Positions 1 through 64,000 of a DNA stretch of 64,000 nucleotides are shown here, piece by piece. The position numbers were made by a program, and so were the translations under genes. How positions within the stretch are numbered: the first letter of the stretch is position 1; the number at the start of each line of letters is the position of its first letter. The notes under the pieces were generated by a model. It had not been told where the DNA came from. It did not search any database and saw only the letters and a program-made list of their open reading frames with translations. The DNA is from a phage. Where the stretch lies: the sequence record PZ445451.1; one strand, 5' to 3'.

Positions 1-1
1 T

Positions 2-337
2 TGTGCAAGCGGTAAAAAACATGTTGTTACAGTAGGTGGTGCTTTCTTTAGTGACAACGAGAAAATAAAAGCAACTGTTACAGGTCAAACCTATCTACAG
101 TCTAATGCTTTAAACTGGGCTAGTAATGGCTACGCTAAAGCAGCAGGTACTAAGATTGTTATTCCAGGTGCAGGTGCAAATGGCGGCGATCTTGTGACAA
201 CTATAGCACGTGCTACATACGTGACAAATAGTTTGTACACAATAGATATTGCAGATCCAATTGTAACACCTACAGCAGAGAATACACAAATTAAAGCTCT
301 GAATCCTGTTACTTTTGTTACTGTCAACAATGCTTAA
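2..337 (+). CDS. 3' end of a structural (tail-fibre-like) protein, 5' truncated by window edge
   Basis: Open frame from window start to TAA at 335-337; same orientation as the fibre genes downstream; followed by GC hairpin. Confidence 0.4.
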   Translation, partial: CASGKKHVVTVGGAFFSDNEKIKATVTGQTYLQSNALNWASNGYAKAAGTKIVIPGAGANGGDLVTTIARATYVTNSLYTIDIADPIVTPTAENTQIKALNPVTFVTVNNA

Positions 338-340
338 TTA

Positions 341-361
341 AAAAGGGGCGAAAGCCCCTTT
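341..361 (+). terminator. Hairpin GGGGC-GAAA-GCCCC flanked by A and T runs
   Basis: Perfect 5 bp GC stem with GNRA-like loop directly after stop codon; T-rich 3' side. Confidence 0.5.
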
Positions 362-378
362 ATAAAAGGAGTAGTAAA

Positions 379-2340
379 GTGATTTTAACACGTCCAAATA
401 GTGCCATTGCAGACATGGTAGAGTCTCGCTATAGAAAGCGTAGAAGTTTTGCAAGTGGTTTTACCTTAAGAGATGCTCGTGAAGCATTGCTCTTTGAAGC
501 TGACGGTAACTACTATCAGTGGAAAGGTTCTCTACCTAAAGTTGTACCTGCTAACTCTACTCCTACATCTACTGGAGGGATTTCAGATACAGCTTGGAAA
601 AATGTGGGTAATGCAGATGACATTGCTCAAATAGAATCAGAATTAGATGCTATTGAAGCTGAAATTGAAGATCTTAGAGAATCCATTCCAGAAGCTGGTA
701 AATCAGCTTACCAGATTGCCGTAGACAATGGTTTCCAAGGTACTGAGACAGACTGGTTGGCTTCTTTAAAAGGTGATCCAGGTGCTCCATTAAAGCTGCT
801 AGGGACGCTATCTAATACCAACCAATTACCTGCAACTGGAAACAATGCAGGAGATGCATGGATTGTAGGCGAGAATATGTATGCTTGGGATGGTACTGCT
901 TGGAGAAAAGTAAACTCACAGGGGCCAGAAGGTAAATCTGCTTATGAAGTATGGCTTGCAGCAGGAAATGAAGGTACAGAACTAGATTATCTTGCTTCAA
1001 TTAAAGGTGATAAAGGGGAGCCTGGCCCAGAGGGGCCACAAGGTGTGCCAGGTAATAATGCTAATGGTTTTGATTACCAAGGCGCAGCTAATTCCGTTTC
1101 AGATCTTCCTTCTGCATCTCATGGAAACACATCTCAAGCATGGAGTGTTGGTACATATCTATACGTGTCAAACGGTGTAGAATGGATCAATATGGGCGCT
1201 ATAGTGGGGCCAAAAGGAGATAAAGGCGACAAAGGAGATAAGGGTAATACTGGTGATTCAGCTTATCAAGTCTGGTTAAATGCTGGTAACGTTGGTACTA
1301 TTGACGAATATATTGCCTCTCTGAAAGGAGAAAAAGGTGATAAGGGAGACAAGGGTGATCAAGGTGTACAGGGTATACAAGGCTTGACGGGGCCAACTGG
1401 CGCAGGGTTGACCATTATTGATATTCTGACTAACACTTCTGAACTACCACAAACTGGAGAAGATGGTGATGGTTATCTAATCAATAATGAACTTTGGGTC
1501 TGGTTGCAAGGAGCCACAGAGTGGACAAATGTTGGTCGTTTAGCTGGTACTCCAATCACTGCAAAAGGACACGTTGCGTCTGCAAGTGCGCTTCCTCCTA
1601 CAGCCAATTACGGTGATGCTTATCTGACGGAAGATACAGGTCATCTTTACATTTACACCTATAATGAACAAACTCAAACTGCTGAATATGTAGATATGGG
1701 TAGTTTGAAAGGTGATAAGGGTGAAAAAGGTGACGCTGGTACTAACGGTACAGACGGTGCAACTTGGATTGTTAAAACAACAGATCCAATCTCTAGTGAT
1801 GGTAAACAAGGTGATTATGCCTTTAATATCTCCACTGGTGAGGTGTTCTTAAAAACATCTGCAACTGTCTGGTCTTCTCAAGGTACACTACCTAGTATCA
1901 CAGATGCACCTAGTGATGGTAAGACTTATGCTCGTAAAGATGGGGCATGGGAAGAACTCACTAATTCTGTAGATGGTCAAGATATAGTTCCAACAAAAGT
2001 AACAACTAATTTTATAGAGGTTACAGCATATACCAACAATTCTGTTACAGGGGACTGGACACCTCCAGGAACACATAACATGAATGTGTTGAATCTTACT
2101 GGTAACGCTACTATAAAAGCATGGCCTGGTGTCGAAGATAGTACAAAACCTAAACCATTCTCTGCAATAGTTTATCTTATCCAAGATGCCACTGGAGGTC
2201 GTACTGTTACTTTAGATCCATCTTACAAAGTAATTGGTTCCAGTGATATTAATACAGATCCTAACGGAGTAACAATACTACAACTAACATATTGTGGTGT
2301 TGGTGATTACGTGGATGCTATTGTTGCTAAACGCACATAA
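379..2340 (+). CDS. Tail fibre protein with collagen-like Gly-X-Y tracts
   Basis: GTG start 6 nt after AAAGGAG; GDKGDKGDKG, GEKGDKGDKGDQGVQG and GDKGEKGDAGTNG tracts; three copies of a SAYQxWLxxGxxGT..YxAS(L/I)KG repeat. Confidence 0.8.
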   Translation: MILTRPNSAIADMVESRYRKRRSFASGFTLRDAREALLFEADGNYYQWKGSLPKVVPANSTPTSTGGISDTAWKNVGNADDIAQIESELDAIEAEIEDLRESIPEAGKSAYQIAVDNGFQGTETDWLASLKGDPGAPLKLLGTLSNTNQLPATGNNAGDAWIVGENMYAWDGTAWRKVNSQGPEGKSAYEVWLAAGNEGTELDYLASIKGDKGEPGPEGPQGVPGNNANGFDYQGAANSVSDLPSASHGNTSQAWSVGTYLYVSNGVEWINMGAIVGPKGDKGDKGDKGNTGDSAYQVWLNAGNVGTIDEYIASLKGEKGDKGDKGDQGVQGIQGLTGPTGAGLTIIDILTNTSELPQTGEDGDGYLINNELWVWLQGATEWTNVGRLAGTPITAKGHVASASALPPTANYGDAYLTEDTGHLYIYTYNEQTQTAEYVDMGSLKGDKGEKGDAGTNGTDGATWIVKTTDPISSDGKQGDYAFNISTGEVFLKTSATVWSSQGTLPSITDAPSDGKTYARKDGAWEELTNSVDGQDIVPTKVTTNFIEVTAYTNNSVTGDWTPPGTHNMNVLNLTGNATIKAWPGVEDSTKPKPFSAIVYLIQDATGGRTVTLDPSYKVIGSSDINTDPNGVTILQLTYCGVGDYVDAIVAKRT

Positions 2341-2343
2341 TCA

Positions 2344-2368
2344 AAGCCCCTTCGGGGGCTTATTGTTT
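2344..2368 (+). terminator. Hairpin AAGCCCC-TTCG-GGGGCTT after fibre gene
   Basis: 7 bp stem with TTCG loop 4 nt after stop; short T-rich tail, so possibly attenuating rather than full terminator. Confidence 0.4.
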
Positions 2369-2379
2369 AAGGAGATTAA

Positions 2380-5199
2380 ATGTATCCTATTCCTCTATTT
2401 ATGTCAACAACACCAGCTTCAGTAGTAACAGCTACATCTATAACTACTTCCTCTATTGGTATTGCAATAGTTGGTGGTAAAAAACAACTGACATACACAG
2501 TTACACCGGAAGATGGTGCATTATTTGATATAGCTTTTTCATCTTCAGATAATACCAAAATGGTTATAGATAATAGTGGTATGATGGAGTTTGTTGCCGA
2601 AGGTGGTTTTGATGCAATAATGACAGCTAAAAATAATTTAGGTGCTGTCTTAACTGATCAATCTGGTGGTTATGCTTCAGAATTAAGTGTGTACACTGAA
2701 AGTCTATCGGCTATGGATGTAGGCACTACTCAACAGTTAGTTGCTACAATCAGTCCAGAAGGTGCTAAAGACCTTCCAGATATGGTAATTACATACACCA
2801 CAACAGATCCAGAAGTAGCTACTGTAAGCCCTACAGGGTTAATAACTGCTCTTAAAGATGGCGGTTGCCGTATAGGTTGTACTGCAACGTATCAAGGAAC
2901 AGTTGTGGCCTCTGATAGGTCTTATTTAGGTGTTAATGCTATTCCTGTTATTTCTAATGTAACAGCCGTGGCAAACAGTTATGGAGACGTTCGTGTTGCT
3001 TGGGATGTAACTGATCCACTAGACGGTGATACTTATACTGTAGAAGTATTAGATTTAAGTGATAATAGTGTTCAGTGGACTACAACAACCACGAATACTC
3101 ATGCTTACTTTGATATCTCTGACTCTATTCCTCTTTATGGGTTTGCTCCAACATACCTTAAAATTAGCGTTAAGAGCACCAAAGCAGCAGCCGTTATCTT
3201 TAATAACTCAATAGCTACAGATGATTCATTCATTAAAGAAGTTATTGTCTTTGCTGGACAAGATAACGTAAATGCACACTTTACAGAACTATCTGGTGCA
3301 AATAAAGCAGCAATGAGTAGCACAACAGCCCGTAATGCATATGCTGCGCAACGTGGTTTAGCAAATGCTGAAGTTCTTCCGTTAAATACAGCTTCTGGAT
3401 CATCAGCAGCAGATAAATATGCTGACGATAAAGCTGGAACAGGTACACCAGACAATTACTGGTATGATCTGGATAACACAGCAGATGGGCCATGCTTAAC
3501 TAACTTTATCACTAAAGTCACACCTTATGCAAGTAAGGTTAAAGCAATTATTTGGGGACAAGGTGAAAATGATGCTGTATCAGCATCTTCGACTGTTGCA
3601 GGTAGGTACAGTAACACTACACGTTACCATGATGCTACGATAGCTATCTTTGATAAGATGCGTACAATAGTTCCTGCTTCTCAAGCAAAAATTGTTTGGC
3701 AGATCCTAGGACGTTCTTATTTATATGGTGTAGAAGTTAATGGTGTGGATTGGCAGAAGTACAGAAATGTACAAAGAACCATCTCTACAGCACGTGATGA
3801 TGTTATCATTGGTTCTTGGGTAGATGGTGCTGAACGTTACAGTGGCTATGTTTATGAAGAAGGTATTGATGGTCGTATCCATTATGTTTCTTCTGTATAC
3901 CAAACAGCAGCTACAAAACTTGCTAAATCGGCAGCAGACGGTACAGACTTAACATCAACGTCACCTGTTTGGGTTGATATGGCTGTTCCAACTGGAGCAA
4001 CAGCCACTTCCCAATCTAATCAAGATACAATTTTAGCATGGGATGCTCAAGGCTATAGTAAACACTACTTCCGTAATATTAACGTCTTAACCGCATCTGT
4101 ATTAACTGAACAAACGCTTAATACGAACAGTTATACGTTTACCTATGCAGATCAAGTAGAACAATATGGTTTTGCAGCAGGAACTGCTATATTTGATGTT
4201 GCATATTATGACGAAGCAAATGATGTGTTATCTCCTTTAGTACGTTTTAATGTTAATATTACAGCAGGAACCGAAGAAGATAAACCTGTCGTGATGGACT
4301 ATGATTTGACGCAAGAAACTCTCCCATCAGATGTTAAGGTTAATGGTGGGAACTCTTTTGCTCGTGCCTCTGGAGATAAACTTGTAGCCACTAACACCTT
4401 GGTTGCCCCGTTGGAGTATGTTGGTACTACCCCTGTAGGTAGACGTGTAACAGCTAACACAGCTACACAAATTTTTGTCAACAACGCCTTAACAAGTGCA
4501 AGCCCGTGGGTAAAGACCAACTTAACTGTTGCAGCTTCATCTGATAACTCTCCGGCTGGAACTACTGCTAATGTATTCAAATTAACTCCGACTACAACCT
4601 CTGGTAGTCATATCTTAACTGCAACATATACTAACGCGTACAACATATCTGCCGGACGTAACTGGTCTGCCTCTGTTTTCTTGAAAGCGAACGGGATTAC
4701 TAAGGCCAAACTAAGATTAAAAGCAGGAACTGAAGTTAATGAGGGTACTTTTGATTTAGCAGCAGGTACATTCACAGGAAGTGAAGCTAATATTATATCT
4801 ATGGGCAACGGTTGGTATCGTGCTATTCTGCATAAAACAGGGATAGCCAAACAGTCCTCCATAAGTTTTGAAATAATTGCCTTGGATGCAACTGGTGCGG
4901 AGATTTTCGCTGGAAATGGTACTAGTAACCTTGCAGTTTGGTTGCCACAGCTTGAAGGTGCTTCTACAGGAGAAACATCAAAAGCTGGATCGCCTTATGT
5001 CTGCACATATCCTGGAAATTTAGGAGGAGTATCCTTCACTATACCAAGGAACGGACATACTGGTGTGGATGTTTACTATTCCAACGGAGACGTTGTTCGT
5101 GACGTATTCTCTGGTACGGCATCTACTTGGACAATAAACTACTCCAGCTTGTACGATTGGGGATCAGTCTTTATTACAGGTTTGAAATATTACGACTAA
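2380..5199 (+). CDS. Tail fibre/tailspike with Ig-like domain and SGNH/sialate-O-acetylesterase-like motifs
   Basis: ATG after AAGGAG; Big_2-like segment (VGTTQQLVATISPEG...VATVSPTGLITALKDGG); FAGQDN and WGQGEND motifs resembling SGNH esterase blocks; 939 aa. Confidence 0.65.
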   Translation: MYPIPLFMSTTPASVVTATSITTSSIGIAIVGGKKQLTYTVTPEDGALFDIAFSSSDNTKMVIDNSGMMEFVAEGGFDAIMTAKNNLGAVLTDQSGGYASELSVYTESLSAMDVGTTQQLVATISPEGAKDLPDMVITYTTTDPEVATVSPTGLITALKDGGCRIGCTATYQGTVVASDRSYLGVNAIPVISNVTAVANSYGDVRVAWDVTDPLDGDTYTVEVLDLSDNSVQWTTTTTNTHAYFDISDSIPLYGFAPTYLKISVKSTKAAAVIFNNSIATDDSFIKEVIVFAGQDNVNAHFTELSGANKAAMSSTTARNAYAAQRGLANAEVLPLNTASGSSAADKYADDKAGTGTPDNYWYDLDNTADGPCLTNFITKVTPYASKVKAIIWGQGENDAVSASSTVAGRYSNTTRYHDATIAIFDKMRTIVPASQAKIVWQILGRSYLYGVEVNGVDWQKYRNVQRTISTARDDVIIGSWVDGAERYSGYVYEEGIDGRIHYVSSVYQTAATKLAKSAADGTDLTSTSPVWVDMAVPTGATATSQSNQDTILAWDAQGYSKHYFRNINVLTASVLTEQTLNTNSYTFTYADQVEQYGFAAGTAIFDVAYYDEANDVLSPLVRFNVNITAGTEEDKPVVMDYDLTQETLPSDVKVNGGNSFARASGDKLVATNTLVAPLEYVGTTPVGRRVTANTATQIFVNNALTSASPWVKTNLTVAASSDNSPAGTTANVFKLTPTTTSGSHILTATYTNAYNISAGRNWSASVFLKANGITKAKLRLKAGTEVNEGTFDLAAGTFTGSEANIISMGNGWYRAILHKTGIAKQSSISFEIIALDATGAEIFAGNGTSNLAVWLPQLEGASTGETSKAGSPYVCTYPGNLGGVSFTIPRNGHTGVDVYYSNGDVVRDVFSGTASTWTINYSSLYDWGSVFITGLKYYD

Positions 5200-5228
5200 T
5201 AAAAAAGGAGCCATTAGGCTCCTTTTCT
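5200..5228 (+). terminator. Bidirectional hairpin AAGGAGCC-ATTA-GGCTCCTT between converging genes
   Basis: 8 bp stem flanked by A run upstream and T run downstream, between + gene ending 5199 and - gene ending 5235. Confidence 0.6.
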
Positions 5229-5234
5229 TTTATC

Positions 5235-5666
5235 TTAATCAGTGAAAATTACGCTTACATCTTCTTTAGAAAAGAGTTTATGATCTTCACCTTTTGTCTC
5301 AAGAGTTTCATACAGGTTAAGAAGTTCTGAAACATCTTTCTCTACCAGTTTCTTCAATGTTGCAATTTTCTGTTTGCGATTCTTAATACGTTCAGCTACA
5401 ACCTTACGTTGGTATCCAGCAGTACGATAACCTGAGAAAGTTACACCAGTGAGACTTGCAGTTACAGGATCGTAATGACGTTCAATCTGAAATTTATTAA
5501 AAGGTACAGCGTCATCACGAATAATCTTACCGCCATTACTTACTTGACGAAGACCAGTAACTTGTTCCAGTCGTGCCATAGAAATCTTTGGAGATAGACC
5601 AGAATCCAGGTTCATACCGTTGTTAATCAGTGCTTTCAGGGTGATTTTGCTGTTCAGTGTACTCAT
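5235..5666 (-). CDS. Hypothetical protein
   Basis: 143 aa ORF with GGAGG 9 nt upstream of ATG; start overlaps 3' end of methyltransferase gene. Confidence 0.5.
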   Translation of the reverse strand: MSTLNSKITLKALINNGMNLDSGLSPKISMARLEQVTGLRQVSNGGKIIRDDAVPFNKFQIERHYDPVTASLTGVTFSGYRTAGYQRKVVAERIKNRKQKIATLKKLVEKDVSELLNLYETLETKGEDHKLFSKEDVSVIFTD

Positions 5667-6354
5667 TTAGTCGTTCCTCCGCTTGCTTAAAAATATTTAC
5701 ATCGGCTTCACAGCCTAAGTATTCTCTACCTGTTAAAAGTGCCGCAACTTGTGTTGTTGCACTTCCAGAGAAGAAGTCTAAGATTACATCTCCTTCGTTG
5801 GTATGTATATTAATAAGGTCACAAAACAAAGTCAAGTGTTTTTGTGTTGGATGAAAACGATCTGCTCCTTGATAGATAGGATACTCAAACACACCCTTAT
5901 GGTAGGAAGCATTGAAGGTTGGCTTCGAACCTTTAACACAAACAATAGCCATCTCTTTAGCGTTACTAAGATAGTTAACACCGCTGTTGATGGGTACAGG
6001 GTTTGTTTTAATCCATTCAATAGTACGGAACATACGAAAACCAAGCGGTTCAAGGATTTCACGTAGCTCCTGGATCTTCCAGATATCATACCAAACTATG
6101 CAAGTACCACCTTTTCTAAGCACCCTATAGGCTTCTTTGAATACTTCTTTAAAGTAAGGAATATCTACAACATCCCAATCACCAAAGTTGTAAGATACAC
6201 GGAATCTATCTGTATCTTTTCCAGTAGGCTCTCCAGATTGAAAATTTGTGTCACGAGAAATAGCATATGGTGGATCAGTAAGAATCAAATCTACACTATT
6301 GCTTTCGAGGGTTTGCAGGTAGTTTAATGCGGTGTTGTTTACAAATTCGCTCAT
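5623..6354 (-). CDS. DNA methyltransferase (DPPY motif, N6-adenine or N4-cytosine class)
   Basis: LILTDPPYA near N-terminus and FFSGSATT SAM-binding motif near C-terminus; motif order typical of beta-class amino-methyltransferases. Confidence 0.8.
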   Translation of the reverse strand: MSEFVNNTALNYLQTLESNSVDLILTDPPYAISRDTNFQSGEPTGKDTDRFRVSYNFGDWDVVDIPYFKEVFKEAYRVLRKGGTCIVWYDIWKIQELREILEPLGFRMFRTIEWIKTNPVPINSGVNYLSNAKEMAIVCVKGSKPTFNASYHKGVFEYPIYQGADRFHPTQKHLTLFCDLINIHTNEGDVILDFFSGSATTQVAALLTGREYLGCEADVNIFKQAEERLNEYTEQQNHPESTD

Positions 6355-6372
6355 TATATCTCCTTCAAAGAA

Positions 6373-6392
6373 AAGGAGCCGTTAGGCTCCTT
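6373..6392 (-). terminator. Hairpin AAGGAGCC-GTTA-GGCTCCTT followed by T run on minus strand
   Basis: Near-identical stem to the 5205-5224 hairpin; lies after the SSB gene. Confidence 0.5.
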
Positions 6393-6414
6393 ATATTTAC
6401 ACAATATTTAATTA

Positions 6415-7362
6415 TTAGAAACAGTGCAGGAAGTTTCGACCATACTGCAAACCAATAGGAGCAAATGGGATATCATCATCGAAATCTTGAACAACAGGTT
6501 CTGGTTCTTTCGGTGCTGGCTCTTTCTTCTCTACTTTTTTAGTTTCTTTCTTAACTTCTTGTACTGGGATAGACATTCCACGGATAGCAGCAGCTACTTT
6601 ATCAGACAAAGCAAGAACTTCACGAGCAGCTTCAATAATCTCTTCTGCCGTTACAGTTTTACCTGTATGATCACGACAAGCGTTAAGAATTGCGTGTCCA
6701 ACTGAAGCACCAAGATCATAGTCAGTTACATCAACGCCACGATCTTTAGCAATTTCAGCTTTCAGAGTAACAGTTGCAGATTGTACCACACCAGCCAAGT
6801 CGAAAGCATCACCTTTCACACCAGCACGTAGAAGCTCCAGAGCGCCGTTTACAGCGTGTCCTGTTTCAATCCCTACGGTATCACGTTTTTTGTAGTTAGG
6901 CTTGCTACCGTCATTATTAGAGGGCTTATTTCCACCTTTTGAAGAGGATTGTGCTTGCTGAACACCTTCTGTTGAAAGAATAGTGATTTTACCTTTAGAG
7001 GAATTATAGTATGTTTTGCCATTCCATTCAGAAGGTTTAACATCCATAGTTAGTTCTACACCTTTTTCGATAGTAACCCATTTATCACCATCTTTAACTT
7101 GCAGGTTTTCATGTTCTGGGTGCAGTTTAACTTCACCTAAGCTAACCCAAACACCTTTATCATCAGCACCAGCACCTTTCTCTTTAATAAGCAGAGATGC
7201 TTTGTGAGTTGATTCAATTTTCTTATCTGGTTGACCTGCAACCTTAATATAAGAGACTTTCATTTCATCAAACTTATCCAGTTTGACATATTCAACGATA
7301 CCTTCAGCCCAGAATGCTTCTTTTTTAGTACGACGGTCGATTTCAGAATTAATTACTGGCAT
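6415..7362 (-). CDS. ssb: Single-stranded DNA-binding protein
   Basis: C-terminal acidic tail QDFDDDIPF typical of SSB partner-binding tips; Gly/Ser/Asn-rich linker; sits in replication module. Confidence 0.7.
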   Translation of the reverse strand: MPVINSEIDRRTKKEAFWAEGIVEYVKLDKFDEMKVSYIKVAGQPDKKIESTHKASLLIKEKGAGADDKGVWVSLGEVKLHPEHENLQVKDGDKWVTIEKGVELTMDVKPSEWNGKTYYNSSKGKITILSTEGVQQAQSSSKGGNKPSNNDGSKPNYKKRDTVGIETGHAVNGALELLRAGVKGDAFDLAGVVQSATVTLKAEIAKDRGVDVTDYDLGASVGHAILNACRDHTGKTVTAEEIIEAAREVLALSDKVAAAIRGMSIPVQEVKKETKKVEKKEPAPKEPEPVVQDFDDDIPFAPIGLQYGRNFLHCF

Positions 7363-7378
7363 AAATTCTCCTCTATAA

Positions 7379-7777
7379 TTACATTACTTTAACACAAAAC
7401 TCTCGTAAAAGAGTAGCGTCAGTTTCTTCCAACAGGTATTTACCAAGACCAATACCAAATCCTATTTCACCACTTTCAAAATGGAGGATTTGTATCTTTT
7501 CTCCACCAAGGTTAATTACTTTTGCTTTTCCAGGATTATCCAAAACATCTCGTATTGTATCCTGTAGTAACATAAGCTCACGTTTTGTGATAGTGGTTTC
7601 AGATATCTCTTTGTTTTCTACTCTCACTGTTAAACGATTGTATCCACCAAAGAGACATAGTATTTGAATAAAAAAGGTATTATCTTGAGGTTCAACATCT
7701 TTTTTAGTTAGTTCAAGACGATTAGTTTCTCTACTGTAGAACGTCTCGACTAAGATTTTAGAACGATTATCTGTCAT
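7379..7777 (-). CDS. Hypothetical protein
   Basis: 132 aa ORF in co-directional gene string; no recognisable motif. Confidence 0.5.
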   Translation of the reverse strand: MTDNRSKILVETFYSRETNRLELTKKDVEPQDNTFFIQILCLFGGYNRLTVRVENKEISETTITKRELMLLQDTIRDVLDNPGKAKVINLGGEKIQILHFESGEIGFGIGLGKYLLEETDATLLREFCVKVM

Positions 7778-7820
7778 TCAAGTCCTCATAATAACACATA
7801 ATTGTAAGGTTTGTCAACAC

Positions 7821-8414
7821 TTAAATCTTAAATTCTTCGTTGTTAAGTGAATCCAGTGTACGTACTTCTGGTTCTTTGGGGATGAAAACGTCTTTTACAA
7901 AGCGGAACATAGGGAAACGTTCTGCCATTTTACGGACGTGTGCTTCTTTACCTGTGTAGCGGTGATTAATAGTACAAATATTAGTTTTCAGCGCAAATTC
8001 AAAATCTGGATGATATACATAATTTTGACCATCCCAGTAACACAGGCAAATAGCTACGTCAAAGTTCCATACGATTTCACTGCGTACACCTTCTTCCATG
8101 ATCATAAAGTTAAACTTAAGATCTTTATAGTATGCTTCAAATACCCATTTCAAATGTGGTAGTTCGGCATAAGTGTGTTCTGTTTGCTTAGTAAGTTGTT
8201 TAACATTACGTGCACCAACACCCAACATCAAAAATTTCTCTACTAGTACGAGTGTATTGTGGTTAGGCATACGCAAGTAAATATCAATATCTTGCGCAGG
8301 TTTCTCTAATCGCCAATCACGTACAGCGCCGCCAGCTACAATTGCAAACGGATCTACCAGTTGGCACATACGTAATACTTCTAAAGCTCGTACTTTTTGA
8401 TCTTCAATATTCAT
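7821..8414 (-). CDS. Pol-beta-type nucleotidyltransferase, CCA-adding/poly(A)-polymerase head-like
   Basis: AIVAGGAVRDW...DIDIY matches the GGxVRD...DxD head-domain signature; start moved to internal ATG 7 nt after AGGAG. Confidence 0.55.
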   Translation of the reverse strand: MNIEDQKVRALEVLRMCQLVDPFAIVAGGAVRDWRLEKPAQDIDIYLRMPNHNTLVLVEKFLMLGVGARNVKQLTKQTEHTYAELPHLKWVFEAYYKDLKFNFMIMEEGVRSEIVWNFDVAICLCYWDGQNYVYHPDFEFALKTNICTINHRYTGKEAHVRKMAERFPMFRFVKDVFIPKEPEVRTLDSLNNEEFKI

Positions 8415-8422
8415 ATTTTCTC

Positions 8423-9010
8423 CTATCGTTTCCACTCTTTGTGTTGTTCTACATGCTCAAGCATTTCATTATATAGTGCTTTAAGATGTGGAACAACTCT
8501 TTCATCTTCAGTTTCAAAGAATTTTGTAAGCTGCTCTGCTTTAGCTTTCAACCAGCAAAGATGCGCTTCAATTTCAGTATTAAAACGTCCCAGCGTTTTT
8601 ATGCGACTGTCTACTTTTATATTGGCTTTGTATTTATTACGATCTTTTTCGTAACTACATCCCACCATAGTCCCATGAGATCTTTTACTTACTCTATAAG
8701 CTAAGAACTTATTAAGATCTCCTGTTACTAAAAGACAGGTATTGGGAGAGTAAACTCTCCCTCCTATAATATCTTTATCAAGTTCTAAGTTTTCCCAGTC
8801 ATCCCAAGTTTGCAACCAGGAATAGAAATTGGAGAACAACTTCCATTCTTCACAAACTGTCACCCCATTATAACAAGGATCACGTTCTTGTTGACAAGGG
8901 GAGTAACACCTCCCCAACATAGACATCCATTTCATATAAGCAGGGTGCATAGTTCCTCTAGGAGATCTTACAGTAAAATCTCCATCAAAAATACCATGAC
9001 CATATACCAT
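8423..9010 (-). CDS. Putative freestanding homing-endonuclease-like / AP2-type DNA-binding protein
   Basis: YMKWMSMLGRCY...YNGVTVCEEWKLFSNFYSW resembles the N-terminal DNA-binding module of phage HNH/AP2 homing endonucleases; AAGGAG RBS. Confidence 0.4.
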   Translation of the reverse strand: MVYGHGIFDGDFTVRSPRGTMHPAYMKWMSMLGRCYSPCQQERDPCYNGVTVCEEWKLFSNFYSWLQTWDDWENLELDKDIIGGRVYSPNTCLLVTGDLNKFLAYRVSKRSHGTMVGCSYEKDRNKYKANIKVDSRIKTLGRFNTEIEAHLCWLKAKAEQLTKFFETEDERVVPHLKALYNEMLEHVEQHKEWKR

Positions 9011-9039
9011 AAAAACTCCTTATAAAACAATATGTTAGA

Positions 9040-12000
9040 CTAATGACAACTGGCCCATGAGTTACCAACATCGTACCCAGCAGTGAGAGGTACATTAAGA
9101 TTGTAATACTCACCAGCTTTATTAACAGCGATAGATGCTAATTCTCCAGCACGACTGTAGGCTGTAAACCAACCACCTTTCGGAGATTCATGTACGTTCG
9201 CCCAAATCTTGCCAGTACGTTTCTCTTCCTCTTCTTTCCAGGCATTAACTTTATCCAAACATTCTTTATCAATTTTCTTTTGTTCTTCTGGATCATCAAC
9301 TTGAGTCCAACCTAAAGATTCTTTAGAGAACCATTTAAAATGCACCAGATCACGAGTTACTTCAAGTTGTGCTTCATCGTGATATGCAATCATTTGTTGA
9401 ACGAATGACTTATTTTTCCAGTCATCAACAAAAAAGTCAACAGCTAATCCTTCTTCTTCGATAAGATCGTCGTAGATAACCATTGCTCTTTTTGCACAAA
9501 TAACACCACCACTCTGGAACAGAGAGTTAAGTATTGCGTGTGCAGATCGTGTAGGTACTTTTCTACCATCAATACCGAGAATGTATTTCTTACCTGTTTT
9601 AACCCAAAAGTCATGCAGACGTTCTTTAAGAAGCGCAAGAGGTTTTGCAGCTTCCCAGAAAGCATCGTATACAAGCTGTCCTGTATACATATCACTACCT
9701 ATAGTTTTTGCTACTTTTGCAGCTTGAGCACCATAAGTAATACCATACTTAACAGATTTAGCAGGGCTTCGTTCAAACTTACGACCAATAGTGTCAGAAA
9801 TACGTCGAGCCATCATTGTATGAACATCATTAGGTTTTTCCAATAATAGAGCATTACAATATTCGTGTGGTTCCTGCTCGTACCGCCAACAATTCCCTGT
9901 AATCGTGATGCAGTCTTTCTGACGCATAACCCATGTACCGAGTTCTGTTTGTGGACACCAAACATCTTCTACACCCCATTCTTCAATAGTCAGACTTTGA
10001 ACAGGGATGTGAGAGCGGTTAGCCAACGTTGCCACTTTTACTTTCTGGTCTTTCGTATTGAAGGCTACAGAAATATTACCCCCATGAACCAGGTATGAGG
10101 CAGTTAAGGCTGCTTCAAAAAGTTCTCCTGGGTTCTGCGCCCAGCGCCAAACAGGTTTTTGTTTATGTTTGTGCCAGTAACCATCCGCAATCAAAAAACC
10201 TTCCAAGAAAGCCACACGCTCGGCATGAGACATATTAACTACACGTTCTACCCACGGAACATCCCATTTACCTTGTTGAACAGAAGTTAAACTATTTACT
10301 TGATCTTGTTCCATGTTAAATGGAGCATTACAAATAATGTTATCTCCTGTGCAAAGCTCGGCAGTTGTTCTGACTTTAGGCACATAAGTATTCCCTGTAC
10401 TACGAGTATTAACATACCAACGGTGATCTGCTGTTGCACGATAAGTATGGGATTTTCCTTTAATCTCAAACGTCTTACTATTTTTATAGAAGACCTTACC
10501 TTTTACTTTAGTCCATTCTTTAAGTCCTGTTTCTGGGTTATATCCTAAGATTTCATCCCCTTCTTGTAGATCGTGATAACCAACCCAACCTTTACGGGTT
10601 AGTGCTTGTGCATCCATAGGTACACAGTAGTGTGATTCTATTTTTGCCTCAAGAGAATCAAAGTCATAACCAATTTGGAAGTATTTTGGAACTTCTACAC
10701 CAAATAAGTTACGCATTTCATATCCGTACAGAGATGTTACACGTGGGATATTTGCTACTAACCTATGTTTCATACGAGATGTAGCTGCATCACACGTTGC
10801 AGCAGGAGTTGGTATACGACCATCAGCCCTTACTGCTGCCAGATAACCTTTATCGTAATCCTCTTCATCTTCTTCCCAATCAGCACCACCACCTAGAATA
10901 GAGTTCCTACGGTGTTTATACGTAAGATACTGCACAATCTGCGTAGCATAAGGAAACTTTTCACCCAGTGCTTCCAAGTTAGGACAAATATCTTTCTCTT
11001 GCCCTTTTGTAAAGGAAGGGTTCGTAAGCACTTTAACACCACGACCTTTAGCTTTAGCAATACGATCTCTTAGTTTCCATTCCAAAGTTTCTGGTGTGCA
11101 CTCCAGATGATCACATCTGTCCTGGCAGAAGTTAGATGCTAACGTTTGATCAACATAGTCACGAATAGCTTTCTCCATTTGTGCTTCATCTTTCTTAATC
11201 TTAGTGCCAGATTTAAGAGTGATATCTTTATCTTTGTATTCAGATGGACTCCAACCTAAACCAACTAACCAGTTTTTAATATGTGTAGTGTCGTCTAAAG
11301 TAGCAGGTACTGTAGGATCACAAATAGGTTCTTCTGCTGGAATAGGGAGTTTAAACTCTTTACCTAAAGCAAATAACCACCAACCATCTTCTTTTTGTAC
11401 AAGTTCACCAGAATGTTTCTCTGCAAACTTTATCATGTTACTTGAAGGTTCACCATTCTTTTTAAACTGTAGTTTAGGTGGAATGAATGATTTCAAATAA
11501 CCTTTGGTAGCAGGTTTAGGAGGTAGCACAGGTTCTGCCTCTAAACGACATGCTTCCATTCGAGCATCCAGATCACGAATATTATCTTCTGCTTGTTTCA
11601 TATTGAAAGCAAAGCCACGGTGCTCTTGACGTGTAATAATATCAGCTACACGTTGTTCTAAGTTAAATGGTTCAGACCACTTATTATAATCACCCCACTC
11701 TTCCATCAAATAACGGAACACTGCGGTGTTAGCTTTGTTATCGTAAATACAGTAATACAGCATATCTGCTGCAAATGTTTTAAATCTTTCAGTTTCAGGG
11801 ATGTTTTTTCTAAAATCAATTTTAACATCCCCTCCAGCTTTCTTAGATAACTCTGCCAGACTATGACCACCGAAGCGATCAGGGTTTAGTGTCTTACTTA
11901 AGATCATAGTATCACAAATTTCAATGTTACTATTACCCCAAGTATTGTACTTAATACTGTAGTTGAGTTTAAAAAATAATTTAATTGCCAGTAAGTCGAA

Positions 12001-12354
12001 GTTAATGATGTTGTGTCCAACTACTTTGGTAATTTTATAGTTTGAATTACCTTTAAATTTACCTGTTCCATTTACAAAATCAGGAAAATCTTTAAGAGGG
12101 AAATGGGTATATTCTAAATGCTCATATTCCTCCAATCGGTATTCATACTTTCCGTCAGTCTCAATATACGGACGACCATCGAAAAGATATTTATCACCAT
12201 CATGGAAAGCAATAATCTCTCCAGTATCATGACTTTCGCACACAATACAGTGCATTGCAAAACTATCTTTTAAACGATATGGACTTGCCAAGTAATCTAC
12301 ACTTTCGTCATTAAGCAAGTTGTTACTTTCAATGTCGAAAGTAAAAGCTCCCAT
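9040..12354 (-). CDS. DNA polymerase family A with 3'-5' exonuclease domain, interrupted by an intein
   Basis: Motif A GYDFDSLEAKIESHY, motif B RSPAKSVKYGITYG, motif C AYHDE; AAGGAGG RBS; 245-residue insert between motifs A and B. Confidence 0.9.
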   Translation of the reverse strand: MGAFTFDIESNNLLNDESVDYLASPYRLKDSFAMHCIVCESHDTGEIIAFHDGDKYLFDGRPYIETDGKYEYRLEEYEHLEYTHFPLKDFPDFVNGTGKFKGNSNYKITKVVGHNIINFDLLAIKLFFKLNYSIKYNTWGNSNIEICDTMILSKTLNPDRFGGHSLAELSKKAGGDVKIDFRKNIPETERFKTFAADMLYYCIYDNKANTAVFRYLMEEWGDYNKWSEPFNLEQRVADIITRQEHRGFAFNMKQAEDNIRDLDARMEACRLEAEPVLPPKPATKGYLKSFIPPKLQFKKNGEPSSNMIKFAEKHSGELVQKEDGWWLFALGKEFKLPIPAEEPICDPTVPATLDDTTHIKNWLVGLGWSPSEYKDKDITLKSGTKIKKDEAQMEKAIRDYVDQTLASNFCQDRCDHLECTPETLEWKLRDRIAKAKGRGVKVLTNPSFTKGQEKDICPNLEALGEKFPYATQIVQYLTYKHRRNSILGGGADWEEDEEDYDKGYLAAVRADGRIPTPAATCDAATSRMKHRLVANIPRVTSLYGYEMRNLFGVEVPKYFQIGYDFDSLEAKIESHYCVPMDAQALTRKGWVGYHDLQEGDEILGYNPETGLKEWTKVKGKVFYKNSKTFEIKGKSHTYRATADHRWYVNTRSTGNTYVPKVRTTAELCTGDNIICNAPFNMEQDQVNSLTSVQQGKWDVPWVERVVNMSHAERVAFLEGFLIADGYWHKHKQKPVWRWAQNPGELFEAALTASYLVHGGNISVAFNTKDQKVKVATLANRSHIPVQSLTIEEWGVEDVWCPQTELGTWVMRQKDCITITGNCWRYEQEPHEYCNALLLEKPNDVHTMMARRISDTIGRKFERSPAKSVKYGITYGAQAAKVAKTIGSDMYTGQLVYDAFWEAAKPLALLKERLHDFWVKTGKKYILGIDGRKVPTRSAHAILNSLFQSGGVICAKRAMVIYDDLIEEEGLAVDFFVDDWKNKSFVQQMIAYHDEAQLEVTRDLVHFKWFSKESLGWTQVDDPEEQKKIDKECLDKVNAWKEEEEKRTGKIWANVHESPKGGWFTAYSRAGELASIAVNKAGEYYNLNVPLTAGYDVGNSWASCH
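9892..10626 (-). mobile_element. Intein in DNA polymerase with LAGLIDADG-like homing-endonuclease motif
   Basis: Starts with Cys right after motif A, TADH block B, LEGFLIADGY motif, ends ...ITITGN followed by Cys; removal restores normal A-to-B spacing. Confidence 0.65.
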
Positions 12355-12422
12355 TCTCCCTCCTTAAAATATTTCTAAAGTCTTAATTTGTTAATACTGT
12401 ACCACAAATTAATTGTTTTGTA

Positions 12423-12440
12423 AAGGGGCTTTCGCCCCTT
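12423..12440 (-). terminator. Hairpin AAGGGGC-TTTC-GCCCCTT upstream of polymerase gene
   Basis: GC stem with flanking A/T runs between two minus-strand genes. Confidence 0.45.
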
Positions 12441-12444
12441 CTTG

Positions 12445-12840
12445 TTATTTATTGTCAGCACTTAGTTGTACTTTAATAAGGCAATTAGGGACACCATTGG
12501 TATTTCTCAAGCCTACACGGTCAATTTTAACTGTTCCTGTTAAGCCACTAAAAGTGGAAACAATGTTATTAATGTTTTCATCCTTACTAGCGATATCAAG
12601 AACAACTTTATCACTAACATTTTTCAGCATACGATCTACAAGCTCTCCCACAAAACCACTGGTAGTTTGAATGAGAAGGTATAGGCAACCATCCTCAAAC
12701 CACAAATGTTCACCATAAGCATAACCGTATGGTTCTAATTCTAATCCGTCTTGAAATTTAAACTTAGCAATAGTTTTCGTATAATCATATGCTAAAGCAG
12801 AAGGGCATACCCCATAGAGGATGTTTTCGTTGTCTTTCAT
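12445..12840 (-). CDS. Hypothetical protein
   Basis: Start moved to internal ATG (MKDNENILYG) preceded by AAGGAG, which removes overlap with primase-helicase. Confidence 0.5.
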   Translation of the reverse strand: MKDNENILYGVCPSALAYDYTKTIAKFKFQDGLELEPYGYAYGEHLWFEDGCLYLLIQTTSGFVGELVDRMLKNVSDKVVLDIASKDENINNIVSTFSGLTGTVKIDRVGLRNTNGVPNCLIKVQLSADNK

Positions 12841-12850
12841 ATTTTTCTCC

Positions 12851-14623
12851 TTAATAAGAACCAGCAGAAATATTTTCTGGGTTACTTGTGTATTGATCGT
12901 AATCGTGAAGTGTAGCTGTTTTAATCTCATAGAAGAAACTACCTGCTGCACCAGTCTCTGAGAACTCACGGTTCTTTAGGATGTAGCAATATGTGCGGTT
13001 ACGTTCCATAGGATCTTCAGCTTGTTTATCACGCTCCAGCGCAATTGTGATACCAGCACCTTTAGCAAGGAAGCTACTACCCATTGCATCATCTTCTACA
13101 ATATGCTCATTACTATTGTTAGAAGACTTTTTAACGTGTGAAATTACAACAATGGTTATTGCGTACTCTTTCATAATGCGTTTGAGCCACGTCGCAAGTT
13201 CCTCTTGTTGTGACACGTCCATACCAGAAAGCAAATCAGAATAAGGGTCGATAACAAGAATGGTTACTCCGAAATAAATAATCATTTCCAGAACCTTCTC
13301 TTTAATCACATCTACGTTAGCTCCACGATCATCACAAACATAGAAACGTGGTGTTCCATCTTCCCGTTCGTAAAAATCACGAATCTTTTCTTCATTATCT
13401 TTTAAAATCTTTTCCTTCTCTTCTTTCGTTTTACGGTGAAGAGGGATATGCAAGAATGAAGACAGTAAGTTACGAGAATACTTCTTATACGTTGCCTCCA
13501 AAGATAAAATACCAAGAGTATGTTCTGGGTGTGCAAGAATAATGTGTTTCGTAATCTCGTTAACCAACAGTGTCTTACCGATACTTGTTTTTGCAAGTAT
13601 AACAGTAATTTCTTCTTCTACCAAGCCTCCACCTAACATATTCGAAGCAACACGCATGAATGGAGGAAGGGTGATCATTTTAGCTTCCAAGCATTCCAAG
13701 GCTGCTTCATACAGTACGTTAGAAGCGTAAACACCAGCAGGTGTGTACAGTTTAGCTTTGAAAAAGCGATCAATAAAATGATCAATTTTTCCTTCTACTA
13801 GTGCTTGGTTAGGATCTTTAACATCCGTTAGTTCCATCACGTAAACTTTATTACGTGGTAAGATTTTAACACATTTCTCAACTGCTGCACGTCCAGCTTC
13901 ATCATTATCCATACATAGAACAATCTTTTTAAATTGATCTAAGAATTTATAACGATGTTGAAGCTGCTTATGCAGAGATGTTTCGCCACAAGTACCAGAT
14001 ACTACAGCAGGAACAGGATATTTACCACCCTTGTTATAATCTTTTAGCATCTGTGTTGCAGCCAGCATATCGTGTTCACCACCAACGATTAGAATAGTAC
14101 CGCTGTGGTTACGATATTTAAACTCCCCAAAAAGATCACAATCCTTTCCTGTTTCACCGATAGGATGTGAGAAATCTTTTGGATCGATACGTTGTTTATA
14201 CCCAGCAATATTGTAATCTTTAGTTGTAGGGTATAGTGTTGAAATTACTTCGCCAGTAGCTTCATCGTACATATAGCGTACACCGAAAGGCTTAGAGATA
14301 TCTTCACGAATACCGCGATAACCTTTTGGATTAGTTCCAGTGCTGGCTTTTAGTTTATCATGTACTTCTGGATTAAACTCACTACCCAAGATATCCTCCT
14401 CTTCAATTTCTTCGCCGTGTGCATTTAACCATTTTTGATCAGGGATAGTAAAGCCACAAGAAAAACAATGTGCGCCTCGATGGTCTTCATCGGCATCTAA
14501 GCCATATACCATCAAATTGTTTTGTGATCGATCACGCCCTCCTTTCATACAACGAGGACACCCAGTATGTCCTTCTTGACTTAGATCAATGTTATACCCA
14601 TATTTATTTACAACATAAGACAC
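12851..14623 (-). CDS. Bifunctional primase-helicase (T7 gp4-like)
   Basis: N-terminal zinc ribbon CPRCMKGG...HCFSCGF, TOPRIM-like CMDNDEAG, Walker A AKTSIGKT and DnaB-like C-terminal domain. Confidence 0.85.
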   Translation of the reverse strand: MSYVVNKYGYNIDLSQEGHTGCPRCMKGGRDRSQNNLMVYGLDADEDHRGAHCFSCGFTIPDQKWLNAHGEEIEEEDILGSEFNPEVHDKLKASTGTNPKGYRGIREDISKPFGVRYMYDEATGEVISTLYPTTKDYNIAGYKQRIDPKDFSHPIGETGKDCDLFGEFKYRNHSGTILIVGGEHDMLAATQMLKDYNKGGKYPVPAVVSGTCGETSLHKQLQHRYKFLDQFKKIVLCMDNDEAGRAAVEKCVKILPRNKVYVMELTDVKDPNQALVEGKIDHFIDRFFKAKLYTPAGVYASNVLYEAALECLEAKMITLPPFMRVASNMLGGGLVEEEITVILAKTSIGKTLLVNEITKHIILAHPEHTLGILSLEATYKKYSRNLLSSFLHIPLHRKTKEEKEKILKDNEEKIRDFYEREDGTPRFYVCDDRGANVDVIKEKVLEMIIYFGVTILVIDPYSDLLSGMDVSQQEELATWLKRIMKEYAITIVVISHVKKSSNNSNEHIVEDDAMGSSFLAKGAGITIALERDKQAEDPMERNRTYCYILKNREFSETGAAGSFFYEIKTATLHDYDQYTSNPENISAGSY

Positions 14624-14635
14624 AGGATTCTCCTA

Positions 14636-14905
14636 CTAAAATGATTCGTTTGTCTCCATAATATATTGCATTTCCAAATCTTCCATATGTTTCTTAAATT
14701 GGTAAACAATTTCCGATGGGGAAATATCTATATCAAAAAGTTCTTTTGTACCAGAATAAAATCTAATACCATCAACAATAAGACCACCATAATAATCCCA
14801 ATCACTTTCTCGTGAGAAAGGGTTAGGTTCTTCATAATAGTAATCTACTTCAACAATAATAGGCTCTTTATTATCTTGTTTATACTCAAAATCAAAAGTG
14901 TTCAT
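14636..14905 (-). CDS. Hypothetical acidic protein
   Basis: 89 aa ORF packed between primase-helicase and glycosyltransferase genes. Confidence 0.45.
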   Translation of the reverse strand: MNTFDFEYKQDNKEPIIVEVDYYYEEPNPFSRESDWDYYGGLIVDGIRFYSGTKELFDIDISPSEIVYQFKKHMEDLEMQYIMETNESF

Positions 14906-15849
14906 TATAAATCCTCGATAAGCAGTCTGCGGGTTTCATTTAAATCATCAATATTGTAGTTATCTCTTACATACTTAGCAAGAGCCAATCCTTTCTCAAT
15001 ACAAACATCAGGAGATTCGATTAAGTATTCTACAATATCTTTCCACTCTTTAACTGAATCAGCAAAGAAGATTAGATCTTTAAATTCTTCAGTATAATAG
15101 TTCTCTCGTGGCGAACAAACGAGTGGCAAACCTTTAGCACCAGCTTCAAGAATTTTTAAATTACTTTTGGCATTATTAAAATGATTATTTACTAACGGAG
15201 CTATGGAGATTTGATGACCATCGTATGCTTCCATATAACACTCATAAGGACGAATACCTTCATAAACACAATCTGGTTGAATATTTTCTTTAATTTGCAA
15301 CCATTGAGCACTACTCAACTCTTCGTGATCTCTACGAAATCCACATAAAGTTAAATCTTTACCAAAATCAGGAAGAATTGCTAAATCATGTTTATGTGTT
15401 TCACTTCCCGCCCAAACCAGTGGACTTTTAGAATAACGATCTTTAGTAAGAACAAACTGTCCTTCATCAAAAGGTAATCCGTTAGGCACAATATGTACAT
15501 TATCATTGTATTGGCTTAATTCAACCTTTAATGCCGGAGTTGTTGTAGTTACAAGATCGCTTCTTTCAAGGAACCATTTTAGGTCATCTCGGATTTGATT
15601 TTCAAATAGTCCTTCAAGCATATGCCCTTCAGGAATAATTAAAGAATCATCCAGATCCATTACCAATTTAAACCCAAGTTGTTTAAGAGCCAGGAAACCT
15701 GGCTTTCCACGTGTTGGTACTCCATTGAACACAAAAATATTATGCTTAGGATTAATGGTCAGTTTGCGTTTATATGGCAAAATGATTCTATGAAAATCAC
15801 ATACACTATACTTTTCATTTCCGCGTGTGTCAAGAATAATATTAGGCAT
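14905..15849 (-). CDS. Glycosyltransferase, GT-B fold (paralog 1)
   Basis: C-terminal SNLKILEAGAKGLPLVCSP donor-binding-like motif; shares blocks CD(F/Y)HRI, VFN(G/R)V, DLDD, LTKDRYS with the adjacent gene. Confidence 0.55.
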   Translation of the reverse strand: MPNIILDTRGNEKYSVCDFHRIILPYKRKLTINPKHNIFVFNGVPTRGKPGFLALKQLGFKLVMDLDDSLIIPEGHMLEGLFENQIRDDLKWFLERSDLVTTTTPALKVELSQYNDNVHIVPNGLPFDEGQFVLTKDRYSKSPLVWAGSETHKHDLAILPDFGKDLTLCGFRRDHEELSSAQWLQIKENIQPDCVYEGIRPYECYMEAYDGHQISIAPLVNNHFNNAKSNLKILEAGAKGLPLVCSPRENYYTEEFKDLIFFADSVKEWKDIVEYLIESPDVCIEKGLALAKYVRDNYNIDDLNETRRLLIEDL

Positions 15850-15860
15850 ATAACTCCTTG

Positions 15861-16835
15861 TTAAAGACTTTCAATAACTTGACGACGCAGTTCATTGGCA
15901 TCTGCAAGATTATAATTAAGACGAACGTGTTCTGCAAGCATCATACCACGATCTTCTGTGTATCTAGGGTTCCTCATTAGCTTGACAACTTCATAATGCC
16001 AAGATGCTTTAGAGTCTGCATAGATAACAGCCTTTGCATCTACCGGATTGAAGTACGGCAGCACAGGAGAACAGATAATAGGAAGACCCTTTGCACCTGC
16101 TTCCAAAATCTTCAAATTGCTTTTACAGTTGTTGAAGTCATTATCTACCAGAGGAGCAATTGCAATACTGTGACCGTCATACACAGACATATACTCACCT
16201 AAATTTTTAATAGCTGGTTTATACTGTGCATTTGGAATTTTACGTTTTATTTTAACCCACTCCGCAGTAGTTAGATACTGACTGTTATTTCCAACAGGTG
16301 CAGAAGGATACACTTCATACCCTGCAATTGTCAATAGTGTATCATCAAATGTATTAGCTACAAGAGATAAATCAGGTTCATGGCTTGCTCCTCCAGCCCA
16401 AACAATAGGCGTGTCAGAATAACGGTCTTTTGTTAAAGTAAATTGACCTTCGTCGTAAGGCAGTGCGTTTCTAATAACGACAACATTACGATTTAAATGA
16501 CGAATTTTGTAAGCTAGGTATTCTGTTGTTACTGTAACAACATCTGCTAACTTAACCATCTCTACAATAGTTTTTGAGTGATTAGTAAATACGCCAGCCA
16601 TATAATGTTCAGGATTAAGCGAATAAAAATCATCTAAATCAACAATAATCTTAACACCTTGTGCCTTCAGGCGTTTAACTTCGTCTGATCCACGAGAATA
16701 CACTCTATTAAAAACTAAAACGTCTTTCTTAGGCTTAAACGTATTTCCCGCAAATGGCATTACAATACGATGGTAATCACAACCACTGCCTAACTTATTA
16801 TCACACTTAAGTACAGGAGTATTAGGATTTACCAT
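15861..16835 (-). CDS. Glycosyltransferase, GT-B fold (paralog 2)
   Basis: Same blocks as 14905-15849 including SNLKILEAGAKGLPIICSP; start set at internal ATG 6 nt after AGGAGG. Confidence 0.55.
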   Translation of the reverse strand: MVNPNTPVLKCDNKLGSGCDYHRIVMPFAGNTFKPKKDVLVFNRVYSRGSDEVKRLKAQGVKIIVDLDDFYSLNPEHYMAGVFTNHSKTIVEMVKLADVVTVTTEYLAYKIRHLNRNVVVIRNALPYDEGQFTLTKDRYSDTPIVWAGGASHEPDLSLVANTFDDTLLTIAGYEVYPSAPVGNNSQYLTTAEWVKIKRKIPNAQYKPAIKNLGEYMSVYDGHSIAIAPLVDNDFNNCKSNLKILEAGAKGLPIICSPVLPYFNPVDAKAVIYADSKASWHYEVVKLMRNPRYTEDRGMMLAEHVRLNYNLADANELRRQVIESL

Positions 16836-17508
16836 ATTTTTGAGCCTCCTCATAAGAGATAAAAGTTTTACCATTGCGAAGATCCTCCAGTGATTGTTTA
16901 TATTGTTCCCAGTTTACACCAATCCCCTGTTCTTTCTCTTCTTTTGACAGATTCGCAAAAGGTAAAGGATTATCTCCAAACACATCGTCAGGATGGATAA
17001 ACGCCATAATTCGAATAGGACATGGTACACCGAGAATGCCTCGGTTCAAACCTGCCAGTGGAACGCGCTGAATCCACTCTGCATCTTCATATCCATAACC
17101 GTGGGTGTATGAGCGGAAATAGCCAGCTTTCTCAATAACTGCACGGGAATACATACCAAACTGGCACATACCTAGTTCCCAAATAACCACCTCCCCTTCA
17201 ATACCTTTTACTTTATCTTTAAAGTATTCAGGCATACCAAAGAAATCCCAACCATTTTCCTTTGCCTGTTTTACAAAATATGTTTCCCACCCTGGAACAA
17301 CAGGGTAGCAATCATCATCAAAAATAAACCAGTAGTCATACCCTTCATCATAAAACTTTTTCATCAGTTCATTACGGGCATATGCAACACCTTTTCGTTC
17401 ACGATCATACTGTACAACAAAAGTAGCATTAGGATCAGTCACAAGATAATCTTTAAGAGGACGCTTACCTACAGTAATAACACCAACACCAATTTTTGTA
17501 TTTTCCAA
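16822..17508 (-). CDS. Glycosyltransferase, GT-A fold (family-2-like)
   Basis: FIFDDDCYP DxD-type motif and YGYEDAEW motif. Confidence 0.6.
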   Translation of the reverse strand: MENTKIGVGVITVGKRPLKDYLVTDPNATFVVQYDRERKGVAYARNELMKKFYDEGYDYWFIFDDDCYPVVPGWETYFVKQAKENGWDFFGMPEYFKDKVKGIEGEVVIWELGMCQFGMYSRAVIEKAGYFRSYTHGYGYEDAEWIQRVPLAGLNRGILGVPCPIRIMAFIHPDDVFGDNPLPFANLSKEEKEQGIGVNWEQYKQSLEDLRNGKTFISYEEAQKYGKS

Positions 17509-17517
17509 AATAACTCC

Positions 17518-18081
17518 TTAAATAATTTTATTCATGTCTTGACAATGTAAAAGGTGTGAAACAGCTTTTCTAGGATCATCATTACCTAAACGGTAGGTGT
17601 GAAATAAATATAACCCACGTAATAAACCTAGCCTTTTGTTGTTAGCATGTAATGCTTTAGAGAAAATTATATCAAACTGTATTGACCTTTCCTCAAAAGG
17701 GATTTCATTCCACAGACTCTTACGAAAGAGAAGAAAGAATCCTGCTAAGATAGCATCTGTAGGTACTTCCTCTATTGAGTTTCCCCATTCTAGATGTGCT
17801 CTTTTTGCAATCTCAATGTGGTGTAATATATTCGGATCTTCACTTCTTTCATTATTAAATAATTGATATGTTGATCCCAATCTGTTACAAGATGCACCAA
17901 GAACATCAAAATCAGGATTTGAACGGACAATTGATTCCAGCCAAGCAGGTTGTTCTGGAAGAAGAAACATTGTATCAATGTCTCTTAGGCAAATCCAACT
18001 ATCTTCTGGTAAGACACTTATTGTGTCATTGATACCTTTTCCAATATCTCCAGAAAGATAGGGAGTTATGTGAAATATCAT
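17518..18081 (-). CDS. Putative small glycosyltransferase-like protein
   Basis: ICLRDIDTMF DxD-like motif; clustered with three glycosyltransferases; weak assignment. Confidence 0.3.
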   Translation of the reverse strand: MIFHITPYLSGDIGKGINDTISVLPEDSWICLRDIDTMFLLPEQPAWLESIVRSNPDFDVLGASCNRLGSTYQLFNNERSEDPNILHHIEIAKRAHLEWGNSIEEVPTDAILAGFFLLFRKSLWNEIPFEERSIQFDIIFSKALHANNKRLGLLRGLYLFHTYRLGNDDPRKAVSHLLHCQDMNKII

Positions 18082-18138
18082 ACTCCCTCCGTATTATTAC
18101 TTTAGCATTTTTAGACTAAAAAGTCAAAATGGTTTTAC

Positions 18139-18333
18139 CTATTGATTACGTTTTGCGAGTTCCATTTGGATAGCTAAACTGTGATCTCGTGCTTCCATAT
18201 ACTCTTTATATGTTTCATTAAGATGATCACGACAAACATCACGCAGTTTAATCAGTTTATCTGTAGGGATACCACTAAGATCATCCCAAGATTTTACAAC
18301 TTCACCAGTATCATTGATCCCAATGGTTTTCAT
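18139..18333 (-). CDS. Hypothetical small protein
   Basis: 64 aa ORF in operon context. Confidence 0.4.
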   Translation of the reverse strand: MKTIGINDTGEVVKSWDDLSGIPTDKLIKLRDVCRDHLNETYKEYMEARDHSLAIQMELAKRNQ

Positions 18334-18589
18334 CTACAACCTCCTTAATTGCTACAGCACAGTTTTTGCAGATACACTGCCCTTTACCTTTAGAAATCTG
18401 GATGTAAGGTTCATTTTCATTTTCGCCCTTACGTGAGTCATATATTACAGAATTGAAGCACACAACGCAAATATTTTTTAAGATTGTATACTTATCAACT
18501 TTCTTTTTTGTTTTAAAGTTAACTTCAATAACATCAGCCATCAGTGTAACACTCCCAGTATATTGCTTTGTGACATAACCATAGAACAT
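18311..18589 (-). CDS. Cys-rich small protein, probable zinc ribbon
   Basis: CVVCFN...CICKNC paired CxxC motifs. Confidence 0.4.
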   Translation of the reverse strand: MFYGYVTKQYTGSVTLMADVIEVNFKTKKKVDKYTILKNICVVCFNSVIYDSRKGENENEPYIQISKGKGQCICKNCAVAIKEVVDENHWDQ

Positions 18590-18819
18590 TCAACATTATC
18601 GTGACTACGTGAAAAACGTTCCCAAACATCTTCATCGACTCGTAAAGCTATACAAGGATAGACGTTATCATTGATCATTTCAATTGAATAAACATCCACA
18701 TTGTCTTCGTCTTCGATGAACATCATTGCAAACTGTTCTAAATGTTTCCTAATGTAATGTACATCCTCTTCTGTAAGACCAATAACAAGATAACTTGCAA
18801 CGATAACGCCATCTTTCAT
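18541..18819 (-). CDS. Hypothetical small protein
   Basis: 92 aa ORF in operon context. Confidence 0.4.
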   Translation of the reverse strand: MKDGVIVASYLVIGLTEEDVHYIRKHLEQFAMMFIEDEDNVDVYSIEMINDNVYPCIALRVDEDVWERFSRSHDNVECSMVMSQSNILGVLH

Positions 18820-18829
18820 CTATATCTCC

Positions 18830-19339
18830 TTAGCGATAGAATTGATGTTCTTTGTAGCGGTACACTAGAACCATATCTTTTTCCCAGTGTGCTCTTATTG
18901 TAGATTTTTTAAAGTATAATGCTCCTTTTGTAATATCTAATGCAATTCGTAATTCTGGAAAATGCGTATCGAGATAAAGTAGACGTTCTGCTATAGCCTT
19001 AGCTTCCTTCCACTTATCACGTTCCATAACGTTGAATGTCTTTGTGTAAGAGAATTGTCCTTTTTGAAACAAAACTTCTTTTATAGTATCAGGGAAATAT
19101 GAATCTCTAGCCCTATTCAATACTACATTACCAACAGCAGACATACCGCGCTTTCCTTGATTACGACTTTCTGCATAGATTGCACAAGCTAATAGATTTT
19201 CTTTACTATCACGCTTTGTACACTTGTGAACTACTTTAGCAGTTTTTACGTTTGCAGCTTCGGCTTGCGCCACAACAGGTGTAAATGTAAAAGCAGTTAA
19301 GGATAGTAACGCAATTGCGACAAAGGTTTTTATTGACAA
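18830..19339 (-). CDS. Secreted cell-wall hydrolase (SleB-like), candidate endolysin
   Basis: Signal peptide MSIKTFVAIALLSLTAFTFTPVVAQA; CAIYAESRNQGKRGMSAVGNVVLNRAR...QKGQFS matches cell-wall hydrolase signature. Confidence 0.65.
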   Translation of the reverse strand: MSIKTFVAIALLSLTAFTFTPVVAQAEAANVKTAKVVHKCTKRDSKENLLACAIYAESRNQGKRGMSAVGNVVLNRARDSYFPDTIKEVLFQKGQFSYTKTFNVMERDKWKEAKAIAERLLYLDTHFPELRIALDITKGALYFKKSTIRAHWEKDMVLVYRYKEHQFYR

Positions 19340-19402
19340 ACTTGCCTCCTATTTTGTTAAACGAACTTTTATTGTAACACAGAAGAGGCTGTTTTGCAAG
19401 TG

Positions 19403-19421
19403 GAGGGGGATTATCCCCCTC
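19403..19421 (-). terminator. GC hairpin GAGGGGGA-TTA-TCCCCCTC
   Basis: 8 bp stem between two minus-strand genes; no clear U tract, so may be a stability or processing element. Confidence 0.3.
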
Positions 19422-19431
19422 TTAGACTCTG

Positions 19432-20034
19432 TTAGATATTGTAAACCTTTGTATGAGTTACTACACCATCTTCTACAAAATCAATACGTTCTTGATCCGT
19501 AACTAGTGCAGACAACACTTTAAATTTAATTTTTACACGTTCAAAAGCTGGTTGACCATCTTTAAGATAATTATGTTCGGTTGTCACTGTCTTGTTTACA
19601 AAATCAACTTTCGCTTTACCGTTTTCGCGCAAGTGGAATGTTTTTCCTGCTTTATACACAATTTCAACATTACCTTCGAGAGTAATTCCTTCAAAAAGTT
19701 CACCCTCTTCTTCATTTTCTTCACTTTTGAACAGACGACGAAACTCTTCCATATCAAGATAAACAACATCTTCAGAACAACTATCAGTAAGGTATGTCTT
19801 ACCATCCATTAACCCGAAATATTGCCAGATCGCAGAATAAACATCACTAGTTGATCCAAGGGTTTCCCTGAGTTTAGTTCCACGGATTACCTCATAAACT
19901 TCAAAACTGAAACCAGACTGCAAAGCATTAAACAGTACATCACTAACTTCTAAAGCATAATCTTCATTGTTGTCAATATCCACAAGAAAATTGCCGCTAC
20001 GAATAAGTTTTTGACCTTCTAAAGTAATACCCAT
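19432..20034 (-). CDS. Hypothetical protein
   Basis: 200 aa ORF; no recognisable motif. Confidence 0.5.
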   Translation of the reverse strand: MGITLEGQKLIRSGNFLVDIDNNEDYALEVSDVLFNALQSGFSFEVYEVIRGTKLRETLGSTSDVYSAIWQYFGLMDGKTYLTDSCSEDVVYLDMEEFRRLFKSEENEEEGELFEGITLEGNVEIVYKAGKTFHLRENGKAKVDFVNKTVTTEHNYLKDGQPAFERVKIKFKVLSALVTDQERIDFVEDGVVTHTKVYNI

Positions 20035-20061
20035 TGTTTTCTCCTCTTCTATTTAAAATAT

Positions 20062-20077
20062 GCGCCCCGAAGGGCGC
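20062..20077 (-). terminator. Hairpin GCGCCC-CGAA-GGGCGC after TerD gene
   Basis: 6 bp GC stem directly downstream of the TerD stop, followed by T-rich stretch on minus strand. Confidence 0.35.
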
Positions 20078-20086
20078 TATGATTTA

Positions 20087-20683
20087 TTACTCGAACCAAT
20101 CGTCGCCAGCGCCAAACGCTTTAACTACATCGTAAATGTCAAGCCCAGCTTTACCTACACCATATGCTTTCAGTTTCCATTCACTGTCTTCCCGTACCAG
20201 GGAGGCAACGTGGCAAATGGTGTTACCTGCAAGTTCTGGAGCCAAGAAGTCAAAGTCCAGCAGTTCAACATTACGTTCATCATCGAAGATTTTAAGGAAA
20301 CCTTCGGTAGCGTGACCAAGGCGTTTCTTACCCGTTTCGTCATCAATAGTAATTACGAATGCAATTTCCTGTGCTTCAGCAGAGATATTATCCAGTGTAA
20401 CATCAATCTGCTCCATTTGTCCTACACCGTCACGAACATCTTCACCTGCAAAAGTAGAACGTTCAGGATCAAATTTCTGTGCGTAGCATACCAGGTGGCG
20501 AGGAGACAACAGTTCCGGCAGACCAGATGCATTGTGTCGGCAAATCAGAGCACTAACATCCAGATCCAGTTTTTCGTTAGATTTCCAAGAGAATTCCAGA
20601 CGAATACGTTTCAGTGCTGGTGCGATCTTTTTCAGAGAAACTTTTTCGCTAGAACCTTTTTTCAGGGAAATTTTCTGAGTCAT
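20087..20683 (-). CDS. terD: TerD-family protein
   Basis: Blocks LDLDVSALIC, GEDVRDGVGQMEQIDVTL, acidic IDDETG and C-terminal WKLKAYGVGKAGLDIYDVVKAFG match the TerD fold pattern. Confidence 0.8.
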   Translation of the reverse strand: MTQKISLKKGSSEKVSLKKIAPALKRIRLEFSWKSNEKLDLDVSALICRHNASGLPELLSPRHLVCYAQKFDPERSTFAGEDVRDGVGQMEQIDVTLDNISAEAQEIAFVITIDDETGKKRLGHATEGFLKIFDDERNVELLDFDFLAPELAGNTICHVASLVREDSEWKLKAYGVGKAGLDIYDVVKAFGAGDDWFE

Positions 20684-20755
20684 AATTTATTATCTCCTTT
20701 GTTGTTAATTTACGTTGTCTATTTTACTAATCTTTTCTACAAAGTCAAGCGTTTT

Positions 20756-21550
20756 TTACGCTTTTGCTCCAAATTTTTTAACCCACTCACCAAACTCTTC
20801 GGATAGTAGTTTATCGTAAAGTTCTTCGTCAGACAAGGACAAATCTGCAATACCGATAAAATCAACATTATCATATTCTTTTGCCAAGTCTTTCAGGAAT
20901 TTAAAGTTTGCATTACCTACACCAACCATAAACCAGTAAACAGGTGTATTGCGGTGTTTGTTCAGTAAGCTACGTACTGCTGAAGTATCCATGTTCTCCC
21001 CGTCAGTTTGGAAGAAAATCATTGCAGGAGTACGATCAACTTGTGCATCAGTATCTACAACCTGTTCTACAACAGTACGTGTAACTTCTACAAGTTCTTT
21101 TTTACCAGTTAGTTTAGCAAGGAAACCCTTAGCCGGAACTTCTTCATACTCAACGACTTCGCGTGTAATATTTTTCATAGGTACACTACCGAAGTATGTA
21201 TCATAGATCTCTTGCATTACTGGGGCATAAGCTGTACCACCATTGATGCAAACATTAGACATACAAGAGCCGACATAATCATCATATACATCAGCCGTTG
21301 CAGGAGGCAGTTCAAAAGAAGAACTATTGAAAGCCCACATGTCAATCTGTGCATTATCATCAAACTTCATACCAAACGGCAGCAGCTTACCTACAAAATC
21401 ACTAACAGTGCCATCACGATACAGCTCACACATACTACCCGAAATGTCTAAGGCGCTACCGACACGAAGAACAACATCGTTAATCTTTTTCTTACGCAGA
21501 GATACAGTAAGAGTTTCTTGACGTTTTTTAAGACTGATTTTATTGGACAT
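20756..21550 (-). CDS. von Willebrand factor A domain protein (TerY-like)
   Basis: MIDAS-type DISGSM motif, later FQTDGE; adjacent to TerD as in bacterial ter loci. Confidence 0.7.
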   Translation of the reverse strand: MSNKISLKKRQETLTVSLRKKKINDVVLRVGSALDISGSMCELYRDGTVSDFVGKLLPFGMKFDDNAQIDMWAFNSSSFELPPATADVYDDYVGSCMSNVCINGGTAYAPVMQEIYDTYFGSVPMKNITREVVEYEEVPAKGFLAKLTGKKELVEVTRTVVEQVVDTDAQVDRTPAMIFFQTDGENMDTSAVRSLLNKHRNTPVYWFMVGVGNANFKFLKDLAKEYDNVDFIGIADLSLSDEELYDKLLSEEFGEWVKKFGAKA

Positions 21551-21551
21551 A

Positions 21552-21821
21552 TTATTTCTCCTTTCTGAGTGTAATGTTAGTAACTTCTAAATCCACTTCT
21601 ACCATTTCTGTATCATATGAAATACAGCTAAGTTGACCTCTTTGTGAACCGTTCAGACACATCGCTTGGTTTGTATTAACCTTAATAAACACTAAGTTTC
21701 TGAACGTATCTAAACCAGAATCTTGATAGGCAACATAATATACAAATGTATCACCTGCGTCAAGTTCTCCAAAACATTTAGGTTCATCTGATTTGTCGTC
21801 TTTGATATTAAATTTAAGCAC
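21552..21821 (-). CDS. Hypothetical protein
   Basis: 89 aa ORF within Ter-like cluster. Confidence 0.45.
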   Translation of the reverse strand: MLKFNIKDDKSDEPKCFGELDAGDTFVYYVAYQDSGLDTFRNLVFIKVNTNQAMCLNGSQRGQLSCISYDTEMVEVDLEVTNITLRKEK

Positions 21822-22377
21822 TATCTCCTCCTTTACCTACTTTCCAACCTAAATAGAAAGCCTCTCTGGTGATTTTTTGCAACTCGTTTAAAGAGATAGT
21901 TACAACTAAATCATCTTCAATTTCTAGCTTTGAGTCTTCTTCTGTCTCAATGCAAGTATTATGCACTTTGTGGTAAGGATTGTCAACACGTTTAAATTTA
22001 TTATTTTCAGTGCTGAAGAAGCAATCTGGATCTTCTTCTCCATCACCCCAACCCTGGTTAGGGTCTTCTTCAGATCTTTCTGTTGGGATTTCACCTGTAA
22101 AGTGCTCTTCTAACACCATAGCAATACCATCCCCAAGATCGGAAGAGAACATCAAATTACAAACTTCTTCCCAAGGCATAGACCACTTGAATCTTTTACG
22201 ATTGCCATGTTTATCTTCTTCGTTAGAGAAAACACTACCATAGCTATCATAATTGCCATACATCTCTTCAACAACTTTACCACCTTTCAAAAGAAATAGG
22301 TAGCAAGGAGAGCCATCGAAAGAGGTAGAAAGAGCAGCATTACCAGACTCTTTGCACAAGAAACTAAAACATCCCAT
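21814..22377 (-). CDS. Hypothetical acidic protein
   Basis: 187 aa ORF within Ter-like cluster. Confidence 0.5.
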   Translation of the reverse strand: MGCFSFLCKESGNAALSTSFDGSPCYLFLLKGGKVVEEMYGNYDSYGSVFSNEEDKHGNRKRFKWSMPWEEVCNLMFSSDLGDGIAMVLEEHFTGEIPTERSEEDPNQGWGDGEEDPDCFFSTENNKFKRVDNPYHKVHNTCIETEEDSKLEIEDDLVVTISLNELQKITREAFYLGWKVGKGGDSA

Positions 22378-22577
22378 TATACACCAGCCTTAAGATCAAT
22401 TATAGCCAAAGTTGTTTCAGAGTGTGTTTGCTCGTCTACAGGTGCAGTCATATGATAATACAAAAAATCTTCAACATCATACCAATCTGACTCTTGACCT
22501 TGTTTCCAACCATCAATGAAAGCATCTTCCATAATGGTTTGTAACTCTTCACGAGTTAAGTGAATATCTTTACTCAT
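22377..22577 (-). CDS. Hypothetical small protein
   Basis: 66 aa ORF with start/stop overlap to neighbours. Confidence 0.4.
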   Translation of the reverse strand: MSKDIHLTREELQTIMEDAFIDGWKQGQESDWYDVEDFLYYHMTAPVDEQTHSETTLAIIDLKAGV

Positions 22578-22810
22578 TACACATTCTCCTCTTTTACCAA
22601 TTCCATCGTTGAACTATCAAAACCATCTTTAGAAGAATAGGTATAGACAGAACGTAGTTCTCGCAGGACAGTAAATACATTAGGATCATCTAACCAAGCA
22701 TCCTGGAGGAGAACATAACGATCTTCATTGTCGTACTGGACAGCGATCATAGAACCAGACAGTTTGTAAATTTTAATATTCATAATATATTTCTCCTTAA
22801 AGTAGACCAC
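22577..22810 (-). CDS. Hypothetical small protein
   Basis: 77 aa ORF, translationally coupled. Confidence 0.4.
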   Translation of the reverse strand: MVYFKEKYIMNIKIYKLSGSMIAVQYDNEDRYVLLQDAWLDDPNVFTVLRELRSVYTYSSKDGFDSSTMELVKEENV

Positions 22811-23900
22811 GTTTAACAGTTTGAATCATACCATCTTCAAGAGATTGCACTTCTTGAATGTAATCAATACGAGCAGCACGGGCTTCAGTGTTGATTCGGT
22901 TAGTTTCTTCCAACATTTTAACTAAGTTTTCTTGATCACGACGTAATGTTTCAATATCCAATACTTGACGATTAGCAAGTTGTGTAGCTTCAATCTGGTT
23001 TTGTGCAGCCAGATCACTACCCATTGCAATAGCAGCATTAAATTCATTCAGTACGTTGTTCTGTGTATCGGCTGCTTTCTTCTGGCGTAGACTTTCAATA
23101 TACATAGAAAAGTTTGCAGAGTAAGCAGGGATAACGTTATTCACAATATTACGGGCTGATCGCATCAAACTTGCAGATACTTTCTGCATACTTTGTACAC
23201 GTGGCCCCATCTGAACACAGAGTAAACGTAAGGCTTTCAGGTCTGCAATACGAATTTCAAGCAGATCCATAGTATCACGAGTACGTTTACGCTCTTCTAC
23301 TTCATTTTCAGGTAGTGTATTAAGGCGAACTTCTTCTTTTTCATAAGTAGCTGTTAGAAGCTCTATATCCCTGTTTAAGCTAAGAGCATATTTTGCAATA
23401 GCCTCTTCTAAACGTTGCAGATATCGTAAAGAATCTTCTTCTTTTTTCAAGTCTGTTTGGAGTATCTTTACCAAACCTTCAATACGGTTATTGATGGTGT
23501 CAAATTCTCCAAACAAATCTTCTTTCATACCTAAAACTTTCTTAACTAGTTTACCTAAACCTTTAGATTGTTTAATAGAGTTAGGATCAAGTTGCTTTGC
23601 TTGCTTAATAAGTGCAGTTAAACGTTCACTCATTTCATCTCCCTGAGATGAACGCTGGTGTTTAAGCACTTCAGCATTAAGGTTACGAAGAGTAAGTCCT
23701 GCATCAGCACCAACCTGTTCAATCTCTTCACGAGACATTGGAGGCAGCATTTGTACAGGGCGTGCAACAGCAGGGGCATATACAGGACTTGCATCCATAG
23801 CACTTGGAGCAAACAAAGACTTACTTTTTTCTGTTGTTGCCGTGAATACACTCATTTCAGACGGTTTGCTTTTTACGGCACTGATAAAAGGACTGGACAT
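22797..23900 (-). CDS. TelA-like (toxic anion resistance family) coiled-coil protein
   Basis: 367 aa largely alpha-helical/coiled-coil protein of TelA size, flanked by TerD, vWA and TerC genes; assignment from context and composition. Confidence 0.45.
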   Translation of the reverse strand: MSSPFISAVKSKPSEMSVFTATTEKSKSLFAPSAMDASPVYAPAVARPVQMLPPMSREEIEQVGADAGLTLRNLNAEVLKHQRSSQGDEMSERLTALIKQAKQLDPNSIKQSKGLGKLVKKVLGMKEDLFGEFDTINNRIEGLVKILQTDLKKEEDSLRYLQRLEEAIAKYALSLNRDIELLTATYEKEEVRLNTLPENEVEERKRTRDTMDLLEIRIADLKALRLLCVQMGPRVQSMQKVSASLMRSARNIVNNVIPAYSANFSMYIESLRQKKAADTQNNVLNEFNAAIAMGSDLAAQNQIEATQLANRQVLDIETLRRDQENLVKMLEETNRINTEARAARIDYIQEVQSLEDGMIQTVKRGLL

Positions 23901-23968
23901 TCAATTTCCTCCATATTCTTTAGTAGATGGTGATACCTCTGTACCACCATCATAACACAAATTAAGTA

Positions 23969-24820
23969 TTAAACAAACATATCTAAATAATTTGTAGTAA
24001 TAAATGCTCCATCTGCTTCCAGATTAACATAACCAGTAGCATTAGTGGTTAAGAAATCCAGATCGAAGGACTCTTTAACACCACGTACCTCAACACGAGA
24101 AATATCGAATACAGGTAGTGTAACAGCCTCTTCGTGCAATACCGTACCTTTGTAGGTTGCCTTAATGATAAACTTGATATTACCCGTTCCCGCATCATAC
24201 AAAACACTTTCAAAGCCTTTGAGAGTATACTTATCACCAGAGGTGAAGTGCAAAGTTGCTTTGTTTACAGTACGTTTTTTACGAGGAGTTCCTTTCACAC
24301 GTTTATGATCACTACGTTTTTTGTATTTAGGAATGAATACAAACGATACACTCTCAAGAAAGGTATCAACATCAAGGATTTTAATATCCTCTGTTGCAGC
24401 AAATTTTGAAGTCGTTGCATCAAAATGCTTTTCCCTGCGATCATACATAAAGATATCAAAACGATCTTCTAAATCAAACAAATTATGTATCTTAATTTCA
24501 GAATGTTTGCACATTGCAGCAACCTTAAACTCTTCAAAACGTGGGTGTTCTACAAGCTCTTCAAGTTTTACACCAAAGACAGTATATTGCTTCGAAGTCT
24601 TTTCTGGTGTTGGCATTACAGAAGCATAGTCCCCGATTGCGCTCTTAAAGCAAAATTGCTCTTGACCTGTATTTTTACCAACGAATTTACAGTATTCGTC
24701 ATCGTGCATACTTTCTTTGGTAGTACCAACAAACTCAAAACCATCTTTATTCTTCTCAAGAATTTCTTGATTAAAGATCCAACCTTCCAGGCGATACACT
24801 TTACCAACTTCTAGTTTCAT
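23969..24820 (-). CDS. Hypothetical protein
   Basis: 283 aa ORF within Ter-like cluster. Confidence 0.5.
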   Translation of the reverse strand: MKLEVGKVYRLEGWIFNQEILEKNKDGFEFVGTTKESMHDDEYCKFVGKNTGQEQFCFKSAIGDYASVMPTPEKTSKQYTVFGVKLEELVEHPRFEEFKVAAMCKHSEIKIHNLFDLEDRFDIFMYDRREKHFDATTSKFAATEDIKILDVDTFLESVSFVFIPKYKKRSDHKRVKGTPRKKRTVNKATLHFTSGDKYTLKGFESVLYDAGTGNIKFIIKATYKGTVLHEEAVTLPVFDISRVEVRGVKESFDLDFLTTNATGYVNLEADGAFITTNYLDMFV

Positions 24821-24855
24821 CTGTTTCTCCTTCTTATTTAATCTGTATTAAATTA

Positions 24856-25446
24856 TTAACGACGACGTGAGCTACTAAAACTACGTTTCGACGAAGAATA
24901 ACTTTTCGAAGACTTACTATAAGAGCTAATAGGACTTGAGTAAGACTTACGAGCAGAGTAATCACTATTCACTTTTGTTGTTGATGGGCGTGAATACGTT
25001 TGTACACTTTGCTGCTTAATTGTGTTTTGTTTAGTGGTTGTATATGTATTTACAGGTTTATCATAAAAACTACGCTTTTGTGTTGTATATGATTTACTGT
25101 TAGTTGTAGGAGCAGCATTGTTATTAATAATGGTTGTATTGCTACCGCCATCTCTATAACCACCACCGCCACTATTACCACTCAACATATGACCAAGAAG
25201 CATACCTGTAGCAAATTCACCTACACCAGAAGAACTACTACCACCTCCTTGCACAACAACTGTTGAAGGTTGTGCAGGTGCTGCTTGAACAACTTGAGGT
25301 GCAGGTTGATTTACATATTGTTCATCTACCATCTGATTTGGTGTTTGTTGGTAACGTTGATTTTGTACATTTTCAGAATCATCACAACCTACCAGCAATG
25401 CACTACCTAATACAACTGCAACAATAAAAGATTTAATGTTTTTCAT
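24856..25446 (-). CDS. Lipoprotein with low-complexity Q/S/T-rich region
   Basis: Start at internal ATG after GAGGG; signal peptide ending in LLVGC lipobox; serine-rich basic tail. Confidence 0.55.
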   Translation of the reverse strand: MKNIKSFIVAVVLGSALLVGCDDSENVQNQRYQQTPNQMVDEQYVNQPAPQVVQAAPAQPSTVVVQGGGSSSSGVGEFATGMLLGHMLSGNSGGGGYRDGGSNTTIINNNAAPTTNSKSYTTQKRSFYDKPVNTYTTTKQNTIKQQSVQTYSRPSTTKVNSDYSARKSYSSPISSYSKSSKSYSSSKRSFSSSRRR

Positions 25447-25639
25447 TTGTAACCCTCTCATTTAAAGTCTCAACACAATTTTTAAAATCCCTAGAGAAAC
25501 AATACATCTGTTCTCCGTTCCTGTTGATAGTAATTGTATGGTTATCAATGTATGTTGTCAAGATAAAAATCAAACAAAATAACCCTAAAGCAAAACAAAT
25601 ATTTTCAAACAGAATCCAAAGAACACGTAAAACCACCAT
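25433..25639 (-). CDS. Small membrane protein
   Basis: 68 aa ORF with one hydrophobic helix (FALGLFCLIFILTTYI). Confidence 0.35.
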   Translation of the reverse strand: MVVLRVLWILFENICFALGLFCLIFILTTYIDNHTITINRNGEQMYCFSRDFKNCVETLNERVTNEKH

Positions 25640-25654
25640 CAGATCACCTCAACA

Positions 25655-25672
25655 AAGCCCCCGAAGGGGCTT
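25655..25672 (-). terminator. Hairpin AAGCCCC-CGAA-GGGGCTT after TerC gene
   Basis: 7 bp stem followed by TTTGTT on minus strand. Confidence 0.5.
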
Positions 25673-25678
25673 AATGAA

Positions 25679-26656
25679 TTAAGCAACAGTCTGGTCTTCT
25701 TTTTCAGGGAAGATTAAACTTGCAATAACACCCAGCCCCAGAGTACCTAACACAATATACATACTGATCGTCGGATCAATGTGTGCTGGCAGGAAACTCA
25801 CTTTTGCGTGCAGAGTTTCTGCAAACGGGTGATACATCAGTTTTACACCCACAAATACCAGGACTACGATAACTGCTTTCTCCAGATGAACCAAATATTT
25901 CAGTGCAACACTAAGGACAAAGAACAGAGCACGTAGACCTAAAATTGCACACAGCATTGAAGAAAATACAAGCAGAGGTTCTTGTGTCACTGCAATTACT
26001 GCTGGAACAGAGTCTACTGCAAAGATTACGTCAACCATTTCCATTACAAACACACAAACCAGAGCCGGAGTTGCTACACGAACACCATTTTTGATTGTGA
26101 AGAACTTCTCACCATCCATCTGATCAGATACAGGGAACAGCTTACGAACAATGCGAGTAACCCAGTGTTTAGAGTAATCAACTTCTGCGTCATTATCTCC
26201 AGCGAATACCATTTTAGCTGCACAGAAAAGGATGACCGCACCGAAGAAGATATTAACATACCAGCCCAAACTCAACAAGTAAGTGCCTACTGCTACAAAC
26301 ACACCTCGGAAGACAATCGCACCTGCAATACCCCAAAGTAGAATCTTGTGTTGCAAGTGTGTGCTTTTAATACCAAAACTTGCGAATACTGCCACAAATA
26401 CTACTAAGTTATCTACAGAAAGAGATTTCTCCAACACATACCCACTCAAGAACAAGCTCGCAAAATCAGCACCGTGTTGGAAGTATACAAAACCATAGTA
26501 GGCTAATGATACCCCAATCCAGAAAATTGACCAACCAACTGCCGATTTAAATGAAATCTCTTTGTTTTCTCTGTGTCCAAAGAAATCAATACAAATCGAC
26601 AACACTAAAATACCCACTAAAACAACCACATCAATAATTGGGAAACCCAGTTGCAT
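25679..26656 (-). CDS. terC: TerC-family integral membrane protein
   Basis: Multi-pass membrane protein with SLSVDNLVVFVAVFASFGI, the DNxxVF signature of TerC. Confidence 0.85.
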   Translation of the reverse strand: MQLGFPIIDVVVLVGILVLSICIDFFGHRENKEISFKSAVGWSIFWIGVSLAYYGFVYFQHGADFASLFLSGYVLEKSLSVDNLVVFVAVFASFGIKSTHLQHKILLWGIAGAIVFRGVFVAVGTYLLSLGWYVNIFFGAVILFCAAKMVFAGDNDAEVDYSKHWVTRIVRKLFPVSDQMDGEKFFTIKNGVRVATPALVCVFVMEMVDVIFAVDSVPAVIAVTQEPLLVFSSMLCAILGLRALFFVLSVALKYLVHLEKAVIVVLVFVGVKLMYHPFAETLHAKVSFLPAHIDPTISMYIVLGTLGLGVIASLIFPEKEDQTVA

Positions 26657-26733
26657 TCTCTTCTCCTCTTTAATGCGGAGGACAATCCTCCGCTCTATGT
26701 CTTATACTATAAACTGTTTTTAAAGAAAGTCAA

Positions 26734-26982
26734 CTAGTTCAGTTCTGTAATTTTAAGTTTATCTTCTTTGTTAATGATAGGGAAAGCTACAGCATCACCT
26801 ACATCATCAATAAAGCAAATAGCAAGACCACCTTCCACTTTGCTAACCTGACCGTTAAAGGCATGATACGGGGCAGGAACTTCATCCCCATCTTCAATGA
26901 GAATAGCCTCGTAAACCTTGCCGATAGTACAATCACGGGTGTTTATAAATTTTTCAAGCACTTCAACATTTACTTTACGCAT
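26734..26982 (-). CDS. Hypothetical small protein
   Basis: 82 aa ORF upstream of TerC. Confidence 0.45.
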   Translation of the reverse strand: MRKVNVEVLEKFINTRDCTIGKVYEAILIEDGDEVPAPYHAFNGQVSKVEGGLAICFIDDVGDAVAFPIINKEDKLKITELN

Positions 26983-26996
26983 ATAAAGATCCTCTC

Positions 26997-27203
26997 TTAT
27001 TTGTTAGATTGAAAGATACCACGGAGTACCGCAAGAATGAACGTCACACAGACTACACTCCAAAACGTTACAGGAACATGATGCCAGTCTAAGCCGATAA
27101 TGTCAATCATATAATTGTATGCTAAAAGCAGTAGCCAACTAGGGATTAACACAATCAAGAACACAACAATAAAACAACCTAATACTGCTAAAACACCTGC
27201 CAT
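26997..27203 (-). CDS. Small two-helix membrane protein
   Basis: 68 aa, two hydrophobic segments. Confidence 0.45.
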   Translation of the reverse strand: MAGVLAVLGCFIVVFLIVLIPSWLLLLAYNYMIDIIGLDWHHVPVTFWSVVCVTFILAVLRGIFQSNK

Positions 27204-27212
27204 ACTTTCTCC

Positions 27213-27929
27213 TTATTTCAGTTTGTAAACAATTACATTTAAACCTTTGTTTACTAGAGTTTCTTCGATCATAAGTTTTACAATATTCCAAGAACCTCCA
27301 GCCAAACCACAACCAAGCATTGGTAAACCTACAATTTTACCGCCTGAAGATACAACATCGTCTCCCATACTATCTAGCGCATTGTAGATAGCTTCATAAT
27401 TCAGGTCACGCTTACCTTCCTCACGACTACTATAACCATATTGTCCATATAAATTATAAATTGTCAAATTGTTTTCTGTATATTTGGTAAACGTACCTAA
27501 TTTTTTATAATCACCACGTTTAGTGGCACAATCTGCTTTAAACGCACCAGGCCACTTGCTTTTAATTTTTGGTGCAATACCACTACCCATAGTGCAAAAA
27601 CAGTTACAGCAGTGTGCTATAGCGTCTATATCGCCTCTCTCGGCTGCTGCTAAAAGATCACCGTATACCTCAACGATACCTGCTGGATAACTTGTTACAA
27701 TTTCATCTTCCCAGTACATTTTCTCTACACCACCGATCAGTGCAAAGTTTTGTGTAATGCGATCATCAATATAGTTAAGACCTGAAACATACACAGCGTA
27801 TTCATCCTGTGCTGTAATACCTTGCACACGAATTCTTAAGACACCATCTTTATCTGTTGCTACACGCCCAAAATCTTTTTCTGTAATATTGGTGATAGGA
27901 TCTCCGAAAGTCATTACTTTATTAGACAT
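27213..27929 (-). CDS. Rossmann-like nucleotide-processing domain protein (macro- or LOG/SLOG-like)
   Basis: DAIAHCCNCFCTMGSGIA and VGLPMLGCGLAGGSW Gly-rich loops resembling macro or LOG motifs; start set at ATG after AAGGGG, overlapping PRTase stop by 8 nt. Confidence 0.45.
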   Translation of the reverse strand: MSNKVMTFGDPITNITEKDFGRVATDKDGVLRIRVQGITAQDEYAVYVSGLNYIDDRITQNFALIGGVEKMYWEDEIVTSYPAGIVEVYGDLLAAAERGDIDAIAHCCNCFCTMGSGIAPKIKSKWPGAFKADCATKRGDYKKLGTFTKYTENNLTIYNLYGQYGYSSREEGKRDLNYEAIYNALDSMGDDVVSSGGKIVGLPMLGCGLAGGSWNIVKLMIEETLVNKGLNVIVYKLK

Positions 27930-28779
27930 AATAATCCCCTTTAACATTAGATTTGTTGATAATGTTGCTTTCAAAAAATTGACGTAGGAAATCAAAGTTC
28001 TCTTTGTATTTTTCAACGTTATTGTAACCTTCTGCAAGGCAACCAAAGAACAGTTGTTCTACATAATACAAAGGAAGTTGTGAAAGTGCAATTTTAAAAT
28101 CAACTTCGCTTTGACTCATTAGATACTTAATAGGACGAACCAAACATTTAGCATCAGTTTCTTGCTTAATCATTTTAATAAAAGCTGCCAGATTGTTGAT
28201 ATAGTTGAAGTTAAGTGCAGCTTCGGTATTGGCTTCTGTACCTTCATACTTTGCAAAGTACAGGAAAAACGTATCGTTTTCAACACCTTCTTTGTCTAAA
28301 ATTTCAATAAGTTTTTCTTCGTGTGTTCCTGTAATATTAACATCATCAATGAAAATCAGAGTTTTATTACCCCAGAAATCACGATTGATAGAGAAAGTGT
28401 CACCATCGATCAAAGCCTTACGATCTTCTTTGCTAAGAAATCCATAATCATTAATGTAGCTCACTTTACGATGAACGATATCCCACTCCACTGCTTTACC
28501 TCCTTTGATAGAGATTAGGTAGTTGAGGTGATCTACAAAATGTTCAGATAACACTGTAGCTGCATTTTTCACATAGTTATATGGAGATGGAATAACAACA
28601 AAACTTTCATTTACCAGTCGTTCTTCATACTTAGAAAAGAAACTTTCAGCCAGAATGCGCCCCATTCTTTTTGCTGCCTGGTTACTGCCAAACTTTAGCT
28701 TGGAATAATCTGCAATGTTAAATTTTGCTTCCTTCAGGTTAGTAAAAGTATTAGCAAAATGTTGAATTTGATTACGCAT
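27922..28779 (-). CDS. Type I phosphoribosyltransferase-domain protein
   Basis: PRPP-binding signature LIFIDDVNITGTHEE. Confidence 0.6.
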   Translation of the reverse strand: MRNQIQHFANTFTNLKEAKFNIADYSKLKFGSNQAAKRMGRILAESFFSKYEERLVNESFVVIPSPYNYVKNAATVLSEHFVDHLNYLISIKGGKAVEWDIVHRKVSYINDYGFLSKEDRKALIDGDTFSINRDFWGNKTLIFIDDVNITGTHEEKLIEILDKEGVENDTFFLYFAKYEGTEANTEAALNFNYINNLAAFIKMIKQETDAKCLVRPIKYLMSQSEVDFKIALSQLPLYYVEQLFFGCLAEGYNNVEKYKENFDFLRQFFESNIINKSNVKGDYYV

Positions 28780-29428
28780 TAATAAGTTCCTCTTTTTTAA
28801 GTTTAGCCAACAAGTCTTCTGGATTAATAATATGACAGAACTTCATCCCTATGTCAACAGCTTTTCCATCATAGATCAAACTATCTCCAACGTGTAAGAT
28901 CTCCTCTGGTGCGAGATCAAACGTTACCATTTCATCAAAAGAGAGTTTAAAAAACCTGGGATCTGGTTTACACAAGCAAAACTCATCAGAAAAATGCATA
29001 AAGTCAAATGGTAATTTTGTCAAGCCAGAATATACAGCTAAGAAACTACCAGGTACAAAATTGGTATTGCTTTTAATACTCAAAGAATAGGTTGAACTTA
29101 GCTCTTCCAACTTCTTGCAAAGTTCAGGGTTTAATGTTGGAGGATGTTTTATAAACATTGCTAAACAGTCTCTTTTTAACCCATCCACCTTATCAAGATC
29201 AATGTTCAAATGAGCAGAAAGTGTTTCCCAAGCATTTCTAGATGTTCCACAAATGCCTTTTTCTGCTTTTAAATCCAAGAGAGTTTTTACCTCTTTATAT
29301 ACGGTAGCTGCTTCTACCTCAGAACAAGAGGCATACTCGGCAATAACCTTGTTGCGTTCTTCTGCATACAAAGGATTAGCAGTAATAAGAGTATTCCATA
29401 CATCAAAAGAAATATGCTTAACAGTCAT
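28772..29428 (-). CDS. HAD-superfamily hydrolase (phosphatase-like)
   Basis: N-terminal ISFDVWNTLI motif I-like block and C-terminal HVGDSLIYDGK motif IV-like block; overlaps PRTase start by 8 nt. Confidence 0.55.
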   Translation of the reverse strand: MTVKHISFDVWNTLITANPLYAEERNKVIAEYASCSEVEAATVYKEVKTLLDLKAEKGICGTSRNAWETLSAHLNIDLDKVDGLKRDCLAMFIKHPPTLNPELCKKLEELSSTYSLSIKSNTNFVPGSFLAVYSGLTKLPFDFMHFSDEFCLCKPDPRFFKLSFDEMVTFDLAPEEILHVGDSLIYDGKAVDIGMKFCHIINPEDLLAKLKKEELINA

Positions 29429-29429
29429 T

Positions 29430-29585
29430 TTAATCCTCCGTCCAAAAGAATATCATCTGCTTAATTTTATTAATCTCTTGATGTAGTAACTTTCCAGCAT
29501 GTGATTGATCTTTAATATTGACAGCAAGAATTTCAAGCTCCGTCAGTTTTTCTTGGATAGCTTTATATTCATCATCTGTAAGCAT
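29430..29585 (-). CDS. Small coiled-coil ORF (51 aa), not in ORF track
   Basis: ATG after AAGGGGAAG; stop overlaps the RBS of the HAD gene. Confidence 0.3.
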   Translation of the reverse strand: MLTDDEYKAIQEKLTELEILAVNIKDQSHAGKLLHQEINKIKQMIFFWTED

Positions 29586-29596
29586 TTTCTTCCCCT

Positions 29597-29800
29597 TTAG
29601 AATGGTAATCTTTGTATATCACTTATCCCCACACCAAGAAGTCTAGCAATATCCTTATCTAAAAGCAACTCTTTTTGTTCTAAAATGTTAATCAGATCTC
29701 CTAATACTTCTTTAATGTCACGATCATTTTTAGCAACGTGACCACCTGCTGTATCAACTTTATCTTTAAAAACAAAATAATGATCCATAATACCCTCCAT
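29597..29800 (-). CDS. Hypothetical small protein
   Basis: 67 aa ORF directly after terminator hairpin. Confidence 0.4.
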   Translation of the reverse strand: MEGIMDHYFVFKDKVDTAGGHVAKNDRDIKEVLGDLINILEQKELLLDKDIARLLGVGISDIQRLPF

Positions 29801-29807
29801 ATAAATA

Positions 29808-29827
29808 AAGGAGGCTTTCGCCTCCTT
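29808..29827 (-). terminator. Hairpin AAGGAGGC-TTTC-GCCTCCTT after ATPase gene
   Basis: 8 bp stem followed by T-rich run on minus strand. Confidence 0.55.
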
Positions 29828-29834
29828 TTATCAC

Positions 29835-30995
29835 TTAGTAAGAACGACCACCAAACACATACTCTGTGTAGTTTTTACGTTCTTTGTTTTTAATAACAAC
29901 TTCAATGTTGTTACCTTTATCATCGGTGAACATAAAGTGATAACCGTCACCACCCATTGTACGAATGTGTTTTTCATCATACGTTAGCAAGATACGGTCT
30001 ACACCCCAGTAGTAGTCACCTTCTTCATCTTTATCTTCTACGGTAACAATCCCTTCCATTTCAGGAAGATGCTCTTCACCTAGTTTATGGTCTACAGCTA
30101 CAACATAACGATTACCGCTAAACAAACCTTGTGCTGTCATACCGTCAATATCGGTATCTGACGAAACATCTCCTGTACGATCTACACCGTTAACTTTCAG
30201 AAGTTTAACCTCTTTTGCAGCATAGCGGTGTTCAGTAATACTGATACCCATCAATGCAAGTGCATCAGAGAATTTGTCATTAGGGTAACGGTTAAGTTCT
30301 TCTACTAATGACTGAACAATATCAAAGTTCAAATCCACGGAGAGATTATAAAGCGTTTCAAAATCTGGTAAGAAGGCTTTGTTCTCCAGATTTTTAGCCA
30401 GATAATCATCCATAGTAGCTTTAGGTAGTTTCTTATAGCTAAAACTGTAGAAAATACGGCTAGGACGATTACGCAAAAATTCTGATACATAACCATCATT
30501 TTTAGTCAATACAAACAGTTTGTCGTAGCCACCAACACCATCCAGCAGGGTAAGCAAACCATCTTGTGCATCTTTTTCAGCATACAGTTTATCAAATTCA
30601 TCGATCATAATCATCACAGGTTGTGTGATTTTAGACATAAAATTGATAAAGCCTTCACCATTAAAAGCACTACCGATAGAAATAGTAGGAATACCCATTT
30701 CACGAAGAGCAGAAGACAGCATTTTAGCTTGCAAAGTTTTACCGCTACCTTTCGTACCTTCAAGGAGAACACCTGTGTTTTTACCTTTGCGGCTAAGGAA
30801 CGTTTTGATAATACGTTCTGATTTATCATCAGTATCACCGTATGTTACTGAAGGGACTTCCATATCGTTTTTAGGATACAGGAAGAACTCACCACTTTGA
30901 GTAACACCTACACCAAAAGTTCCTGCTGGAATTTCTTCAATATCTGTACCAGATTTCTGACGCAGAAAGATTTGATTGCCGAATACTGTAAACAT
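29835..30995 (-). CDS. P-loop NTPase (AAA-like), paralog of 46733-47860
   Basis: Walker A GTKGSGKT, Walker B IMIDEFDK, LLTLLDG and NRPSRIFY blocks shared with the plus-strand paralog. Confidence 0.6.
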   Translation of the reverse strand: MFTVFGNQIFLRQKSGTDIEEIPAGTFGVGVTQSGEFFLYPKNDMEVPSVTYGDTDDKSERIIKTFLSRKGKNTGVLLEGTKGSGKTLQAKMLSSALREMGIPTISIGSAFNGEGFINFMSKITQPVMIMIDEFDKLYAEKDAQDGLLTLLDGVGGYDKLFVLTKNDGYVSEFLRNRPSRIFYSFSYKKLPKATMDDYLAKNLENKAFLPDFETLYNLSVDLNFDIVQSLVEELNRYPNDKFSDALALMGISITEHRYAAKEVKLLKVNGVDRTGDVSSDTDIDGMTAQGLFSGNRYVVAVDHKLGEEHLPEMEGIVTVEDKDEEGDYYWGVDRILLTYDEKHIRTMGGDGYHFMFTDDKGNNIEVVIKNKERKNYTEYVFGGRSY

Positions 30996-31015
30996 AGTTT
31001 TCTCCTCTATTTAAT

Positions 31016-31486
31016 TTAGTCAGATTCCCAAATGTTGTCTTTCTTAACCCACATTCGTTGATTATCTGAACCTCTATAACGTTTCGTTGTTGGTTGATTC
31101 ATATCATACTTACCATCTATCACTATGTCAACCAGTTTTTTAATTTTCTCTGGAATTTCTTCAAAAAGATATCCTGTATATAAGACAATATCTTTTTTGT
31201 TTCCAAAACAATCTCTTACCTTCTCAAGAACATACTCTACAGTGTCAATGTTCTCTTTGTCAAGAGGTTCACCACCTAAAACTGTTAATCCTTTAATGAA
31301 AGGTCGAGATAAATCTTCCAAGATAAGATCTAATGTTTCAGCAGTGAACTCTTGTCCGTAGTTATACGACCAGGCTTTCTGGTTAAAGCAGCCACGGCAA
31401 CCGTGGCTACAACCGCTCACCCACAAAGAGCATCTTACACCGTCACCGTTGAGCATGTCAACAGGTTCATATCCGGCGTAATTCAA
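31016..31486 (-). CDS. nrdG: Anaerobic ribonucleotide reductase activating protein (radical SAM)
   Basis: CSHGCRGCFN radical-SAM cluster motif near N-terminus; ATGA overlap with nrdD stop. Confidence 0.85.
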   Translation of the reverse strand: MNYAGYEPVDMLNGDGVRCSLWVSGCSHGCRGCFNQKAWSYNYGQEFTAETLDLILEDLSRPFIKGLTVLGGEPLDKENIDTVEYVLEKVRDCFGNKKDIVLYTGYLFEEIPEKIKKLVDIVIDGKYDMNQPTTKRYRGSDNQRMWVKKDNIWESD

Positions 31487-33282
31487 AAGTGTTTCTCCCT
31501 TTCTAGTACCTCTTGCATTTTACCTTTATTATAAGGGCGAGAGTTAGGAGCAGAAAGGTATCCTGACACTCTTCTGATCACAGATATGGATTCTTCTTCA
31601 TGATTTCCACAACTTGGACACTCGAAGCCTTTAGCTGTTGCCTTAAATTCACCATGAAAACCACATTTGAAACACTGATCTACAGGTTGGTTCACGCCAA
31701 AATAAGGAATTTTGTTGTAGGCATAATCTACAAGAGTTTCCAGTGCTTGCAAGTTATTTTTAAGGTTTGGTGTTTCTACATAACCTATGTTCCCACCATT
31801 ACTAATTTGTGCAAAACCTTCCTCATAATCCCATTTTTGGAACGGGGTAGTGTGCATCCATACAGGTTGATGGAAAGAGTTTGTCAAGTAGTCACGATCA
31901 ATAGAACCAGGATAGCGATCATTTAATGCTTTGGCAAATTTATAGCACAAGGATTCTGCTGGTGTTCCATACAAACTAAAAGCTAAACCAGAACGTTCTT
32001 TAAATGTGCAACAGATATCCTTCATATATTGAAGGATGTTTTTACCCATTGCTTTTGGATTGGTGTTATTTGGGTATAAAATCTCCATAGCTTCTGCTAA
32101 ACCTACATAACCGATACTAATAGAGGCATAACCACCTTCAAATAGTTTACCAATCTCTTCATTAGCTTCTAGTCGAGCTAAAGCCCCTTCCATAAACAAT
32201 GTAGGGTTTTGAGATGCTTTGGTATGTCTAATACGGTTAACACGTAGCATATGTGCCTTATACGCCATCTCCATATGTTGTTCCAGCAGTTCAGTAAATA
32301 AGATGCCCTTTTCACGGGATTCTGCTGCAATGATAGGTAAGTTTAAAGAAACTACGCCTAAATTGAAACGACCATCATATTTTTCACCTTGCTCTGTTGC
32401 ATAGTATGACAAGAAACTACGGCAACCCATGCTTGTGACGCGACCATCTGAAGATCCTGTAACTTCTTTGTTTAAAGGTACAGAGATAAAATCAGGATAA
32501 ATGCGTTCAGCACAACACTCCATTGCCAGTTGCTTCAGATCATAGTTTGGATCGCCAGCTTTCATGTTAACACCATCTTCCAAGAAGAAGATAACTTTAG
32601 GAAACACAGGAGTTACCCTATCTTTTCCTAATCCTTGTTTGTGCACCATTAGGTAGTTTTTAGTGATCATTCTACCAAAAGCAGAGGTATCCAAACCTAA
32701 ACTAATTGTTATAAAAGGTGACTGACCATTTACACTCATTAGGGTGTTCACCTGGTAGATTAAAGTTTGCATTGCATCATAGACCTGTTTATCTACCATA
32801 CGCATAGCAATATCATAATCGCCAACATCGGCATATATTTTATTAAAACTTGCTTTAACGTATTGACTAAGCCCAGTATCAATATGTGCACAAGTTTGTC
32901 CACCATATTGGCTAGAAGCTACTGCTTGAATAATTTGAGTTAGGACAGTAGTCGCTACACCGATAGACTTTGGTTTTTCAATATGTGCATTACCAATACG
33001 GAAACCGTTCTCAAGCATATCTTGGTAATTTACCAGGCAACAATTAGTTAGAGGTGAGAGTAAATAATCTAAATCGTGAATGTGACCATACCCACTTTTA
33101 TGCCATTCTGCCAGATCTTCCGGTAAAATATGGGTCATTGCCATGTGCTTGCTTAGGATACCTGCTAGTAAGTCTCGGTGAGTATTAACAATCATTGCAG
33201 GTTTGTTTGCATTTTCACGAGTAAATTCTTCGGATGTTTGTTCGAGGAATCCGATTACATCCTCATATAGTTTTTGGGTCAT
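31483..33282 (-). CDS. nrdD: Anaerobic ribonucleoside-triphosphate reductase
   Basis: C-terminal zinc ribbon CFKCGFHGEF...CPSCGN and glycyl-radical motif RRVSGY; start set at ATG 5 nt after GGAGG instead of track start inside hairpin. Confidence 0.9.
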   Translation of the reverse strand: MTQKLYEDVIGFLEQTSEEFTRENANKPAMIVNTHRDLLAGILSKHMAMTHILPEDLAEWHKSGYGHIHDLDYLLSPLTNCCLVNYQDMLENGFRIGNAHIEKPKSIGVATTVLTQIIQAVASSQYGGQTCAHIDTGLSQYVKASFNKIYADVGDYDIAMRMVDKQVYDAMQTLIYQVNTLMSVNGQSPFITISLGLDTSAFGRMITKNYLMVHKQGLGKDRVTPVFPKVIFFLEDGVNMKAGDPNYDLKQLAMECCAERIYPDFISVPLNKEVTGSSDGRVTSMGCRSFLSYYATEQGEKYDGRFNLGVVSLNLPIIAAESREKGILFTELLEQHMEMAYKAHMLRVNRIRHTKASQNPTLFMEGALARLEANEEIGKLFEGGYASISIGYVGLAEAMEILYPNNTNPKAMGKNILQYMKDICCTFKERSGLAFSLYGTPAESLCYKFAKALNDRYPGSIDRDYLTNSFHQPVWMHTTPFQKWDYEEGFAQISNGGNIGYVETPNLKNNLQALETLVDYAYNKIPYFGVNQPVDQCFKCGFHGEFKATAKGFECPSCGNHEEESISVIRRVSGYLSAPNSRPYNKGKMQEVLEREKHF

Positions 33283-33301
33283 TAATCCTCCGTGGAAAAT
33301 A

Positions 33302-33324
33302 AAAGCCAGCATTAAGCTGGCTTT
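33302..33324 (-). terminator. Hairpin AAAGCCAGC-ATTAA-GCTGGCTTT upstream of nrdD
   Basis: 9 bp stem followed by TTATTTTCC on minus strand. Confidence 0.55.
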
Positions 33325-33371
33325 AGGGTGGATCTTTATTTTAAATCTTTTTCGTAAGATTGTCCTTGATC

Positions 33372-34322
33372 TTAGTCAAGGTTTTTGGTAATACGTGTAC
33401 AACCATCAGAAGTCAAACCGTCAACTTGAGTTTCCCAAGTGCCATGAATATTTCGGAACAATGTTGTTACACCTTTTGGTTCATTAATAATGATTGCCAT
33501 AACAAGTTTAGGATCGATAACAGACATAATCTTTTCCTCAATACCCTCTGTAATAACATTATTACGCACAATATTAATTACATCTTCTTGTACAGAAAGG
33601 GTACTTACGTTCTTAAGAGTATATACCTGCTGCGTAGTGTAAATGATACGAACATAACTTACAGAACGAGTAGGCACAGGTTTACGCGGTCGGCGAAAAC
33701 GTGGTTTTGGTGAAGATTCAGTCTTACTTTCATTTTTTGAATAATACTCCTCAAACAGTTTAGTAAATGTTTTTACATCAACTACAAACCGATCTTTCCT
33801 ATATGGAGAATTCTTATGTGCACCATTAATACCACTGTTTTCATCGAAGAAAGTAATGTTTTCTTCAGTTGAATACATTAGATAATGATCTGCATTTTTC
33901 CAATGTGGTTGTGGACAATGAGGATTACAAACGGAAAGCAAGTAATTAATATTTTCTTCCGTGGCCTCAGTATCAAGGAAACACGTATTATGCACAGTCA
34001 GTTGTACTTTTTCAGCCATATCTTTTTCTTTATCCTCTTTAGCAAGATATTCAGTACGAATAATCTCCAGAAAACCTTCAGGTGTTACTTCCATAAATTT
34101 ATATTCAGGATGAAGCTCCATATATTCAAATCCACAACCATCTAATTGCTGTAGAAAGTTAGGGTAGAAGAACAAATCATTAACACTGTGAATCAGATCA
34201 TTGATTTCTGCTTCAGTTGTGTAACCAAAACTCTTGTGAATTGCTTCGTTAAGAATATGCAGGATACCCATCTCTTCTGCTGCTTTTTTAACTTCCAGTT
34301 TATTAGCGTAAAATGCAATCAT
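33372..34322 (-). CDS. Hypothetical protein
   Basis: 316 aa ORF; no recognisable motif. Confidence 0.5.
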   Translation of the reverse strand: MIAFYANKLEVKKAAEEMGILHILNEAIHKSFGYTTEAEINDLIHSVNDLFFYPNFLQQLDGCGFEYMELHPEYKFMEVTPEGFLEIIRTEYLAKEDKEKDMAEKVQLTVHNTCFLDTEATEENINYLLSVCNPHCPQPHWKNADHYLMYSTEENITFFDENSGINGAHKNSPYRKDRFVVDVKTFTKLFEEYYSKNESKTESSPKPRFRRPRKPVPTRSVSYVRIIYTTQQVYTLKNVSTLSVQEDVINIVRNNVITEGIEEKIMSVIDPKLVMAIIINEPKGVTTLFRNIHGTWETQVDGLTSDGCTRITKNLD

Positions 34323-34339
34323 TATGTTCTCCTTCTAAA

Positions 34340-34774
34340 TTAGTTTAAAATTTCTTTTGCAATGGTAGAAGCAAGTTTTCCATCATATTGATTCGGATAC
34401 TCTGCTTTAAGGTGTTTCATCATATCTGGCATTTTCTTGCCTGTCAAGGCAAATTCTTCAGCAATAGCTCGAAGATCATCTTCAGATAGCATTTCTGGTA
34501 AATATTTTTCCAGAATGGTGATATCACGCATAGCTCGCTCACATTTGCTAATGGAGGCATTAACTTTCTTAAGCGAGTCTAGTTCCTCTTTAGCGTGTGC
34601 AATACCAATCTTAACAATGTTAATCATAATATCATCTTCTGATTTATTCAGATTTGCCTTTTGAGTACGAGCAAGGTCAAACTCACCAATAATATTAGTT
34701 AACAAAGCAAAAGCACCCTTATCGGTTGTACGTGCTAAGATACGATCTGCTTTCATTTGTGTCACAATAGACAT
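34340..34774 (-). CDS. GatB/YqeY-domain protein
   Basis: ILEKYLPEMLSEDDLRAIAEEFALTGKK...GKLASTIAKEIL matches the C-terminal signature of YqeY/GatB-type domains. Confidence 0.55.
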   Translation of the reverse strand: MSIVTQMKADRILARTTDKGAFALLTNIIGEFDLARTQKANLNKSEDDIMINIVKIGIAHAKEELDSLKKVNASISKCERAMRDITILEKYLPEMLSEDDLRAIAEEFALTGKKMPDMMKHLKAEYPNQYDGKLASTIAKEILN

Positions 34775-34786
34775 TCTATTCTCCTC

Positions 34787-35359
34787 TTATTTGCTAATGC
34801 TTTGAATCTTATTTACAACACGGTTTATTGCCAGTGAAGCCCTAGGCTCCGCAATACCTGTTGCATAGATATAAGGATGACCTTTTGGAGACTCCCTCAT
34901 ACCGAATGAACCTAATTCTAAACCATATTCATCCTCTACGTCAACCCCAATATTAGTGGGTACTAAATATGTTTTAACTCCATAATAAGTAGAGAAGAAA
35001 CAGCGCATAGCGTTAGCATACTCTTCAATTGTAGCATCAGGGTAGAACTCAATCAACTCCAATTTCAAGAAAATATTAAAATGGGTATCATCTAAATTTT
35101 CTTCTGTGCGGTAACATGGTGTTAGTGCCATATACGGATTACCTACTGCAAATTCAAAACCATCCTTCTCCATTTGCAGGAAAGATTGTTCTGCACTAGC
35201 TACATAGTATTTACCGTTAGGATGCCCTAATGGGCGATCCTCTTTATTTTCTGGTAGTGTATACGCCAGTATATCAGCATCCACGAGATATGGAACTTCT
35301 AACATTTGTGCAAATCGACCATAGTAATCAATAGCTTGAGCTATTACTGCAACATTCAT
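34787..35359 (-). CDS. Minimal class II aminoacyl-tRNA-synthetase-like catalytic core (class IIb-like)
   Basis: CYRTEENLDDTHFNIFLKLE resembles class IIb motif 2 (FRNEG...HNPEFTMLE); GIAEPRASLAI resembles motif 3; only 190 aa, no anticodon-binding domain. Confidence 0.45.
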   Translation of the reverse strand: MNVAVIAQAIDYYGRFAQMLEVPYLVDADILAYTLPENKEDRPLGHPNGKYYVASAEQSFLQMEKDGFEFAVGNPYMALTPCYRTEENLDDTHFNIFLKLELIEFYPDATIEEYANAMRCFFSTYYGVKTYLVPTNIGVDVEDEYGLELGSFGMRESPKGHPYIYATGIAEPRASLAINRVVNKIQSISK

Positions 35360-35607
35360 GATCGACCTCCATTGCGGAATGCACGTTTAGTAATGTTTGA
35401 CATAGTGATCAAATCTTGAAGCGTCATACCAGGAAAATGCTGTTCAAGAACACCTTCAACAGCGCCTACAATATCTGATAACTCAATAAGTTGCATCAGC
35501 TTGCAATCTTGATCAATAGCATCTTGAAGTTCATAAAGCTCTTCTTGAATCTTAGCAACAGAACCATATTCCTCTTTGCTAATCTCCTTCAAATGATACC
35601 CTGCCAC
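35356..35607 (-). CDS. Small all-alpha protein, possibly MazG-like NTP pyrophosphohydrolase
   Basis: EExxExxDAI...ELSDIVGAVEG acidic helix pattern; weak. Confidence 0.3.
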   Translation of the reverse strand: MAGYHLKEISKEEYGSVAKIQEELYELQDAIDQDCKLMQLIELSDIVGAVEGVLEQHFPGMTLQDLITMSNITKRAFRNGGRS

Positions 35608-35617
35608 TTTAACCCCC

Positions 35618-38392
35618 TTAGTTTATCAGTTTATTTATGTCTGGTAAAAGATTTATTTCACCTAAGAAATCACCTTCACCTTCCTCTAGCCAACTCTCAT
35701 ATGCTTGTGCATGATTATAGTTACCATCAAAAGAATCTGCAACAAATTTTTCTACAGTTTTTCGAGATGTGCCAGCGCCAAATACACCAAGTTTAATACT
35801 ATTGATCGGTAAAGTGGTGCTTGTTGGTACTTTCTCTGTTGCAACACGGTTGATATCTATAATCTCCTGTACGGTTGTGTTCCATTGTAAGCATTTAACA
35901 CAACGGGTATGCGCTACATACAGTAGGTTTCGCTCTGCCTCTTCCAGTCCTACCCATTCACCAGTTTTTTTATCATAATTGGAAGGAAAATCATTAGCAA
36001 CAATAACCTGATCCCACTCCAAACCTTTAGACTTGTGTGCTGTAGTCAATGTGACTTTTGCTGTAGGAGAATTTCTATGCGTTCTAAGTGTATGTGCTAT
36101 AGTGTTTGCCTTGCCAGAAACTACGATGTTTAACAAGCGTTTAGCATCTGGATCAGCCTCTGCACACTCAACAAATTCATTCCAGTCTGCGTAAGGTAAT
36201 ACAGTTTCATGTTTTACTTTCTCAATATCTCCTCTCCGAAGAGCATTAACACTATCTACCATAGAGATAAAATCCCTGGTATCTACGTTAATAATAATTT
36301 CTTCCCCATCTGCAATACGATCCATTGCCTCCATAAGCAAGGTTAAATTCTTGCGAAAGATGATAGTGTAAGGTTTTGTATAGTCTACAACATCTGATTT
36401 GTAGCTACCTACTACAGTATCAAAGCCTTTACCAACCAAAGGATGACGCAAAGGTTCTTTATCGCTTAAAATCATATTGGCAATGTTTGCCACTTTGGGG
36501 CCAAAACGGAAGCAAGCAGTTAATGGAAGCTCTGCCCCATACTTAGCTGTTTCAATCATCATATTAGAGCTACCTCTAAATTGATAAATGCAGTTGTGGC
36601 TAAGAATTTCATTGCCAAAGAAGTTAGCAGTATCCTCTACTTCAATATCATAATAGATACCCTCACTATCTACAATGTCCACAATCTCTTCTGCCGTTAC
36701 AGTATCACCATCTTTTACCAACACAGACATGCCTTTAAACAAACCCGCTGCCGGAATTAAGTTATATTTGGCACTGTTCACAGAGGACATGCATTCTTTT
36801 AAAGATGCAAACGGAACTATTTCAAGGATCTTTTGTGCAAAACTCAATGCTTCACGATAAGAATTGAAATATTTACGTACACGGTAACGACCTTCCAATT
36901 TAGCAGCACTTACGCTTACACCTGCTTTAATCAGTGAAGAATAGATCGGCATTTCACTTTCTGTCCACTCAAAACTAACTTGTGTTCCTTTACAACCTTG
37001 TGCTCGCAAAGTCACTGTTAGCATTTTTCTTTCATCTACTGCACAATTGATGCTGTGCCAGTGTGGATAAGCAAAATGATAATCTTTATCCTCTAAAAGT
37101 TTAAAACCATTTTGTCCGAATTGTTCAAAGATGTTATTGATCCTTTCTTGATTAATGCCGCGTGAACTTGCTTCAAATACACAAGTAGGAATGCCATATT
37201 GTAAACTGTATGCCATTTCTTTTTCCATAGCAGCTTCACGGTTTTCAACAATATCCAACACCCATAATTTCTGTGCTTTTTCAGAACGTGTACGTTGCCC
37301 CAGTTTAGAAAAACCTTCTTTATCATCGAATTTGTTAGTGATCCCTACTCGGAAACCTAAATCTTTCCTCCACATTAGGTATACCACCATCTGATCATCT
37401 TTCAGAACATAGGATGAAGCCCAAATACGATGGTTATGTGTCATATCTAAAGTTTTACCTGTGGCAGTAATAATATTCCTACCTTTTGTACGTGTAGATA
37501 AAGTCTTATTTGTTACTTTTCTAAATGTAATTTTACCATTAGAATAAGACTCTACCTTATCACCGATTTGTAGGTCTTTCATTGTAACCTGACCATTCTC
37601 GGTATTAAGTACCGTGTTTTCCGACACACATTGGAATTCATCGCCCACTACCACAATTTGTTTTGCAGATTTAGCATTTCGCAGAATAGACAAGAATGCA
37701 GGGTTAACATCCTGGAATTCATCACCAAAAATAATGTCATAACCAAGATCAGCACCTGATAACTCAAACAATTTTACATAGGTGTCATGCGTCATCAAAG
37801 TATCTGTGTTAGGATCAATGCGCTCTCGCCACAATTGTTTTGCATACTTAACTACTTCTGTAATTAGTTTGTGTTCGTTAATACCTTTTCTTTTAATATC
37901 TGCAAGATGTACACCAGGGAAATGTTTACGGCTGATAAAAGGATCATCCGAAAATTCAAACTTACCTACGGTTTGCTTGATCATTAAACCAATCATAGCA
38001 CGAGTTAAAAGTGTTTTCCCTCGTTTATCAATAAGATTATTAATCTTAAATTTCTTTGCTATCTCACTACCTGTACCTGCAACGTTAACATACTGTCCTT
38101 CTGGTCGTGACAGTTTTGCACGTAAACGATGATCCAGGAATTGATAGCAAATGGAATGCAATGTACGGCATTCTACATTTGGTGGCATCTTACGCCGTGC
38201 TTCTTCTGCCATGCTTTTATTGAAAGCTAAGTAAAGAATGCGATCTTCTGTACTGTTAGCCAGCAAATAAAGTGTTGACGTTTTGCCTGATCCAGATTTA
38301 GCTTGGATAGTTAAAAAACGATGGTCTGGAAAAGCCTCCTTAATAGCTGTTTGCTCTTCTGTTGGAGTAAAACTCAACTCTTTCTTAGCCAT
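35618..38392 (-). CDS. UvrD/Rep-family (SF1) DNA helicase interrupted by an intein
   Basis: Walker A AKSGSGKT, motif II IIFGDEFQD, motif III split as VVVGDEFQ / CIYQFRGSS by a 346-residue insert; start set at ATG after AGAGAGG. Confidence 0.85.
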   Translation of the reverse strand: MAKKELSFTPTEEQTAIKEAFPDHRFLTIQAKSGSGKTSTLYLLANSTEDRILYLAFNKSMAEEARRKMPPNVECRTLHSICYQFLDHRLRAKLSRPEGQYVNVAGTGSEIAKKFKINNLIDKRGKTLLTRAMIGLMIKQTVGKFEFSDDPFISRKHFPGVHLADIKRKGINEHKLITEVVKYAKQLWRERIDPNTDTLMTHDTYVKLFELSGADLGYDIIFGDEFQDVNPAFLSILRNAKSAKQIVVVGDEFQCVSENTVLNTENGQVTMKDLQIGDKVESYSNGKITFRKVTNKTLSTRTKGRNIITATGKTLDMTHNHRIWASSYVLKDDQMVVYLMWRKDLGFRVGITNKFDDKEGFSKLGQRTRSEKAQKLWVLDIVENREAAMEKEMAYSLQYGIPTCVFEASSRGINQERINNIFEQFGQNGFKLLEDKDYHFAYPHWHSINCAVDERKMLTVTLRAQGCKGTQVSFEWTESEMPIYSSLIKAGVSVSAAKLEGRYRVRKYFNSYREALSFAQKILEIVPFASLKECMSSVNSAKYNLIPAAGLFKGMSVLVKDGDTVTAEEIVDIVDSEGIYYDIEVEDTANFFGNEILSHNCIYQFRGSSNMMIETAKYGAELPLTACFRFGPKVANIANMILSDKEPLRHPLVGKGFDTVVGSYKSDVVDYTKPYTIIFRKNLTLLMEAMDRIADGEEIIINVDTRDFISMVDSVNALRRGDIEKVKHETVLPYADWNEFVECAEADPDAKRLLNIVVSGKANTIAHTLRTHRNSPTAKVTLTTAHKSKGLEWDQVIVANDFPSNYDKKTGEWVGLEEAERNLLYVAHTRCVKCLQWNTTVQEIIDINRVATEKVPTSTTLPINSIKLGVFGAGTSRKTVEKFVADSFDGNYNHAQAYESWLEEGEGDFLGEINLLPDINKLIN
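36593..37630 (-). mobile_element. Intein in helicase motif III
   Basis: Begins CVSENTVLN, block B THNH, ends YYDIEVEDTANFFGNEILSHN followed by Cys; excision rebuilds canonical GDxxQ-IYxFRG. Confidence 0.65.
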
Positions 38393-38393
38393 T

Positions 38394-38870
38394 TCAACCT
38401 CTCTTAATTTGTTTAACAAGCATAGGAACAAAATCTCGTTTTAAAATTTGTTCAATAATGTGATCAGGTAGCTGTTGGAAATTATAATTAAAAGCTACTG
38501 TCTCACCTTTAGGTGTTTCTACCCGCACATATAACATGTTACGAAGTTTATCCACTTGTGCTGTATATTCTAAACCACGTAATTGATGCATTGCAAACAT
38601 CAAATCATCAGGTTCAGTTTGGAATCTATCACTTGTCTGCATCAAGGATAAGGTAAAAGGTAGATTTTCCCTAAGAGCTACCTTCTTAGGCACTAATGAA
38701 GGGAAATACTCCCCAATAACTTCCTGTGTAAGCTGAATACACTCTTTTTCAAGCTGGTTTTGTTCCTTGAGTTCACAAACACTTTTTTGTAAAGTGTTAA
38801 CCTCTTTTTGCAAGGCTGCTAGTTGAGCATTTAACTTTCTTTTTTGATTACGACCAAAACGTTTAGACAT
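38394..38870 (-). CDS. Hypothetical protein with N-terminal coiled coil
   Basis: 158 aa ORF. Confidence 0.5.
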   Translation of the reverse strand: MSKRFGRNQKRKLNAQLAALQKEVNTLQKSVCELKEQNQLEKECIQLTQEVIGEYFPSLVPKKVALRENLPFTLSLMQTSDRFQTEPDDLMFAMHQLRGLEYTAQVDKLRNMLYVRVETPKGETVAFNYNFQQLPDHIIEQILKRDFVPMLVKQIKRG

Positions 38871-38878
38871 ATTTCCCC

Positions 38879-39394
38879 CTAGTAAAACCCCTTAACAATT
38901 TGTATTAACTCGGCACAACGATTGACCAACTTTTCCTCGTACAATACACGTTGTGGCATATGTTGTATAATATACTCCATTTGCTCATGCCATGTCCACT
39001 TTTCTTTTTTGTCCGGGATAACATCACTAGCACGAGAATTATCTTTTAATGTTTGTATAATCCAATTGCTTGGAAAGTGCTCTCCACCTTTCTTAAATGG
39101 TTTATAGTGGCCTAGAGTGAATTGAGAATCCCCTGTTAGAGCACCCAATTTATTTAGATGGATAATCAAACTACGAAACACGTAGTATTCATAGATGTTA
39201 TCCACCGTATAGCAAGCATAATATTTCAAGATGCCCTTATCTCGCGGATACTTACCAACATCCAGATTGCACCAGTTGACATTTTCTGGATCATAGTGGT
39301 GTTCCTTAAGCCATATTTCTCTTTCATCAAAGTCTGGATATATTACCGCCCTGCTTACAGAGTCAACAAGTGGAGATTGAGCATCAAAAAACAT
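38879..39394 (-). CDS. Hypothetical protein
   Basis: 171 aa ORF. Confidence 0.5.
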   Translation of the reverse strand: MFFDAQSPLVDSVSRAVIYPDFDEREIWLKEHHYDPENVNWCNLDVGKYPRDKGILKYYACYTVDNIYEYYVFRSLIIHLNKLGALTGDSQFTLGHYKPFKKGGEHFPSNWIIQTLKDNSRASDVIPDKKEKWTWHEQMEYIIQHMPQRVLYEEKLVNRCAELIQIVKGFY

Positions 39395-39415
39395 TATATT
39401 TTCCTTATTGGTTTG

Positions 39416-39856
39416 TTAAACGTTTTCTAAATCTTTTAAGGCATTACCCAACGTTAGAACAATAACATCGTTTGCTGCCTCTTCCCCATTGATATTGGTG
39501 AAATTTGGTGTGACAAAAGTAACCATATAAAACTCGTCCACCTGGAAGATAGCAATAACACCATCCATCTTAACATCTTGACGAAAGGAAAAACCAATCA
39601 TCTTCTCTTGCAAAGGCATCTCCCCTTCCTTCATTACCGCTAGGGAGTTTTCAGGAATGTTATATTTATCTGCTCCGATGTAGATGTACGTAATGTTATC
39701 TTTATCGTGATGATACAGGGTTGCTTTTTCCATATCTAAACCTGACAGATCAAATACGTTAATTTCTTGTGTAGTCTTCATAAATATCCTCCCAAATCCA
39801 ATAATCATCTGTGTAAGTAGGATGCCTTTTATCCCACTCTGTTCTAGCCCAAGCAA
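39416..39856 (-). CDS. Hypothetical protein (start uncertain)
   Basis: Track ORF overlaps upstream gene by about 100 nt; true start probably an internal ATG near 39781-39808. Confidence 0.4.
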   Translation of the reverse strand: MLGLEQSGIKGILLTQMIIGFGRIFMKTTQEINVFDLSGLDMEKATLYHHDKDNITYIYIGADKYNIPENSLAVMKEGEMPLQEKMIGFSFRQDVKMDGVIAIFQVDEFYMVTFVTPNFTNINGEEAANDVIVLTLGNALKDLENV

Positions 39857-40145
39857 CCGCTGCTACCAACACATCACCATGACAAGGTTGAGGTGAGCAG
39901 AAGCAAACTAAGTCTTTCCCTTCTAATTCTAACAAATCCTCAAGAGTGATTTTACCACAACGAATTTGTTCCCACAACCACTCTTTATATCTTTGTATAG
40001 TTGATCCTCGTGGTTCATCATCCTTTAACTTGAAAGGATTTGCAAACTTTGAGGCTTTTAACCCCATATGAGGCATAGCTCTGCCAATGTACACTGCACC
40101 TTCAGGTATTACTTTACCTAAGTGGTAAAAATTTAATACTTTCAT
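39759..40145 (-). CDS. Hypothetical Cys/His-motif protein
   Basis: LVCFCSPQPCHGDVL motif suggests metal binding. Confidence 0.45.
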   Translation of the reverse strand: MKVLNFYHLGKVIPEGAVYIGRAMPHMGLKASKFANPFKLKDDEPRGSTIQRYKEWLWEQIRCGKITLEDLLELEGKDLVCFCSPQPCHGDVLVAAVAWARTEWDKRHPTYTDDYWIWEDIYEDYTRN

Positions 40146-40146
40146 A

Positions 40147-40497
40147 TTAACCCAAACACATCTGCGCGATCAAGCCTTGTATAAATTTATTAGCTTCTTT
40201 ACTGTCGTAGTCAGTCTCTTCTGGATATCCATCTTCATCGTACACAACTGTACCTTCAATATACCCTGCCTCAATTAAGGCGCGGATCATATCAAATTGC
40301 CAGCATGAGTTACCAAATGGACGTTTACCATTAAAACACTCTTCTTCTCTCCATAACGTAGAGAGTAGTTGTCGGAAATATTCCCGTACAGTGACAGTAC
40401 CAAGATCTGAATCCTCAAACATAACATCCAGGGCATCAGGATTGCTTTTCTCTACATAAGGAATATATTTAACACCATTAATAGTTACATCAAGCAT
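40147..40497 (-). CDS. Hypothetical protein
   Basis: 116 aa ORF. Confidence 0.45.
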   Translation of the reverse strand: MLDVTINGVKYIPYVEKSNPDALDVMFEDSDLGTVTVREYFRQLLSTLWREEECFNGKRPFGNSCWQFDMIRALIEAGYIEGTVVYDEDGYPEETDYDSKEANKFIQGLIAQMCLG

Positions 40498-40869
40498 TTA
40501 TTTCTCCTTATCATCATATTCTAGGAACATATCTGCACGATATGCTTTACGCTCTTCAAACTTAGCAGGATCTACAACAATAAGCAATACAAGGTTAACA
40601 TCTAAATACTTTTTAACAAATAGAAATAAATCTTTTCCACAGTTAAAACCTACACCAGTATAGGCATCCCCATATTGATCTACTGATTTAATCTTCTTAC
40701 TAACCGTACATTCTATGCTATTCTTTTCTTCTTGGTATAAGGCTTTCCCACCCCAATATGTAAAGAATTTAGTACCGTCAGCACCAAGTTTAAAACCCTC
40801 TGTTGCATGTCCCGCAAATGAAAGTAAGCATAACCAAGTGATCATCAGGTACTTTAGCATTTTAACCAC
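40498..40869 (-). CDS. Secreted small protein
   Basis: N-terminal signal peptide MVKMLKYLMITWLCLLSFAGHA. Confidence 0.45.
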   Translation of the reverse strand: MVKMLKYLMITWLCLLSFAGHATEGFKLGADGTKFFTYWGGKALYQEEKNSIECTVSKKIKSVDQYGDAYTGVGFNCGKDLFLFVKKYLDVNLVLLIVVDPAKFEERKAYRADMFLEYDDKEK

Positions 40870-41344
40870 CTAATTGCAAATGTTTAGAAAGAACAATATC
40901 CCACTGATCACCACAACCGTTATCTATGCGGAACATAATGTACGTATCATCTTCTTCTACGACATATAATACCTCATAGGAATTACAACAGCCTTCCCAA
41001 TTTTTAACAGCCTCTGGTGTATCATGTGTAAAAATTTCATTACCATCATATGACCAAAACAAAGGAGTAAGGTTTTCGAACGTCAGTGAAGTAGGGTTCA
41101 CTTCGTCTTTAACTGCTTCCTCATATTCCTTATGCGTTTGTACTGCTTTAGTTAGTGTACTCATGTCTATCTCCTTTTCTCCTTCTTGACTATGGAGGAT
41201 AGCGAACTCTCTAAACTCCACCTCACGCCATGTTTTCAGGTAGTGCTTTATAATTTGATCAACATCTGCCTGTTCAACGTTACTTTTCAAGCAATAGTAG
41301 TCATGGTCTTCACCCATTCTACCCCATATGCTATACATTGTCAT
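40862..41344 (-). CDS. Hypothetical protein
   Basis: 160 aa ORF. Confidence 0.45.
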   Translation of the reverse strand: MTMYSIWGRMGEDHDYYCLKSNVEQADVDQIIKHYLKTWREVEFREFAILHSQEGEKEIDMSTLTKAVQTHKEYEEAVKDEVNPTSLTFENLTPLFWSYDGNEIFTHDTPEAVKNWEGCCNSYEVLYVVEEDDTYIMFRIDNGCGDQWDIVLSKHLQLGG

Positions 41345-41612
41345 CTGATTGATCCTTCACATTGTTCTTGGCATACACAGGAATAACATCATGGTGATCT
41401 TTATTACTTTCGTCTGTTAAAGCCCAAAACAACTTACCTGCCGGATGTTTAAAGATGTAAGCAATAGGTTCCTCTTCCTGTGCTTCTTTGCTACGGATGC
41501 CATCCCGCCAGGCAAGCCAAGTGTAGATCATCATCTCTTGACGTTCTTCTTCATTAGGCCACAGATGGGGTAGAAAGTTTTTATCAAACCATTGCTTAAA
41601 CTCTTCAGTCAT
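41331..41612 (-). CDS. Hypothetical protein
   Basis: 93 aa ORF. Confidence 0.45.
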   Translation of the reverse strand: MTEEFKQWFDKNFLPHLWPNEEERQEMMIYTWLAWRDGIRSKEAQEEEPIAYIFKHPAGKLFWALTDESNKDHHDVIPVYAKNNVKDQSDDNV

Positions 41613-41622
41613 AGTCTACTCC

Positions 41623-41787
41623 TTAGCGTACAAAGTTAACTTCTGCTTCTTTCAGCTTTGACACTTCTACATAACCACCATGATCATCTTTAATCCATTC
41701 TTTTCCTTTACGGATGATAACAGGATATGTAGAGTGAGTAAGTTTAGGTACAGATCTTTTTGTTTTAGTGATAGAAATGTTTTGCAT
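41623..41787 (-). CDS. Small basic ORF (54 aa), not in ORF track
   Basis: ATG 6 nt after AAGGAG on minus strand. Confidence 0.35.
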   Translation of the reverse strand: MQNISITKTKRSVPKLTHSTYPVIIRKGKEWIKDDHGGYVEVSKLKEAEVNFVR

Positions 41788-41847
41788 AGTAATCTCCTTA
41801 GTAAATTTTACATAGAGTCTAGATTATTTAGTAGGTAGAGTCAATAA

Positions 41848-42114
41848 CTAATTACTGTTAGATCTGTACTCTGTCTTCCATTCACAATGGTAAACTTCAA
41901 CAGGTTCTAACTTCCAGTGTTCAGGAACTAGTTCAGGACAATATCTACAAAAGAGAAATAGATAGATAACTAAGACAGGTATTAAATAGTAAAATGGTAT
42001 ACGATCATAACCATACTTACGAGATAACATGTAGACATATAGATAGGGTATAACAATTAATCCTATAACTATAAGTAAGAAGAGAAGTATAAACCTTAGT
42101 GTAGTAACATCCAT
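41848..42114 (-). CDS. Small two-helix membrane protein
   Basis: 88 aa, two long hydrophobic segments. Confidence 0.45.
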   Translation of the reverse strand: MDVTTLRFILLFLLIVIGLIVIPYLYVYMLSRKYGYDRIPFYYLIPVLVIYLFLFCRYCPELVPEHWKLEPVEVYHCEWKTEYRSNSN

Positions 42115-42278
42115 AGTATTCTCCTATACAGTAATATACTCTGTTCCTGCCCCTCCATGAGTGACAGGAACAATATCTATAGAGAATACTAACTCGCTTC
42201 GCTCGTCACCTTTCAGGTTTAGGGTAGCATGTTTTTCTGAAAAAGTCAATACTCTCCACAAAACTTTACAAAATACTT

Positions 42279-42551
42279 TTACATAGGTACAACAGAGTCT
42301 GTTTTGAAGTCGTACATATGATTTACACCTGTGATTTTTGACATAGAGATCGCACGTTTAGCACCTGCAATTACCTGGTCTGTCTTCTTAATCTCTTCAC
42401 GGAACTTACGCACAGTTAGAGAGAAGAAACGATGATCCATCCATTGACGATTCACACGATCACGCTTGAAGTGACGGAAATCTTCAATCTGTTTATTGCG
42501 CAATCGGCGCAGTACATGCAATAATTTATAGTAAGGGTGTTTATTTTTCAT
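42279..42551 (-). CDS. Small basic protein, possible nucleic-acid binder
   Basis: 90 aa, rich in R/K. Confidence 0.4.
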   Translation of the reverse strand: MKNKHPYYKLLHVLRRLRNKQIEDFRHFKRDRVNRQWMDHRFFSLTVRKFREEIKKTDQVIAGAKRAISMSKITGVNHMYDFKTDSVVPM

Positions 42552-42554
42552 AAT

Positions 42555-42983
42555 TTATTCTCCAAATCGAAAATCGTCAATATCATCAAACCATACACAA
42601 TGGCGAGTCCTTTCTTTTTCTGTTGCAGACATTGTTTCAACAGCTTTAGGACTAAGCACAACAGGAATGTAACGAACAGGTCGTTCATAGTAGTAGCCAT
42701 ACTTTTCTGTATTAGCTGCCTCAAAGACTTTACGGCGTTCTTCAAGATCTTCTATGGTGAATCCTACCATATAACCATCATGTTTGCTACCCCATCCTTC
42801 CTCACTTTCAACAATCGGGATATAAAAGCCGTTACGCGTCCCTGACGCTGGTTTTTCTTGAGCCTGAAGGCAAGCCTCCCATCCTGCTTTAAAGACGTTA
42901 TAGAGCGATTTACGCACGTTATGAGTGCCGCTTTCGCTTGCTGGATAGAGTTCATTAAATTTATCTTGGATTTGTTGTGTCAT
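42555..42983 (-). CDS. Hypothetical protein
   Basis: 142 aa ORF. Confidence 0.45.
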   Translation of the reverse strand: MTQQIQDKFNELYPASESGTHNVRKSLYNVFKAGWEACLQAQEKPASGTRNGFYIPIVESEEGWGSKHDGYMVGFTIEDLEERRKVFEAANTEKYGYYYERPVRYIPVVLSPKAVETMSATEKERTRHCVWFDDIDDFRFGE

Positions 42984-43126
42984 ACTCGCCCCTTAGTGAT
43001 TATTTGACCAGCTAAACAAATAGCTTGTAGTACAATAAAGAAGTAGCCTAATTTTACACTACCCAATACCCAGAATGCAATGTTTGCAAACAAACAAAAA
43101 GCAATATTAAGTCTAAAGAATAACAT

Positions 43127-43327
43127 TTAATCCCCTTCATATTTAGGTAAAGGCATATATGCCACAATAGGAGGGTAATCAAAGTGAAAATGATGGTTCA
43201 CCACAATAATCTTACCAGACATACTTTTATGCACTTCACAATACCCTTTTTCACCATCTTCCATTACCACCACATACTCACCTAGTGGGATATCGTATGG
43301 ATCTTCTACTTTTACCCATTCTGTCAT
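43127..43327 (-). CDS. Hypothetical small protein
   Basis: 66 aa ORF. Confidence 0.4.
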   Translation of the reverse strand: MTEWVKVEDPYDIPLGEYVVVMEDGEKGYCEVHKSMSGKIIVVNHHFHFDYPPIVAYMPLPKYEGD

Positions 43328-43593
43328 TTTGGAAATACCTCTTGTCCATCTTCATGCATTTGTAGTAAAGTTTCACAGATTTCATACACATTCTGGTATG
43401 TTACAACTGAGAGATCAGATTCTTGATCTTCGACAAGCATAGCACAAAGAGCTTTAATGTCAATACCTTTACAATGTTCCGTAGCTACACGGTACATTTC
43501 ACCATCCTCCCAAACAATTGGTTGCGGGAGCAAAACATCTGTACCATCTTCACAAGTTACAATGTAGTCTGCAATATTATCACGAATTTTCAT
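43324..43593 (-). CDS. Hypothetical small protein
   Basis: 89 aa ORF with ATGA coupling. Confidence 0.4.
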   Translation of the reverse strand: MKIRDNIADYIVTCEDGTDVLLPQPIVWEDGEMYRVATEHCKGIDIKALCAMLVEDQESDLSVVTYQNVYEICETLLQMHEDGQEVFPK

Positions 43594-43847
43594 TGTACTA
43601 CCCCCTTAAATCCAGATGTACTGCCAGTTTTAACTTTTGCTTTAAGATGTTCCAACTCTACCATAGGTGTTGCTACTTGTATAGGATTTTCCTCAACCTC
43701 ATAAATATAATATTCATAATAAGCATACTTACCAATAGAGTGCAGATACTTAATTGCATGTTCAGGCGAATCTGCTTCAACATACCCTAAATCTTTTGTG
43801 GTACGACCTTCGCAATCACCTTCGGTAGTTACATGATAAAGTGTCAT
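43590..43847 (-). CDS. Hypothetical small protein
   Basis: 85 aa ORF. Confidence 0.4.
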   Translation of the reverse strand: MTLYHVTTEGDCEGRTTKDLGYVEADSPEHAIKYLHSIGKYAYYEYYIYEVEENPIQVATPMVELEHLKAKVKTGSTSGFKGVVQ

Positions 43848-43996
43848 AAAACCTCCTCATAGTAAGGTAAAGCCTTGATCAGTTGTTCTGAAGTGCCATT
43901 TTGCACCCACGTAACACCATTGTCAACAGAAACATACCCTTTTTTGTCAATAAATTTACGCAGACAGTCAGTGAACTTGTTTTTGTAGATAACCAT
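43844..43996 (-). CDS. Small ORF (50 aa), not in ORF track
   Basis: ATG after AAGGAG; stop overlaps next start (ATGA). Confidence 0.35.
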   Translation of the reverse strand: MVIYKNKFTDCLRKFIDKKGYVSVDNGVTWVQNGTSEQLIKALPYYEEVL

Positions 43997-44010
43997 GTTT
44001 ACTCCTTTGT

Positions 44011-44196
44011 CTATTGTTCTTTCTCAACTTTACGCAGTTCATCTCGGCAATTGTTTTGATATTTTTGATCATTTAGTTCCTCCTTTGTAAGGACTGTAAT
44101 TAGTAGTTCATTAACAAGTTTTGGAATTGATTTCCCTTCTGCCTTTGCGCGATTTAACAACGCGTTATAAGTTGCAGAGTCAAAATTAATATTCAT
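44011..44196 (-). CDS. Ribbon-helix-helix-like small DNA-binding protein
   Basis: MNINFDSATYNALLNRAKAEGKSIPKLVNELL resembles CopG/Arc-type RHH N-terminus. Confidence 0.4.
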   Translation of the reverse strand: MNINFDSATYNALLNRAKAEGKSIPKLVNELLITVLTKEELNDQKYQNNCRDELRKVEKEQ

Positions 44197-44211
44197 TTGG
44201 TTTTCTCCTTA

Positions 44212-44568
44212 TTACATCCACAGATTATGGAAATACTTAGCAAACAAAATACGACCTTCTAAACGATCTTGCCGTTGTTTTTCATTAACTTCTTCCGGTG
44301 GAGTTGAGTCCTTAAAAGAAGACTCCATTTTTTCAAGAATTTCTAACCAGTGTTCTGCTGCTCGTTCTTCCATATAAGGTAGATAGTCACCTTTAGCGTG
44401 TGGGTACATCCGACGAAGTAACCCACTAGGAATTTTAATATTGTTTGTGGCTATCACTTTTGCACGATACGCAGAAAGTGCATTGTAGATCAGTTTACTT
44501 AGTGTCACATCTAGATCAAGAAGATCACTCTCTTCAAATTGAATTTCATCGTGTACAATTTTCATCAT
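44212..44568 (-). CDS. Hypothetical protein
   Basis: 118 aa ORF. Confidence 0.45.
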   Translation of the reverse strand: MMKIVHDEIQFEESDLLDLDVTLSKLIYNALSAYRAKVIATNNIKIPSGLLRRMYPHAKGDYLPYMEERAAEHWLEILEKMESSFKDSTPPEEVNEKQRQDRLEGRILFAKYFHNLWM

Positions 44569-44849
44569 GCCTTCTCCCGATCTGCGTCTAATTTCAACAA
44601 GAAAGCTGTATACTCTTCCGAACCTTGGTGTAAAAACATGCGATAAGAGCTTACCAGTTTTTTCGTTGTTGTATAACGTTCCATTTCCCCAACAATACCT
44701 CCACCCAGTGTGTAGAGCACAACACCCTCAAACCCAACATGAGTTACTACTTCAACCAAATCTGTGTTATCCCAATGGTAGTTAGGTGACACAATAAGAT
44801 CGCCAACTGTCAGTTTAATGTTTGCTGCTTCGTCTTGTGAATAGTACAT
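44565..44849 (-). CDS. Hypothetical protein
   Basis: 94 aa ORF. Confidence 0.45.
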   Translation of the reverse strand: MYYSQDEAANIKLTVGDLIVSPNYHWDNTDLVEVVTHVGFEGVVLYTLGGGIVGEMERYTTTKKLVSSYRMFLHQGSEEYTAFLLKLDADREKA

Positions 44850-44861
44850 TTTGTTCTCCTC

Positions 44862-45152
44862 TCACATTAAGACACGTTTTGTACCGATGGGAGCATTGTC
44901 GAACATGTTTATCACTTTGTCAAGTTTGTGTACTAACTCGTTCGTAATGTTCCACTCTTTGTATGATCTCCATTGTTTCTTATTCTCACCTACCTGGTGT
45001 AAAACTTTGATTGGTGCATTCAAACGTACATTGCGTTCTTTGTCCTCTTCAAAAGAGGCTAACCATTTTTCGTTATGCCCATGAACAGCAATAATAATGC
45101 CAAAACCATCAAAAGTTTCTGTAATATTCTTAGTTGCTAGTGTGATGTTCAT
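44862..45152 (-). CDS. Hypothetical protein, first gene of the minus-strand block
   Basis: 96 aa ORF next to divergent intergenic region. Confidence 0.45.
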   Translation of the reverse strand: MNITLATKNITETFDGFGIIIAVHGHNEKWLASFEEDKERNVRLNAPIKVLHQVGENKKQWRSYKEWNITNELVHKLDKVINMFDNAPIGTKRVLM

Positions 45153-45210
45153 ATCTAACCTCTTTTGTTACGATACACACAGAGTACCAGAAATTAATTT
45201 CAGATCAAGT

Positions 45211-45239
45211 ATTGACATACTGTTTTATTGTGCTAATCT
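45211..45239 (+). promoter_or_regulatory. Candidate sigma70-like promoter for the plus-strand block
   Basis: TTGACA at 45211-45216, weak -10 (TAATCT) about 16-17 nt downstream, in divergent intergenic region. Confidence 0.3.
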
Positions 45240-45271
45240 TAATGCATACACAAACGAGAGGAGATAAACGA

Positions 45272-45823
45272 ATGCAAAACACCGATCTGACTTGGATAGA
45301 AGCTAAAGAAGCCATGTTAAAAGGCAAACGCGTTAAACATAAATACTTTTGCGAAGGAGAATGGTTTGAAATGCGTAACCGATCCCTTGTAGATGAAAAA
45401 GGGAATGACATGGGACAATGGTTCAAAAATGAAATTTGGCAGGGAACAGGTTGGTCTATAGTTGAAGAGCAGCCTAGCCCAAGCGCACTGTTTAGCCCTA
45501 TTATGTATCGCGTTATCGGTGCTTTAGTTGTTGATCACGGGATTGCAGTGGAAAAAGAATGCTGGGAAGAGGTATCTTTTTTCAACCTGGCTTCTTATGC
45601 AAAAAGCCATATGCACTTGTTTGAAGAAGGGGATGAATTTGTTCTTCGTATGCGATATGGCAAAGAATTCAGATTACCACTTGATAATGATGTAGACACT
45701 GTTGTAAAATGGTTAGCAGAGCATTACGCTTACGATGCAATTTGTGGTCGCAGCTTCGGCAACGAACGCTGGGACATGATTTGTGAAAAATATGATTTTG
45801 AGCCGGAGTACGGAGTTTTATAA
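45272..45823 (+). CDS. DUF2829/Tad2-like N-terminal domain fused to an unknown C-terminal domain
   Basis: Start at ATG after GAGAGGAG; LTWIEAKEAMLKGKRVKHKYF...WQGTGWSIVEE recalled as matching the DUF2829 pattern. Confidence 0.4.
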   Translation: MQNTDLTWIEAKEAMLKGKRVKHKYFCEGEWFEMRNRSLVDEKGNDMGQWFKNEIWQGTGWSIVEEQPSPSALFSPIMYRVIGALVVDHGIAVEKECWEEVSFFNLASYAKSHMHLFEEGDEFVLRMRYGKEFRLPLDNDVDTVVKWLAEHYAYDAICGRSFGNERWDMICEKYDFEPEYGVL

Positions 45824-46074
45824 TGTTAAGTATCAAACCTAAAATGATAACAGCAGATGAAGCAGACTTTATTTTCAAATGTGGACGTGTATGGAGAGAA
45901 TTCACAAAAGGGAATGAAGTGGTGGTTGTTGTCGAACACAAGATATCTATCCAGGATCTGTTTGGACAATATGTTGATGTTATTAAATTAGGTATTGACA
46001 AGGGTTTAGTTGAGGTGTTAACATTAGATCAAGTTGAAGCAGAGCACCTCGATAAAGTGGTGGTTGAATTTTAA
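45823..46074 (+). CDS. Hypothetical small protein
   Basis: 83 aa ORF, start overlaps upstream stop. Confidence 0.4.
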   Translation: MLSIKPKMITADEADFIFKCGRVWREFTKGNEVVVVVEHKISIQDLFGQYVDVIKLGIDKGLVEVLTLDQVEAEHLDKVVVEF

Positions 46075-46094
46075 AATACAGACGGGAGAAAGGT

Positions 46095-46268
46095 ATGAGT
46101 TTCTTTGTTACAGTATTTATGGCTATCTGGATTGTAGTCTCACTCGTTCTTTTCCTGGTGGGTTGTCTGGAAGAGATTAAGAAAGCGGTTATTTGCGGTT
46201 TCTTTGGCTTTATTATCTCTCCTGCCTGGATGTGGTTCTTCATTATGATTGGTTTCCTTAAAAGGTAA
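46095..46268 (+). CDS. Small membrane protein (57 aa), not in ORF track
   Basis: Two hydrophobic helices. Confidence 0.4.
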   Translation: MSFFVTVFMAIWIVVSLVLFLVGCLEEIKKAVICGFFGFIISPAWMWFFIMIGFLKR

Positions 46269-46282
46269 GTGAGGAATAAAGA

Positions 46283-46720
46283 ATGAGTAAAACAAACGCA
46301 ATCGCAGATAAAGCAACGGATGTACTTCTGAACATGGTTAACGTCACTATTCAAACAATGAGTGATGTTGTGGAGTTTGGAAAACAACAAATTCCAGAAG
46401 TAATCCATCAATTATTAGTGTGGAAAGCAGTATCCGCAGGTTTATGGCAACTTTTTAGTATTTGCTTTATGCTTATTACTTTTATTGCTGTGCGGAACAT
46501 CGTAAAAGCAATTAAAGATAAAGAATGCCTGTGGTCACGAGATCGTTATGGTGAAGTATCTGCTTTACCTATTGTTGGTCTTGTTGTCTGTGCTTTCTTT
46601 TTCTTTTTAGGGTTTGTTATTTTCTTTTCGAATTTTGATTGGCTAAAAATCATTATTGCACCAAAAGTGTATCTGATTGAATTTGCTGCTGATTTAATTC
46701 GTTCATCTCAACAAAGATAA
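46283..46720 (+). CDS. Membrane protein, two transmembrane segments
   Basis: 145 aa with LWQLFSICFMLITFIAV and IVGLVVCAFFFFLGFVIFF hydrophobic segments. Confidence 0.5.
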   Translation: MSKTNAIADKATDVLLNMVNVTIQTMSDVVEFGKQQIPEVIHQLLVWKAVSAGLWQLFSICFMLITFIAVRNIVKAIKDKECLWSRDRYGEVSALPIVGLVVCAFFFFLGFVIFFSNFDWLKIIIAPKVYLIEFAADLIRSSQQR

Positions 46721-46732
46721 AAGGAGTTTAAA

Positions 46733-47860
46733 ATGAAATACACGATTTATGGTGATATTGTAAGTGTAAATAAAGATATGGGCGTGGAATCTAACTATCT
46801 TCCACCTGGATTCTATACTGTTAGTCGTGATCCCCTTGGCAATTATTTTTTAAGCCGTGGTAATCTGACAGGTGTACCGGATGTTCTGTATGGTGAAACA
46901 GAAAAACGAGCAAATCACGTTATTCGTACATTCCATCGCCGGAGTGCACAAGGTAAAAATACAGGCTTGCTTCTGACAGGAACTAAGGGCAGTGGTAAAA
47001 CTATGTTAGCCAAACTCATTAGTCGTGACCTTGTAGAAGAAGGTATTCCAACTATTATGGTTACTCAAGCCTACAGTGATGCTAATTTCATTGAACTTAT
47101 TAGCAAGATCACAGACAAAGCAGTCATTATTTTTGACGAGTTTGATAAAGTATATGAGAAGAAACAAGATCAAGAAGCACTTCTCACTTTATTAGATGGT
47201 ACTGGCAGTGGTAATAAACTGTTTATTCTGACTAAAAACAGTGGTTTTATCTCTGAATTCTTTTTAAATCGTCCTAGTCGTGTGTTTTATAATTTTAATT
47301 ATGATAAAATCTCACTAGAAACTATGATTGACTATTTAGATAAAAACCTGGATAACAAAGCACACTTTGATAATTTCCAAAGACTTTGGGATGTAAGTTT
47401 AGAGTTGTCCTTTGATGTGATCCAAGGTATAGTAGAAGAACTTAATTTCTATCCTGATTTATCCTTTAAAGAATGCATCTCTATGATGGGCGTTTCTTTG
47501 GGTGGTGGTAATAAATGGGATATCAGCAGCGTTGTTATTAATGGAAAACTTCAGAAAGTTAGCTGGGTATCTAGTTGGCATAACTTCACACCTGCAATCT
47601 TTTTAGGTGGTTCGTGCACACTAGACGTGTACTTGTCATCTCCAAGTGATGCAGACTCTAAAGAAGCCCTTGCTAATAGCTCTTACGTGGTTTTTGATGA
47701 TGAAGGCGATGCTCGAATTCCATTGAATGCGACAAAAATGAAAGCAGATCTTATTACAGGCGGTAAAATAGTTGTGTTTAGTGATGATCCAGAAGATTCT
47801 TTCCGTATTGTTCTGGAACCAACTATCACCAATGGTGCAACTTTGGCAAGTGTGTTTTAA
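46733..47860 (+). CDS. P-loop NTPase (AAA-like), paralog of 29835-30995
   Basis: Walker A GTKGSGKT, Walker B IIFDEFDK, LLTLLDG and NRPSRVFY blocks shared with the minus-strand paralog. Confidence 0.6.
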   Translation: MKYTIYGDIVSVNKDMGVESNYLPPGFYTVSRDPLGNYFLSRGNLTGVPDVLYGETEKRANHVIRTFHRRSAQGKNTGLLLTGTKGSGKTMLAKLISRDLVEEGIPTIMVTQAYSDANFIELISKITDKAVIIFDEFDKVYEKKQDQEALLTLLDGTGSGNKLFILTKNSGFISEFFLNRPSRVFYNFNYDKISLETMIDYLDKNLDNKAHFDNFQRLWDVSLELSFDVIQGIVEELNFYPDLSFKECISMMGVSLGGGNKWDISSVVINGKLQKVSWVSSWHNFTPAIFLGGSCTLDVYLSSPSDADSKEALANSSYVVFDDEGDARIPLNATKMKADLITGGKIVVFSDDPEDSFRIVLEPTITNGATLASVF

Positions 47861-47875
47861 GTAAGCCAGCAAATA

Positions 47876-47900
47876 AAAACCCGCTTCGGCGGGTTTTCTT
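47876..47900 (+). terminator. Rho-independent terminator AAAACCCGC-TTCG-GCGGGTTTT
   Basis: 9 bp stem with TTCG loop followed by T run. Confidence 0.6.
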
Positions 47901-47934
47901 GTATTAATACCAGATTTAATAAGAGGAGTAATAG

Positions 47935-49338
47935 ATGACAGCACCAAAATCATGGGAACAATATAAAGAAGAATTAACACCCCTTGCTAAAAATCACAAT
48001 ATTCAAATCCTGGGTTATGTTGGGGAATGGAAAGGGAGCAAGACTAAACTTAAACTATCTTGCCCTGATCATGGAGAGTGGGAAAGTACCACAATCGCTA
48101 AATTTAAAACTAAAGGCAGTAAATGTTGCCCCGATTGCAATGGTCGTAGAAAAGTAACAGAAGAAAAGGAATGTATTTCCCTTGTTGATATTGCTAAAGA
48201 AAGAGGGTTTACTTTTATAGGTCTTGCCGAGGAGTGGCGAGGTGTGCGAACAAAAATTCGCATAGTTTGCCCTAAACATGGAGAGTGGAACACCACGCAC
48301 ATTATTGATTTTAGGAATGGACGTGGTTGTCCTATCTGTTCTGGTAAGAAGCCGTTAACATGGGAAACAGAATTACCGATCTTGGCAGAGATAGCACAGA
48401 AGAAGGGGTATCAGGTGTTAGGGTACGTTGGAAAATGGAAAGGGTGTTACACAAAACTTGATTTGTTGTGTCATTGTGGGAACAGATGGGATACTACAAG
48501 TATTAACAGTTTTAAAAATGGCAATGGTTGTCCTTTATGTAGGAGGGAGAATATAAGGAAGGCAAAAACAATATCCGACGATCAACATATTGCAGATTTC
48601 TTTTCTACAGGGAAATTTAAGGAAGGCACTATCTTCACCAATACAGGGAAACGTAGTTGTAGTAAATCAGGAGATATTATCTGGATGATCGAGTGTCCTG
48701 TTTGCTCCCATGATGAATATGTTCAAGCAGGTGTTTGCGATGGTAAATTTTACTCTAGAGGAAGTGATCTTAAACAAGGAAGTATCCCTTGCCGCTGTGC
48801 AACTAGCTATCATTATACAGAAAATCAGATTACCTACAAAGTGAGAAAGGAAATAGAAAAGAAAGGGTATGTCTGGGTAGATTGGATTACCAAACCATCT
48901 TCTATAGGTAAGTTTAAATATCTTTGTCTTGTACATGGGGAGCAGATAGGGAGTGCTCGTAACTTATTAACTCAAGGGTGTGGGTGTTCACAGTGTGCTG
49001 GTCATAGTCAACAGCAATTATATATTAATATTGTTAAAGATAATGATATTACAGTTGCTCTTAAGTTTGGCATAGCTAAAGATAGTGACAGGCGATTAAA
49101 CAGTCAAAATAGCCGTAATCTGTTTTTTATGGAGCGTATTTGTTTATATGATTTTAGTACAGTGAAACAGTGTAAGGCTGCTGAAAGAGCTATAAAGAAA
49201 AAATTAAAAACTGGTATCTTAACAGCAAGAGAGTTGAAAGATGGTTATACAGAAACAGTAAGTGTTTCTGATTTGGAAAATCTTCAAAAAATTATTACAC
49301 AATATGGTGGCAAATTAGTATACAGTAAGGAGATGTAA
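47935..49338 (+). CDS. Tandem zinc-ribbon repeat protein with C-terminal T5orf172/GIY-YIG-like domain
   Basis: At least four repeats of CPxHGEW...F(K/R)xGxGCPxC; C-terminus QQQLYINIVKDNDITVALKFGIAKDSDRRLNSQNSRNL resembles T5orf172-type domain. Confidence 0.45.
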   Translation: MTAPKSWEQYKEELTPLAKNHNIQILGYVGEWKGSKTKLKLSCPDHGEWESTTIAKFKTKGSKCCPDCNGRRKVTEEKECISLVDIAKERGFTFIGLAEEWRGVRTKIRIVCPKHGEWNTTHIIDFRNGRGCPICSGKKPLTWETELPILAEIAQKKGYQVLGYVGKWKGCYTKLDLLCHCGNRWDTTSINSFKNGNGCPLCRRENIRKAKTISDDQHIADFFSTGKFKEGTIFTNTGKRSCSKSGDIIWMIECPVCSHDEYVQAGVCDGKFYSRGSDLKQGSIPCRCATSYHYTENQITYKVRKEIEKKGYVWVDWITKPSSIGKFKYLCLVHGEQIGSARNLLTQGCGCSQCAGHSQQQLYINIVKDNDITVALKFGIAKDSDRRLNSQNSRNLFFMERICLYDFSTVKQCKAAERAIKKKLKTGILTARELKDGYTETVSVSDLENLQKIITQYGGKLVYSKEM

Positions 49339-49890
49339 ATGCGGATTACTGATAAGTATGTGTTCTTCTTTTCAGCAAAAGATGAATTTAGCAACTGGTA
49401 TCTATCATCTTTTATTGAACCTTTAGCACCCAAGTATAATAATTCTATTACAAGTTCTGTTGAATTTACTTGTGTGGAACAATATATGATGTGGAGAAAA
49501 GCATGTTTGTTTTATGATTACAGTATTGCATCTTCTATTTTAACCGGAGATCTAAGATATACAGGAGAAAAAGAACAAGCATATTATAAGCGACTAGGCA
49601 GATTAGTTAAAGATTATGATGAAGATACCTGGACTTCTTTACGGGAGAAGATTGTCAAACGTGGTTTGTATCTTAAATACACACAAAATGAAGATCTCAA
49701 AAATAAACTTATAGCCTACGCAGATAAGGAGTTCGTAGAGGCAAGCCCCTATGATTCTATTTATGGTATCAAAATGGGGATGTGGGATCGTGATGTGGAA
49801 AATAAGGACTGTTGGAAAGGACAAAATCTTTTAGGAAAATGGCATACAGACCTTGCTGTTTATCTAAAAACACAATCTGATATTTCCTGA
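49339..49890 (+). CDS. NADAR (YbiA-like) domain protein
   Basis: FFFSAKDEFSNWY, CVEQYMMWRKACLF and DSIYGIK...GQNLLGKWHTDL align with the conserved YbiA blocks. Confidence 0.6.
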   Translation: MRITDKYVFFFSAKDEFSNWYLSSFIEPLAPKYNNSITSSVEFTCVEQYMMWRKACLFYDYSIASSILTGDLRYTGEKEQAYYKRLGRLVKDYDEDTWTSLREKIVKRGLYLKYTQNEDLKNKLIAYADKEFVEASPYDSIYGIKMGMWDRDVENKDCWKGQNLLGKWHTDLAVYLKTQSDIS

Positions 49891-50103
49891 TATTTTGAAA
49901 ATTTTTATTTTTATAAAAAGGGGTGTGGGTTTCATGTACGGAAATTCACCCTCTGCACAGTATATCCAGAGTAAGTAGTATTCTACACCCTGTTAATAAA
50001 GTATTTAATTTGTTTGTTGGACTATGGTATCTGATCTTTAAAAGGCATACTATCTCTTAACTACTACTTATAACAAAACAGTAAAATCATTTTTATAAAA
50101 AGG

Positions 50104-50310
50104 ACAAAATTATTTAAAGTTTTTACAGATTTTTGGATACAAATTTTGAAAATGAAAAGTTCAAGTTTGGTCAAAATTATTTAAAGTTTTTGTACGTATT
50201 TCTATCCAGATTTTGAAAATGAAAACTTCAATTTTTTAAAAATTCCCCAGTTTATTTAAAGTTTTTTTGCCTTTTTCCGTAGAAAAATCAAAAATGAAAA
50301 GTTCAATTTC
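50104..50310. repeat. Three AT-rich tandem repeat units of about 65-80 bp
   Basis: Each unit has TATTTAAAGTTTTT (50112, 50177, 50253) and TTTTGAAAATGAAAA(G/C)TTCAA (50144, 50211, about 50290); the latter holds the inverted pair TTGAA...TTCAA. Confidence 0.6.
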
Positions 50311-50326
50311 GTGTTTTTATAGGTGT

Positions 50327-50445
50327 GCGTATGATAATCATTCTCATTTGTAAATGAGAATCATTATCATTTAATTATGTAAGTGATAATCATTCTCAGT
50401 AAGAGAATGAGAATCATTAGCAAATGAGAATTTTTCTCATTTAGA
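50327..50445. promoter_or_regulatory. Cluster of Fur-box-like palindromes
   Basis: GTATGATAATCATTCTCATTT-GTA-AATGAGAATCATTATC near-perfect palindrome; GATAATCATTCTCA...GAGAATGAGAATCATTA; AATGAGAA-TTT-TTCTCATT; 13-15 of 19 identity to GATAATGATAATCATTATC. Confidence 0.45.
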
Positions 50446-50703
50446 GAATAACGCGCAGGGGCGGTGTTTGTCTCGCGCTCCCGTGTCCCCTCGCCATACA
50501 ATAAGAATAGCATAACCAACAACAAAAGCAAGCGATTATTTTTATCTTTACATTTCTTTACAAATTTATTTTAGACGAGCTACCGGCGATCAACCTTCCA
50601 ACCAGTGCCCCCTGGTATGTTAGCCCCGCCTTTACGCCGTGGGGGTGGCGTTTCCTCTTCTGTATGTAAAACAGTATAAGCCCGATCCCTGGGCTTGTCA
50701 AGA

Positions 50704-50970
50704 TTATTTTTTGTTTTCTTGCCAGGAAAGGACACCTAACCAAAAATACATATCGCCCCGCGCCCCTGGCGGGATCTTGCTTTCCCCGCCGCCACTGCAA
50801 GCCCATAAATAACCATCAGCGAACGGATCAAAATGTTCTATCTCTTCCACCTTATGATCGCCCAGGTTGAGAACGGTTTCAATCTTTAAGCCCGTTGCGC
50901 TTGCTACCTGGTGCACCGTGCCGCCTTGCCAGCCCAATGAGTGCATGAGATGTAAAGGAGTATTTGTCAT
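50704..50970 (-). CDS. Hypothetical protein inside GC-rich island (possible moron)
   Basis: 88 aa minus-strand ORF with RBS-like AAAGAAAGGG; surrounding 0.6 kb is visibly more GC-rich than flanks. Confidence 0.4.
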   Translation of the reverse strand: MTNTPLHLMHSLGWQGGTVHQVASATGLKIETVLNLGDHKVEEIEHFDPFADGYLWACSGGGESKIPPGARGDMYFWLGVLSWQENKK

Positions 50971-51078
50971 GGTATCGCCCTTTCTTTGATGTGCGCCCTG
51001 GTTGGCGCGGTAGAAAGATAATAGCCGTTTCCTTTATAGATAGCAAGCAAAAAAGAAATGAAAAAAGATTAAAAATGG

Positions 51079-51107
51079 TTGACGTTACCAGGATAATAAC
51101 ATATTAT
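51079..51107 (+). promoter_or_regulatory. sigma70-like promoter TTGACG-17-TATTAT
   Basis: Good -35/-10 match with 17 bp spacer upstream of the early gene array. Confidence 0.45.
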
Positions 51108-51234
51108 TCATCTTGTCGAGGGGGGCAAGGCACAACGACAATAAATAAAAGGCGGGTGCAATGCAGGACGGGCAAAGGTGAGGATCTCCATAATCCACCG
51201 TCACAATAACATTACTTATAAAAGGTTGATAACG

Positions 51235-51330
51235 ATGATCAAGAAAGAAAACAGCTTGACGGTTGGAACGATTAACGCTATCATTCTAGCCGTTCCATTT
51301 TGGATTGTAGTAGCGGTTGTTATTTTCTAA
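51235..51330 (+). CDS. Small hydrophobic peptide (31 aa), not in ORF track
   Basis: MIKKENSLTVGTINAIILAVPFWIVVAVVIF, one transmembrane helix. Confidence 0.35.
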   Translation: MIKKENSLTVGTINAIILAVPFWIVVAVVIF

Positions 51331-51339
51331 AAAATATTC

Positions 51340-51395
51340 TTGACAACGTTTTTTAATCTGATAAGATGTATCACATAGGGCGGCAATAGTGCCGC
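51340..51395 (+). promoter_or_regulatory. Promoter plus 5' stem-loop unit (PeSL-like)
   Basis: TTGACA 51340-51345, 16 bp spacer, TAAGAT, then CACATAGGGCGGCAATAGTGCCGC hairpin at predicted transcript 5' end. Confidence 0.65.
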
Positions 51396-51419
51396 TCATA
51401 ACAGAAGAGAGAAATAATC

Positions 51420-51692
51420 ATGGCATCATATAGCGCATCAATGATCGTAACGGGCATGACTGGTAAACCTATGCGCGGTGGCGGATCTTTCGCTAACATC
51501 AATATTGATGGGCGTTTATCCCTGGATGCAGCGATCACCGTGGCACGGGAAACATTTAAAAAAGAATGTAATTTCAATAAACAAGATTATCTCGGCTTCG
51601 TTATTGAAAAAACAGCGCGCTTTGTTGATTATAAAAGCCCGAAAATGATCGACACTACACTAAAAGCGCAAGATGTAGCATTTTTGCTTTAA
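51420..51692 (+). CDS. Early protein, unknown function
   Basis: 90 aa ORF downstream of PeSL unit with A/G-rich RBS. Confidence 0.55.
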   Translation: MASYSASMIVTGMTGKPMRGGGSFANINIDGRLSLDAAITVARETFKKECNFNKQDYLGFVIEKTARFVDYKSPKMIDTTLKAQDVAFLL

Positions 51693-51695
51693 GGC

Positions 51696-51755
51696 TTGAC
51701 ACTGAAAAATAATTTAGTAATATATACCACATAGGGCGGGAAATGGTTTCCCGCC
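51696..51755 (+). promoter_or_regulatory. Promoter plus 5' stem-loop unit (PeSL-like)
   Basis: TTGACA 51696-51701, 16 bp, TAATAT, then CACATAGGGCGGGAAATGGTTTCCCGCC hairpin 51735-51755. Confidence 0.7.
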
Positions 51756-51777
51756 AAATCAAAGAAAGGGTAACACA

Positions 51778-52140
51778 ATGAGCAAGCAAATCAATACTAT
51801 CATGTTAAACCTGGTATCTTTCCGCGATGACGTGAAAAATCTTTCGCGTGATGCAGTGGATGCACGGATCGAAAGCTATCGCACACAGATCGCAACATTA
51901 CCGTTAAAACGTGATCAACATGCCGCTAATATGATGCTTGGTGCTATGATTAAAAAGATGATTCAGTGTGATCTTACCCTGGCTTATGAATATGCTGGCG
52001 ATCTCTTTGTAACGTATAATAAGCCCGTTCCAGGTATGAGCACCACGGAAGAATTGCATGCCTTAAATTTGCGACAAGATGCATGGGATAACATGCGCCG
52101 TGTTATGGTATGGGCCGAAAGCGGTAAAATTTACGAATAA
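51778..52140 (+). CDS. Early protein, unknown function
   Basis: 120 aa ORF, RBS AAAGAAAGGG. Confidence 0.55.
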   Translation: MSKQINTIMLNLVSFRDDVKNLSRDAVDARIESYRTQIATLPLKRDQHAANMMLGAMIKKMIQCDLTLAYEYAGDLFVTYNKPVPGMSTTEELHALNLRQDAWDNMRRVMVWAESGKIYE

Positions 52141-52146
52141 AAACGG

Positions 52147-52200
52147 TTGACATTGCACTAAAACCTGATAAGCTATCTTAAAGCGGGAATTGTTCCCGCT
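52147..52200 (+). promoter_or_regulatory. Promoter plus 5' stem-loop unit (PeSL-like)
   Basis: TTGACA 52147-52152, TAAGCT -10, hairpin AGCGGGAA-TTG-TTCCCGCT 52182-52200. Confidence 0.6.
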
Positions 52201-52218
52201 TACATAGGATAAAACTTT

Positions 52219-52365
52219 ATGAAACAATATGTAATGAGTATCCACACCAAAAACGGCGCTACTGTTACGACTCCGGCACGGTTTGCACTTGTAAACCGTT
52301 GCAAGAGACTAAAACGAGAGTTAAAAAATAACCGTGCAACGGGCTTTAAACGCTGGGGAGGATAA
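52219..52365 (+). CDS. Small basic ORF (48 aa), not in ORF track
   Basis: MKQYVMSIHTKNGATVTT...RWGG; its last codons contain GGAGG 6 nt before the TTG start of the next ORF. Confidence 0.4.
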   Translation: MKQYVMSIHTKNGATVTTPARFALVNRCKRLKRELKNNRATGFKRWGG

Positions 52366-52367
52366 TC

Positions 52368-52628
52368 TTGTTTTTTCTAAAAGTTTGTGATAATGTGATC
52401 GCTTTTGAACATGCTACAACGTTCGACCTGGCGAGATACGCTATCAGGTTTAAAGATAATGTTTATCCCCGTGCTGGCGGCGGTTACACTATTTTTAATC
52501 ACCGTAACGCTCAATTAACGGATATAACTAATCCAGATCCTGGAGTGTATCGGATAGGCTGGCTACCGTCAAAAGACGCTGCAAGCATGTTTAAGGTGTG
52601 TAAACTACTAACAGAAGAGGCGAACTAA
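52368..52628 (+). CDS. Early protein, TTG start, translationally coupled
   Basis: 86 aa frame with no in-frame ATG near 5' end; GGAGG 6 nt upstream of TTG. Confidence 0.45.
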   Translation: MFFLKVCDNVIAFEHATTFDLARYAIRFKDNVYPRAGGGYTIFNHRNAQLTDITNPDPGVYRIGWLPSKDAASMFKVCKLLTEEAN

Positions 52629-52629
52629 C

Positions 52630-53184
52630 ATGGGGCGTGAATATGTGATCCAGTCCTGGGTAAAGCATGATGCTAATGATCCGCGCATAATACCAGATGA
52701 CATGATCGATCACATGGTAGGGTATAGCGGGGAGCAGATAGGAAATCGAGCGGCAAAGAGCAACGGCAACACCAGGACGCGATCCGTTCGTCCTGGATGG
52801 CTGGCGAATGGTAACGCTGACATTGCAAGCGCCGCAGATCCAAGCGATGACGCTAAAAATAATCCCTTGTACAGCATTGATCCGGCTTTTAAGGTGTTGG
52901 AAGAGTATCCCGCTAAATTAGCCGCACTAGATAAGGCATACGAAGAAAAGCGCATGGCCTGGACTGTATACAACACCGCTAAAATGGTGCTAGATGCAAA
53001 ACTAATTAAAGCCCAGGAGAAGATCAATAAACTTGTTACCATAGCGCAAGAGGAAGACCAGGGCGACCAGGAGGAAGAGGAAGAAATCATGCCTACCCTG
53101 GAAGAGGAAGAGATCCAGCCATACATGCCGACAGAAGAGGAAAAAAGACAAGCCCTAAAAAATTATGAAAATTGCATTGTGTAA
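52630..53184 (+). CDS. Early protein with strongly acidic C-terminal tail
   Basis: 184 aa; EEDQGDQEEEEEIMPTLEEEEIQPYMPTEEE tail; ATG overlaps previous stop. Confidence 0.55.
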   Translation: MGREYVIQSWVKHDANDPRIIPDDMIDHMVGYSGEQIGNRAAKSNGNTRTRSVRPGWLANGNADIASAADPSDDAKNNPLYSIDPAFKVLEEYPAKLAALDKAYEEKRMAWTVYNTAKMVLDAKLIKAQEKINKLVTIAQEEDQGDQEEEEEIMPTLEEEEIQPYMPTEEEKRQALKNYENCIV

Positions 53185-53187
53185 GGC

Positions 53188-53243
53188 TTGACATATGCAA
53201 ACAAGCCCCGTAATATGTACCACATAAAGCGGGGCAACGCCCC
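53188..53243 (+). promoter_or_regulatory. Promoter plus short stem-loop
   Basis: TTGACA 53188-53193, 17 bp, TAATAT, then GGGGC-AAC-GCCCC hairpin. Confidence 0.5.
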
Positions 53244-53265
53244 ATAAGGTGAAATAAAAAATCAC

Positions 53266-53293
53266 TTGACACCTGAAATCAGTAAGCTATAAT
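53266..53293 (+). promoter_or_regulatory. Consensus sigma70 promoter TTGACA-16-TATAAT
   Basis: Perfect -35 and -10 hexamers with 16 bp spacer; no following hairpin. Confidence 0.65.
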
Positions 53294-53330
53294 GCTTATA
53301 TAGATTGAAACATTACTAAGGAATAAAAGC

Positions 53331-53510
53331 ATGGCTATTATTGCAAAGACTGAGATCGTAGGTTTAGATTCTATCATCCTGGCATATGAGGAAGCTATAG
53401 AAATGTATGTGGTTTCCTATGGTGATTATATCCGTGAATATAAATCTATTGATCTAGCTTTTGAATGCTATATTCGCCAGGTCAATAAAGCATATGATGA
53501 TTATCGTTAA
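53331..53510 (+). CDS. Small ORF (59 aa), not in ORF track
   Basis: ATG after GGAATAAAAGC; downstream of consensus promoter. Confidence 0.4.
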   Translation: MAIIAKTEIVGLDSIILAYEEAIEMYVVSYGDYIREYKSIDLAFECYIRQVNKAYDDYR

Positions 53511-53529
53511 AAGTTTTAGTCTTGTGCTA

Positions 53530-53558
53530 TTGACAACGAACGATAGTACAAGCATAAT
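53530..53558 (+). promoter_or_regulatory. sigma70-like promoter TTGACA-17-CATAAT
   Basis: Good -35, acceptable -10; no clear hairpin. Confidence 0.5.
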
Positions 53559-53605
53559 AACTTTTATCGGGAATACTCCTAACTAATCAAAAGAGATTAA
53601 AGACT

Positions 53606-53971
53606 ATGGCTAAAAATATCAATGTTTCTGCTTATGCTACCCTGGCTAACACTGCTAAAATTGAACTATCCAGCATTGAAGCGGTACATATTAGCGCCCG
53701 TCGCTGGTTTCAAAAGTCTTATGGTAATACTTATTTCTCTTTGATGGTTGACGTTGAGATCGGCGGTAAACTGATCGAAGTAGTTAACGTTCCGTTTCAA
53801 TATGGTTATGGGGATCATTTTGATACCGTTGCCCTAGAAGAGTTTAGCAAGGTTATCAACCTGGAAGGTAAAGAGTTTTCAAATTATGCTTACCTTTCCC
53901 GCTTTTGCCGTGATAATGGGATCGCTGTATACAGTCATGCAAGCGATGTAAAACGTAAAAAAGATTTATAA
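53606..53971 (+). CDS. Early protein, unknown function
   Basis: 121 aa ORF, RBS AAAGAG. Confidence 0.55.
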   Translation: MAKNINVSAYATLANTAKIELSSIEAVHISARRWFQKSYGNTYFSLMVDVEIGGKLIEVVNVPFQYGYGDHFDTVALEEFSKVINLEGKEFSNYAYLSRFCRDNGIAVYSHASDVKRKKDL

Positions 53972-53977
53972 AAAGCA

Positions 53978-54035
53978 TTGACAGCACGAATAAAAAGCAT
54001 ATAATACTTATATCGAGAGCGGGAATAGTTCCCGC
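53978..54035 (+). promoter_or_regulatory. Promoter plus 5' stem-loop unit (PeSL-like)
   Basis: TTGACA-16-TATAAT (53978-54005), hairpin GCGGGAA-TAG-TTCCCGC 54019-54035. Confidence 0.7.
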
Positions 54036-54059
54036 CTCACTGAAAAAGAGATTAACATC

Positions 54060-54299
54060 ATGGCTAAATCTAAAATGTACAACGGTCACAAAAATAAAAC
54101 TCATTGGAATGTAAGCCTTTGGATTAATAATGATGAATCGTTATACTTATACGCTGTAGGTTTAATAAATGAGTGCGGCAATAAAGATAAAGCGGCGGAT
54201 CTGATGTGCTACAGATTAAAACAGGATGGAATCACTCATACACCTGATGGTTTCAAGTATAGTAAAACTGCAATCCGTGCCGCTATGGTAGGAATGTAA
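54060..54299 (+). CDS. Early protein, unknown function
   Basis: 79 aa ORF downstream of PeSL unit. Confidence 0.55.
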   Translation: MAKSKMYNGHKNKTHWNVSLWINNDESLYLYAVGLINECGNKDKAADLMCYRLKQDGITHTPDGFKYSKTAIRAAMVGM

Positions 54300-54308
54300 T
54301 AAAAGCAG

Positions 54309-54368
54309 TTGACAACGTTTTTTAATCTGGTATAGTTTATCGCATAGGGCGGGAAATGGTTTCCCGCC
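54309..54368 (+). promoter_or_regulatory. Promoter plus 5' stem-loop unit (PeSL-like)
   Basis: TTGACA-16-TATAGT, hairpin GGCGGGAAA-TGG-TTTCCCGCC 54348-54368; core identical to the 51696 unit. Confidence 0.7.
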
Positions 54369-54390
54369 AAATCAAAGAAAGGTTATCATT

Positions 54391-54618
54391 ATGGCTATCG
54401 TTATTGTTCGCGTATCCGGCACGGTTGGAATCTCCCAGGTAGTAGCAGTTATCACCGAGAAGAAAGGGGATGATCTTCACTCCTCATTGAATAGCTGGGC
54501 GGTCGCTAACTTTGGGCAATGGTCGAGCGTTGAGTACATCGAATCCTACCAGGTGCCAACGATTAGCCTGACCGATCTCAACGTTGATCGTCTGTTATGC
54601 CTGGATCAATTAAACTAA
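54391..54618 (+). CDS. Early protein, unknown function
   Basis: 75 aa ORF, RBS AAAGAAAGG. Confidence 0.55.
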   Translation: MAIVIVRVSGTVGISQVVAVITEKKGDDLHSSLNSWAVANFGQWSSVEYIESYQVPTISLTDLNVDRLLCLDQLN

Positions 54619-54626
54619 AAATAATA

Positions 54627-54684
54627 TTGACAAGACAACTAAAATTAGTAAAATGTAATTCATAGGGCGGCAATAGTGCCGCCC
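54627..54684 (+). promoter_or_regulatory. Promoter plus 5' stem-loop unit (PeSL-like)
   Basis: TTGACA-16-TAAAAT, hairpin GGGCGGCA-ATAG-TGCCGCCC 54665-54684. Confidence 0.65.
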
Positions 54685-54705
54685 CTAGTAAGAGAGATTA
54701 TCAAA

Positions 54706-54921
54706 ATGGCTAATATCCGCACCTTGTTAAAAAATGCAAAGCAAGTTTTATTTTCAGATGACGAGTATTTCAACAAAGACATTACAGGCGTGAAAAATTT
54801 AAAAGACGTGAAGGATGTTATCGGTATCCGTGGATCTTTACGTAAAGGTGACATATACGGTAACAAGGTGCAATATAAACTGTCAAAAGATTATGATTTT
54901 ACTTTGACAATTATTTCATAA
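54706..54921 (+). CDS. Early protein, unknown function
   Basis: 71 aa from ATG (MANIRTLLKN); the track start lies inside the 5' hairpin. Confidence 0.5.
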   Translation: MANIRTLLKNAKQVLFSDDEYFNKDITGVKNLKDVKDVIGIRGSLRKGDIYGNKVQYKLSKDYDFTLTIIS

Positions 54922-54927
54922 AACTAC

Positions 54928-54988
54928 TTGTAAACCTGGTAAAATAAAGTAAACTATATTCATCAAGGCGGTGGAATAGCCCACCGCC
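54928..54988 (+). promoter_or_regulatory. Weaker promoter plus 5' stem-loop unit
   Basis: TTGTAA-16-TAAACT, hairpin GGCGGTGG-AATAGC-CCACCGCC 54967-54988. Confidence 0.5.
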
Positions 54989-55012
54989 TAACAAAGAGAA
55001 GAGGAAAACATC

Positions 55013-55183
55013 ATGATCACTTTCACTACCCGTGAAGCCGCTCGCAACGTTGCACGTAAAGTTAACGCCGCCAACCTGGGCGCTACGCTTAAAGCCCCGG
55101 TGAAAGATGAATCAGGAAAATGGATCTTTCCTGGTCTGCGTCACGCTGATAAGCTGGGAACATTAACGTTAAAAAATAAATAA
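55013..55183 (+). CDS. Small ORF (56 aa), not in ORF track
   Basis: MITFTTREAARNVARKVNAANLGATLKAP...; RBS AGAGAAGAGGA. Confidence 0.45.
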   Translation: MITFTTREAARNVARKVNAANLGATLKAPVKDESGKWIFPGLRHADKLGTLTLKNK

Positions 55184-55190
55184 TATCCGC

Positions 55191-55249
55191 TTGACAGTAG
55201 CATCGTTTATAAGTAAAGTAACAACAACGGCGGGAAATGGTTTCCCGCC
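55191..55249 (+). promoter_or_regulatory. Promoter plus 5' stem-loop unit (PeSL-like)
   Basis: TTGACA-17-TAAAGT, hairpin GGCGGGAAA-TGG-TTTCCCGCC 55229-55249. Confidence 0.7.
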
Positions 55250-55269
55250 ATCAATAAAGAGATAAGATT

Positions 55270-55629
55270 ATGAAATCAGTAAAAGCAATTAAAACTTACA
55301 TTGTGTCGGCTATTTCTTTTGATGGTACTACAACCGAAAAAGAAAAAATCACCGAACTGATGCGCCGTTTTAACTCTGAATACTGGTATCAATCTAATCG
55401 TGATCGTTATAATAACAATATGGTACAAGCTGTTAAAAGCTGGTTACAAGGTTTACCGTCAGATATCAATATCGCTTTTAATTATAACGAGATCGATCAA
55501 TTATTAATTGAATGGAAGTACATAAAAGAAACAAGCAAAGAAACAACCGTTACCCGTGAGCGGGAAAATTATTGGTTATATATTGCAAGCATGATCGTAA
55601 CTTTGGCAAAATATCATAACGTAGCGTAA
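55270..55629 (+). CDS. Early protein, unknown function
   Basis: 119 aa ORF, RBS AAAGAGATAAG. Confidence 0.55.
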   Translation: MKSVKAIKTYIVSAISFDGTTTEKEKITELMRRFNSEYWYQSNRDRYNNNMVQAVKSWLQGLPSDINIAFNYNEIDQLLIEWKYIKETSKETTVTRERENYWLYIASMIVTLAKYHNVA

Positions 55630-55643
55630 TCGAGAGGAAAAAC

Positions 55644-55781
55644 ATGAACGCATCACAGCAGATCGAAAAATTCAACCGCAACAAAGCGAGTAAAGATTGG
55701 AACGAAGAGATCACCAAGAAAGGCGACAAGCGGAACAAAACAAAAAGAGATCGCAGCAGCAAAAGATACTGGAACGAATAA
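55644..55781 (+). CDS. Small lysine/arginine-rich ORF (45 aa), not in ORF track
   Basis: ATG after GAGAGGAAA; followed by terminator. Confidence 0.4.
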   Translation: MNASQQIEKFNRNKASKDWNEEITKKGDKRNKTKRDRSSKRYWNE

Positions 55782-55786
55782 CAAAA

Positions 55787-55810
55787 AAGGGCGCAATAAG
55801 CGCCCTTTTA
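55787..55810 (+). terminator. Rho-independent terminator AAGGGCGC-AATAA-GCGCCCTT + TTT
   Basis: 8 bp GC stem followed by T run. Confidence 0.65.
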
Positions 55811-55899
55811 GCTTATATAGAGGCTTGTTGCTTATAGGCAAGGGTAACGCCAGGATAAGCCTATAAACCACGTTAGACGGCTTTACAGGAGCTTTAAAA

Positions 55900-56082
55900 A
55901 TGAAATTAGAGGAAATAAGCAAGGCACTAGCCCAGGGGCAAAGGTTATGCGCCCGATATCGTGATCAATATGGCTTCATAACTAGCGGCGTGATCCTGGG
56001 GATGGAAGGCAATAAGATTTTTATTGACACGTTGAAAAACGTTGTATATAGTGACAATATAATCTCAATAAAACATATATGA
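55900..56082 (+). CDS. Hypothetical small protein
   Basis: 60 aa ORF after ACAGGAG RBS. Confidence 0.45.
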   Translation: MKLEEISKALAQGQRLCARYRDQYGFITSGVILGMEGNKIFIDTLKNVVYSDNIISIKHI

Positions 56083-56492
56083 GGCAAGAAATGAAAAAAT
56101 TATTGATCGCTGGTTTACTCTCTTTTGGCATGGTTGGAACATCTAGCGCGGCGATATCCTCCACAGTAGCAGAATTAAGCGCCGTTGATGCAATGGAAAA
56201 CGTCATGATCATTAATAATGCGATCCCCGATGAAATCATGGAGGATTCACACATGATCGCTTATGGTGCTGTTACACAACTAACGGCAAAAATAGATAAA
56301 TCTATTGTTAATGGCTTAAATGAAGATGTACCATGTGAAATTATTACCAGTGTGCTCACTACTCAAAATTTTACGCCGTGGCTAAAAAGTATTCAAAAAG
56401 TACACAGTACAGCCGCAGATCGTAGCAATGAAAAACTAGTGTCAGCACTTGCAACGTATACCCTAGCAAAATGCACCGAAATAAAAGATTGA
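56079..56492 (+). CDS. Secreted/periplasmic small protein
   Basis: ATGA-coupled start; signal peptide MKKLLIAGLLSFGMVGTSSAA (second in-frame ATG at 56091 also possible). Confidence 0.55.
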   Translation: MRQEMKKLLIAGLLSFGMVGTSSAAISSTVAELSAVDAMENVMIINNAIPDEIMEDSHMIAYGAVTQLTAKIDKSIVNGLNEDVPCEIITSVLTTQNFTPWLKSIQKVHSTAADRSNEKLVSALATYTLAKCTEIKD

Positions 56493-56539
56493 CAACATAG
56501 AAAGCACGTTATAAGATACACACAACAAAGGAGAACTAC

Positions 56540-56842
56540 ATGAACGGCATAGCTAAAACGTTTTTTCTTTTTTCTGGTGTAAATGATCCATCAATAAAAG
56601 TCGATAGCGTAAAAGAAAACAATACTATCACCGCTAAATTGTTTCAAGATGAAACAAATAACGTGCTAATCATTAATCTTAAAGAAATAACAAAAGGTTA
56701 TTATACTATTGCTTACCATGCGATCTATAATGCTGGTACTAGTGAGGAAGTGCAAACAAGCAACAACGAAAGCGCGGCGCTACCTGGTGATCTGGTGCTG
56801 GGCGTTATCAGTTTAATTGTCAATGATTTTTTTAAGGAGTAA
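56540..56842 (+). CDS. Hypothetical protein
   Basis: 100 aa ORF after AAGGAG RBS. Confidence 0.5.
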   Translation: MNGIAKTFFLFSGVNDPSIKVDSVKENNTITAKLFQDETNNVLIINLKEITKGYYTIAYHAIYNAGTSEEVQTSNNESAALPGDLVLGVISLIVNDFFKE

Positions 56843-56846
56843 AACC

Positions 56847-56942
56847 ATGCCCTATTTACATTTATTTTTCGGTATCTTATTGACAGGATCTTTTTTCTTC
56901 TGTATGCTTGTTTCTATTGTAAACCACGTTTTAAAACATTAA
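56847..56942 (+). CDS. Hydrophobic micro-ORF (31 aa), not in ORF track
   Basis: MPYLHLFFGILLTGSFFFCMLVSIVNHVLKH; ATG 7 nt after AAGGAG. Confidence 0.4.
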   Translation: MPYLHLFFGILLTGSFFFCMLVSIVNHVLKH

Positions 56943-56951
56943 GGAAACAGC

Positions 56952-57071
56952 ATGAAAATTATTCCCGTACAGTATAGCGTAATAAATCCAGCATATGAGG
57001 AAGGAAGGAAAACAAGCATGGCTTTATGTTGTATTGCTACTATAGCCATGTTATTATACACTGTGTTTTAA
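56952..57071 (+). CDS. Micro-ORF with hydrophobic C-terminus (39 aa), not in ORF track
   Basis: MKIIPVQYSVINPAYEEGRKTSMALCCIATIAMLLYTVF; RBS AAGGAAAC. Confidence 0.35.
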   Translation: MKIIPVQYSVINPAYEEGRKTSMALCCIATIAMLLYTVF

Positions 57072-57100
57072 TAGGTTTTATAGTTGTACGCTTTAAAGGC

Positions 57101-57128
57101 TTGACAATTTTTTGTTATGCTTTAAAAT
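57101..57128 (+). promoter_or_regulatory. sigma70-like promoter TTGACA-16-TAAAAT
   Basis: Good -35/-10; following hairpin degenerate (CGGC-AAAG-GCCG). Confidence 0.5.
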
Positions 57129-57171
57129 ATATCTTGAAAACGGCAAAGGCCGCAAACAAAAGGGTAAAATT

Positions 57172-57495
57172 ATGAAATCTGTGATCGGTGTTTATTTGGA
57201 TAATTCTGATTTTTTCTATCATCGCGCTCGTTTCCTTGATGCTATTGATATGATAGAATCAGGCTTTAAAGAATACCGCCTTGCACATGATGACCTGGAA
57301 GCATTACAGGGCAATAGTGTTTTTACATTGCAAGCGAAAGCACTATGTAAAAGCCGGATCGACATTGCGAGCAAAAAGATAGAACGCGGCATGTCCTGGT
57401 TGCGCACCGCAGAAATCAACATGGGGCAATGGTACGGCAAAAACTTAGAAAATAAACATACCTTTGTCAATGTAGAAAATATTGAAGATTATTGA
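57172..57495 (+). CDS. Early protein, unknown function
   Basis: 107 aa from ATG (MKSVIGVYLD) after AAAGGG; track start lies upstream of the predicted transcript start. Confidence 0.5.
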   Translation: MKSVIGVYLDNSDFFYHRARFLDAIDMIESGFKEYRLAHDDLEALQGNSVFTLQAKALCKSRIDIASKKIERGMSWLRTAEINMGQWYGKNLENKHTFVNVENIEDY

Positions 57496-57557
57496 TTGAC
57501 AGCACATCTAACGAGTAGTATATTGTATCTCATAGAGCGGGGAAATGGTTTCCCCGC
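57496..57557 (+). promoter_or_regulatory. Promoter plus 5' stem-loop unit (PeSL-like)
   Basis: TTGACA-17-TATATT, hairpin GCGGGGAAA-TGG-TTTCCCCGC 57537-57557 (compensatory G:C relative to other copies). Confidence 0.7.
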
Positions 57558-57577
57558 CTTAAAAGAAGAGATAAGCT

Positions 57578-57862
57578 ATGAAGATCACAAAAGCACTTTC
57601 CAACTATGCAGCACGTCGCGGATTATGCTTATCCGTTGAAAACTTAGGGAAAGAAGATTTTTTGTGTTTTTGGGAGCTTGAAAATGAAAGTGAATGGTTG
57701 TTCTCTTATTCTATCTGCGAAGATCAAAACGGTTGTTTGTTAACCTGGCGCGGTAATATCTATCTACCGGAAGAAATCAAAGAAGAATTGCCAGGCACGA
57801 TCATGACTGAGAAACAGCTTAAGGAAGTGATTAATTTTGTAGGGCAAAACATTAAAAAATAA
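57578..57862 (+). CDS. Early protein, unknown function
   Basis: 94 aa ORF, RBS AAGAAGAGATAAG. Confidence 0.55.
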   Translation: MKITKALSNYAARRGLCLSVENLGKEDFLCFWELENESEWLFSYSICEDQNGCLLTWRGNIYLPEEIKEELPGTIMTEKQLKEVINFVGQNIKK

Positions 57863-57863
57863 T

Positions 57864-57920
57864 TTGACACTAGGCAAACAACGTAGTAAAGTTTATCACA
57901 TAGGGCGGCAATAGTGCCGC
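57864..57920 (+). promoter_or_regulatory. Promoter plus 5' stem-loop unit (PeSL-like)
   Basis: TTGACA-17-TAAAGT, hairpin GCGGCA-ATAG-TGCCGC 57905-57920; near-identical to the 51340 unit. Confidence 0.65.
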
Positions 57921-57943
57921 TCATAACAGAAGAGAAACAAATC

Positions 57944-58114
57944 ATGATCCCGACTATGTTTTATGTATCGCGCAAAGGTCACAATATTTTTTGGTCTGAA
58001 GATTTAAATGAAGCCATGACGTTTGCCCGTGATCGTGTTGCTATCGGTGGCGTTAACATTACTGTAACCGATGAAAACGGCATTGAATACTATAACGGCG
58101 ACGATGAAGAGTAA
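57944..58114 (+). CDS. Early small protein (56 aa)
   Basis: ATG (MIPTMFYVSRKG); track GTG start lies inside the 5' hairpin. Confidence 0.5.
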   Translation: MIPTMFYVSRKGHNIFWSEDLNEAMTFARDRVAIGGVNITVTDENGIEYYNGDDEE

Positions 58115-58121
58115 TTAATAA

Positions 58122-58142
58122 GGCGGGGGAGTATTCCCCGCC
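58122..58142 (+). other. PeSL-type hairpin without an upstream promoter
   Basis: GGCGGGG-GAGTATT-CCCCGCC directly after a stop codon and 20 nt before next ATG; no TTGACA/-10 upstream. Confidence 0.45.
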
Positions 58143-58161
58143 GTCAATAAAGAGGTAAATC

Positions 58162-58431
58162 ATGAAAATATCTTTGGACGTTGCAATCAAGGCCATCGAA
58201 TCCGGTTACACCCTGGTAAAAGATGATAAGGCTAAAATAGTGCATCATGTTAACAAGGAAACAGGCGAAAGCATGATCACATATAAAGCCGCCTACTTTC
58301 TCCAATCAGTAGCAGATCCGCGCGTACAACGCCAGGTTACAGCGGCTATTGCTAAAAAATTATGTGCTTTACAGGGCACAAGTTTTAACGAGATCGCCCC
58401 GTGTTTTGACTGGTCGAGCTTGAAAAAATAG
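58162..58431 (+). CDS. Early protein, unknown function
   Basis: 89 aa ORF, RBS AAAGAGG. Confidence 0.55.
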   Translation: MKISLDVAIKAIESGYTLVKDDKAKIVHHVNKETGESMITYKAAYFLQSVADPRVQRQVTAAIAKKLCALQGTSFNEIAPCFDWSSLKK

Positions 58432-58432
58432 T

Positions 58433-58494
58433 TTGACAATATGCTGTTATCTGGTAAAGTGTACGACATAGGGCGAGGCAATAAGGCAACGCCC
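58433..58494 (+). promoter_or_regulatory. Promoter plus divergent 5' stem-loop
   Basis: TTGACA-16-TAAAGT, then ATAGGGCGAGGCAATAAGGCAACGCCC imperfect hairpin. Confidence 0.5.
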
Positions 58495-58513
58495 ATTAAT
58501 GAGGGGTAGAATC

Positions 58514-58618
58514 ATGTTAGAGAAAATTTTCACGGTTGTAATAGTGGGCCTGGCGTTATCGGTTGGATTGGTTGCAACTATGGCTAACATGATCCTATCT
58601 TCCCACGGTATTGGATAA
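58514..58618 (+). CDS. Hydrophobic micro-ORF (34 aa), not in ORF track
   Basis: MLEKIFTVVIVGLALSVGLVATMANMILSSHGIG; RBS GAGGGG. Confidence 0.4.
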   Translation: MLEKIFTVVIVGLALSVGLVATMANMILSSHGIG

Positions 58619-58628
58619 GGTGAATCAA

Positions 58629-58844
58629 ATGATCACGAATAAGACAGGTAAAACAGAATTTTTACGCAGCTTGCAAATAGGTAAACCTGAGATCTGGCAT
58701 TGCACTAAATCCGCGCATAATGAAATGAAAGATTTTACCGCTACTTTACAACGTGTTAAAATATCTATCACACAGAAAAAAGCCTTGTTAGTAGTAGAAA
58801 ACGAGATCCCGCAAACCATTATTATTGTCGAGCGTACAGCATGA
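58629..58844 (+). CDS. Early small protein (71 aa)
   Basis: ATG 6 nt after AAGGTG; track TTG start less likely. Confidence 0.5.
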   Translation: MITNKTGKTEFLRSLQIGKPEIWHCTKSAHNEMKDFTATLQRVKISITQKKALLVVENEIPQTIIIVERTA

Positions 58845-59227
58845 AAACTGAAATCATTAACGAAATGATCAACGGCTATAAAGAAGCCTTTATTTTTGCC
58901 GAACCAGCGACGGATCACAATGGGGAATATATTGAGAATCTAGACGATTATGATTTTTCTCCTAGCGCCCTGAAACGTATTACCAGCGATGTGACCGCCT
59001 TTTGTAGTGCCAATGTTGCCGCTATCTCTGAGGCAATGAGCGACGGCGCTACAGCAAACCAGATCGGGAATGATTTACATTTTACCCGTAACGGTCACGG
59101 CGTAGGTTTTTGGGATCGCCCTGAAATATACACTACTAACACCGCCAACCGTTTAACTGATGCAGCTAAATTAATGCCATTGGTGCATGCTTACATTGGT
59201 GAAGATAATTTGATTTATATTGACTAA
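58841..59227 (+). CDS. Early protein, unknown function
   Basis: 128 aa ORF, ATGA-coupled to previous gene. Confidence 0.55.
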   Translation: MKTEIINEMINGYKEAFIFAEPATDHNGEYIENLDDYDFSPSALKRITSDVTAFCSANVAAISEAMSDGATANQIGNDLHFTRNGHGVGFWDRPEIYTTNTANRLTDAAKLMPLVHAYIGEDNLIYID

Positions 59228-59232
59228 AAGTG

Positions 59233-59290
59233 TTGACACCGATCCCCAATATGTTATTATTTACCACGTAAGCGGGAAATGGTTTCCCGC
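59233..59290 (+). promoter_or_regulatory. Promoter plus 5' stem-loop unit (PeSL-like)
   Basis: TTGACA-16-TATTAT, hairpin GCGGGAAA-TGG-TTTCCCGC 59272-59290. Confidence 0.7.
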
Positions 59291-59314
59291 CAGGTAATCA
59301 AAAAGGTAAATACT

Positions 59315-59704
59315 ATGCGCAACCTGGTTTCTGTTTCTAACGTTGAAAAATTTCAATCTTTACAGGGTATCGTTAACAACGTAGCGCCTTTTTTAGTCAA
59401 CGGCTTGATTGCAAAGATGAAAAATAAACATCATGCGGCATGGTCTGCTTACTGCTTTGATAATGATGAAAAAGCGGCTGAAATGATGCTAAATATGCTG
59501 TTAGACAGTGTAGAATCATCTTTACCGGAAAACATCGCAGAAGAGATCACCTATCGTTATAATATGGCGATCACTTACCAGGAGGTTGCGCAATTTAATA
59601 TGATGGACGATGACGAACAACAGGATCAGGAAATGTTTTGGGAGTATGCTGATCGTCAATCGGCTTTTGATGAAAAATTAGCGATGTATTATAACGAATA
59701 TTAA
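59315..59704 (+). CDS. Early protein with acidic segment
   Basis: 129 aa from ATG after AAAAAGG; track start lies inside promoter/hairpin. Confidence 0.55.
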   Translation: MRNLVSVSNVEKFQSLQGIVNNVAPFLVNGLIAKMKNKHHAAWSAYCFDNDEKAAEMMLNMLLDSVESSLPENIAEEITYRYNMAITYQEVAQFNMMDDDEQQDQEMFWEYADRQSAFDEKLAMYYNEY

Positions 59705-59717
59705 TACACGGTAAAAG

Positions 59718-59745
59718 AAAGGGGCGCACTAAGCGCCCTTTTTTG
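59718..59745 (+). terminator. Rho-independent terminator GGGCGC-ACTAA-GCGCCC + TTTTTT
   Basis: GC stem followed by six T. Confidence 0.65.
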
Positions 59746-60089
59746 TATTCTTTTTTCACGATGGAAACAACACGTAAAGAATAGGCGTAAAGGTGGCGTA
59801 AAACCATCTAAAACCGACTGTAACCGCTTAAACAAGGTAGGAATGATTAATCACCTTACCAGGGTGAAAAAGCTGTTATAAAGCTACCTAGAGCGTTTAA
59901 AGCACATAGGGAATAATTTGCTTTTTATCTTGCCTTTTATCCTGCTTTTGATTATTATTATGGAACGGGCGGCACCTGGGGACAGGGGAAGATAATCACC
60001 GGAAGATCCCGCTATATATTGATAGCTAATACCTATTAAACAACAAAACATCAAAGGAATAAACTATCAAATCTTTACAATCCTACCTA

Positions 60090-60150
60090 TTGACACAGGA
60101 TCACCCTTATACTAATATGTATCCCGTAGGGCGGGAAATGGTTTCCCGCT
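60090..60150 (+). promoter_or_regulatory. Promoter plus 5' stem-loop unit (PeSL-like)
   Basis: TTGACA-17-TAATAT, hairpin GCGGGAAA-TGG-TTTCCCGC 60130-60150. Confidence 0.7.
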
Positions 60151-60168
60151 TGATATAGGAATCATACC

Positions 60169-60402
60169 ATGATCGAACAAATTAAAAGCACTACACCAAA
60201 TGTTAACGGCAATGTTTCACACTTTATCGGTGATAATGAAAGGGGCACACCATACGCCGCCGTAACCGTGCAACCTAATGGCGATTATTGGTTTACCGTG
60301 TACGGATCATACTCTTTCGGACGCCCGGCACATGATAAGATCTTGCAAGCGGTTAAACCTGCGGGGAAGAATATCACAGCAGAAAAATTTTATAAAAAAT
60401 AG
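60169..60402 (+). CDS. Early protein, unknown function
   Basis: 77 aa ORF. Confidence 0.55.
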   Translation: MIEQIKSTTPNVNGNVSHFIGDNERGTPYAAVTVQPNGDYWFTVYGSYSFGRPAHDKILQAVKPAGKNITAEKFYKK

Positions 60403-60403
60403 C

Positions 60404-60432
60404 TTGCTTTATTTCTTCTGTTAACTTATAGT
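60404..60432 (+). promoter_or_regulatory. sigma70-like promoter TTGCTT-17-TATAGT
   Basis: Acceptable -35/-10; downstream GTAGGGC start conserved but hairpin degenerate. Confidence 0.4.
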
Positions 60433-60477
60433 TATCGCGTAGGGCAAACAATTTTAAACGGTAAACGAGGAATCACC

Positions 60478-60861
60478 ATGAGCAATATCATCAACCTGGC
60501 AGCGACTGTAAACGGTAAAGATTTTAACGGCGCTGTAGACCGTGATCCTATGTGGTGCTTATCAGTGTTTAAAGGCGACCTGGTTGAAGTTAGAACAACC
60601 GAAGGCTATAGCGATGATTATAAATGCGAGATCCATTTACATAACTGGTACACGGGGAAAACTTATGCGCTGAATCACGCATTTATCGGGAAAATTGAAT
60701 ATCGCGAAATGATCGACGAAGAAACGGGGCAAGATTTTAGCGATTATGTTTATATCCGTTCAGAAACATTAGCCGAACGCTTGATCGAGAAAATGAAAGC
60801 AAAAAATAAAATTAATTTAGCTCATTGGCTTGATATAACAAATGATCCGGCTTACAAGTAA
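60478..60861 (+). CDS. Early protein, unknown function
   Basis: 127 aa ORF, RBS ACGAGGAA. Confidence 0.55.
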   Translation: MSNIINLAATVNGKDFNGAVDRDPMWCLSVFKGDLVEVRTTEGYSDDYKCEIHLHNWYTGKTYALNHAFIGKIEYREMIDEETGQDFSDYVYIRSETLAERLIEKMKAKNKINLAHWLDITNDPAYK

Positions 60862-60876
60862 ATAACATTTCACACC

Positions 60877-60903
60877 AGGGCGCACAAAGCGCCCTTTCTT
60901 TTT
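60877..60903 (+). terminator. Rho-independent terminator AGGGCGC-ACAAA-GCGCCCT + TTCTTTTT
   Basis: 7 bp GC stem and T-rich tail ending the early gene array. Confidence 0.65.
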
Positions 60904-61106
60904 ACCTAAATAAAGATGATAGCTTTTACCTATCAAAAACGTTCACCGAAAAAAGTGAATAGATCGCGGTATCGAGCTAATCAAGGAGCAGATGAACAAC
61001 CATACCATGAAGATCATAAGGCGCTTACAACGTGTTTTAGACCGCTTATTTTTAATTTCTCAATGTAACTATCGGGCAAAAACAGCCTTTTTCTTGTCTT
61101 TCCTCT

Positions 61107-61182
61107 TAAATGATAATCATTCTTATTTATAGCTGATTATTTATGCAATAAACTGCATAATGCAATAATGATAATCATTCTT
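61107..61182. promoter_or_regulatory. Two Fur-box-like sites
   Basis: AAATGATAATCATTCTTA (61108-61125) and AATAATGATAATCATTCTT (61164-61182); the latter matches the Fur consensus at 16 of 19 positions. Confidence 0.45.
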
Positions 61183-61573
61183 AACTTATGACCATCTAAC
61201 CTATAAAATAATAAGTTATCTAACTAAATTAAAACTAATTATCCCACCTTTATTTATAACTTACTTTTACTATCTCATTGATAACCTTATATTAAACAAC
61301 AATAACCAATATAAATCATTACTAAGCTAACTATAATCTATCTAACCCTTAAAACTATAACTATAATCTATCGAATTGTTGCACAAAGTAACTATTAAAT
61401 TGTTAGTAACTTTACTAAATAATTAATATCCTATCTATTTATGATCTAATCTTTACCTTACTATCTATTACCTAAATAACCATTTCATACAGAAATTATT
61501 TCATACAATAACTATAACAAGAAATATAATTCGCAAGCGTATCATTAGCAGCCTATGCCGGACACATAGGCGG

Positions 61574-61719
61574 CTAATAATAACGCAACTACACACCCCA
61601 CATAATAACCATCACCGATAGTTATTATTTGTGCTTATGTAGCTTGCAACAATTGCAAGCGCAACAATATACATGGTATATTGTATCCCTTACATTGTTG
61701 CGGTGCGTTATTATTAGCT
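61574..61719. repeat. Long nested imperfect palindrome
   Basis: Outer arms GCTAATAATAACGC (61574-61587) and GCGTTATTATTAGC (61706-61719); inner CGCAACAATA / CATTGTTGCG; GCTTGCAA-CAA-TTGCAAGC at 61643-61661. Confidence 0.6.
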
Positions 61720-62045
61720 AATGTTTGGAACATTGGCTATAATATAAGCTACATATAATAAGCTATACAATAATAAACATAATGAATAATGACACTGATG
61801 ATCATAATGCGCCACCTTCCAGGGGGCGCTATGTGAACACAAAGAAATCTTTCTTGTCAAGAAAAATATCACCATTATTGCGCAAAATTATTTATATCTG
61901 AACAGATGATTTTTCATACTATTGCCCCCTATAGTATCCCTATTTGTTGTAATGTATTCCCCTATTTGTTGAGCCTACTCTCTTAAAAGCGCAATAAATT
62001 AGAATTATCTTGATTTTTAGGTAGTTTTATAGTATAGAAAATATG

Positions 62046-62064
62046 CAAATGATAATCATTATCA
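62046..62064. promoter_or_regulatory. Fur-box-like site
   Basis: GCAAATGATAATCATTATC matches GATAATGATAATCATTATC at 17 of 19 positions. Confidence 0.5.
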
Positions 62065-62240
62065 GCTATCTTCCACAGGTGGCACTATTTCACGCCAGAT
62101 CATTTCATTTGGCAAGGTGTATATAGATGTTTAGAAATGCCAAGCCATTGATTTACTTAGAATTTATCTGTTTTGTTGTGAGTAGTGCCTTTCTTGCTCA
62201 GAAAATAATCAAAAGTCTTATAAGTCATTGAATGATAATG

Positions 62241-62259
62241 CAAATGATAATTATTCTCA
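62241..62259. promoter_or_regulatory. Fur-box-like site
   Basis: GCAAATGATAATTATTCTC, 15 of 19 match; preceded by another AATGATAAT half-site at 62232-62240. Confidence 0.4.
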
Positions 62260-62380
62260 TTGATATTTGAGGGGGACGGTCGGCAGAAATCGGGGGCGCT
62301 AAAAATCGCGTTAAGCACCTCTCGCAAGCGAGCAGTATTTTGCGGCAAGTTATTGATATTATTGGCTTTACGCTTATGGA

Positions 62381-62490
62381 AAGGGGGTGTGTCGAAATAA
62401 ATCGGGTATACCGGAAAATTTTTGTGGCATAGATATTTATTTGTCTATATTATGTACAAAGGGGTGTGTTAAAAATAATAGGTATATATA
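62381..62490. repeat. Two copies of a roughly 30 bp direct repeat
   Basis: AAAGGGGGTGTGTCGAAATAAATCGGGTATA (62381-62411) and AAAGGGGTGTGTTAAAAATAATAGGTATAT (62459-62488), about 80 percent identical. Confidence 0.5.
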
Positions 62491-62717
62491 GAATAATTGA
62501 TAGGGAAATCCTATACTAATCCCTCCATTAATGATGTTCCTAGGTTGCTGTTCTTGTAACAGATGAAAAGACGCTGTATGATGTGTGGCATGAGACGTAA
62601 ATTTATAAGATGCAAATAATGCTTGCATTGAATAGAAATGTCTGTATAGTGGTTTGCATACCGCGCACGACGCGTTTCCATTTTCAATAAAATGTTAGCA
62701 TTATGGGGAGGTAGAAA

Positions 62718-63179
62718 ATGAGACAACTATCTATACTGGAAGCACATGTGCAATGTGTTGCAGATTATGTCAAAGAACACTCAAGTTTGTTGGATGTAAC
62801 CTGTGCAGTGCAAAATGATGTAGGTATTGTCTGTGTGCGACATATCTTATCTGAAACTCGTTATGAAGTATTTCGTGCCAAGTTGTTTGGATGTGATCAA
62901 GTGCATGTAAACTTCTTGGATTCCAATTTTCGTTATGCTTTAGAAAATATTGATGATTATCTTCCTTGCTCTCCGACCGGATATGTGATGATAGCAGCAA
63001 ATGAAGTAACACCAAACAACAGTGAGCGGGAAACTTTGTTACGGAAGAAAATACGCCAACTGCAAGTGTTGAATGAACTGAAAGAAGAGATTGAAAAAGA
63101 ACTGAAAGAAGATTTTGGTATGCTTCCAAAAGACGCTTTGAAATGGTTTGATGAACTAGGAGAGGAAAGTTATGAATAA
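62718..63179 (+). CDS. Hypothetical protein with C-terminal coiled coil
   Basis: 153 aa ORF after GGGGAGG RBS. Confidence 0.55.
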   Translation: MRQLSILEAHVQCVADYVKEHSSLLDVTCAVQNDVGIVCVRHILSETRYEVFRAKLFGCDQVHVNFLDSNFRYALENIDDYLPCSPTGYVMIAANEVTPNNSERETLLRKKIRQLQVLNELKEEIEKELKEDFGMLPKDALKWFDELGEESYE

Positions 63180-63348
63180 AGAAACTACTGTGTACTTAGT
63201 AACAAAGAATACCCCAGGCTGGAGCCAATGCAGCACTGTCCCTTACAAGATCTGTGCAACATTAGAACTAGCACAACGTGCAGAAGCAGAAGTGAATGCC
63301 ATGCAATACAGCTATGGTGAAATCATTCCTTTTACTCTTGAACAATAA
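63172..63348 (+). CDS. Small ORF (58 aa), not in ORF track
   Basis: ATG inside the last codons of the upstream gene, after GGAGAGGAAAG. Confidence 0.4.
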   Translation: MNKETTVYLVTKNTPGWSQCSTVPYKICATLELAQRAEAEVNAMQYSYGEIIPFTLEQ

Positions 63349-63359
63349 GGAGTTGTGTA

Positions 63360-63812
63360 ATGTTTGAAATTGGTAAAGTGTATCGTTTTAAAAACCCATC
63401 TTATATCCGTAAGTTTGCTAACGTGTCTGAGTGCAATAGCAGGATTGCTTCTTTTTTAGGTGATTCATATTTTCGTGTATTAGATGTGGATGATTGGTAT
63501 GGTGTCACTGCTTTGCAATCCTTAGCAGGAGAACAAGAAATTATCGCTCAAAATGAAGGAGACTTTCTTCAGTGTTACACGTTGCTTGCAAAAAGTGAGT
63601 TTGAGTATTTTGTAGAAGTCTTAGAGGAAGCACCAAAAAGTAAACACGAAGAGAAATACCTGCTTGTAGTGGATGGAGTTCCGATCATGGAAACCATCTC
63701 CCGTGAGGAAGTTGAAAAAGAGGCGAAACGTTACAAGCTGGATCGTACACAGAGTGTAGTTGAAGTCTATTCTCTTGTTGGTGTTGCAGATATTAGTGTG
63801 AACATCGTATAA
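63360..63812 (+). CDS. Hypothetical protein
   Basis: 150 aa ORF after AAGGAG RBS. Confidence 0.55.
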   Translation: MFEIGKVYRFKNPSYIRKFANVSECNSRIASFLGDSYFRVLDVDDWYGVTALQSLAGEQEIIAQNEGDFLQCYTLLAKSEFEYFVEVLEEAPKSKHEEKYLLVVDGVPIMETISREEVEKEAKRYKLDRTQSVVEVYSLVGVADISVNIV

Positions 63813-63860
63813 TATATGTGTAATGACAGATACATTCTTCGTGTATCTGATAAGTCTCCT

Positions 63861-64000
63861 ATGTTTGACTGGCGGGGTTGGTGGCTACTAGCTCCGATGC
63901 AAGGTCTGACAGACGTGGAAAAGGAGGCTTATGTGTATACAAAAGAAGAGATAGAAGATAGCCTTTATTTGACAGATAACATTAAGAATGGTATCTTTGA
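63861..64000 (+). CDS. Hypothetical protein, 3' truncated by window edge
   Basis: Open frame from ATG 63861 to window end; weak RBS. Confidence 0.3.
   Translation, partial: MFDWRGWWLLAPMQGLTDVEKEAYVYTKEEIEDSLYLTDNIKNGIF

Follow-up and report, generated by a model that had tools for sequence, protein, structure and literature searches.

Two predicted AAA ATPases of the PHROG 2376 family are retained as diverged paralogues in Escherichia phage PaulScherrer (Bas60)

Results

Two related ATPase genes lie on opposite strands

The 64,000-nucleotide stretch of phage DNA analysed here (the window) matches Escherichia phage PaulScherrer (Bas60, MZ501100.1; Justusliebigvirus, Stephanstirmvirinae) with 100% identity; subtracting 32,675 from a position in the MZ501100.1 record gives the window position used throughout. 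Two of its genes concern us. Copy A (bas60_0109; 46733..47860, plus strand) encodes a protein of 375 amino acids that GenBank names 'FtsH-like protease', and copy B (bas60_0075; 29835..30995, minus strand) encodes 386 amino acids recorded as 'hypothetical protein'. Both are present in the list of open reading frames precisely as given in a preliminary description of this DNA, which had placed them about 16 kb apart on opposite strands; the measured distance between them is 15.7 kb.

Directly upstream of copy A are genes for two small proteins, each of which, judged from sequence, apparently has two membrane-spanning segments; only Citrobacter phage Tr1 has them in common with Bas60. Copy A is followed by a terminator-like hairpin (47876..47897, plus strand) with a 9-bp stem, a UUCG loop and a U-run (-15.9 kcal/mol, z -3.55), and co-directional genes restart 74 nt downstream of copy A. 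Past the hairpin come a CapR-repeat/T5orf172 endonuclease-like gene and then the NADAR gene (49339-49890), whose product, NADAR^Bas60, is a published anti-DarTG1 factor. Copy B is preceded by nrdD-nrdG and followed by genes for HAD, PRTase and macrodomain proteins, with a UvrD helicase gene nearby. It too is followed by a terminator-like hairpin (29807..29828, minus strand; GAAA loop, -17.0 kcal/mol, z -4.76). The proposal that each gene closes its operon in front of a strong terminator is therefore borne out as far as the stable hairpins go, but for copy B the operon end is doubtful, since the co-directional genes bas60_0074 to bas60_0065 resume only 7 nt beyond the T-run. The hairpin after copy B may attenuate transcription, and it is not obviously the end of a transcription unit. 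Rfam and tRNA scans of the window returned nothing.

The two proteins are homologous beyond their catalytic motifs

BLASTP aligned residues 3-256 of copy A with residues 2-253 of copy B at 119/254 identities (47%), with 70% positives and an E-value of 2e-81. The aligned region takes in the N-terminal β domain as well as the AAA core and the lid, so that the pairwise alignment suggested earlier as a check excludes a resemblance limited to motifs; the C-terminal ~120 residues gave no significant match in the same comparison. At the level of sequence, the proposed paralogy is thus confirmed: the copies are true paralogues and not mere bearers of generic P-loop motifs.

As had been described, GTKGSGKT, LLTLLDG and NRPSR(V/I)FY occur in both proteins. 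The Walker B motif had been quoted slightly inaccurately: it reads VIIFDEFDK in copy A and MIMIDEFDK in copy B, the residue before DEFDK being F and I, respectively, and a check of the translations found MIDEFDK in copy B only. We located these elements in the translations and read invariant positions from our own family alignment (n=113 sequences). In Walker A (GTKGSGKT; 46979..47002, plus strand, in copy A and 30735..30758, minus strand, in copy B), the glycines G83, G86 and G88 and the lysine K89 (copy A numbering) are invariant across the 113 family members. Equally invariant are D135 and E136 of Walker B (VIIFDE at 47123..47140, plus strand; MIMIDE at 30597..30614, minus strand), the sensor-1 residue N169, and both arginines of the NRPxR motif in the second region of homology, which aligns with RPGR of p97 (NRPSR at 47267..47281, plus strand, R180 and R183 in copy A; 30456..30470, minus strand, R177 and R180 in copy B). 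The list of invariant residues is completed by K139, Q147, L151, D155 and G156 (LLTLLDG helix) and by F227, D228 and N238 in the lid. No invariant arginine that could serve as sensor 2 was found in the lid across this alignment. G7, P24 and L40 are conserved in the N-terminal β domain.

One member of the family carries an intein inserted exactly between the K and T of Walker A. This junction is a typical intein site in strongly conserved ATPases.

Predicted structures combine a minimal AAA core with β-rich terminal domains

AF2 models of copy A (pLDDT 91) and copy B (pLDDT 88.8) have an identical layout, in which an N-terminal five-stranded β domain of residues 1-45 is followed by a linker helix, the AAA core, a four-helix lid and a β-rich C-terminal domain. 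In copy A, the AF2 secondary structure places the five strands of the small N-terminal domain in residues 1-50 (46733..46882, plus strand) and the lid in residues 195-252 (47315..47488, plus strand), while the fast-evolving C-terminal domain comprises residues 257-375 (47501..47857, plus strand; pLDDT mostly 86-97). The corresponding fast-evolving domain of copy B, delimited by its AF2 model, alignments and profile comparison, spans residues 254-386 (29838..30236, minus strand). In both models the α/β core of the AAA region is minimal, a single module of ~180 residues that lacks clade-specific inserts.

In the Erzberger & Berger classification, a short helix between β2 and α2 is the structural hallmark of the classic clade. 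This helix is absent from the AF2 models of both copies, where a 6-residue loop takes its place (strand E107-110 to helix H117-125 in copy A, E104-107 to H114-121 in copy B). The loop holds the candidate pore-loop-1 position: QAYSD with Y114 in copy A (47066..47080, plus strand), which aligns with the MWFG region of p97 D2, and SAFNG with F111 in copy B (30657..30671, minus strand; from translation and family alignment, as for the other copy B motifs). An aromatic residue occupies this position in 104/122 family sequences, followed by x-G/D, where x is small (AYSD in copy A, AFNG in copy B), and both pore-loop regions are shorter than those of p97. Given the missing β2-α2 helix in the models and the shortness of both pore-loop regions, threading is not assured.

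The terminal domains contributed little to database searches. Taken in isolation, neither the N- nor the C-terminal domain matched anything usable in Pfam; when the N-terminal domain was searched by profile against the PDB, the best E-value was 0.17 and the hint of an SH3 fold non-significant. Fold searches were dominated by the AAA module rather than by the terminal β domains.

Both proteins belong to PHROG 2376 and resemble classic AAA ATPases

Full-length matches to PHROG 2376 ('ATPase') were obtained for both copies: copy A with E 6.6e-108 (residues 1-367 aligned to positions 1-357 of the 363 in the profile) and copy B with E 5.8e-104 (residues 1-376 aligned to positions 2-359). Pfam recognises the AAA core alone in both proteins, with PF00004 scores of 38.9 bits (copy A) and 29.4 bits (copy B) against a gathering threshold of 21.2; NCBIfam and PADLOC gave P-loop matches below threshold only. 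Searched against the PDB, the family profile matched p97/Cdc48, NVL, Rix7, AFG2 and NSF chains best, at E 3e-13, with RPGR and LLT-DG aligned; none of the best 60 matches was an RFC (clamp-loader), DnaC or DnaA chain. Both proteins have the elements that mark classic AAA proteins, namely Walker A GxxGxGK[ST], Walker B hhhhDE, a sensor-1 Asn and a two-Arg RPxR motif. From the motifs and PDB profile matches on the one hand and the AF2 models on the other, the sequence signatures are those of classic AAA proteins, whereas the fold is pared down to an AAA+ core. As judged by sequence, copies A and B are stand-alone AAA ATPases of PHROG 2376, a large phage and mobile-element family, and the earlier idea of a remodelling factor, for which HMM and fold assignment had been proposed as a check, finds agreement in an AAA core of the remodelling (classic AAA) type.

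Comparison with better-known AAA proteins sharpens this assignment. With the classic AAA group (p97/Cdc48, NVL/Rix7, AFG2, NSF, the FtsH AAA module, Rpt/Mpa), which supplies the best sequence-profile and fold matches, the two proteins share Walker A and B, the sensor-1 Asn, RPxR and the LLTxxDG helix; these proteins have a conserved aromatic in a channel-facing loop, as at the candidate pore-loop position of the phage family. In contrast to them, copies A and B have one short AAA module, shortened pore-loop regions, no β2-α2 helix in the models, an unrelated small N-terminal β domain and a unique C-terminal β domain. Unlike FtsH, moreover, they lack the protease domain, the HExxH motif and the membrane anchor: Pfam gave no match to M41 or any other peptidase domain, HExxH is absent from both sequences, and the maximal 19-residue Kyte-Doolittle hydropathy is ~1.0 in both, with no transmembrane anchor. 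The label 'FtsH-like protease' of bas60_0109, and 'ATPase or Zn metalloprotease' in related records, are therefore unsupported.

The C-terminal domains are homologous and evolve rapidly

In the family alignment, the last 120-135 residues of copies A and B share 12% identity. Nevertheless, AF2 predicts their strands and helices in identical order, and profile-profile comparison linked the two domains directly and end to end (E 0.004), as well as through the C-terminal domain of a third lineage, C (A-C, E 8e-7; B-C, E 1e-8). The same secondary-structure order and these links through the third lineage indicate that the two are one ancestral domain, strongly diverged. Thus, the C-terminal domains are indeed divergent, as the preliminary description had it, and form the fastest-evolving part of the proteins, but they are not different domains, and the earlier notion of different specificity domains gives way to that of a single homologous, fast-evolving one. 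The same gradient is seen among close orthologues: those of copy A are 71-84% identical in the N part against 34-62% in the C part, and those of copy B 82-87% against 41-51%.

The family is widespread in phages

Large phages of both Gram-negative and Gram-positive bacteria carry members of the family, as do mobile elements. A tblastn survey found the family in 380 phage records. These comprise Stephanstirmvirinae; Herelleviridae-type Enterococcus, Bacillus and Lactobacillus phages; 7-11-like phages; jumbo Erwinia, Yersinia and Agrobacterium phages; lactococcal 949-type phages; staphylococcal siphoviruses; and crAss-like phages. An exhaustive profile search returned at least 3,334 clusters (50% identity) at E<=1e-30, nearly all of them stand-alone proteins of 350-430 amino acids. 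The best 150 representatives contained no informative domain fusion: apart from doubtful N-terminal extensions, there was one intein, the sole 'fusion' in the long matches that were checked. Structural matches over the full length (380-400 columns) were obtained with proteins of Erwinia, Salmonella, Agrobacterium, Proteus and Lactobacillus phages. BFVD models show the same three-part architecture, and members of PHROG 2376, for example phAPEC8 gp014, Salmonella phage 7-11 AEK82040, Bacillus phage Bcp1_221 and Lactococcus phage phiL47 orf101, likewise lie among early or accessory genes. At the level of the family nothing sets the Bas60 proteins apart; the difference lies in number, with one copy in most genomes versus two in Bas60.

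In all phages inspected, family members sit among small early-type, nucleotide-metabolism or replication genes; in the crAss-like phage cr52_1, a short homologue is found in the replication module, between the primase and a Cas4-like exonuclease. Relatives in bacterial assemblies, mostly from Clostridia, adjoin a MoxR/VWA pair, a PcfJ-like protein, an orphan methylase or antirepressor genes; such neighbours place them in a mobile-element context. No partner gene was found to be conserved across phage families or across 20 bacterial loci.

An old split with both copies under purifying selection

Justusliebigvirus genomes contain two family matches each. Phapecoctavirus and Citrobacter phage Tr1 have the A type only, likewise placed last in a short cluster of small genes that runs rightward. 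In Klebsiella phage phi1_175008, copy A (74% identity) and copy B (75%) each have an orthologue, with order and orientation preserved; here, too, the C part is the more diverged (N 81% and C 59% identity for A, N 90% and C 48% for B). In neighbour-joining trees built on the conserved 254 residues, A, B, a single-copy lineage (the 'C-type') found in a 154-kb metagenomic phage, and P0030 form a clade (bootstrap 95/100), within which copy B groups with the C type (80/100). Given the neighbour-joining clades and the Klebsiella-phage orthologues of both copies, the A/B split is old, arising either by duplication with later losses or by recapture of B from a related phage.

Compared with phage alia (98.4% nucleotide identity), copy A differs by 18 synonymous and 0 non-synonymous codon changes and copy B by 18 and 1, a total of 36 versus 1. 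Even the C-terminal domains show 6 synonymous versus 1 non-synonymous change within the genus. Judged by these codon changes, both copies are under strong purifying selection.

Discussion

The genes described here were already annotated as ATPases and their family is catalogued, so that any novelty lies in the retained pair and in its function. Our literature search found no paper on bas60_0109, bas60_0075 or the characterisation of the PHROG 2376 family, and no experimental work on any of its members. Of the published work that touches on Bas60, the Aionostat study saw no evolution of this phage, and the Acb5 paper used it as a test phage only; Ksap2 is Bas60_220 and thus neither copy A nor copy B. 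HIDEN-SEQ covers Bas54, a phage whose subfamily had no visible matches in our tblastn survey.

We consider it probable that copies A and B, two functional paralogues, act as ATP-driven protein-remodelling rings and have become sub-functionalised through their C-terminal domains; the old duplication and the purifying selection on both copies make such sub-functionalisation the most likely outcome. By analogy with other classic-type AAA proteins, we propose that each protein would assemble into a ring in a nucleotide-dependent manner, with the two invariant arginines completing the ATP site of the neighbouring subunit. ATP hydrolysis would then serve to pull on, unfold, disassemble or translocate a presumed protein substrate at or through the central channel, which the aromatic β2-α2 loop (Y114 in copy A, F111 in copy B) is expected to face. 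The terminal β domains would choose the substrate or partner. The two copies may be specialised for different substrates or partners or, less likely, may form one mixed ring. Their expression is most likely concurrent with that of early and nucleotide-metabolism genes, a timing suggested by gene context.

Paralogous AAA subunits such as Pex1/Pex6, Yta10/Yta12 and Rpt1-6 form mixed or specialised rings; in them, the residues for catalysis and for the interface have been kept and the accessory domains have diverged. In contrast to pairs of the Pex1/Pex6 type, the Bas60 genes are on opposite strands with 16 kb between them, and copy A alone suffices in related genera.

An accessory ATPase of DNA replication, acting on DNA or the replisome as a DnaC-like helicase loader, a clamp-loader-like or an initiator-like protein, seems an unlikely alternative. 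Like RFC/gp44 clamp loaders and DnaC/IstB-type AAA+ proteins, copies A and B have a minimal core that lacks clade-specific inserts, and they produce weak HMM matches to this group, including the phrog_168 clamp loader (E 1e-8), the phrog_50/3277 DnaC-like loader (E 1e-6), Hda and IstB. These scores nevertheless fall far under the curated cutoffs (29.8 versus 194.8 for Hda, 19.9 versus 200 for IstB), and the best 60 PDB matches of the family profile are all classic AAA proteins. The arginine motif also differs, being RPxR with two invariant residues rather than SRC, the lid has no invariant sensor-2 Arg, and the models show neither the helical insert specific to initiators nor a helical collar, the C-terminus being β-rich instead. 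In some databases homologues go under the name 'DNA replication protein' or 'DnaC'; the cr52_1 homologue resides in a replication module, and copy B adjoins NrdD/NrdG near the UvrD helicase, whereas most phage homologues are located among small early genes and not in replication modules.

We regard it as similarly doubtful that the proteins are effectors of counter-defence or host takeover, a special case of the remodelling ring in which the target to be unfolded or dismantled would be an immune complex or a housekeeping protein of the host, and in which the C-terminal domain would track a variable host target. This possibility is suggested by the C-terminal domain, whose rate of divergence is about two to three times that of the remaining protein, and by the location of both copies in early or accessory regions, with the anti-DarTG1 NADAR gene two genes downstream of copy A and the macrodomain, PRTase and HAD genes downstream of copy B. 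It is also in line with the mobile-element contexts of bacterial homologues (orphan methylase, PcfJ-like, MoxR/VWA) and with the report of a MoxR ATPase of phage Bas54 as an anti-defence gene. However, the links within Bas60 are those of proximity, and a strong hairpin separates copy A from the NADAR gene. Selection within the genus is purifying in the C-terminal domains as well, the proteins resemble no known defence or anti-defence family, and the occurrence of the family in phages of hosts from Enterobacteria to Firmicutes would be unusual for host-specific counter-defence. The anti-defence role put forward earlier, whose sole link is proximity to the NADAR gene, is thus not upheld: copy A is a syntenic core gene throughout the Stephanstirmvirinae lineages examined. 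Because it keeps its position in every one of these lineages and the family extends across very different hosts, its function looks like a core one and not like that of an accessory gene for counter-defence.

Less likely still is a Bcs1-like translocase or assembly chaperone that moves or assembles folded proteins at a membrane. Bcs1, the AAA protein that translocates folded Rieske protein in mitochondria, is the top fold match; it and YjoB of B. subtilis rank highest among the structural neighbours and resemble the phage proteins in having a single AAA module and a β-rich N-terminal region, and the two small putative membrane proteins directly upstream of copy A are kept in Citrobacter phage Tr1. 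In addition, BCS1-like AAA proteins of phages have been discussed by Iyer et al. 2021 (PMC7824862), who proposed that the 'BCS1 orthologues' encoded by jumbo phages might serve as assembly chaperones; a link between these and PHROG 2376 is not established. Against this reading, the Bcs1 fold match is limited to ~250 columns around the AAA module, it outscores the other classic AAA proteins by a negligible amount, and by sequence it is p97-type domains that score best. Moreover, copies A and B lack both the BCS1_N domain and the transmembrane segment of Bcs1 (maximal hydropathy 1.0), and no membrane proteins are encoded next to copy B or next to most homologues.

Finally, that the similarity reflects generic P-loop motifs only, or that one copy is a decaying pseudogene, can be dismissed: although the four motifs quoted earlier are all generic classic-AAA motifs, the BLASTP alignment extends into the non-catalytic N-terminal and lid regions, the catalytic residues are all intact in both copies, and the codon changes relative to phage alia and the Klebsiella-phage orthologues reveal strong purifying selection and the maintenance of both copies in a distant genus.

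We suggest that the GenBank labels 'FtsH-like protease / Zn metalloprotease' would be better replaced by 'AAA ATPase, function unknown'. A bolder extension of the remodelling-ring interpretation, which we offer as speculation with a low probability of being correct, is that the family consists of widespread phage unfoldases whose hypervariable C-terminal β domain recruits particular host proteins, be they immune complexes or housekeeping factors, for ATP-driven dismantling early in infection, with Bas60 having two of them directed at different targets. If true, these would be enzymatic, energy-consuming devices for takeover or counter-defence of a kind not yet described.

The family occurs in many big virulent phages, among them the BASEL model phages, crAss-like gut phages and phages that are candidates for therapy of E. 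coli, Klebsiella, Enterococcus and Staphylococcus infections. Bas60 has two retained paralogues where Phapecoctavirus has one, so that the two can be compared naturally, and the substrate of these putative rings, once identified, would reveal a common ATP-driven step of infection.

Genes flanking copy A

Two small genes, encoding products of 57 and 145 aa (46095-46268 and 46283-46720, plus strand), lie directly upstream of copy A, the PHROG 2376 AAA ATPase bas60_0109, with 12 nt separating the pair from the ATPase start. On reading of their sequences, each protein appears to contain two membrane-spanning segments. Both have counterparts in Citrobacter phage Tr1 (39% and 43% identity, respectively), and in phAPEC8 different small proteins, membrane-bound or secreted, take the place of the pair.

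Directly 3' of the copy A terminator hairpin, the plus-strand gene at 47935-49338 encodes a 467-aa protein that combines a T5orf172 domain with four zinc-ribbon-like CapR homology repeats arranged in tandem, and looks like a homing-endonuclease-type gene. It is followed by bas60_0111 (49339-49890, plus strand), the second gene downstream of copy A, which carries a NADAR domain (Pfam E-value of 3.5e-36). The start of bas60_0111 is matched by the cloning primer for NADAR^Bas60, a protein assayed as an anti-DarTG1 ADP-ribosylglycohydrolase (PMC11257639), and we therefore equate the two.

Genes downstream of copy B

Downstream of copy B, the paralogue bas60_0075, minus-strand genes at 27922-29428 and the next genes at lower coordinates encode a HAD-like hydrolase, a ComF-like PRTase_3 protein and a macrodomain protein, the last identified from the annotation. 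Together they form a cluster of putative ADP-ribose/NAD-type genes. At the junction with copy B (29785-29830, minus strand), the 5' arm of the hairpin includes an AAGGAGG motif, and the next gene offers two ATG codons, one at 29800 and a second at 29788 with GGAGGG in front. This CDS is annotated as 204 nt in PaulScherrer but as 192 nt in the close relative phage alia, and the PaulScherrer start is therefore probably 12 nt too early.

Inteins and bacterial relatives

According to the PaulScherrer annotation, the UvrD/Rep-family helicase gene (~35618-38392, minus strand) is interrupted by an intein (~36590-37630); the phage alia orthologue is intein-free and spans 1,737 nt. Within the ATPase family itself, the 727-aa member P0209 of the representative library harbors a LAGLIDADG/Hom_end intein inserted exactly between the Walker A lysine and threonine (GSGK|...HN|T).

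Bacterial relatives of the ATPase were found on Clostridia genome contigs (loci L054, L044, L038 and L052), where the ATPase gene directly follows either a MoxR-type AAA_5 ATPase and a VWA/CobT-like protein or a PcfJ-like protein. Nearby lies a gene for an orphan DNA methylase, and the setting of these relatives looks like a mobile-element context.

Follow-up and report, generated by a model that had tools for sequence, protein, structure and literature searches.

AdfN^Bas60, a NADAR protein of Escherichia phage PaulScherrer, as a probable DNA ADP-ribosylglycohydrolase countering DarT1

A stretch of phage DNA of 64,000 nucleotides (hereafter "the window") carries at positions 49339-49890 an open reading frame that was predicted, from the sequence alone, to encode a NADAR (YbiA-like) protein reversing ADP-ribosylation of guanine bases and thereby countering DarTG-like defence; an action on NAD-derived metabolites as well was put forward as a possibility. 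Does the ORF encode such a protein, which toxin would it oppose, and is the observation new? We believe, with a probability of about 0.9, that the ORF is adfN^Bas60, i.e., a phage NADAR resembling an orphan antitoxin, and that its product is a DNA ADP-ribosylglycohydrolase countering DarT1.

The window belongs to Escherichia phage PaulScherrer (BASEL Bas60; genus Justusliebigvirus, subfamily Stephanstirmvirinae; genome of 150,425 bp) and corresponds to positions 32676-96675 of record MZ501100.1. One mismatch is found among the 59,400 bases compared with record positions 32676-92075, and the rest overlaps the record identically. The ORF itself is 100% identical to MZ501100.1 82014-82565. It runs from ATG to TGA (49339..49890, plus strand, stop codon included), encodes 183 aa and is annotated as bas60_0111 (QXV83846.1) with the GenBank label "putative YbiA-like N-glycosidase". 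Elsewhere in the window, the GenBank annotation gives DNA polymerase and UvrD/Rep helicase genes interrupted by inteins (9040-12354 and 35618-38392, both on the minus strand), as well as clusters of glycosyltransferase and "disaccharide synthase" genes beside a primase/helicase gene.

Johannesman, Awasthi, Carlson and LeRoux (bioRxiv 2024, PMC11257639; Nat Commun 2025, PMC11825919) reported that Bas60, Bas61 and Bas62 encode a NADAR, which received the name AdfN^Bas60, "anti-DarT factor NADAR" (PMC11825919). The gene-specific parts of their NADAR^Bas60 cloning primers (PMC11257639) match the window exactly and uniquely at 49339-49363 (plus strand) and 49861-49890 (minus strand). A second NADAR was sought among all six-frame ORFs of at least 40 aa of the whole Bas60 genome, using an HMM of 74 homologues and phmmer with YbiA, T4 gp30.3 and PnNADAR as queries. 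The only NADAR ORF is that at record positions 82014-82562 (E 1.2e-65; the runner-up has E 0.2), and neither method found a further one among these ORFs. Considering that the primers fit both ends of the ORF and that it is the sole NADAR ORF in the genome, the protein of Johannesman et al. is, on this sequence evidence, the product of ORF 49339-49890.

The experiments on this protein can accordingly be read as experiments on the present ORF. Expressed from a plasmid, AdfN^Bas60 neutralises DarT1 toxicity in uninfected E. coli, and with it RB69, T5 and Bas25 return to full titre on DarTG1 cells (PMC11825919, Fig. 5b-e); the DarT1 rescue was obtained under plasmid over-expression, and the action is independent of other phage factors (PMC11825919). 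There was no effect for T5 on DarTG2 (PMC11825919, Fig. 5f). The predicted reversal of guanine ADP-ribosylation is thus supported by the published neutralisation of DarT1 and the rescue of three DarTG1-sensitive phages. The wider part of the original prediction, a counter to DarTG-like defence, holds for DarT1/DarTG1 (PMC11825919) and fails for DarTG2, so it does not extend to DarTG generally. The anti-DarT1 function is already published for the same ORF and is not a new finding.

At the level of the domain, the signal is far beyond chance as judged from the sequence. Pfam NADAR PF08719 (DUF1768) is matched with E 3.5e-36 (125.4 bits, the gathering score being 35.1); the match spans profile positions 9-154 of 163 and begins at residue 13. 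The conserved NADAR/YbiA blocks are present: FSNW (residues 17-20), EQYMMWRK (47-54), LGR (86-88) together with W98, VEASPYDSIYGI (133-144) and GQNLLG (161-166). The residues E47, K54, G87, W98, E134, D139, G143, W159, G161, N163 and G166 are invariant in 74 of 74 homologues, and K84 is conserved in at least 90% of them.

The alignment to characterised NADARs, which had been proposed as the check on the prediction, keeps the catalytic residues E47, K54 and E134, with equivalents in PnNADAR, YbiA and DarG1; the ExxxxxxK motif and the second acid of the NADAR superfamily are thus both found, the acid being Glu. The codons for E47 to K54 (EQYMMWRK) lie at 49477..49500 (plus strand) and, by alignment, specify the Glu that binds the distal ribose and the Lys that binds phosphate and adenine; the equivalent pairs are E43/K50 in PnNADAR, E88/K95 in C7 DarG1 and E36/K43 in T4 AdfN. 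The codons for K84 to R102 (KRLGRLVKDYDEDTWTSLR; 49588..49644, plus strand) supply K84, G87, R88, Y93, E95, W98 and R102, the putative pyrophosphate/adenine cradle. Those for E134 to Y142 (EASPYDSIY; 49738..49764, plus strand) supply, again by alignment, the second catalytic acid E134, which aligns with E125 of PnNADAR and E125 of YbiA, as well as D139 and Y142; the last is Trp in most homologues.

The contacts of PnNADAR with ADP-ribose are E43, K50, K75, G78, R79, V81, Y84, D86, W89, R93, E125, D130 and W133 (PMC11543638). Taken in the same order, they correspond to E47, K54, K84, G87, R88, V90, Y93, E95, W98, R102, E134, D139 and Y142 of AdfN^Bas60. In C7 DarG1, mutagenesis showed that removal of ADP-ribose from guanine depends on the equivalents of Pn E43, K50 and E125, and that DarG1 K115 (= Pn K75), dispensable for catalysis, is required for the rescue of cells (PMC11543638). 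As far as alignment can tell, AdfN^Bas60 retains the residues for ADP-ribose binding and catalysis, namely E47, K54, K84, G87, R88, W98, R102, E134 and D139.

The AlphaFold2 model built on the 74-homologue alignment has a mean pLDDT of 97.3 and displays the alpha-helical YbiA-like NADAR fold with small flanking beta-hairpins. Foldseek against the PDB places 8BAU (PnNADAR) first (E 2e-9, TM 0.76) and YbiA (2B3W) second (E 8e-6, TM 0.68-0.73), with no other significant PDB match. Sequence searches of solved structures agree: the single sequence finds 8BAU with E 2e-12 and E. coli YbiA weakly, and the 74-homologue profile finds 8BAU with 1e-36 and YbiA with 2e-18; no DarG1-type chain in the PDB is matched by this profile at E<=0.01. 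The coordinates and the NADAR call of the original prediction are therefore borne out by the Pfam match, the model and the 8BAU match. Its term "YbiA-like" is right as a label of the superfamily and misplaces the protein within it, which is closer to stand-alone NADARs of the non-YbiA type such as PnNADAR.

This placement bears on the question of whether the ORF encodes simply a housekeeping YbiA N-glycosidase that destroys riboflavin intermediates (5-amino-6-ribosylamino-uracil derivatives), the anti-DarT1 effect being a side activity at over-expression. Such a reading could point to NCBIfam TIGR02464, "riboflavin biosynthesis intermediates N-glycosidase", which AdfN^Bas60 matches with 109.4 bits against a cut-off of 73.7; this model evidently captures a wider group of Glu-type NADARs and not YbiA alone, because the homologue profile fits PnNADAR better than YbiA by the values given above. 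It could also point to the catalytic residues, which are identical to those of YbiA, to the Glu in the place of the second acid, described by de Souza and Aravind as the signature of the YbiA family, and to YbiA as the second-best fold match (TM about 0.7); yet AdfN^Bas60 has an 11-residue insert and Lys84, both missing in YbiA, and it rescues cells from DarT1, which YbiA does not. No riboflavin gene (RibA/RibD) is annotated in Bas60, and there is neither a fusion nor a dinG-ybiA-ybiB context. The published phylogeny, too, groups AdfN^Bas60 with non-YbiA bacterial NADARs (PMC11825919). We consider the riboflavin role very improbable. The comparison nonetheless teaches that a shared set of catalytic residues does not by itself establish the physiological substrate, since YbiA hydrolyses guanine-ADPr in vitro and leaves cells unprotected.

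Returning to AdfN^Bas60 as an eraser of DarT1 products, we propose the following course of events. Host DarT1 (of DarTG1) attaches ADP-ribose to the N2 of guanine in single-stranded phage DNA, so that replication is blocked. AdfN^Bas60 would bind the ADP-ribose moiety and hydrolyse the N-glycosidic bond between ribose and guanine. In the binding model, the pyrophosphate would be held by K54, R88, W98, R102 and D139, the adenine by Y93 and K54, and the distal ribose by E47 and E134. The products would be free ADP-ribose and intact DNA, on which replication would proceed. The target would be the modification and not the toxin, other phage factors would be unnecessary, and thymine-linked ADP-ribose, the DarTG2 product, would not be removed. 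We infer the glycohydrolase chemistry from the phenotype and from homology to PnNADAR, DarG1 and AdfN^T4; the gene is presumably expressed early and presumably needed during Bas60 infection.

A protein may also block a toxin with no chemistry at all, by binding DarT1 or by shielding the DNA. There are precedents in AdfA and in another phage NADAR that acts without need for enzymatic activity (the latter cited in PMC11825919), and the in vitro assays and catalytic mutants in PMC11825919 are described for AdfN^T4. On the other hand, neither DarG1 nor AdfN^T4 binds DarT1 in a two-hybrid assay, and catalytic mutants of AdfN^T4 are inactive (PMC11825919). The active-site residues of AdfN^Bas60 are invariant in the 74 homologues, which points to selection for catalysis, and because of this invariance we hold a non-enzymatic mode to be very improbable.

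The gene is conserved among phages. Copies at least 95% identical to adfN^Bas60 occur in about 56 phage genomes (Justusliebigvirus), and homologues are detectable in 717 phage records, where they are labelled "hypothetical", "GTP cyclohydrolase II" or "YbiA". The proteins of Bas61 and Bas62 differ from AdfN^Bas60 by two and three residues, respectively, none of them at the active site. Among changed codons, synonymous outnumber non-synonymous ones by 13:2 against Bas61 and by 16:3 against Bas62, which indicates, at the sequence level, purifying selection.

The gene belongs to a block of rightward genes beginning near 45.3 kb, with a gene for a 375-aa AAA ATPase upstream. Between the two lies bas60_0110 (47935..49338, plus strand), which abuts adfN^Bas60 and encodes 467 aa with four CapR repeats (Pfam E 3e-46) and a C-terminal T5orf172 domain; it matches the PHROG 681 endonuclease with E 4e-91. 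The annotated orthologues are shorter (978 nt in Bas61 and 1173 nt in Bas62), and for this reason we regard bas60_0110 as a variable and probably mobile, homing-endonuclease-like gene. A strong hairpin resembling an intrinsic terminator, AAAACCCGCTTCGGCGGGTTTT (47876..47897, plus strand), separates the AAA ATPase gene from the endonuclease-NADAR pair. The ATG of adfN^Bas60 directly follows the TAA of bas60_0110, and a strong Shine-Dalgarno sequence AAGGAG, read directly from the sequence at 49326..49331 (plus strand) with a 6-nt spacer to the ATG, overlaps the final codons of bas60_0110; this position suggests translational coupling. The two genes are probably co-transcribed, bas60_0110 being functionally separate from the NADAR.

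The 1.5 kb downstream of adfN^Bas60 hold small ORFs only, followed by short genes with sigma-70-like promoters. We considered the region of 49.9-51.4 kb as a non-coding RNA or as captured host DNA and rejected both, there being no tRNA, Rfam or E. coli match; no tRNA or Rfam match was obtained across the whole 64-kb window, and the region shows no excess of RNA structure (z 0.03). Its part at about 50420-51200 reaches a GC content of 50% after a stretch of 23% GC, and is 86-95% identical at the nucleotide level in Phapecoctavirus phages that show no similarity at the flanks. It contains a conserved ORF of 88 aa (50704-50970, minus strand; PHROG 19316, function unknown), several hairpin or terminator-like sites and a near-consensus promoter on the minus strand. 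The occurrence of the downstream region at "two places per genome" is explained by repeats of a promoter module of about 50 bp. This module stands ahead of several small rightward genes (51340-51420, 54309-54355, 54649-54697 and 57894-57944); its copies are 80-94% identical and coincide with TTGACA-type promoter-like sites, and it is likely to be an early-promoter cassette.

Bas60 has other genes related to ADP-ribose and NAD. The protein bas60_0070 (27213-27947, minus strand; 244 aa) contains a macrodomain (Pfam Macro E 2e-7; PADLOC DarG model E 6e-14); in the PDB it matches macrodomains of the TARG1 class (5E3B with 2e-15, OARD1 with 3e-10) and DarG (5M31 with 7e-4). Over residues 93-223 it shares 30% identity (E 1e-17) with T4 Tk.4, a protein that counters DarTG2 and for which the name AdfM was recently introduced; at its N-terminus it has about 90 additional aa. 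The protein is a candidate anti-DarTG2 factor, and Bas60 may have erasers for both DarT types. Together with bas60_0071 and bas60_0072 (27922-29428, minus strand), which overlap it and encode a ComF-like PRTase_3 protein (E 3e-41) and a HAD-family hydrolase, the macrodomain gene makes up a leftward operon; these three genes may form a module for processing ADP-ribose or ribose-phosphate, as their Macro, PRTase and HAD products suggest. An operon link of the NADAR with these genes was considered and rejected, as they are 20 kb away and on the opposite strand. Outside the window, Bas60 has a PRPP-synthetase-like/NAMPT-like pair (MZ501100.1 143141-145839) and a sirtuin-family gene (107000-107812 of the same record). 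The pair is probably the NAD+-reconstitution operon NARP1, known from Bas63 and from three further BASEL phages.

It is tempting to propose, in view of these genes, that AdfN^Bas60 has a wider range as an ADP-ribose eraser and that its principal targets in nature are other than DarT1 products: cytidine-ADPr or RNA-ADPr adducts left by other toxins, or small ADPr-derived immune signals or by-products. Some NADARs do remove cytidine-ADPr (PMC12945103), and Iyer et al. 2022 (Aravind lab) saw phage NADARs as directed mostly against small ADPr derivatives and as co-occurring with Macro domains; the DarT1/DarTG1 phenotype is nevertheless direct and strong (PMC11825919). Of 59 de-replicated viral loci with related NADARs, 13-14 have one or more genes of the NAMPT-like, PRPP-synthetase-like or macrodomain kind at most 6 kb from the NADAR: NAMPT-like genes are near in 13, PRPP-synthetase-like in 10 and Bas60-like macrodomain genes in 10, and nucleoside 2-deoxyribosyltransferase-like genes in 6. 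Bas60 has the corresponding macrodomain, PRS-like/NAMPT-like pair and sirtuin, but at 20-60 kb from the NADAR and in other transcription units, with no operon link. We therefore treat other main targets as a tentative possibility, and it is similarly doubtful that AdfN^Bas60 works alongside the macrodomain and NAD-reconstitution genes of Bas60. Either would be compatible with the DarT1 explanation and would add to it.

The surroundings of related NADARs are of interest in this connection. The NADARs at contigs of large or jumbo phages are 36-46% identical to AdfN^Bas60, and the long contigs with NADARs of 40-45% identity resemble jumbo phages, not bacteria; one of the contigs has an NMNAT-like CTP_transf gene directly next to the NADAR. 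These neighbourhoods suggest NAD/ADPr anti-defence islands in large and jumbo phages, and the PRS-like/NAMPT-like pairs near jumbo-phage NADARs could be NARP1 (Adps and Namat). That AdfN^Bas60 is one arm of a multi-layer arsenal against ADPr- and NAD-based defence (with AdfM-like and NARP1-like arms), acts on substrates beyond DarT1-modified guanine, and has in K84 the determinant of its protection of cells from DarT1 is a conjecture to which we give limited credence.

We return to AdfN^Bas60 as a counter to DarT1. The prediction from sequence alone rightly identified a genuine anti-defence gene, whose biology had already been published for adfN^Bas60 in 2024-25. The labels "YbiA-like N-glycosidase", "GTP cyclohydrolase II" and "swarming motility protein" are misleading or outdated, and should be replaced with AdfN or DNA ADP-ribosylglycohydrolase. 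If bas60_0070 counters DarTG2, Justusliebigvirus phages would lend themselves well to work on resistance to the two DarTG types in combination.

Among the known systems, the closest is PnNADAR from Phytophthora nicotianae (8BAU; Schuller et al. 2023), a stand-alone NADAR not linked to DarT and with Glu as the second acid, like AdfN^Bas60. It is the best match both in sequence and in fold, the ADPr contact positions align, and it hydrolyses guanine-ADPr; unlike AdfN^Bas60, it is a eukaryotic protein. The identity is about 28-34%, and two contacts are replaced (Pn D86 by E95 and Pn W133 by Y142). The subclade of Bas60, to which relatives 55-64% identical to AdfN^Bas60 from Klebsiella, Dompiswa and other phages belong, is set apart from PnNADAR in the alignment by insertions of its own, at about residues 27-40 and 70-82.

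DarG1 (BC4488 family; E. coli C7, G. lovleyi) removes ADP-ribose from guanine N2 and neutralises DarT1 in cells. Like AdfN^Bas60, it has the Glu/Lys pair and an additional Lys (K115 = K84), whereas its second acid is Asp (D171 in the C7 NADAR) where AdfN^Bas60 has Glu E134. The N-terminal beta-beta-alpha extension of DarG1 is missing in AdfN^Bas60, where the match starts from residue 13 and the first strand occupies residues 7-10. No DarT/ART gene is found near adfN^Bas60 or in the Bas60 annotation, and no neighbour has a PADLOC DarT match; the gene is thus an orphan NADAR of a lytic phage without cognate DarT, as in the definition of AdfN. In the published tree, AdfN^Bas60 falls in another clade than DarG1, among bacterial NADARs that are neither DarT-associated nor YbiA, and the Bas60 NADAR was acquired independently (PMC11825919).

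The phage counterpart, AdfN^T4 (gp30.3 of T-even phages), is likewise an orphan NADAR, active against DarTG1 but not against DarTG2, with the Glu/Lys pair E36/K43. Pairwise similarity to AdfN^Bas60 is undetectable by BLASTP (E 2.3); at the position of E134 it has His (PMC11543638, PMC11825919), and at that of K84 it has Gln in the alignment. AdfN^T4 requires the T-even context and fails against DarT1 in uninfected cells, whereas AdfN^Bas60 succeeds there (PMC11825919). The two NADARs were acquired independently.

E. coli YbiA (2B3W) has the fold and the catalytic residues of AdfN^Bas60 at 25% identity. According to the literature, its in vitro activity on guanine-ADPr gives no DarT1 protection in cells, in contrast to AdfN^Bas60. 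The insert that it lacks would precede GxNxLG, and is carried before GQNLLG by AdfN^Bas60 and its clade; YbiA belongs to a LexA-regulated host operon, dinG-ybiA-ybiB, unlike the stand-alone adfN^Bas60. At the position of DarG1 K115, Lys is present in AdfN^Bas60 (K84, codon 49588-49590) and in a T5-like protein of the AdfN^Bas32 type, whose gene ends fit the AdfN^Bas32 primers, against Ala in YbiA and Gln in gp30.3. In these five proteins (n=5), Lys at this position tracks the neutralisation of DarT1 in uninfected cells. We offer as a hypothesis that K84 may be the determinant separating cell-protecting NADARs from those of the YbiA/gp30.3 type.

Follow-up and report, generated by a model that had tools for sequence, protein, structure and literature searches.

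Which function is served by three AT-rich direct repeats that lie side by side in a gap without genes of a phage genome, and could they mark an origin of replication, a packaging site or another kind of control point? The repeats are found in a window of 64,000 nucleotides (the whole stretch of DNA analysed), whose region 49300-51300 is 100% identical to Escherichia phage PaulScherrer (Bas60, MZ501100.1), a phi92-like phage of the genus Justusliebigvirus within the Stephanstirmvirinae. All positions given here are window positions, which equal the position in the MZ501100.1 record minus 32675. The phi92-, phAPEC8- and rV5-like phages are widely isolated, and both therapy cocktails and the BASEL reference collection make use of them. 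The literature searched holds no publication on these repeats, on an origin or on a transcriptome for the phage group, nor any replication, binding or transcript data for any of its members, and in the records of phages alia and muut the repeats are annotated just as "repeat_region", the accompanying paper making no comment on them. A first-pass annotation of the window had described the repeats as an iteron-like array and had offered three candidate functions for it, namely a replication origin, a packaging site or a binding array for a phage protein.

The locus and its modules

The non-coding gap that holds the array is bordered on the left by a plus-strand NADAR gene, which ends at 49890, and on the right by a block of small sigma-70-driven genes, which starts at ~51079. 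This setting agrees with the initial description of a non-coding gap between a late/middle plus-strand operon and the early region, with Fur-like palindromes adjoining the repeats. A block of small plus-strand genes is found between the array and the terminal repeat of the genome, each of them with its own sigma-70-like promoter and transcribed toward the genome end. As judged from sequence comparison, the array is one module of a conserved ORF-free locus of ~0.85 kb at the upstream edge of this early-gene block, with the modules in the following order:

49877-49895, plus strand: two TGATATTT motifs, which overlap the stop codon of the upstream gene (TRF period 10); left edge of the ORF-free locus
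49896-50088, no strand assigned: fast-evolving non-coding spacer of ~200 bp, with 14.0% variable columns in ten Justusliebigvirus genomes
50105-50171, plus strand: repeat unit 1, with box A at 50110-50124 (TTATTTAAAGTTTTT) and box B at 50143-50164 (ATTTTGAAAATGAAAAGTTCAA); 0 variable box positions in ten genomes
50172-50246, plus strand: repeat unit 2, with box A at 50177-50191 and box B at 50210-50231, followed by the linker AAAAATTCCCCAGT; 0 variable box positions in ten genomes
50247-50310, plus strand: repeat unit 3, with box A at 50252-50266 and box B at 50285-50306 (ATCAAAAATGAAAAGTTCAA); one variable position, in box B
50327-50443, no strand assigned: four or five Fur-box-like palindromes of the AATGAGAATCATTCTCATT type, 23-29 bp apart, as inverted and direct repeats
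50451-50672, no strand assigned: GC-rich conserved non-coding element with the core GTTAGCCCCGCCTTTACGCCGTGGGG; 3.6% variable columns within the genus
50673-50701, minus strand: predicted sigma-70-type promoter, TTGACA-17-TATACT, matching the consensus at 11 of 12 positions, with a GC hairpin in its spacer
50704-50970, minus strand: bas60_0113 (88 aa), a syntenic neighbour in nearly all lineages (tblastn)

The 64-kb window contains no tRNA genes and no Rfam family at the gathering threshold, and nothing meaningful was obtained at E <= 10 within 49850-51100. An annotated ORF of 36 aa that overlaps unit 1, bas60_0112, is likely spurious because a 1-nt indel among the relatives falls within it. 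GC skew turns at ~45 kb, where the direction of transcription switches, and not at the array.

Anatomy of the array

A repeat search delimited three direct repeats at 50089-50309, as copies of 79 nt (50089-50167, 50156-50234 and 50231-50309) that are 71-73% identical over these 79 nt. Their start-to-start distances of 67 and 75 bp bear out the three units about 67-80 bp apart noticed at first, and Tandem Repeats Finder gave a period of 67 with a score of 185 for the array. Each unit is composed of a box A (TTATTTAAAGTTTTT), a variable spacer whose nucleotides differ from unit to unit, and a box B (TTTTGAAAATGAAAAGTTCAA). Box A occurs exactly at 50110, 50177 and 50252, and a search allowing up to two mismatches returned a single further site in the 64 kb (with 2 mismatches) against 1.4 expected. 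Box B, when read as ATTTTGAAAATGAAAAGTTCAA, starts at 50143, 50210 and 50285, which is 33 bp past the start of box A in all three units; when read as AAAATGAAAAGTTCAA, it is found at 50149, 50216 and 50291 with 0, 1 and 0 mismatches, respectively. In the 146.6 kb searched of the 150.4-kb genome, no exact copy of either box was seen outside the array. The whole element is made of three units and six boxes, all of them on the same strand and at one locus.

Two other features that had been noticed in the repeats fared differently. Inverted TTGAA/TTCAA pairs are indeed present, as TTGAA-N9-TTCAA, in units 1 and 2, and in a degenerate form in unit 3 (TCAAA...TTCAA), but they are absent from the box B of phAPEC8 and of the Klebsiella relatives. 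A role of the pair as the functional core is thus unsupported, since its conservation ends with Justusliebigvirus, and in the genomes compared it is a peculiarity of that genus. On the other hand, the partial fourth unit suggested at ~49890 resolves into an 11-mer, ATTTTGAAAAT (49892-49902), and a 15-mer, ATTTTTATAAAAAGG (at 49907 and 50089), which include no box A and do not make a unit.

Regarding its physical properties, the array shows 78.6% A+T over ~220 bp, and the stretch 50047-50146 is the third least stable 100-bp segment of the 64 kb as a duplex. The non-coding DNA at about 61.1-61.8 kb, beside the terminal repeat, is still more AT-rich than the array, and at 61.2-61.5 kb it is less stable. 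Helical phasing is absent, as the distances of 67 and 75 bp correspond to 6.4 and 7.1 turns, and the distance from box A to box B used for this check was about 46 bp.

Several known classes of repeats were also compared with the array. A dispersed class of promoters was rejected, the boxes being confined to the array in the 146.6 kb and the units showing no conserved -35/-10 pair on either strand. The unit anatomy does not fit arrays of repeat RNAs (CRISPR-like or Racr, with repeats of 28-37 nt and spacers of ~32 nt), for which there was no Rfam match either, and no match was found to ToxI-like antitoxins (tandem RNA units of ~36 nt) or to the pseudo-ToxI repeats known from phiTE. Possible analogies with the res sites of resolvases and with centromeres (sopC/parS) were set aside because no cognate gene is adjacent.

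Conservation within and across genera

Variation within the genus was followed in an alignment of ten Justusliebigvirus genomes, as the share of variable columns in each segment:

Non-coding DNA upstream (49891-50090): 14.0%, the highest in the locus
Array: 4.5%
Palindrome cluster: 12.9%
GC-rich element: 3.6%
Flanking coding sequence: 8.5% and 12.4%

Within the array itself, the variable positions amount to 1 of the 111 positions in the boxes versus 9 of the 110 outside them (Fisher one-sided p = 0.009; ten genomes). Purifying selection acts on the boxes, whereas the spacers are drifting.

The repeats were also looked for in related phages, and they are kept across genera. The Klebsiella phages KP2025 and phi1_175008 and the coliphage phAPEC8, in which the gap aligns only at 65-68% identity or partially, carry units that read TATTTAAA(G/C)TTT, then ~22 variable nt and then AAAAnnAAAAtTTnAAAnTTT, with a spacing of 66/67 and then 75 bp. 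This anatomy is common to three genus-level groups (Justusliebigvirus, Phapecoctavirus and the Klebsiella relatives), and the linker between units 2 and 3, AAAAATTCCCCAGT, is kept in KP2025 and phi1_175008, where the spacers differ. Unit anatomy, spacing and linker are common to the relatives, and the array was therefore inherited as a whole. In phAPEC8 and the Klebsiella relatives, box B has the sequence AAAATTTAAAGTTT, which is similar to box A. More distantly, the equivalent position in the Vequintavirinae is occupied by three units of unrelated sequence, GGTTCTCGATCG...CGTATT, as seen in PVP-SE1, CR3, phiTE, Av-05, BIS47 and several uncultivated genomes, and in the rV5-like phage W70 by the array sequence GAGAACTTGAGAGG, with four units of GAGAACTTGAGAGGTTTTTC. 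A scan of IMG/VR with the core motif returned only 13 loci, mostly from the same isolates.

The geometry of these arrays is conserved as well. Of the 16 loci, 13 have a span of 141-142 bp between the first and the third unit, resulting from 66/67+75 bp in the Stephanstirmvirinae and from either 74/75+67 or 78+63 bp in the Vequintavirinae, and the exceptions are phAPEC8 (138 bp, with a degenerate middle unit), W70 (148 bp) and KP13-16 (two units). A geometric rule of three units with a span of 141-142 bp thus applies across two subfamilies. In every case, moreover, 480-508 bp separate the start of the array from the core of the GC-rich element downstream, and the orientation of the array is constant. 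These comparisons indicate that the array is a single-copy signal kept by selection across a phage group. E. coli phage lineages that share the same host have different boxes arranged in the same geometry, which argues for a partner protein of the phage that would co-evolve with the boxes and not for a host protein.

Whether the repeats could be a functionless tandem duplication, or simply low-complexity AT-rich DNA, has to be weighed against this pattern. The array is certainly AT-rich and non-coding, and chance alone often produces short matches in two copies in DNA of this kind. However, its boxes vary at 1 of 111 positions in ten genomes versus 14% variation in the neighbouring non-coding DNA, and both the unit anatomy and the span of 141-142 bp have been retained by genera and subfamilies whose sequences in the gap can otherwise be aligned only poorly or not at all. 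A lack of function is contradicted by this conservation pattern, and it seems scarcely credible.

The elements around the array

Of the 11 lineages scanned, 10 have the TGATATTT motifs of the left edge, as one to four plus-strand copies located 685-813 bp before the GC-rich core, and the motifs overlap the stop codon of the upstream gene whatever gene stands there. The AATGAGAATCATTCTCATT-type palindromes occur in every lineage examined, in one to five copies; they flank the array and are not part of its units. Four of those in PaulScherrer show 3-4 mismatches to the 19-bp Fur consensus of E. coli. The GC-rich element keeps 75-90% nucleotide identity across Stephanstirmvirinae and Vequintavirinae (237 phage records), and in phage Ro1 it is interrupted by an insertion carrying an HNH endonuclease (PHROG 953). 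A search of Rfam with this element matched no family, the fold of its minus strand is no more stable than those of shuffled sequences (z = -0.42), and RNAalifold gave a covariation term of ~0, with one clear compensatory pair and with G-U pairs that fit the plus strand.

To the right of the GC-rich element, the candidate minus-strand promoter points leftward, through the element and toward the palindromes and the array. Both hexamers were found in all the lineages read, with variants such as TTGACA..TATAAT in KP2025, TTGCAA..TATAGT in PVP-SE1 and TTGACA..CATAAT in W70, while the sequence of the spacer hairpin changes. The adjacent gene bas60_0113 belongs to a tiny family of 15 clusters, and its confident predicted model has five helices.

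This neighbourhood suggests a possible function for the array as an upstream regulatory element, where an activator or repressor of the phage would recognise the boxes, or these would act as bent A-tract DNA, controlling neighbouring promoters. Its targets would be the transcription of the GC-rich element and/or the first early genes, jointly with Fur at the palindromes. In the Vequintavirinae, the last palindrome falls in the spacer of a plus-strand promoter-like sequence, TTGAAT-N18-(C/T)AGAAT, immediately before the GC-rich element. The few helices predicted for this element contain G-U pairs, which would fit a plus-strand RNA ending at a terminator-like hairpin (50634-50661). The array always lies upstream of this putative plus-strand unit, in one orientation and at a fixed distance, and the early block encodes several small putative transcription factors. 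However, the array would be located 130-350 bp upstream of the putative start, beyond the palindromes, which is a long distance for activation in bacteria. PaulScherrer and phAPEC8 both have a poor plus-strand -35 hexamer, and no conserved promoter-like hexamers are found within the units on either strand. Altogether, such a regulatory role appears unlikely.

Genome ends and packaging

The physical ends of these genomes can be placed through two members of the group. A direct terminal repeat of 317 bp was determined by PhageTerm for FKP3, and one of 342 bp for the close relative BME3 (PMC12210895), which aligns with 94.4% identity over 342 bp to the following feature of the window:

62045-62385, plus strand: homologue of the 342-bp direct terminal repeat (physical genome end), from alignment of the BME3 annotation

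This repeat begins exactly at a Fur-box-like palindrome (62045), with 2 mismatches to the Fur consensus, and it lies 11.7-12.3 kb from the array, or ~8% of a genome of 148-150 kb.

A packaging site had been among the first proposals for the repeats, which would then be a pac site, an array bound by the small subunit of the terminase, or a genome terminus. Arrays of direct repeats are in fact typical of terminase recognition sites, such as the R sites of lambda cosB, and the pac site of ICP1 lies within an ORF-free region of 1.3 kb (PMC7145576). The record of the Klebsiella phage phi1_175008 begins 86 bp before the first unit, but that start is arbitrary, because the record is declared circular. 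The array is not the genome terminus, since the homologue of the 342-bp terminal repeat of BME3 maps 11.7 kb away, and the short direct terminal repeats of BME3 and FKP3 also speak against packaging from this site, which we regard as very improbable.

A probable binding array and a possible origin

A protein-binding array is the only reading that covers a single-copy, selected and geometrically constrained element with six boxes, and from the sequence evidence we consider it likely. Of the original proposals, that of an iteron-like binding array for a phage protein is the one favoured, given that the element is single-copy, its boxes are selected, its geometry is kept and its sequence is lineage-specific among phages of a shared host. 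Described by its sequence features, the array would be an iteron-like binding array with unusual bipartite units of ~70 bp and a fixed span of 141-142 bp. It most likely provides docking sites for a phage protein, either at a replication origin or at a control point of the early region.

The process would start with the recognition of the six boxes, contained in ~220 bp, by a sequence-specific DNA-binding protein, most likely encoded by the phage. The protein bound to the boxes would assemble a higher-order nucleoprotein complex and would distort or open the weakly paired DNA of the array. Finally, the adjacent promoter would supply the transcription by which the region is activated or primed, in a similar way to the primary origin of T7 or to oriF and oriG of T4. 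Protein binding, the identity of the binder and the outcome for replication are what we infer from the features of the locus. The whole reading, a cis-acting array of sites for a phage protein that would serve the initiation of replication, is a plausible although tentative one.

No binding protein was recognised among the candidates encoded near the array. The structural model of bas60_0113 gave no significant match and no recognisable DNA-binding fold. An AAA+ ATPase encoded at 46733-47860, 2.3 kb upstream of the array, showed weak sub-threshold matches to Hda, IstB and Orc, and its model (pLDDT 84.8) resembles Bcs1, proteasomal Rpt, FtsH, NSF and p97. It was rejected as an initiator similar to Orc, DnaA or DnaC, the model being that of a probable unfoldase of the classical clade, and its synteny is limited to Justusliebigvirus and KP2025. 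No initiator of the Rep, O, DnaA or Orc type was found next to the array, although one may be encoded in another part of the genome, and neither DnaA boxes (TTWTNCACA) nor IHF sites (WATCAANNNNTTR) are conserved across 11 lineages.

Among the possible functions of the array, a replication origin ranks first, as a tentative assignment that we hold with some reserve. What speaks for it are the AT-rich, easily melted DNA and the conserved promoter aimed into it; the locus is unique, non-coding and of low stability, and a conserved near-consensus sigma-70 promoter is directed at the array. Against them are the unphased spacing, the lack of conserved DnaA and IHF sites and of an adjacent initiator, the turn of the GC skew at ~45 kb and not at the array, and an equally good candidate by composition alone beside the terminal repeat (61.2-61.5 kb).

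In any case, these results define a compact, testable and exactly located cis-acting locus, with six boxes as candidate binding sites. The boxes could be used as bait for the binding protein, and the locus would be the first place to look for a copy-number peak. When engineering these phages, disrupting the locus or inserting DNA there should be avoided.

Comparison with known systems

The iterons of plasmids and phages, such as the O-binding repeats of the lambda origin, P1 oriR or the oriV of pSC101, R6K and RK2, resemble the PaulScherrer array as direct repeats in the same orientation at a unique locus, in or beside an easily melted AT-rich segment. They are also alike in having boxes under purifying selection and a lineage-specific sequence, as would fit co-evolution with a cognate protein. 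However, iterons have a size of 17-22 bp and are classically in helical phase (multiples of ~10.5-11 bp), whereas the units of the array are of ~70 bp and bipartite, with two boxes ~46 bp apart, and their spacing of 67 and 75 bp is unphased. Iteron origins also come with an initiator of the Rep or O type and with sites for DnaA and IHF, none of which were found at this locus.

The primary origin of T7 (promoters 1.1A/B and an AT-rich region) and oriF and oriG of T4 (a promoter and a downstream unwinding element) share with the locus a strong promoter, here a predicted one, directed into an AT-rich segment of low stability. PaulScherrer also has replisome genes of the T7/T5 type, with a PolA-family polymerase and a gp4-like primase-helicase, and no recognisable initiator. 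Unlike the PaulScherrer locus, those origins need no arrays of sequence-specific boxes, and here ~360 bp of GC-rich element and palindromes separate the promoter from the array, into which read-through is putative. In ICP1, an ORF-free region of 1.3 kb is both the pac site and the late origin (PMC7145576). The two are alike in that a large lytic myovirus, with replication proteins that are related, has a long control region free of ORFs, but the ICP1 region coincides with the start of packaging, whereas the PaulScherrer terminus is elsewhere.

A last comparison is with Repeat Region 3 of T5, a large and highly conserved ORF-free region, more conserved than the neighbouring genes and rich in direct repeats and palindromes, which Davison considers a probable injection stop signal (bioRxiv 10.1101/866236). 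Like the array, this region is located ~8% of the genome from an end, where a block of small early genes has its inner border. Moreover, blastn found nearly identical AATGAGAATCATTCTCATT palindromes in T5-like phages (Gostya9, SSP1, PHZ191, KEY and EC122), close to direct repeats of ~65 bp. In Gostya9 they lie in an untranslated region of ~2 kb after the pre-early genes, together with the 65-bp direct repeats, a family of 14-bp repeats and paired DnaA boxes. The positional parallel with T5 and the common palindromes are real. They raise the alternative that the array and the palindromes form a nucleoprotein block at the boundary of the early region, like the T5 injection stop signal. Such a block, ~8% in from the physical end, would pause or organise the entry of the DNA or delimit the early transcription domain, and would not start replication. 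The small genes between the array and the terminal repeat, with individual sigma-70-like promoters all directed toward the end, and the Fur-like box at the start of that repeat would also fit this analogy. However, the T5 region is found inside a terminal repeat of 10 kb and contains eight paired DnaA boxes, in inverted repeats described as universal in T5-like phages (10.1101/866236), whereas in PaulScherrer the repeat is of 342 bp and lies elsewhere, and no conserved DnaA boxes are present. The units of ~70 bp show no sequence similarity to the T5 repeats, and phi92- and rV5-like phages are not known to bring in their DNA in two steps. A boundary of this kind is unlikely as the function of the array, to about the same degree as the regulatory role.

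A broader and quite improbable version of the analogy would consider the array, the palindromes and the GC-rich element as a hitherto unrecognised checkpoint at the edge of the early region, with different versions in phi92-, rV5- and T5-like enterobacterial phages. The host iron regulator Fur would act there as an architectural or sensing factor, and a phage protein would wrap the lineage-specific three-unit array, with its fixed span of 141-142 bp, to gate the entry of the DNA, the transcription of early genes or the onset of replication. If true, the two-step programme of T5 would have relatives in two other large phage groups. The sequence link between these loci and the untranslated repeat region of T5 offers a comparative route into the injection-stop problem of that phage.

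Conserved GC-rich element and its putative flanking promoters

To the right of the repeat array lies a conserved GC-rich element, which is followed by a promoter; a short motif marks the other end of the same ORF-free locus.

49877-49895, plus strand: motif TGATATTT(G), at the left edge of the ORF-free locus
50451-50672: GC-rich non-coding element of ~220 bp
50673-50701, minus strand: sigma-70-type promoter with a GC hairpin in its spacer

Conservation of the GC-rich element is far above that of the flanking DNA, with a nucleotide identity of 75-90% over the Stephanstirmvirinae and Vequintavirinae (237 phage records). An Rfam search with this element gave no match, no plausible ORF was found in it, and covariation within it is nearly absent. 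Because a conserved sigma-70 promoter on the minus strand lies on one side of the element and a possible Fur-gated promoter on the plus strand lies on the other, the element may be a sense/antisense RNA pair. In Raoultella phage Ro1 an insertion interrupts it after a sequence ending in ...CCGGCGAT, with the core GTTAGCCCCGCC lying ~800 bp downstream; besides encoding a 197-aa HNH endonuclease (PHROG 953, E = 8e-79), this insertion holds a second, diverged copy of the 3' half of the element. The GC-rich element is therefore a homing target.

The spacer of the minus-strand promoter includes the GC hairpin AAGCCCAGGGATCGGGCTT, which looks as if it doubles as the terminator of the small gene bas60_0113. 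Across lineages the sequence of this hairpin varies, and the -35 and -10 hexamers remain near consensus. The left edge of the locus carries 1-4 plus-strand copies of TGATATTT(G) in almost every lineage, at equivalent positions in the relatives compared, and the motif's TGA doubles as the stop codon of the upstream gene, whatever that gene is.

Putative mobile endonuclease, inteins and database records

Elsewhere in the window lie a putative endonuclease gene and annotated inteins.

47935-49338: 467-aa protein assigned to PHROG 681 (endonuclease), containing a T5orf172 domain and four CapR-homology repeats
9040-12354 and 35618-38431, minus strand: inteins in the DNA polymerase and UvrD/Rep helicase genes (record's annotation)

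The gene of the 467-aa protein sits between those of an ATPase and a NADAR protein, and its product shows 77-84% identity among relatives versus 98-100% for its neighbours, a divergence as expected for a mobile endonuclease.

The record of the relative BME3 (PP239276) has an odd arrangement: the annotated terminal repeat lies 73 nt from the record end, part of it also stands in reverse complement as the opening 269 nt and, past the repeat, the sequence skips to the equivalent of window position 61557. Thus, the position of the BME3 terminus needs re-derivation from reads. Mislabelling or contamination is the probable explanation for the UNVERIFIED 'Campylobacter phage' records A150, C3, A145 and A110a, which share 95-96% identity with this group of E. 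coli phages.

AT-rich stretch and Fur-box-like palindromes

61100-61810: ORF-free AT-rich stretch, immediately before the terminal repeat
50327-50443, 61106-61194, 62045-62063 and 62234-62270: Fur-box-like palindromes

The two 100-bp windows with the lowest stability in the 64 kb both fall in the AT-rich stretch (A+T ~76%), which is rich in short direct repeats such as TAACTATAATCTATC and is a candidate alternative location for an origin or packaging signal.

Fur-box-like palindromes cluster in two non-coding loci on either side of the early-gene block, and the Fur consensus, with up to 5 mismatches, gives 39 sites versus 7.6 in shuffles. One such palindrome, with 2 mismatches, begins exactly where the terminal repeat begins. 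No paper linking Fur and these phages was found in a literature search. In T5-like phages, the untranslated repeat region contains near-identical Fur-box-like palindromes.
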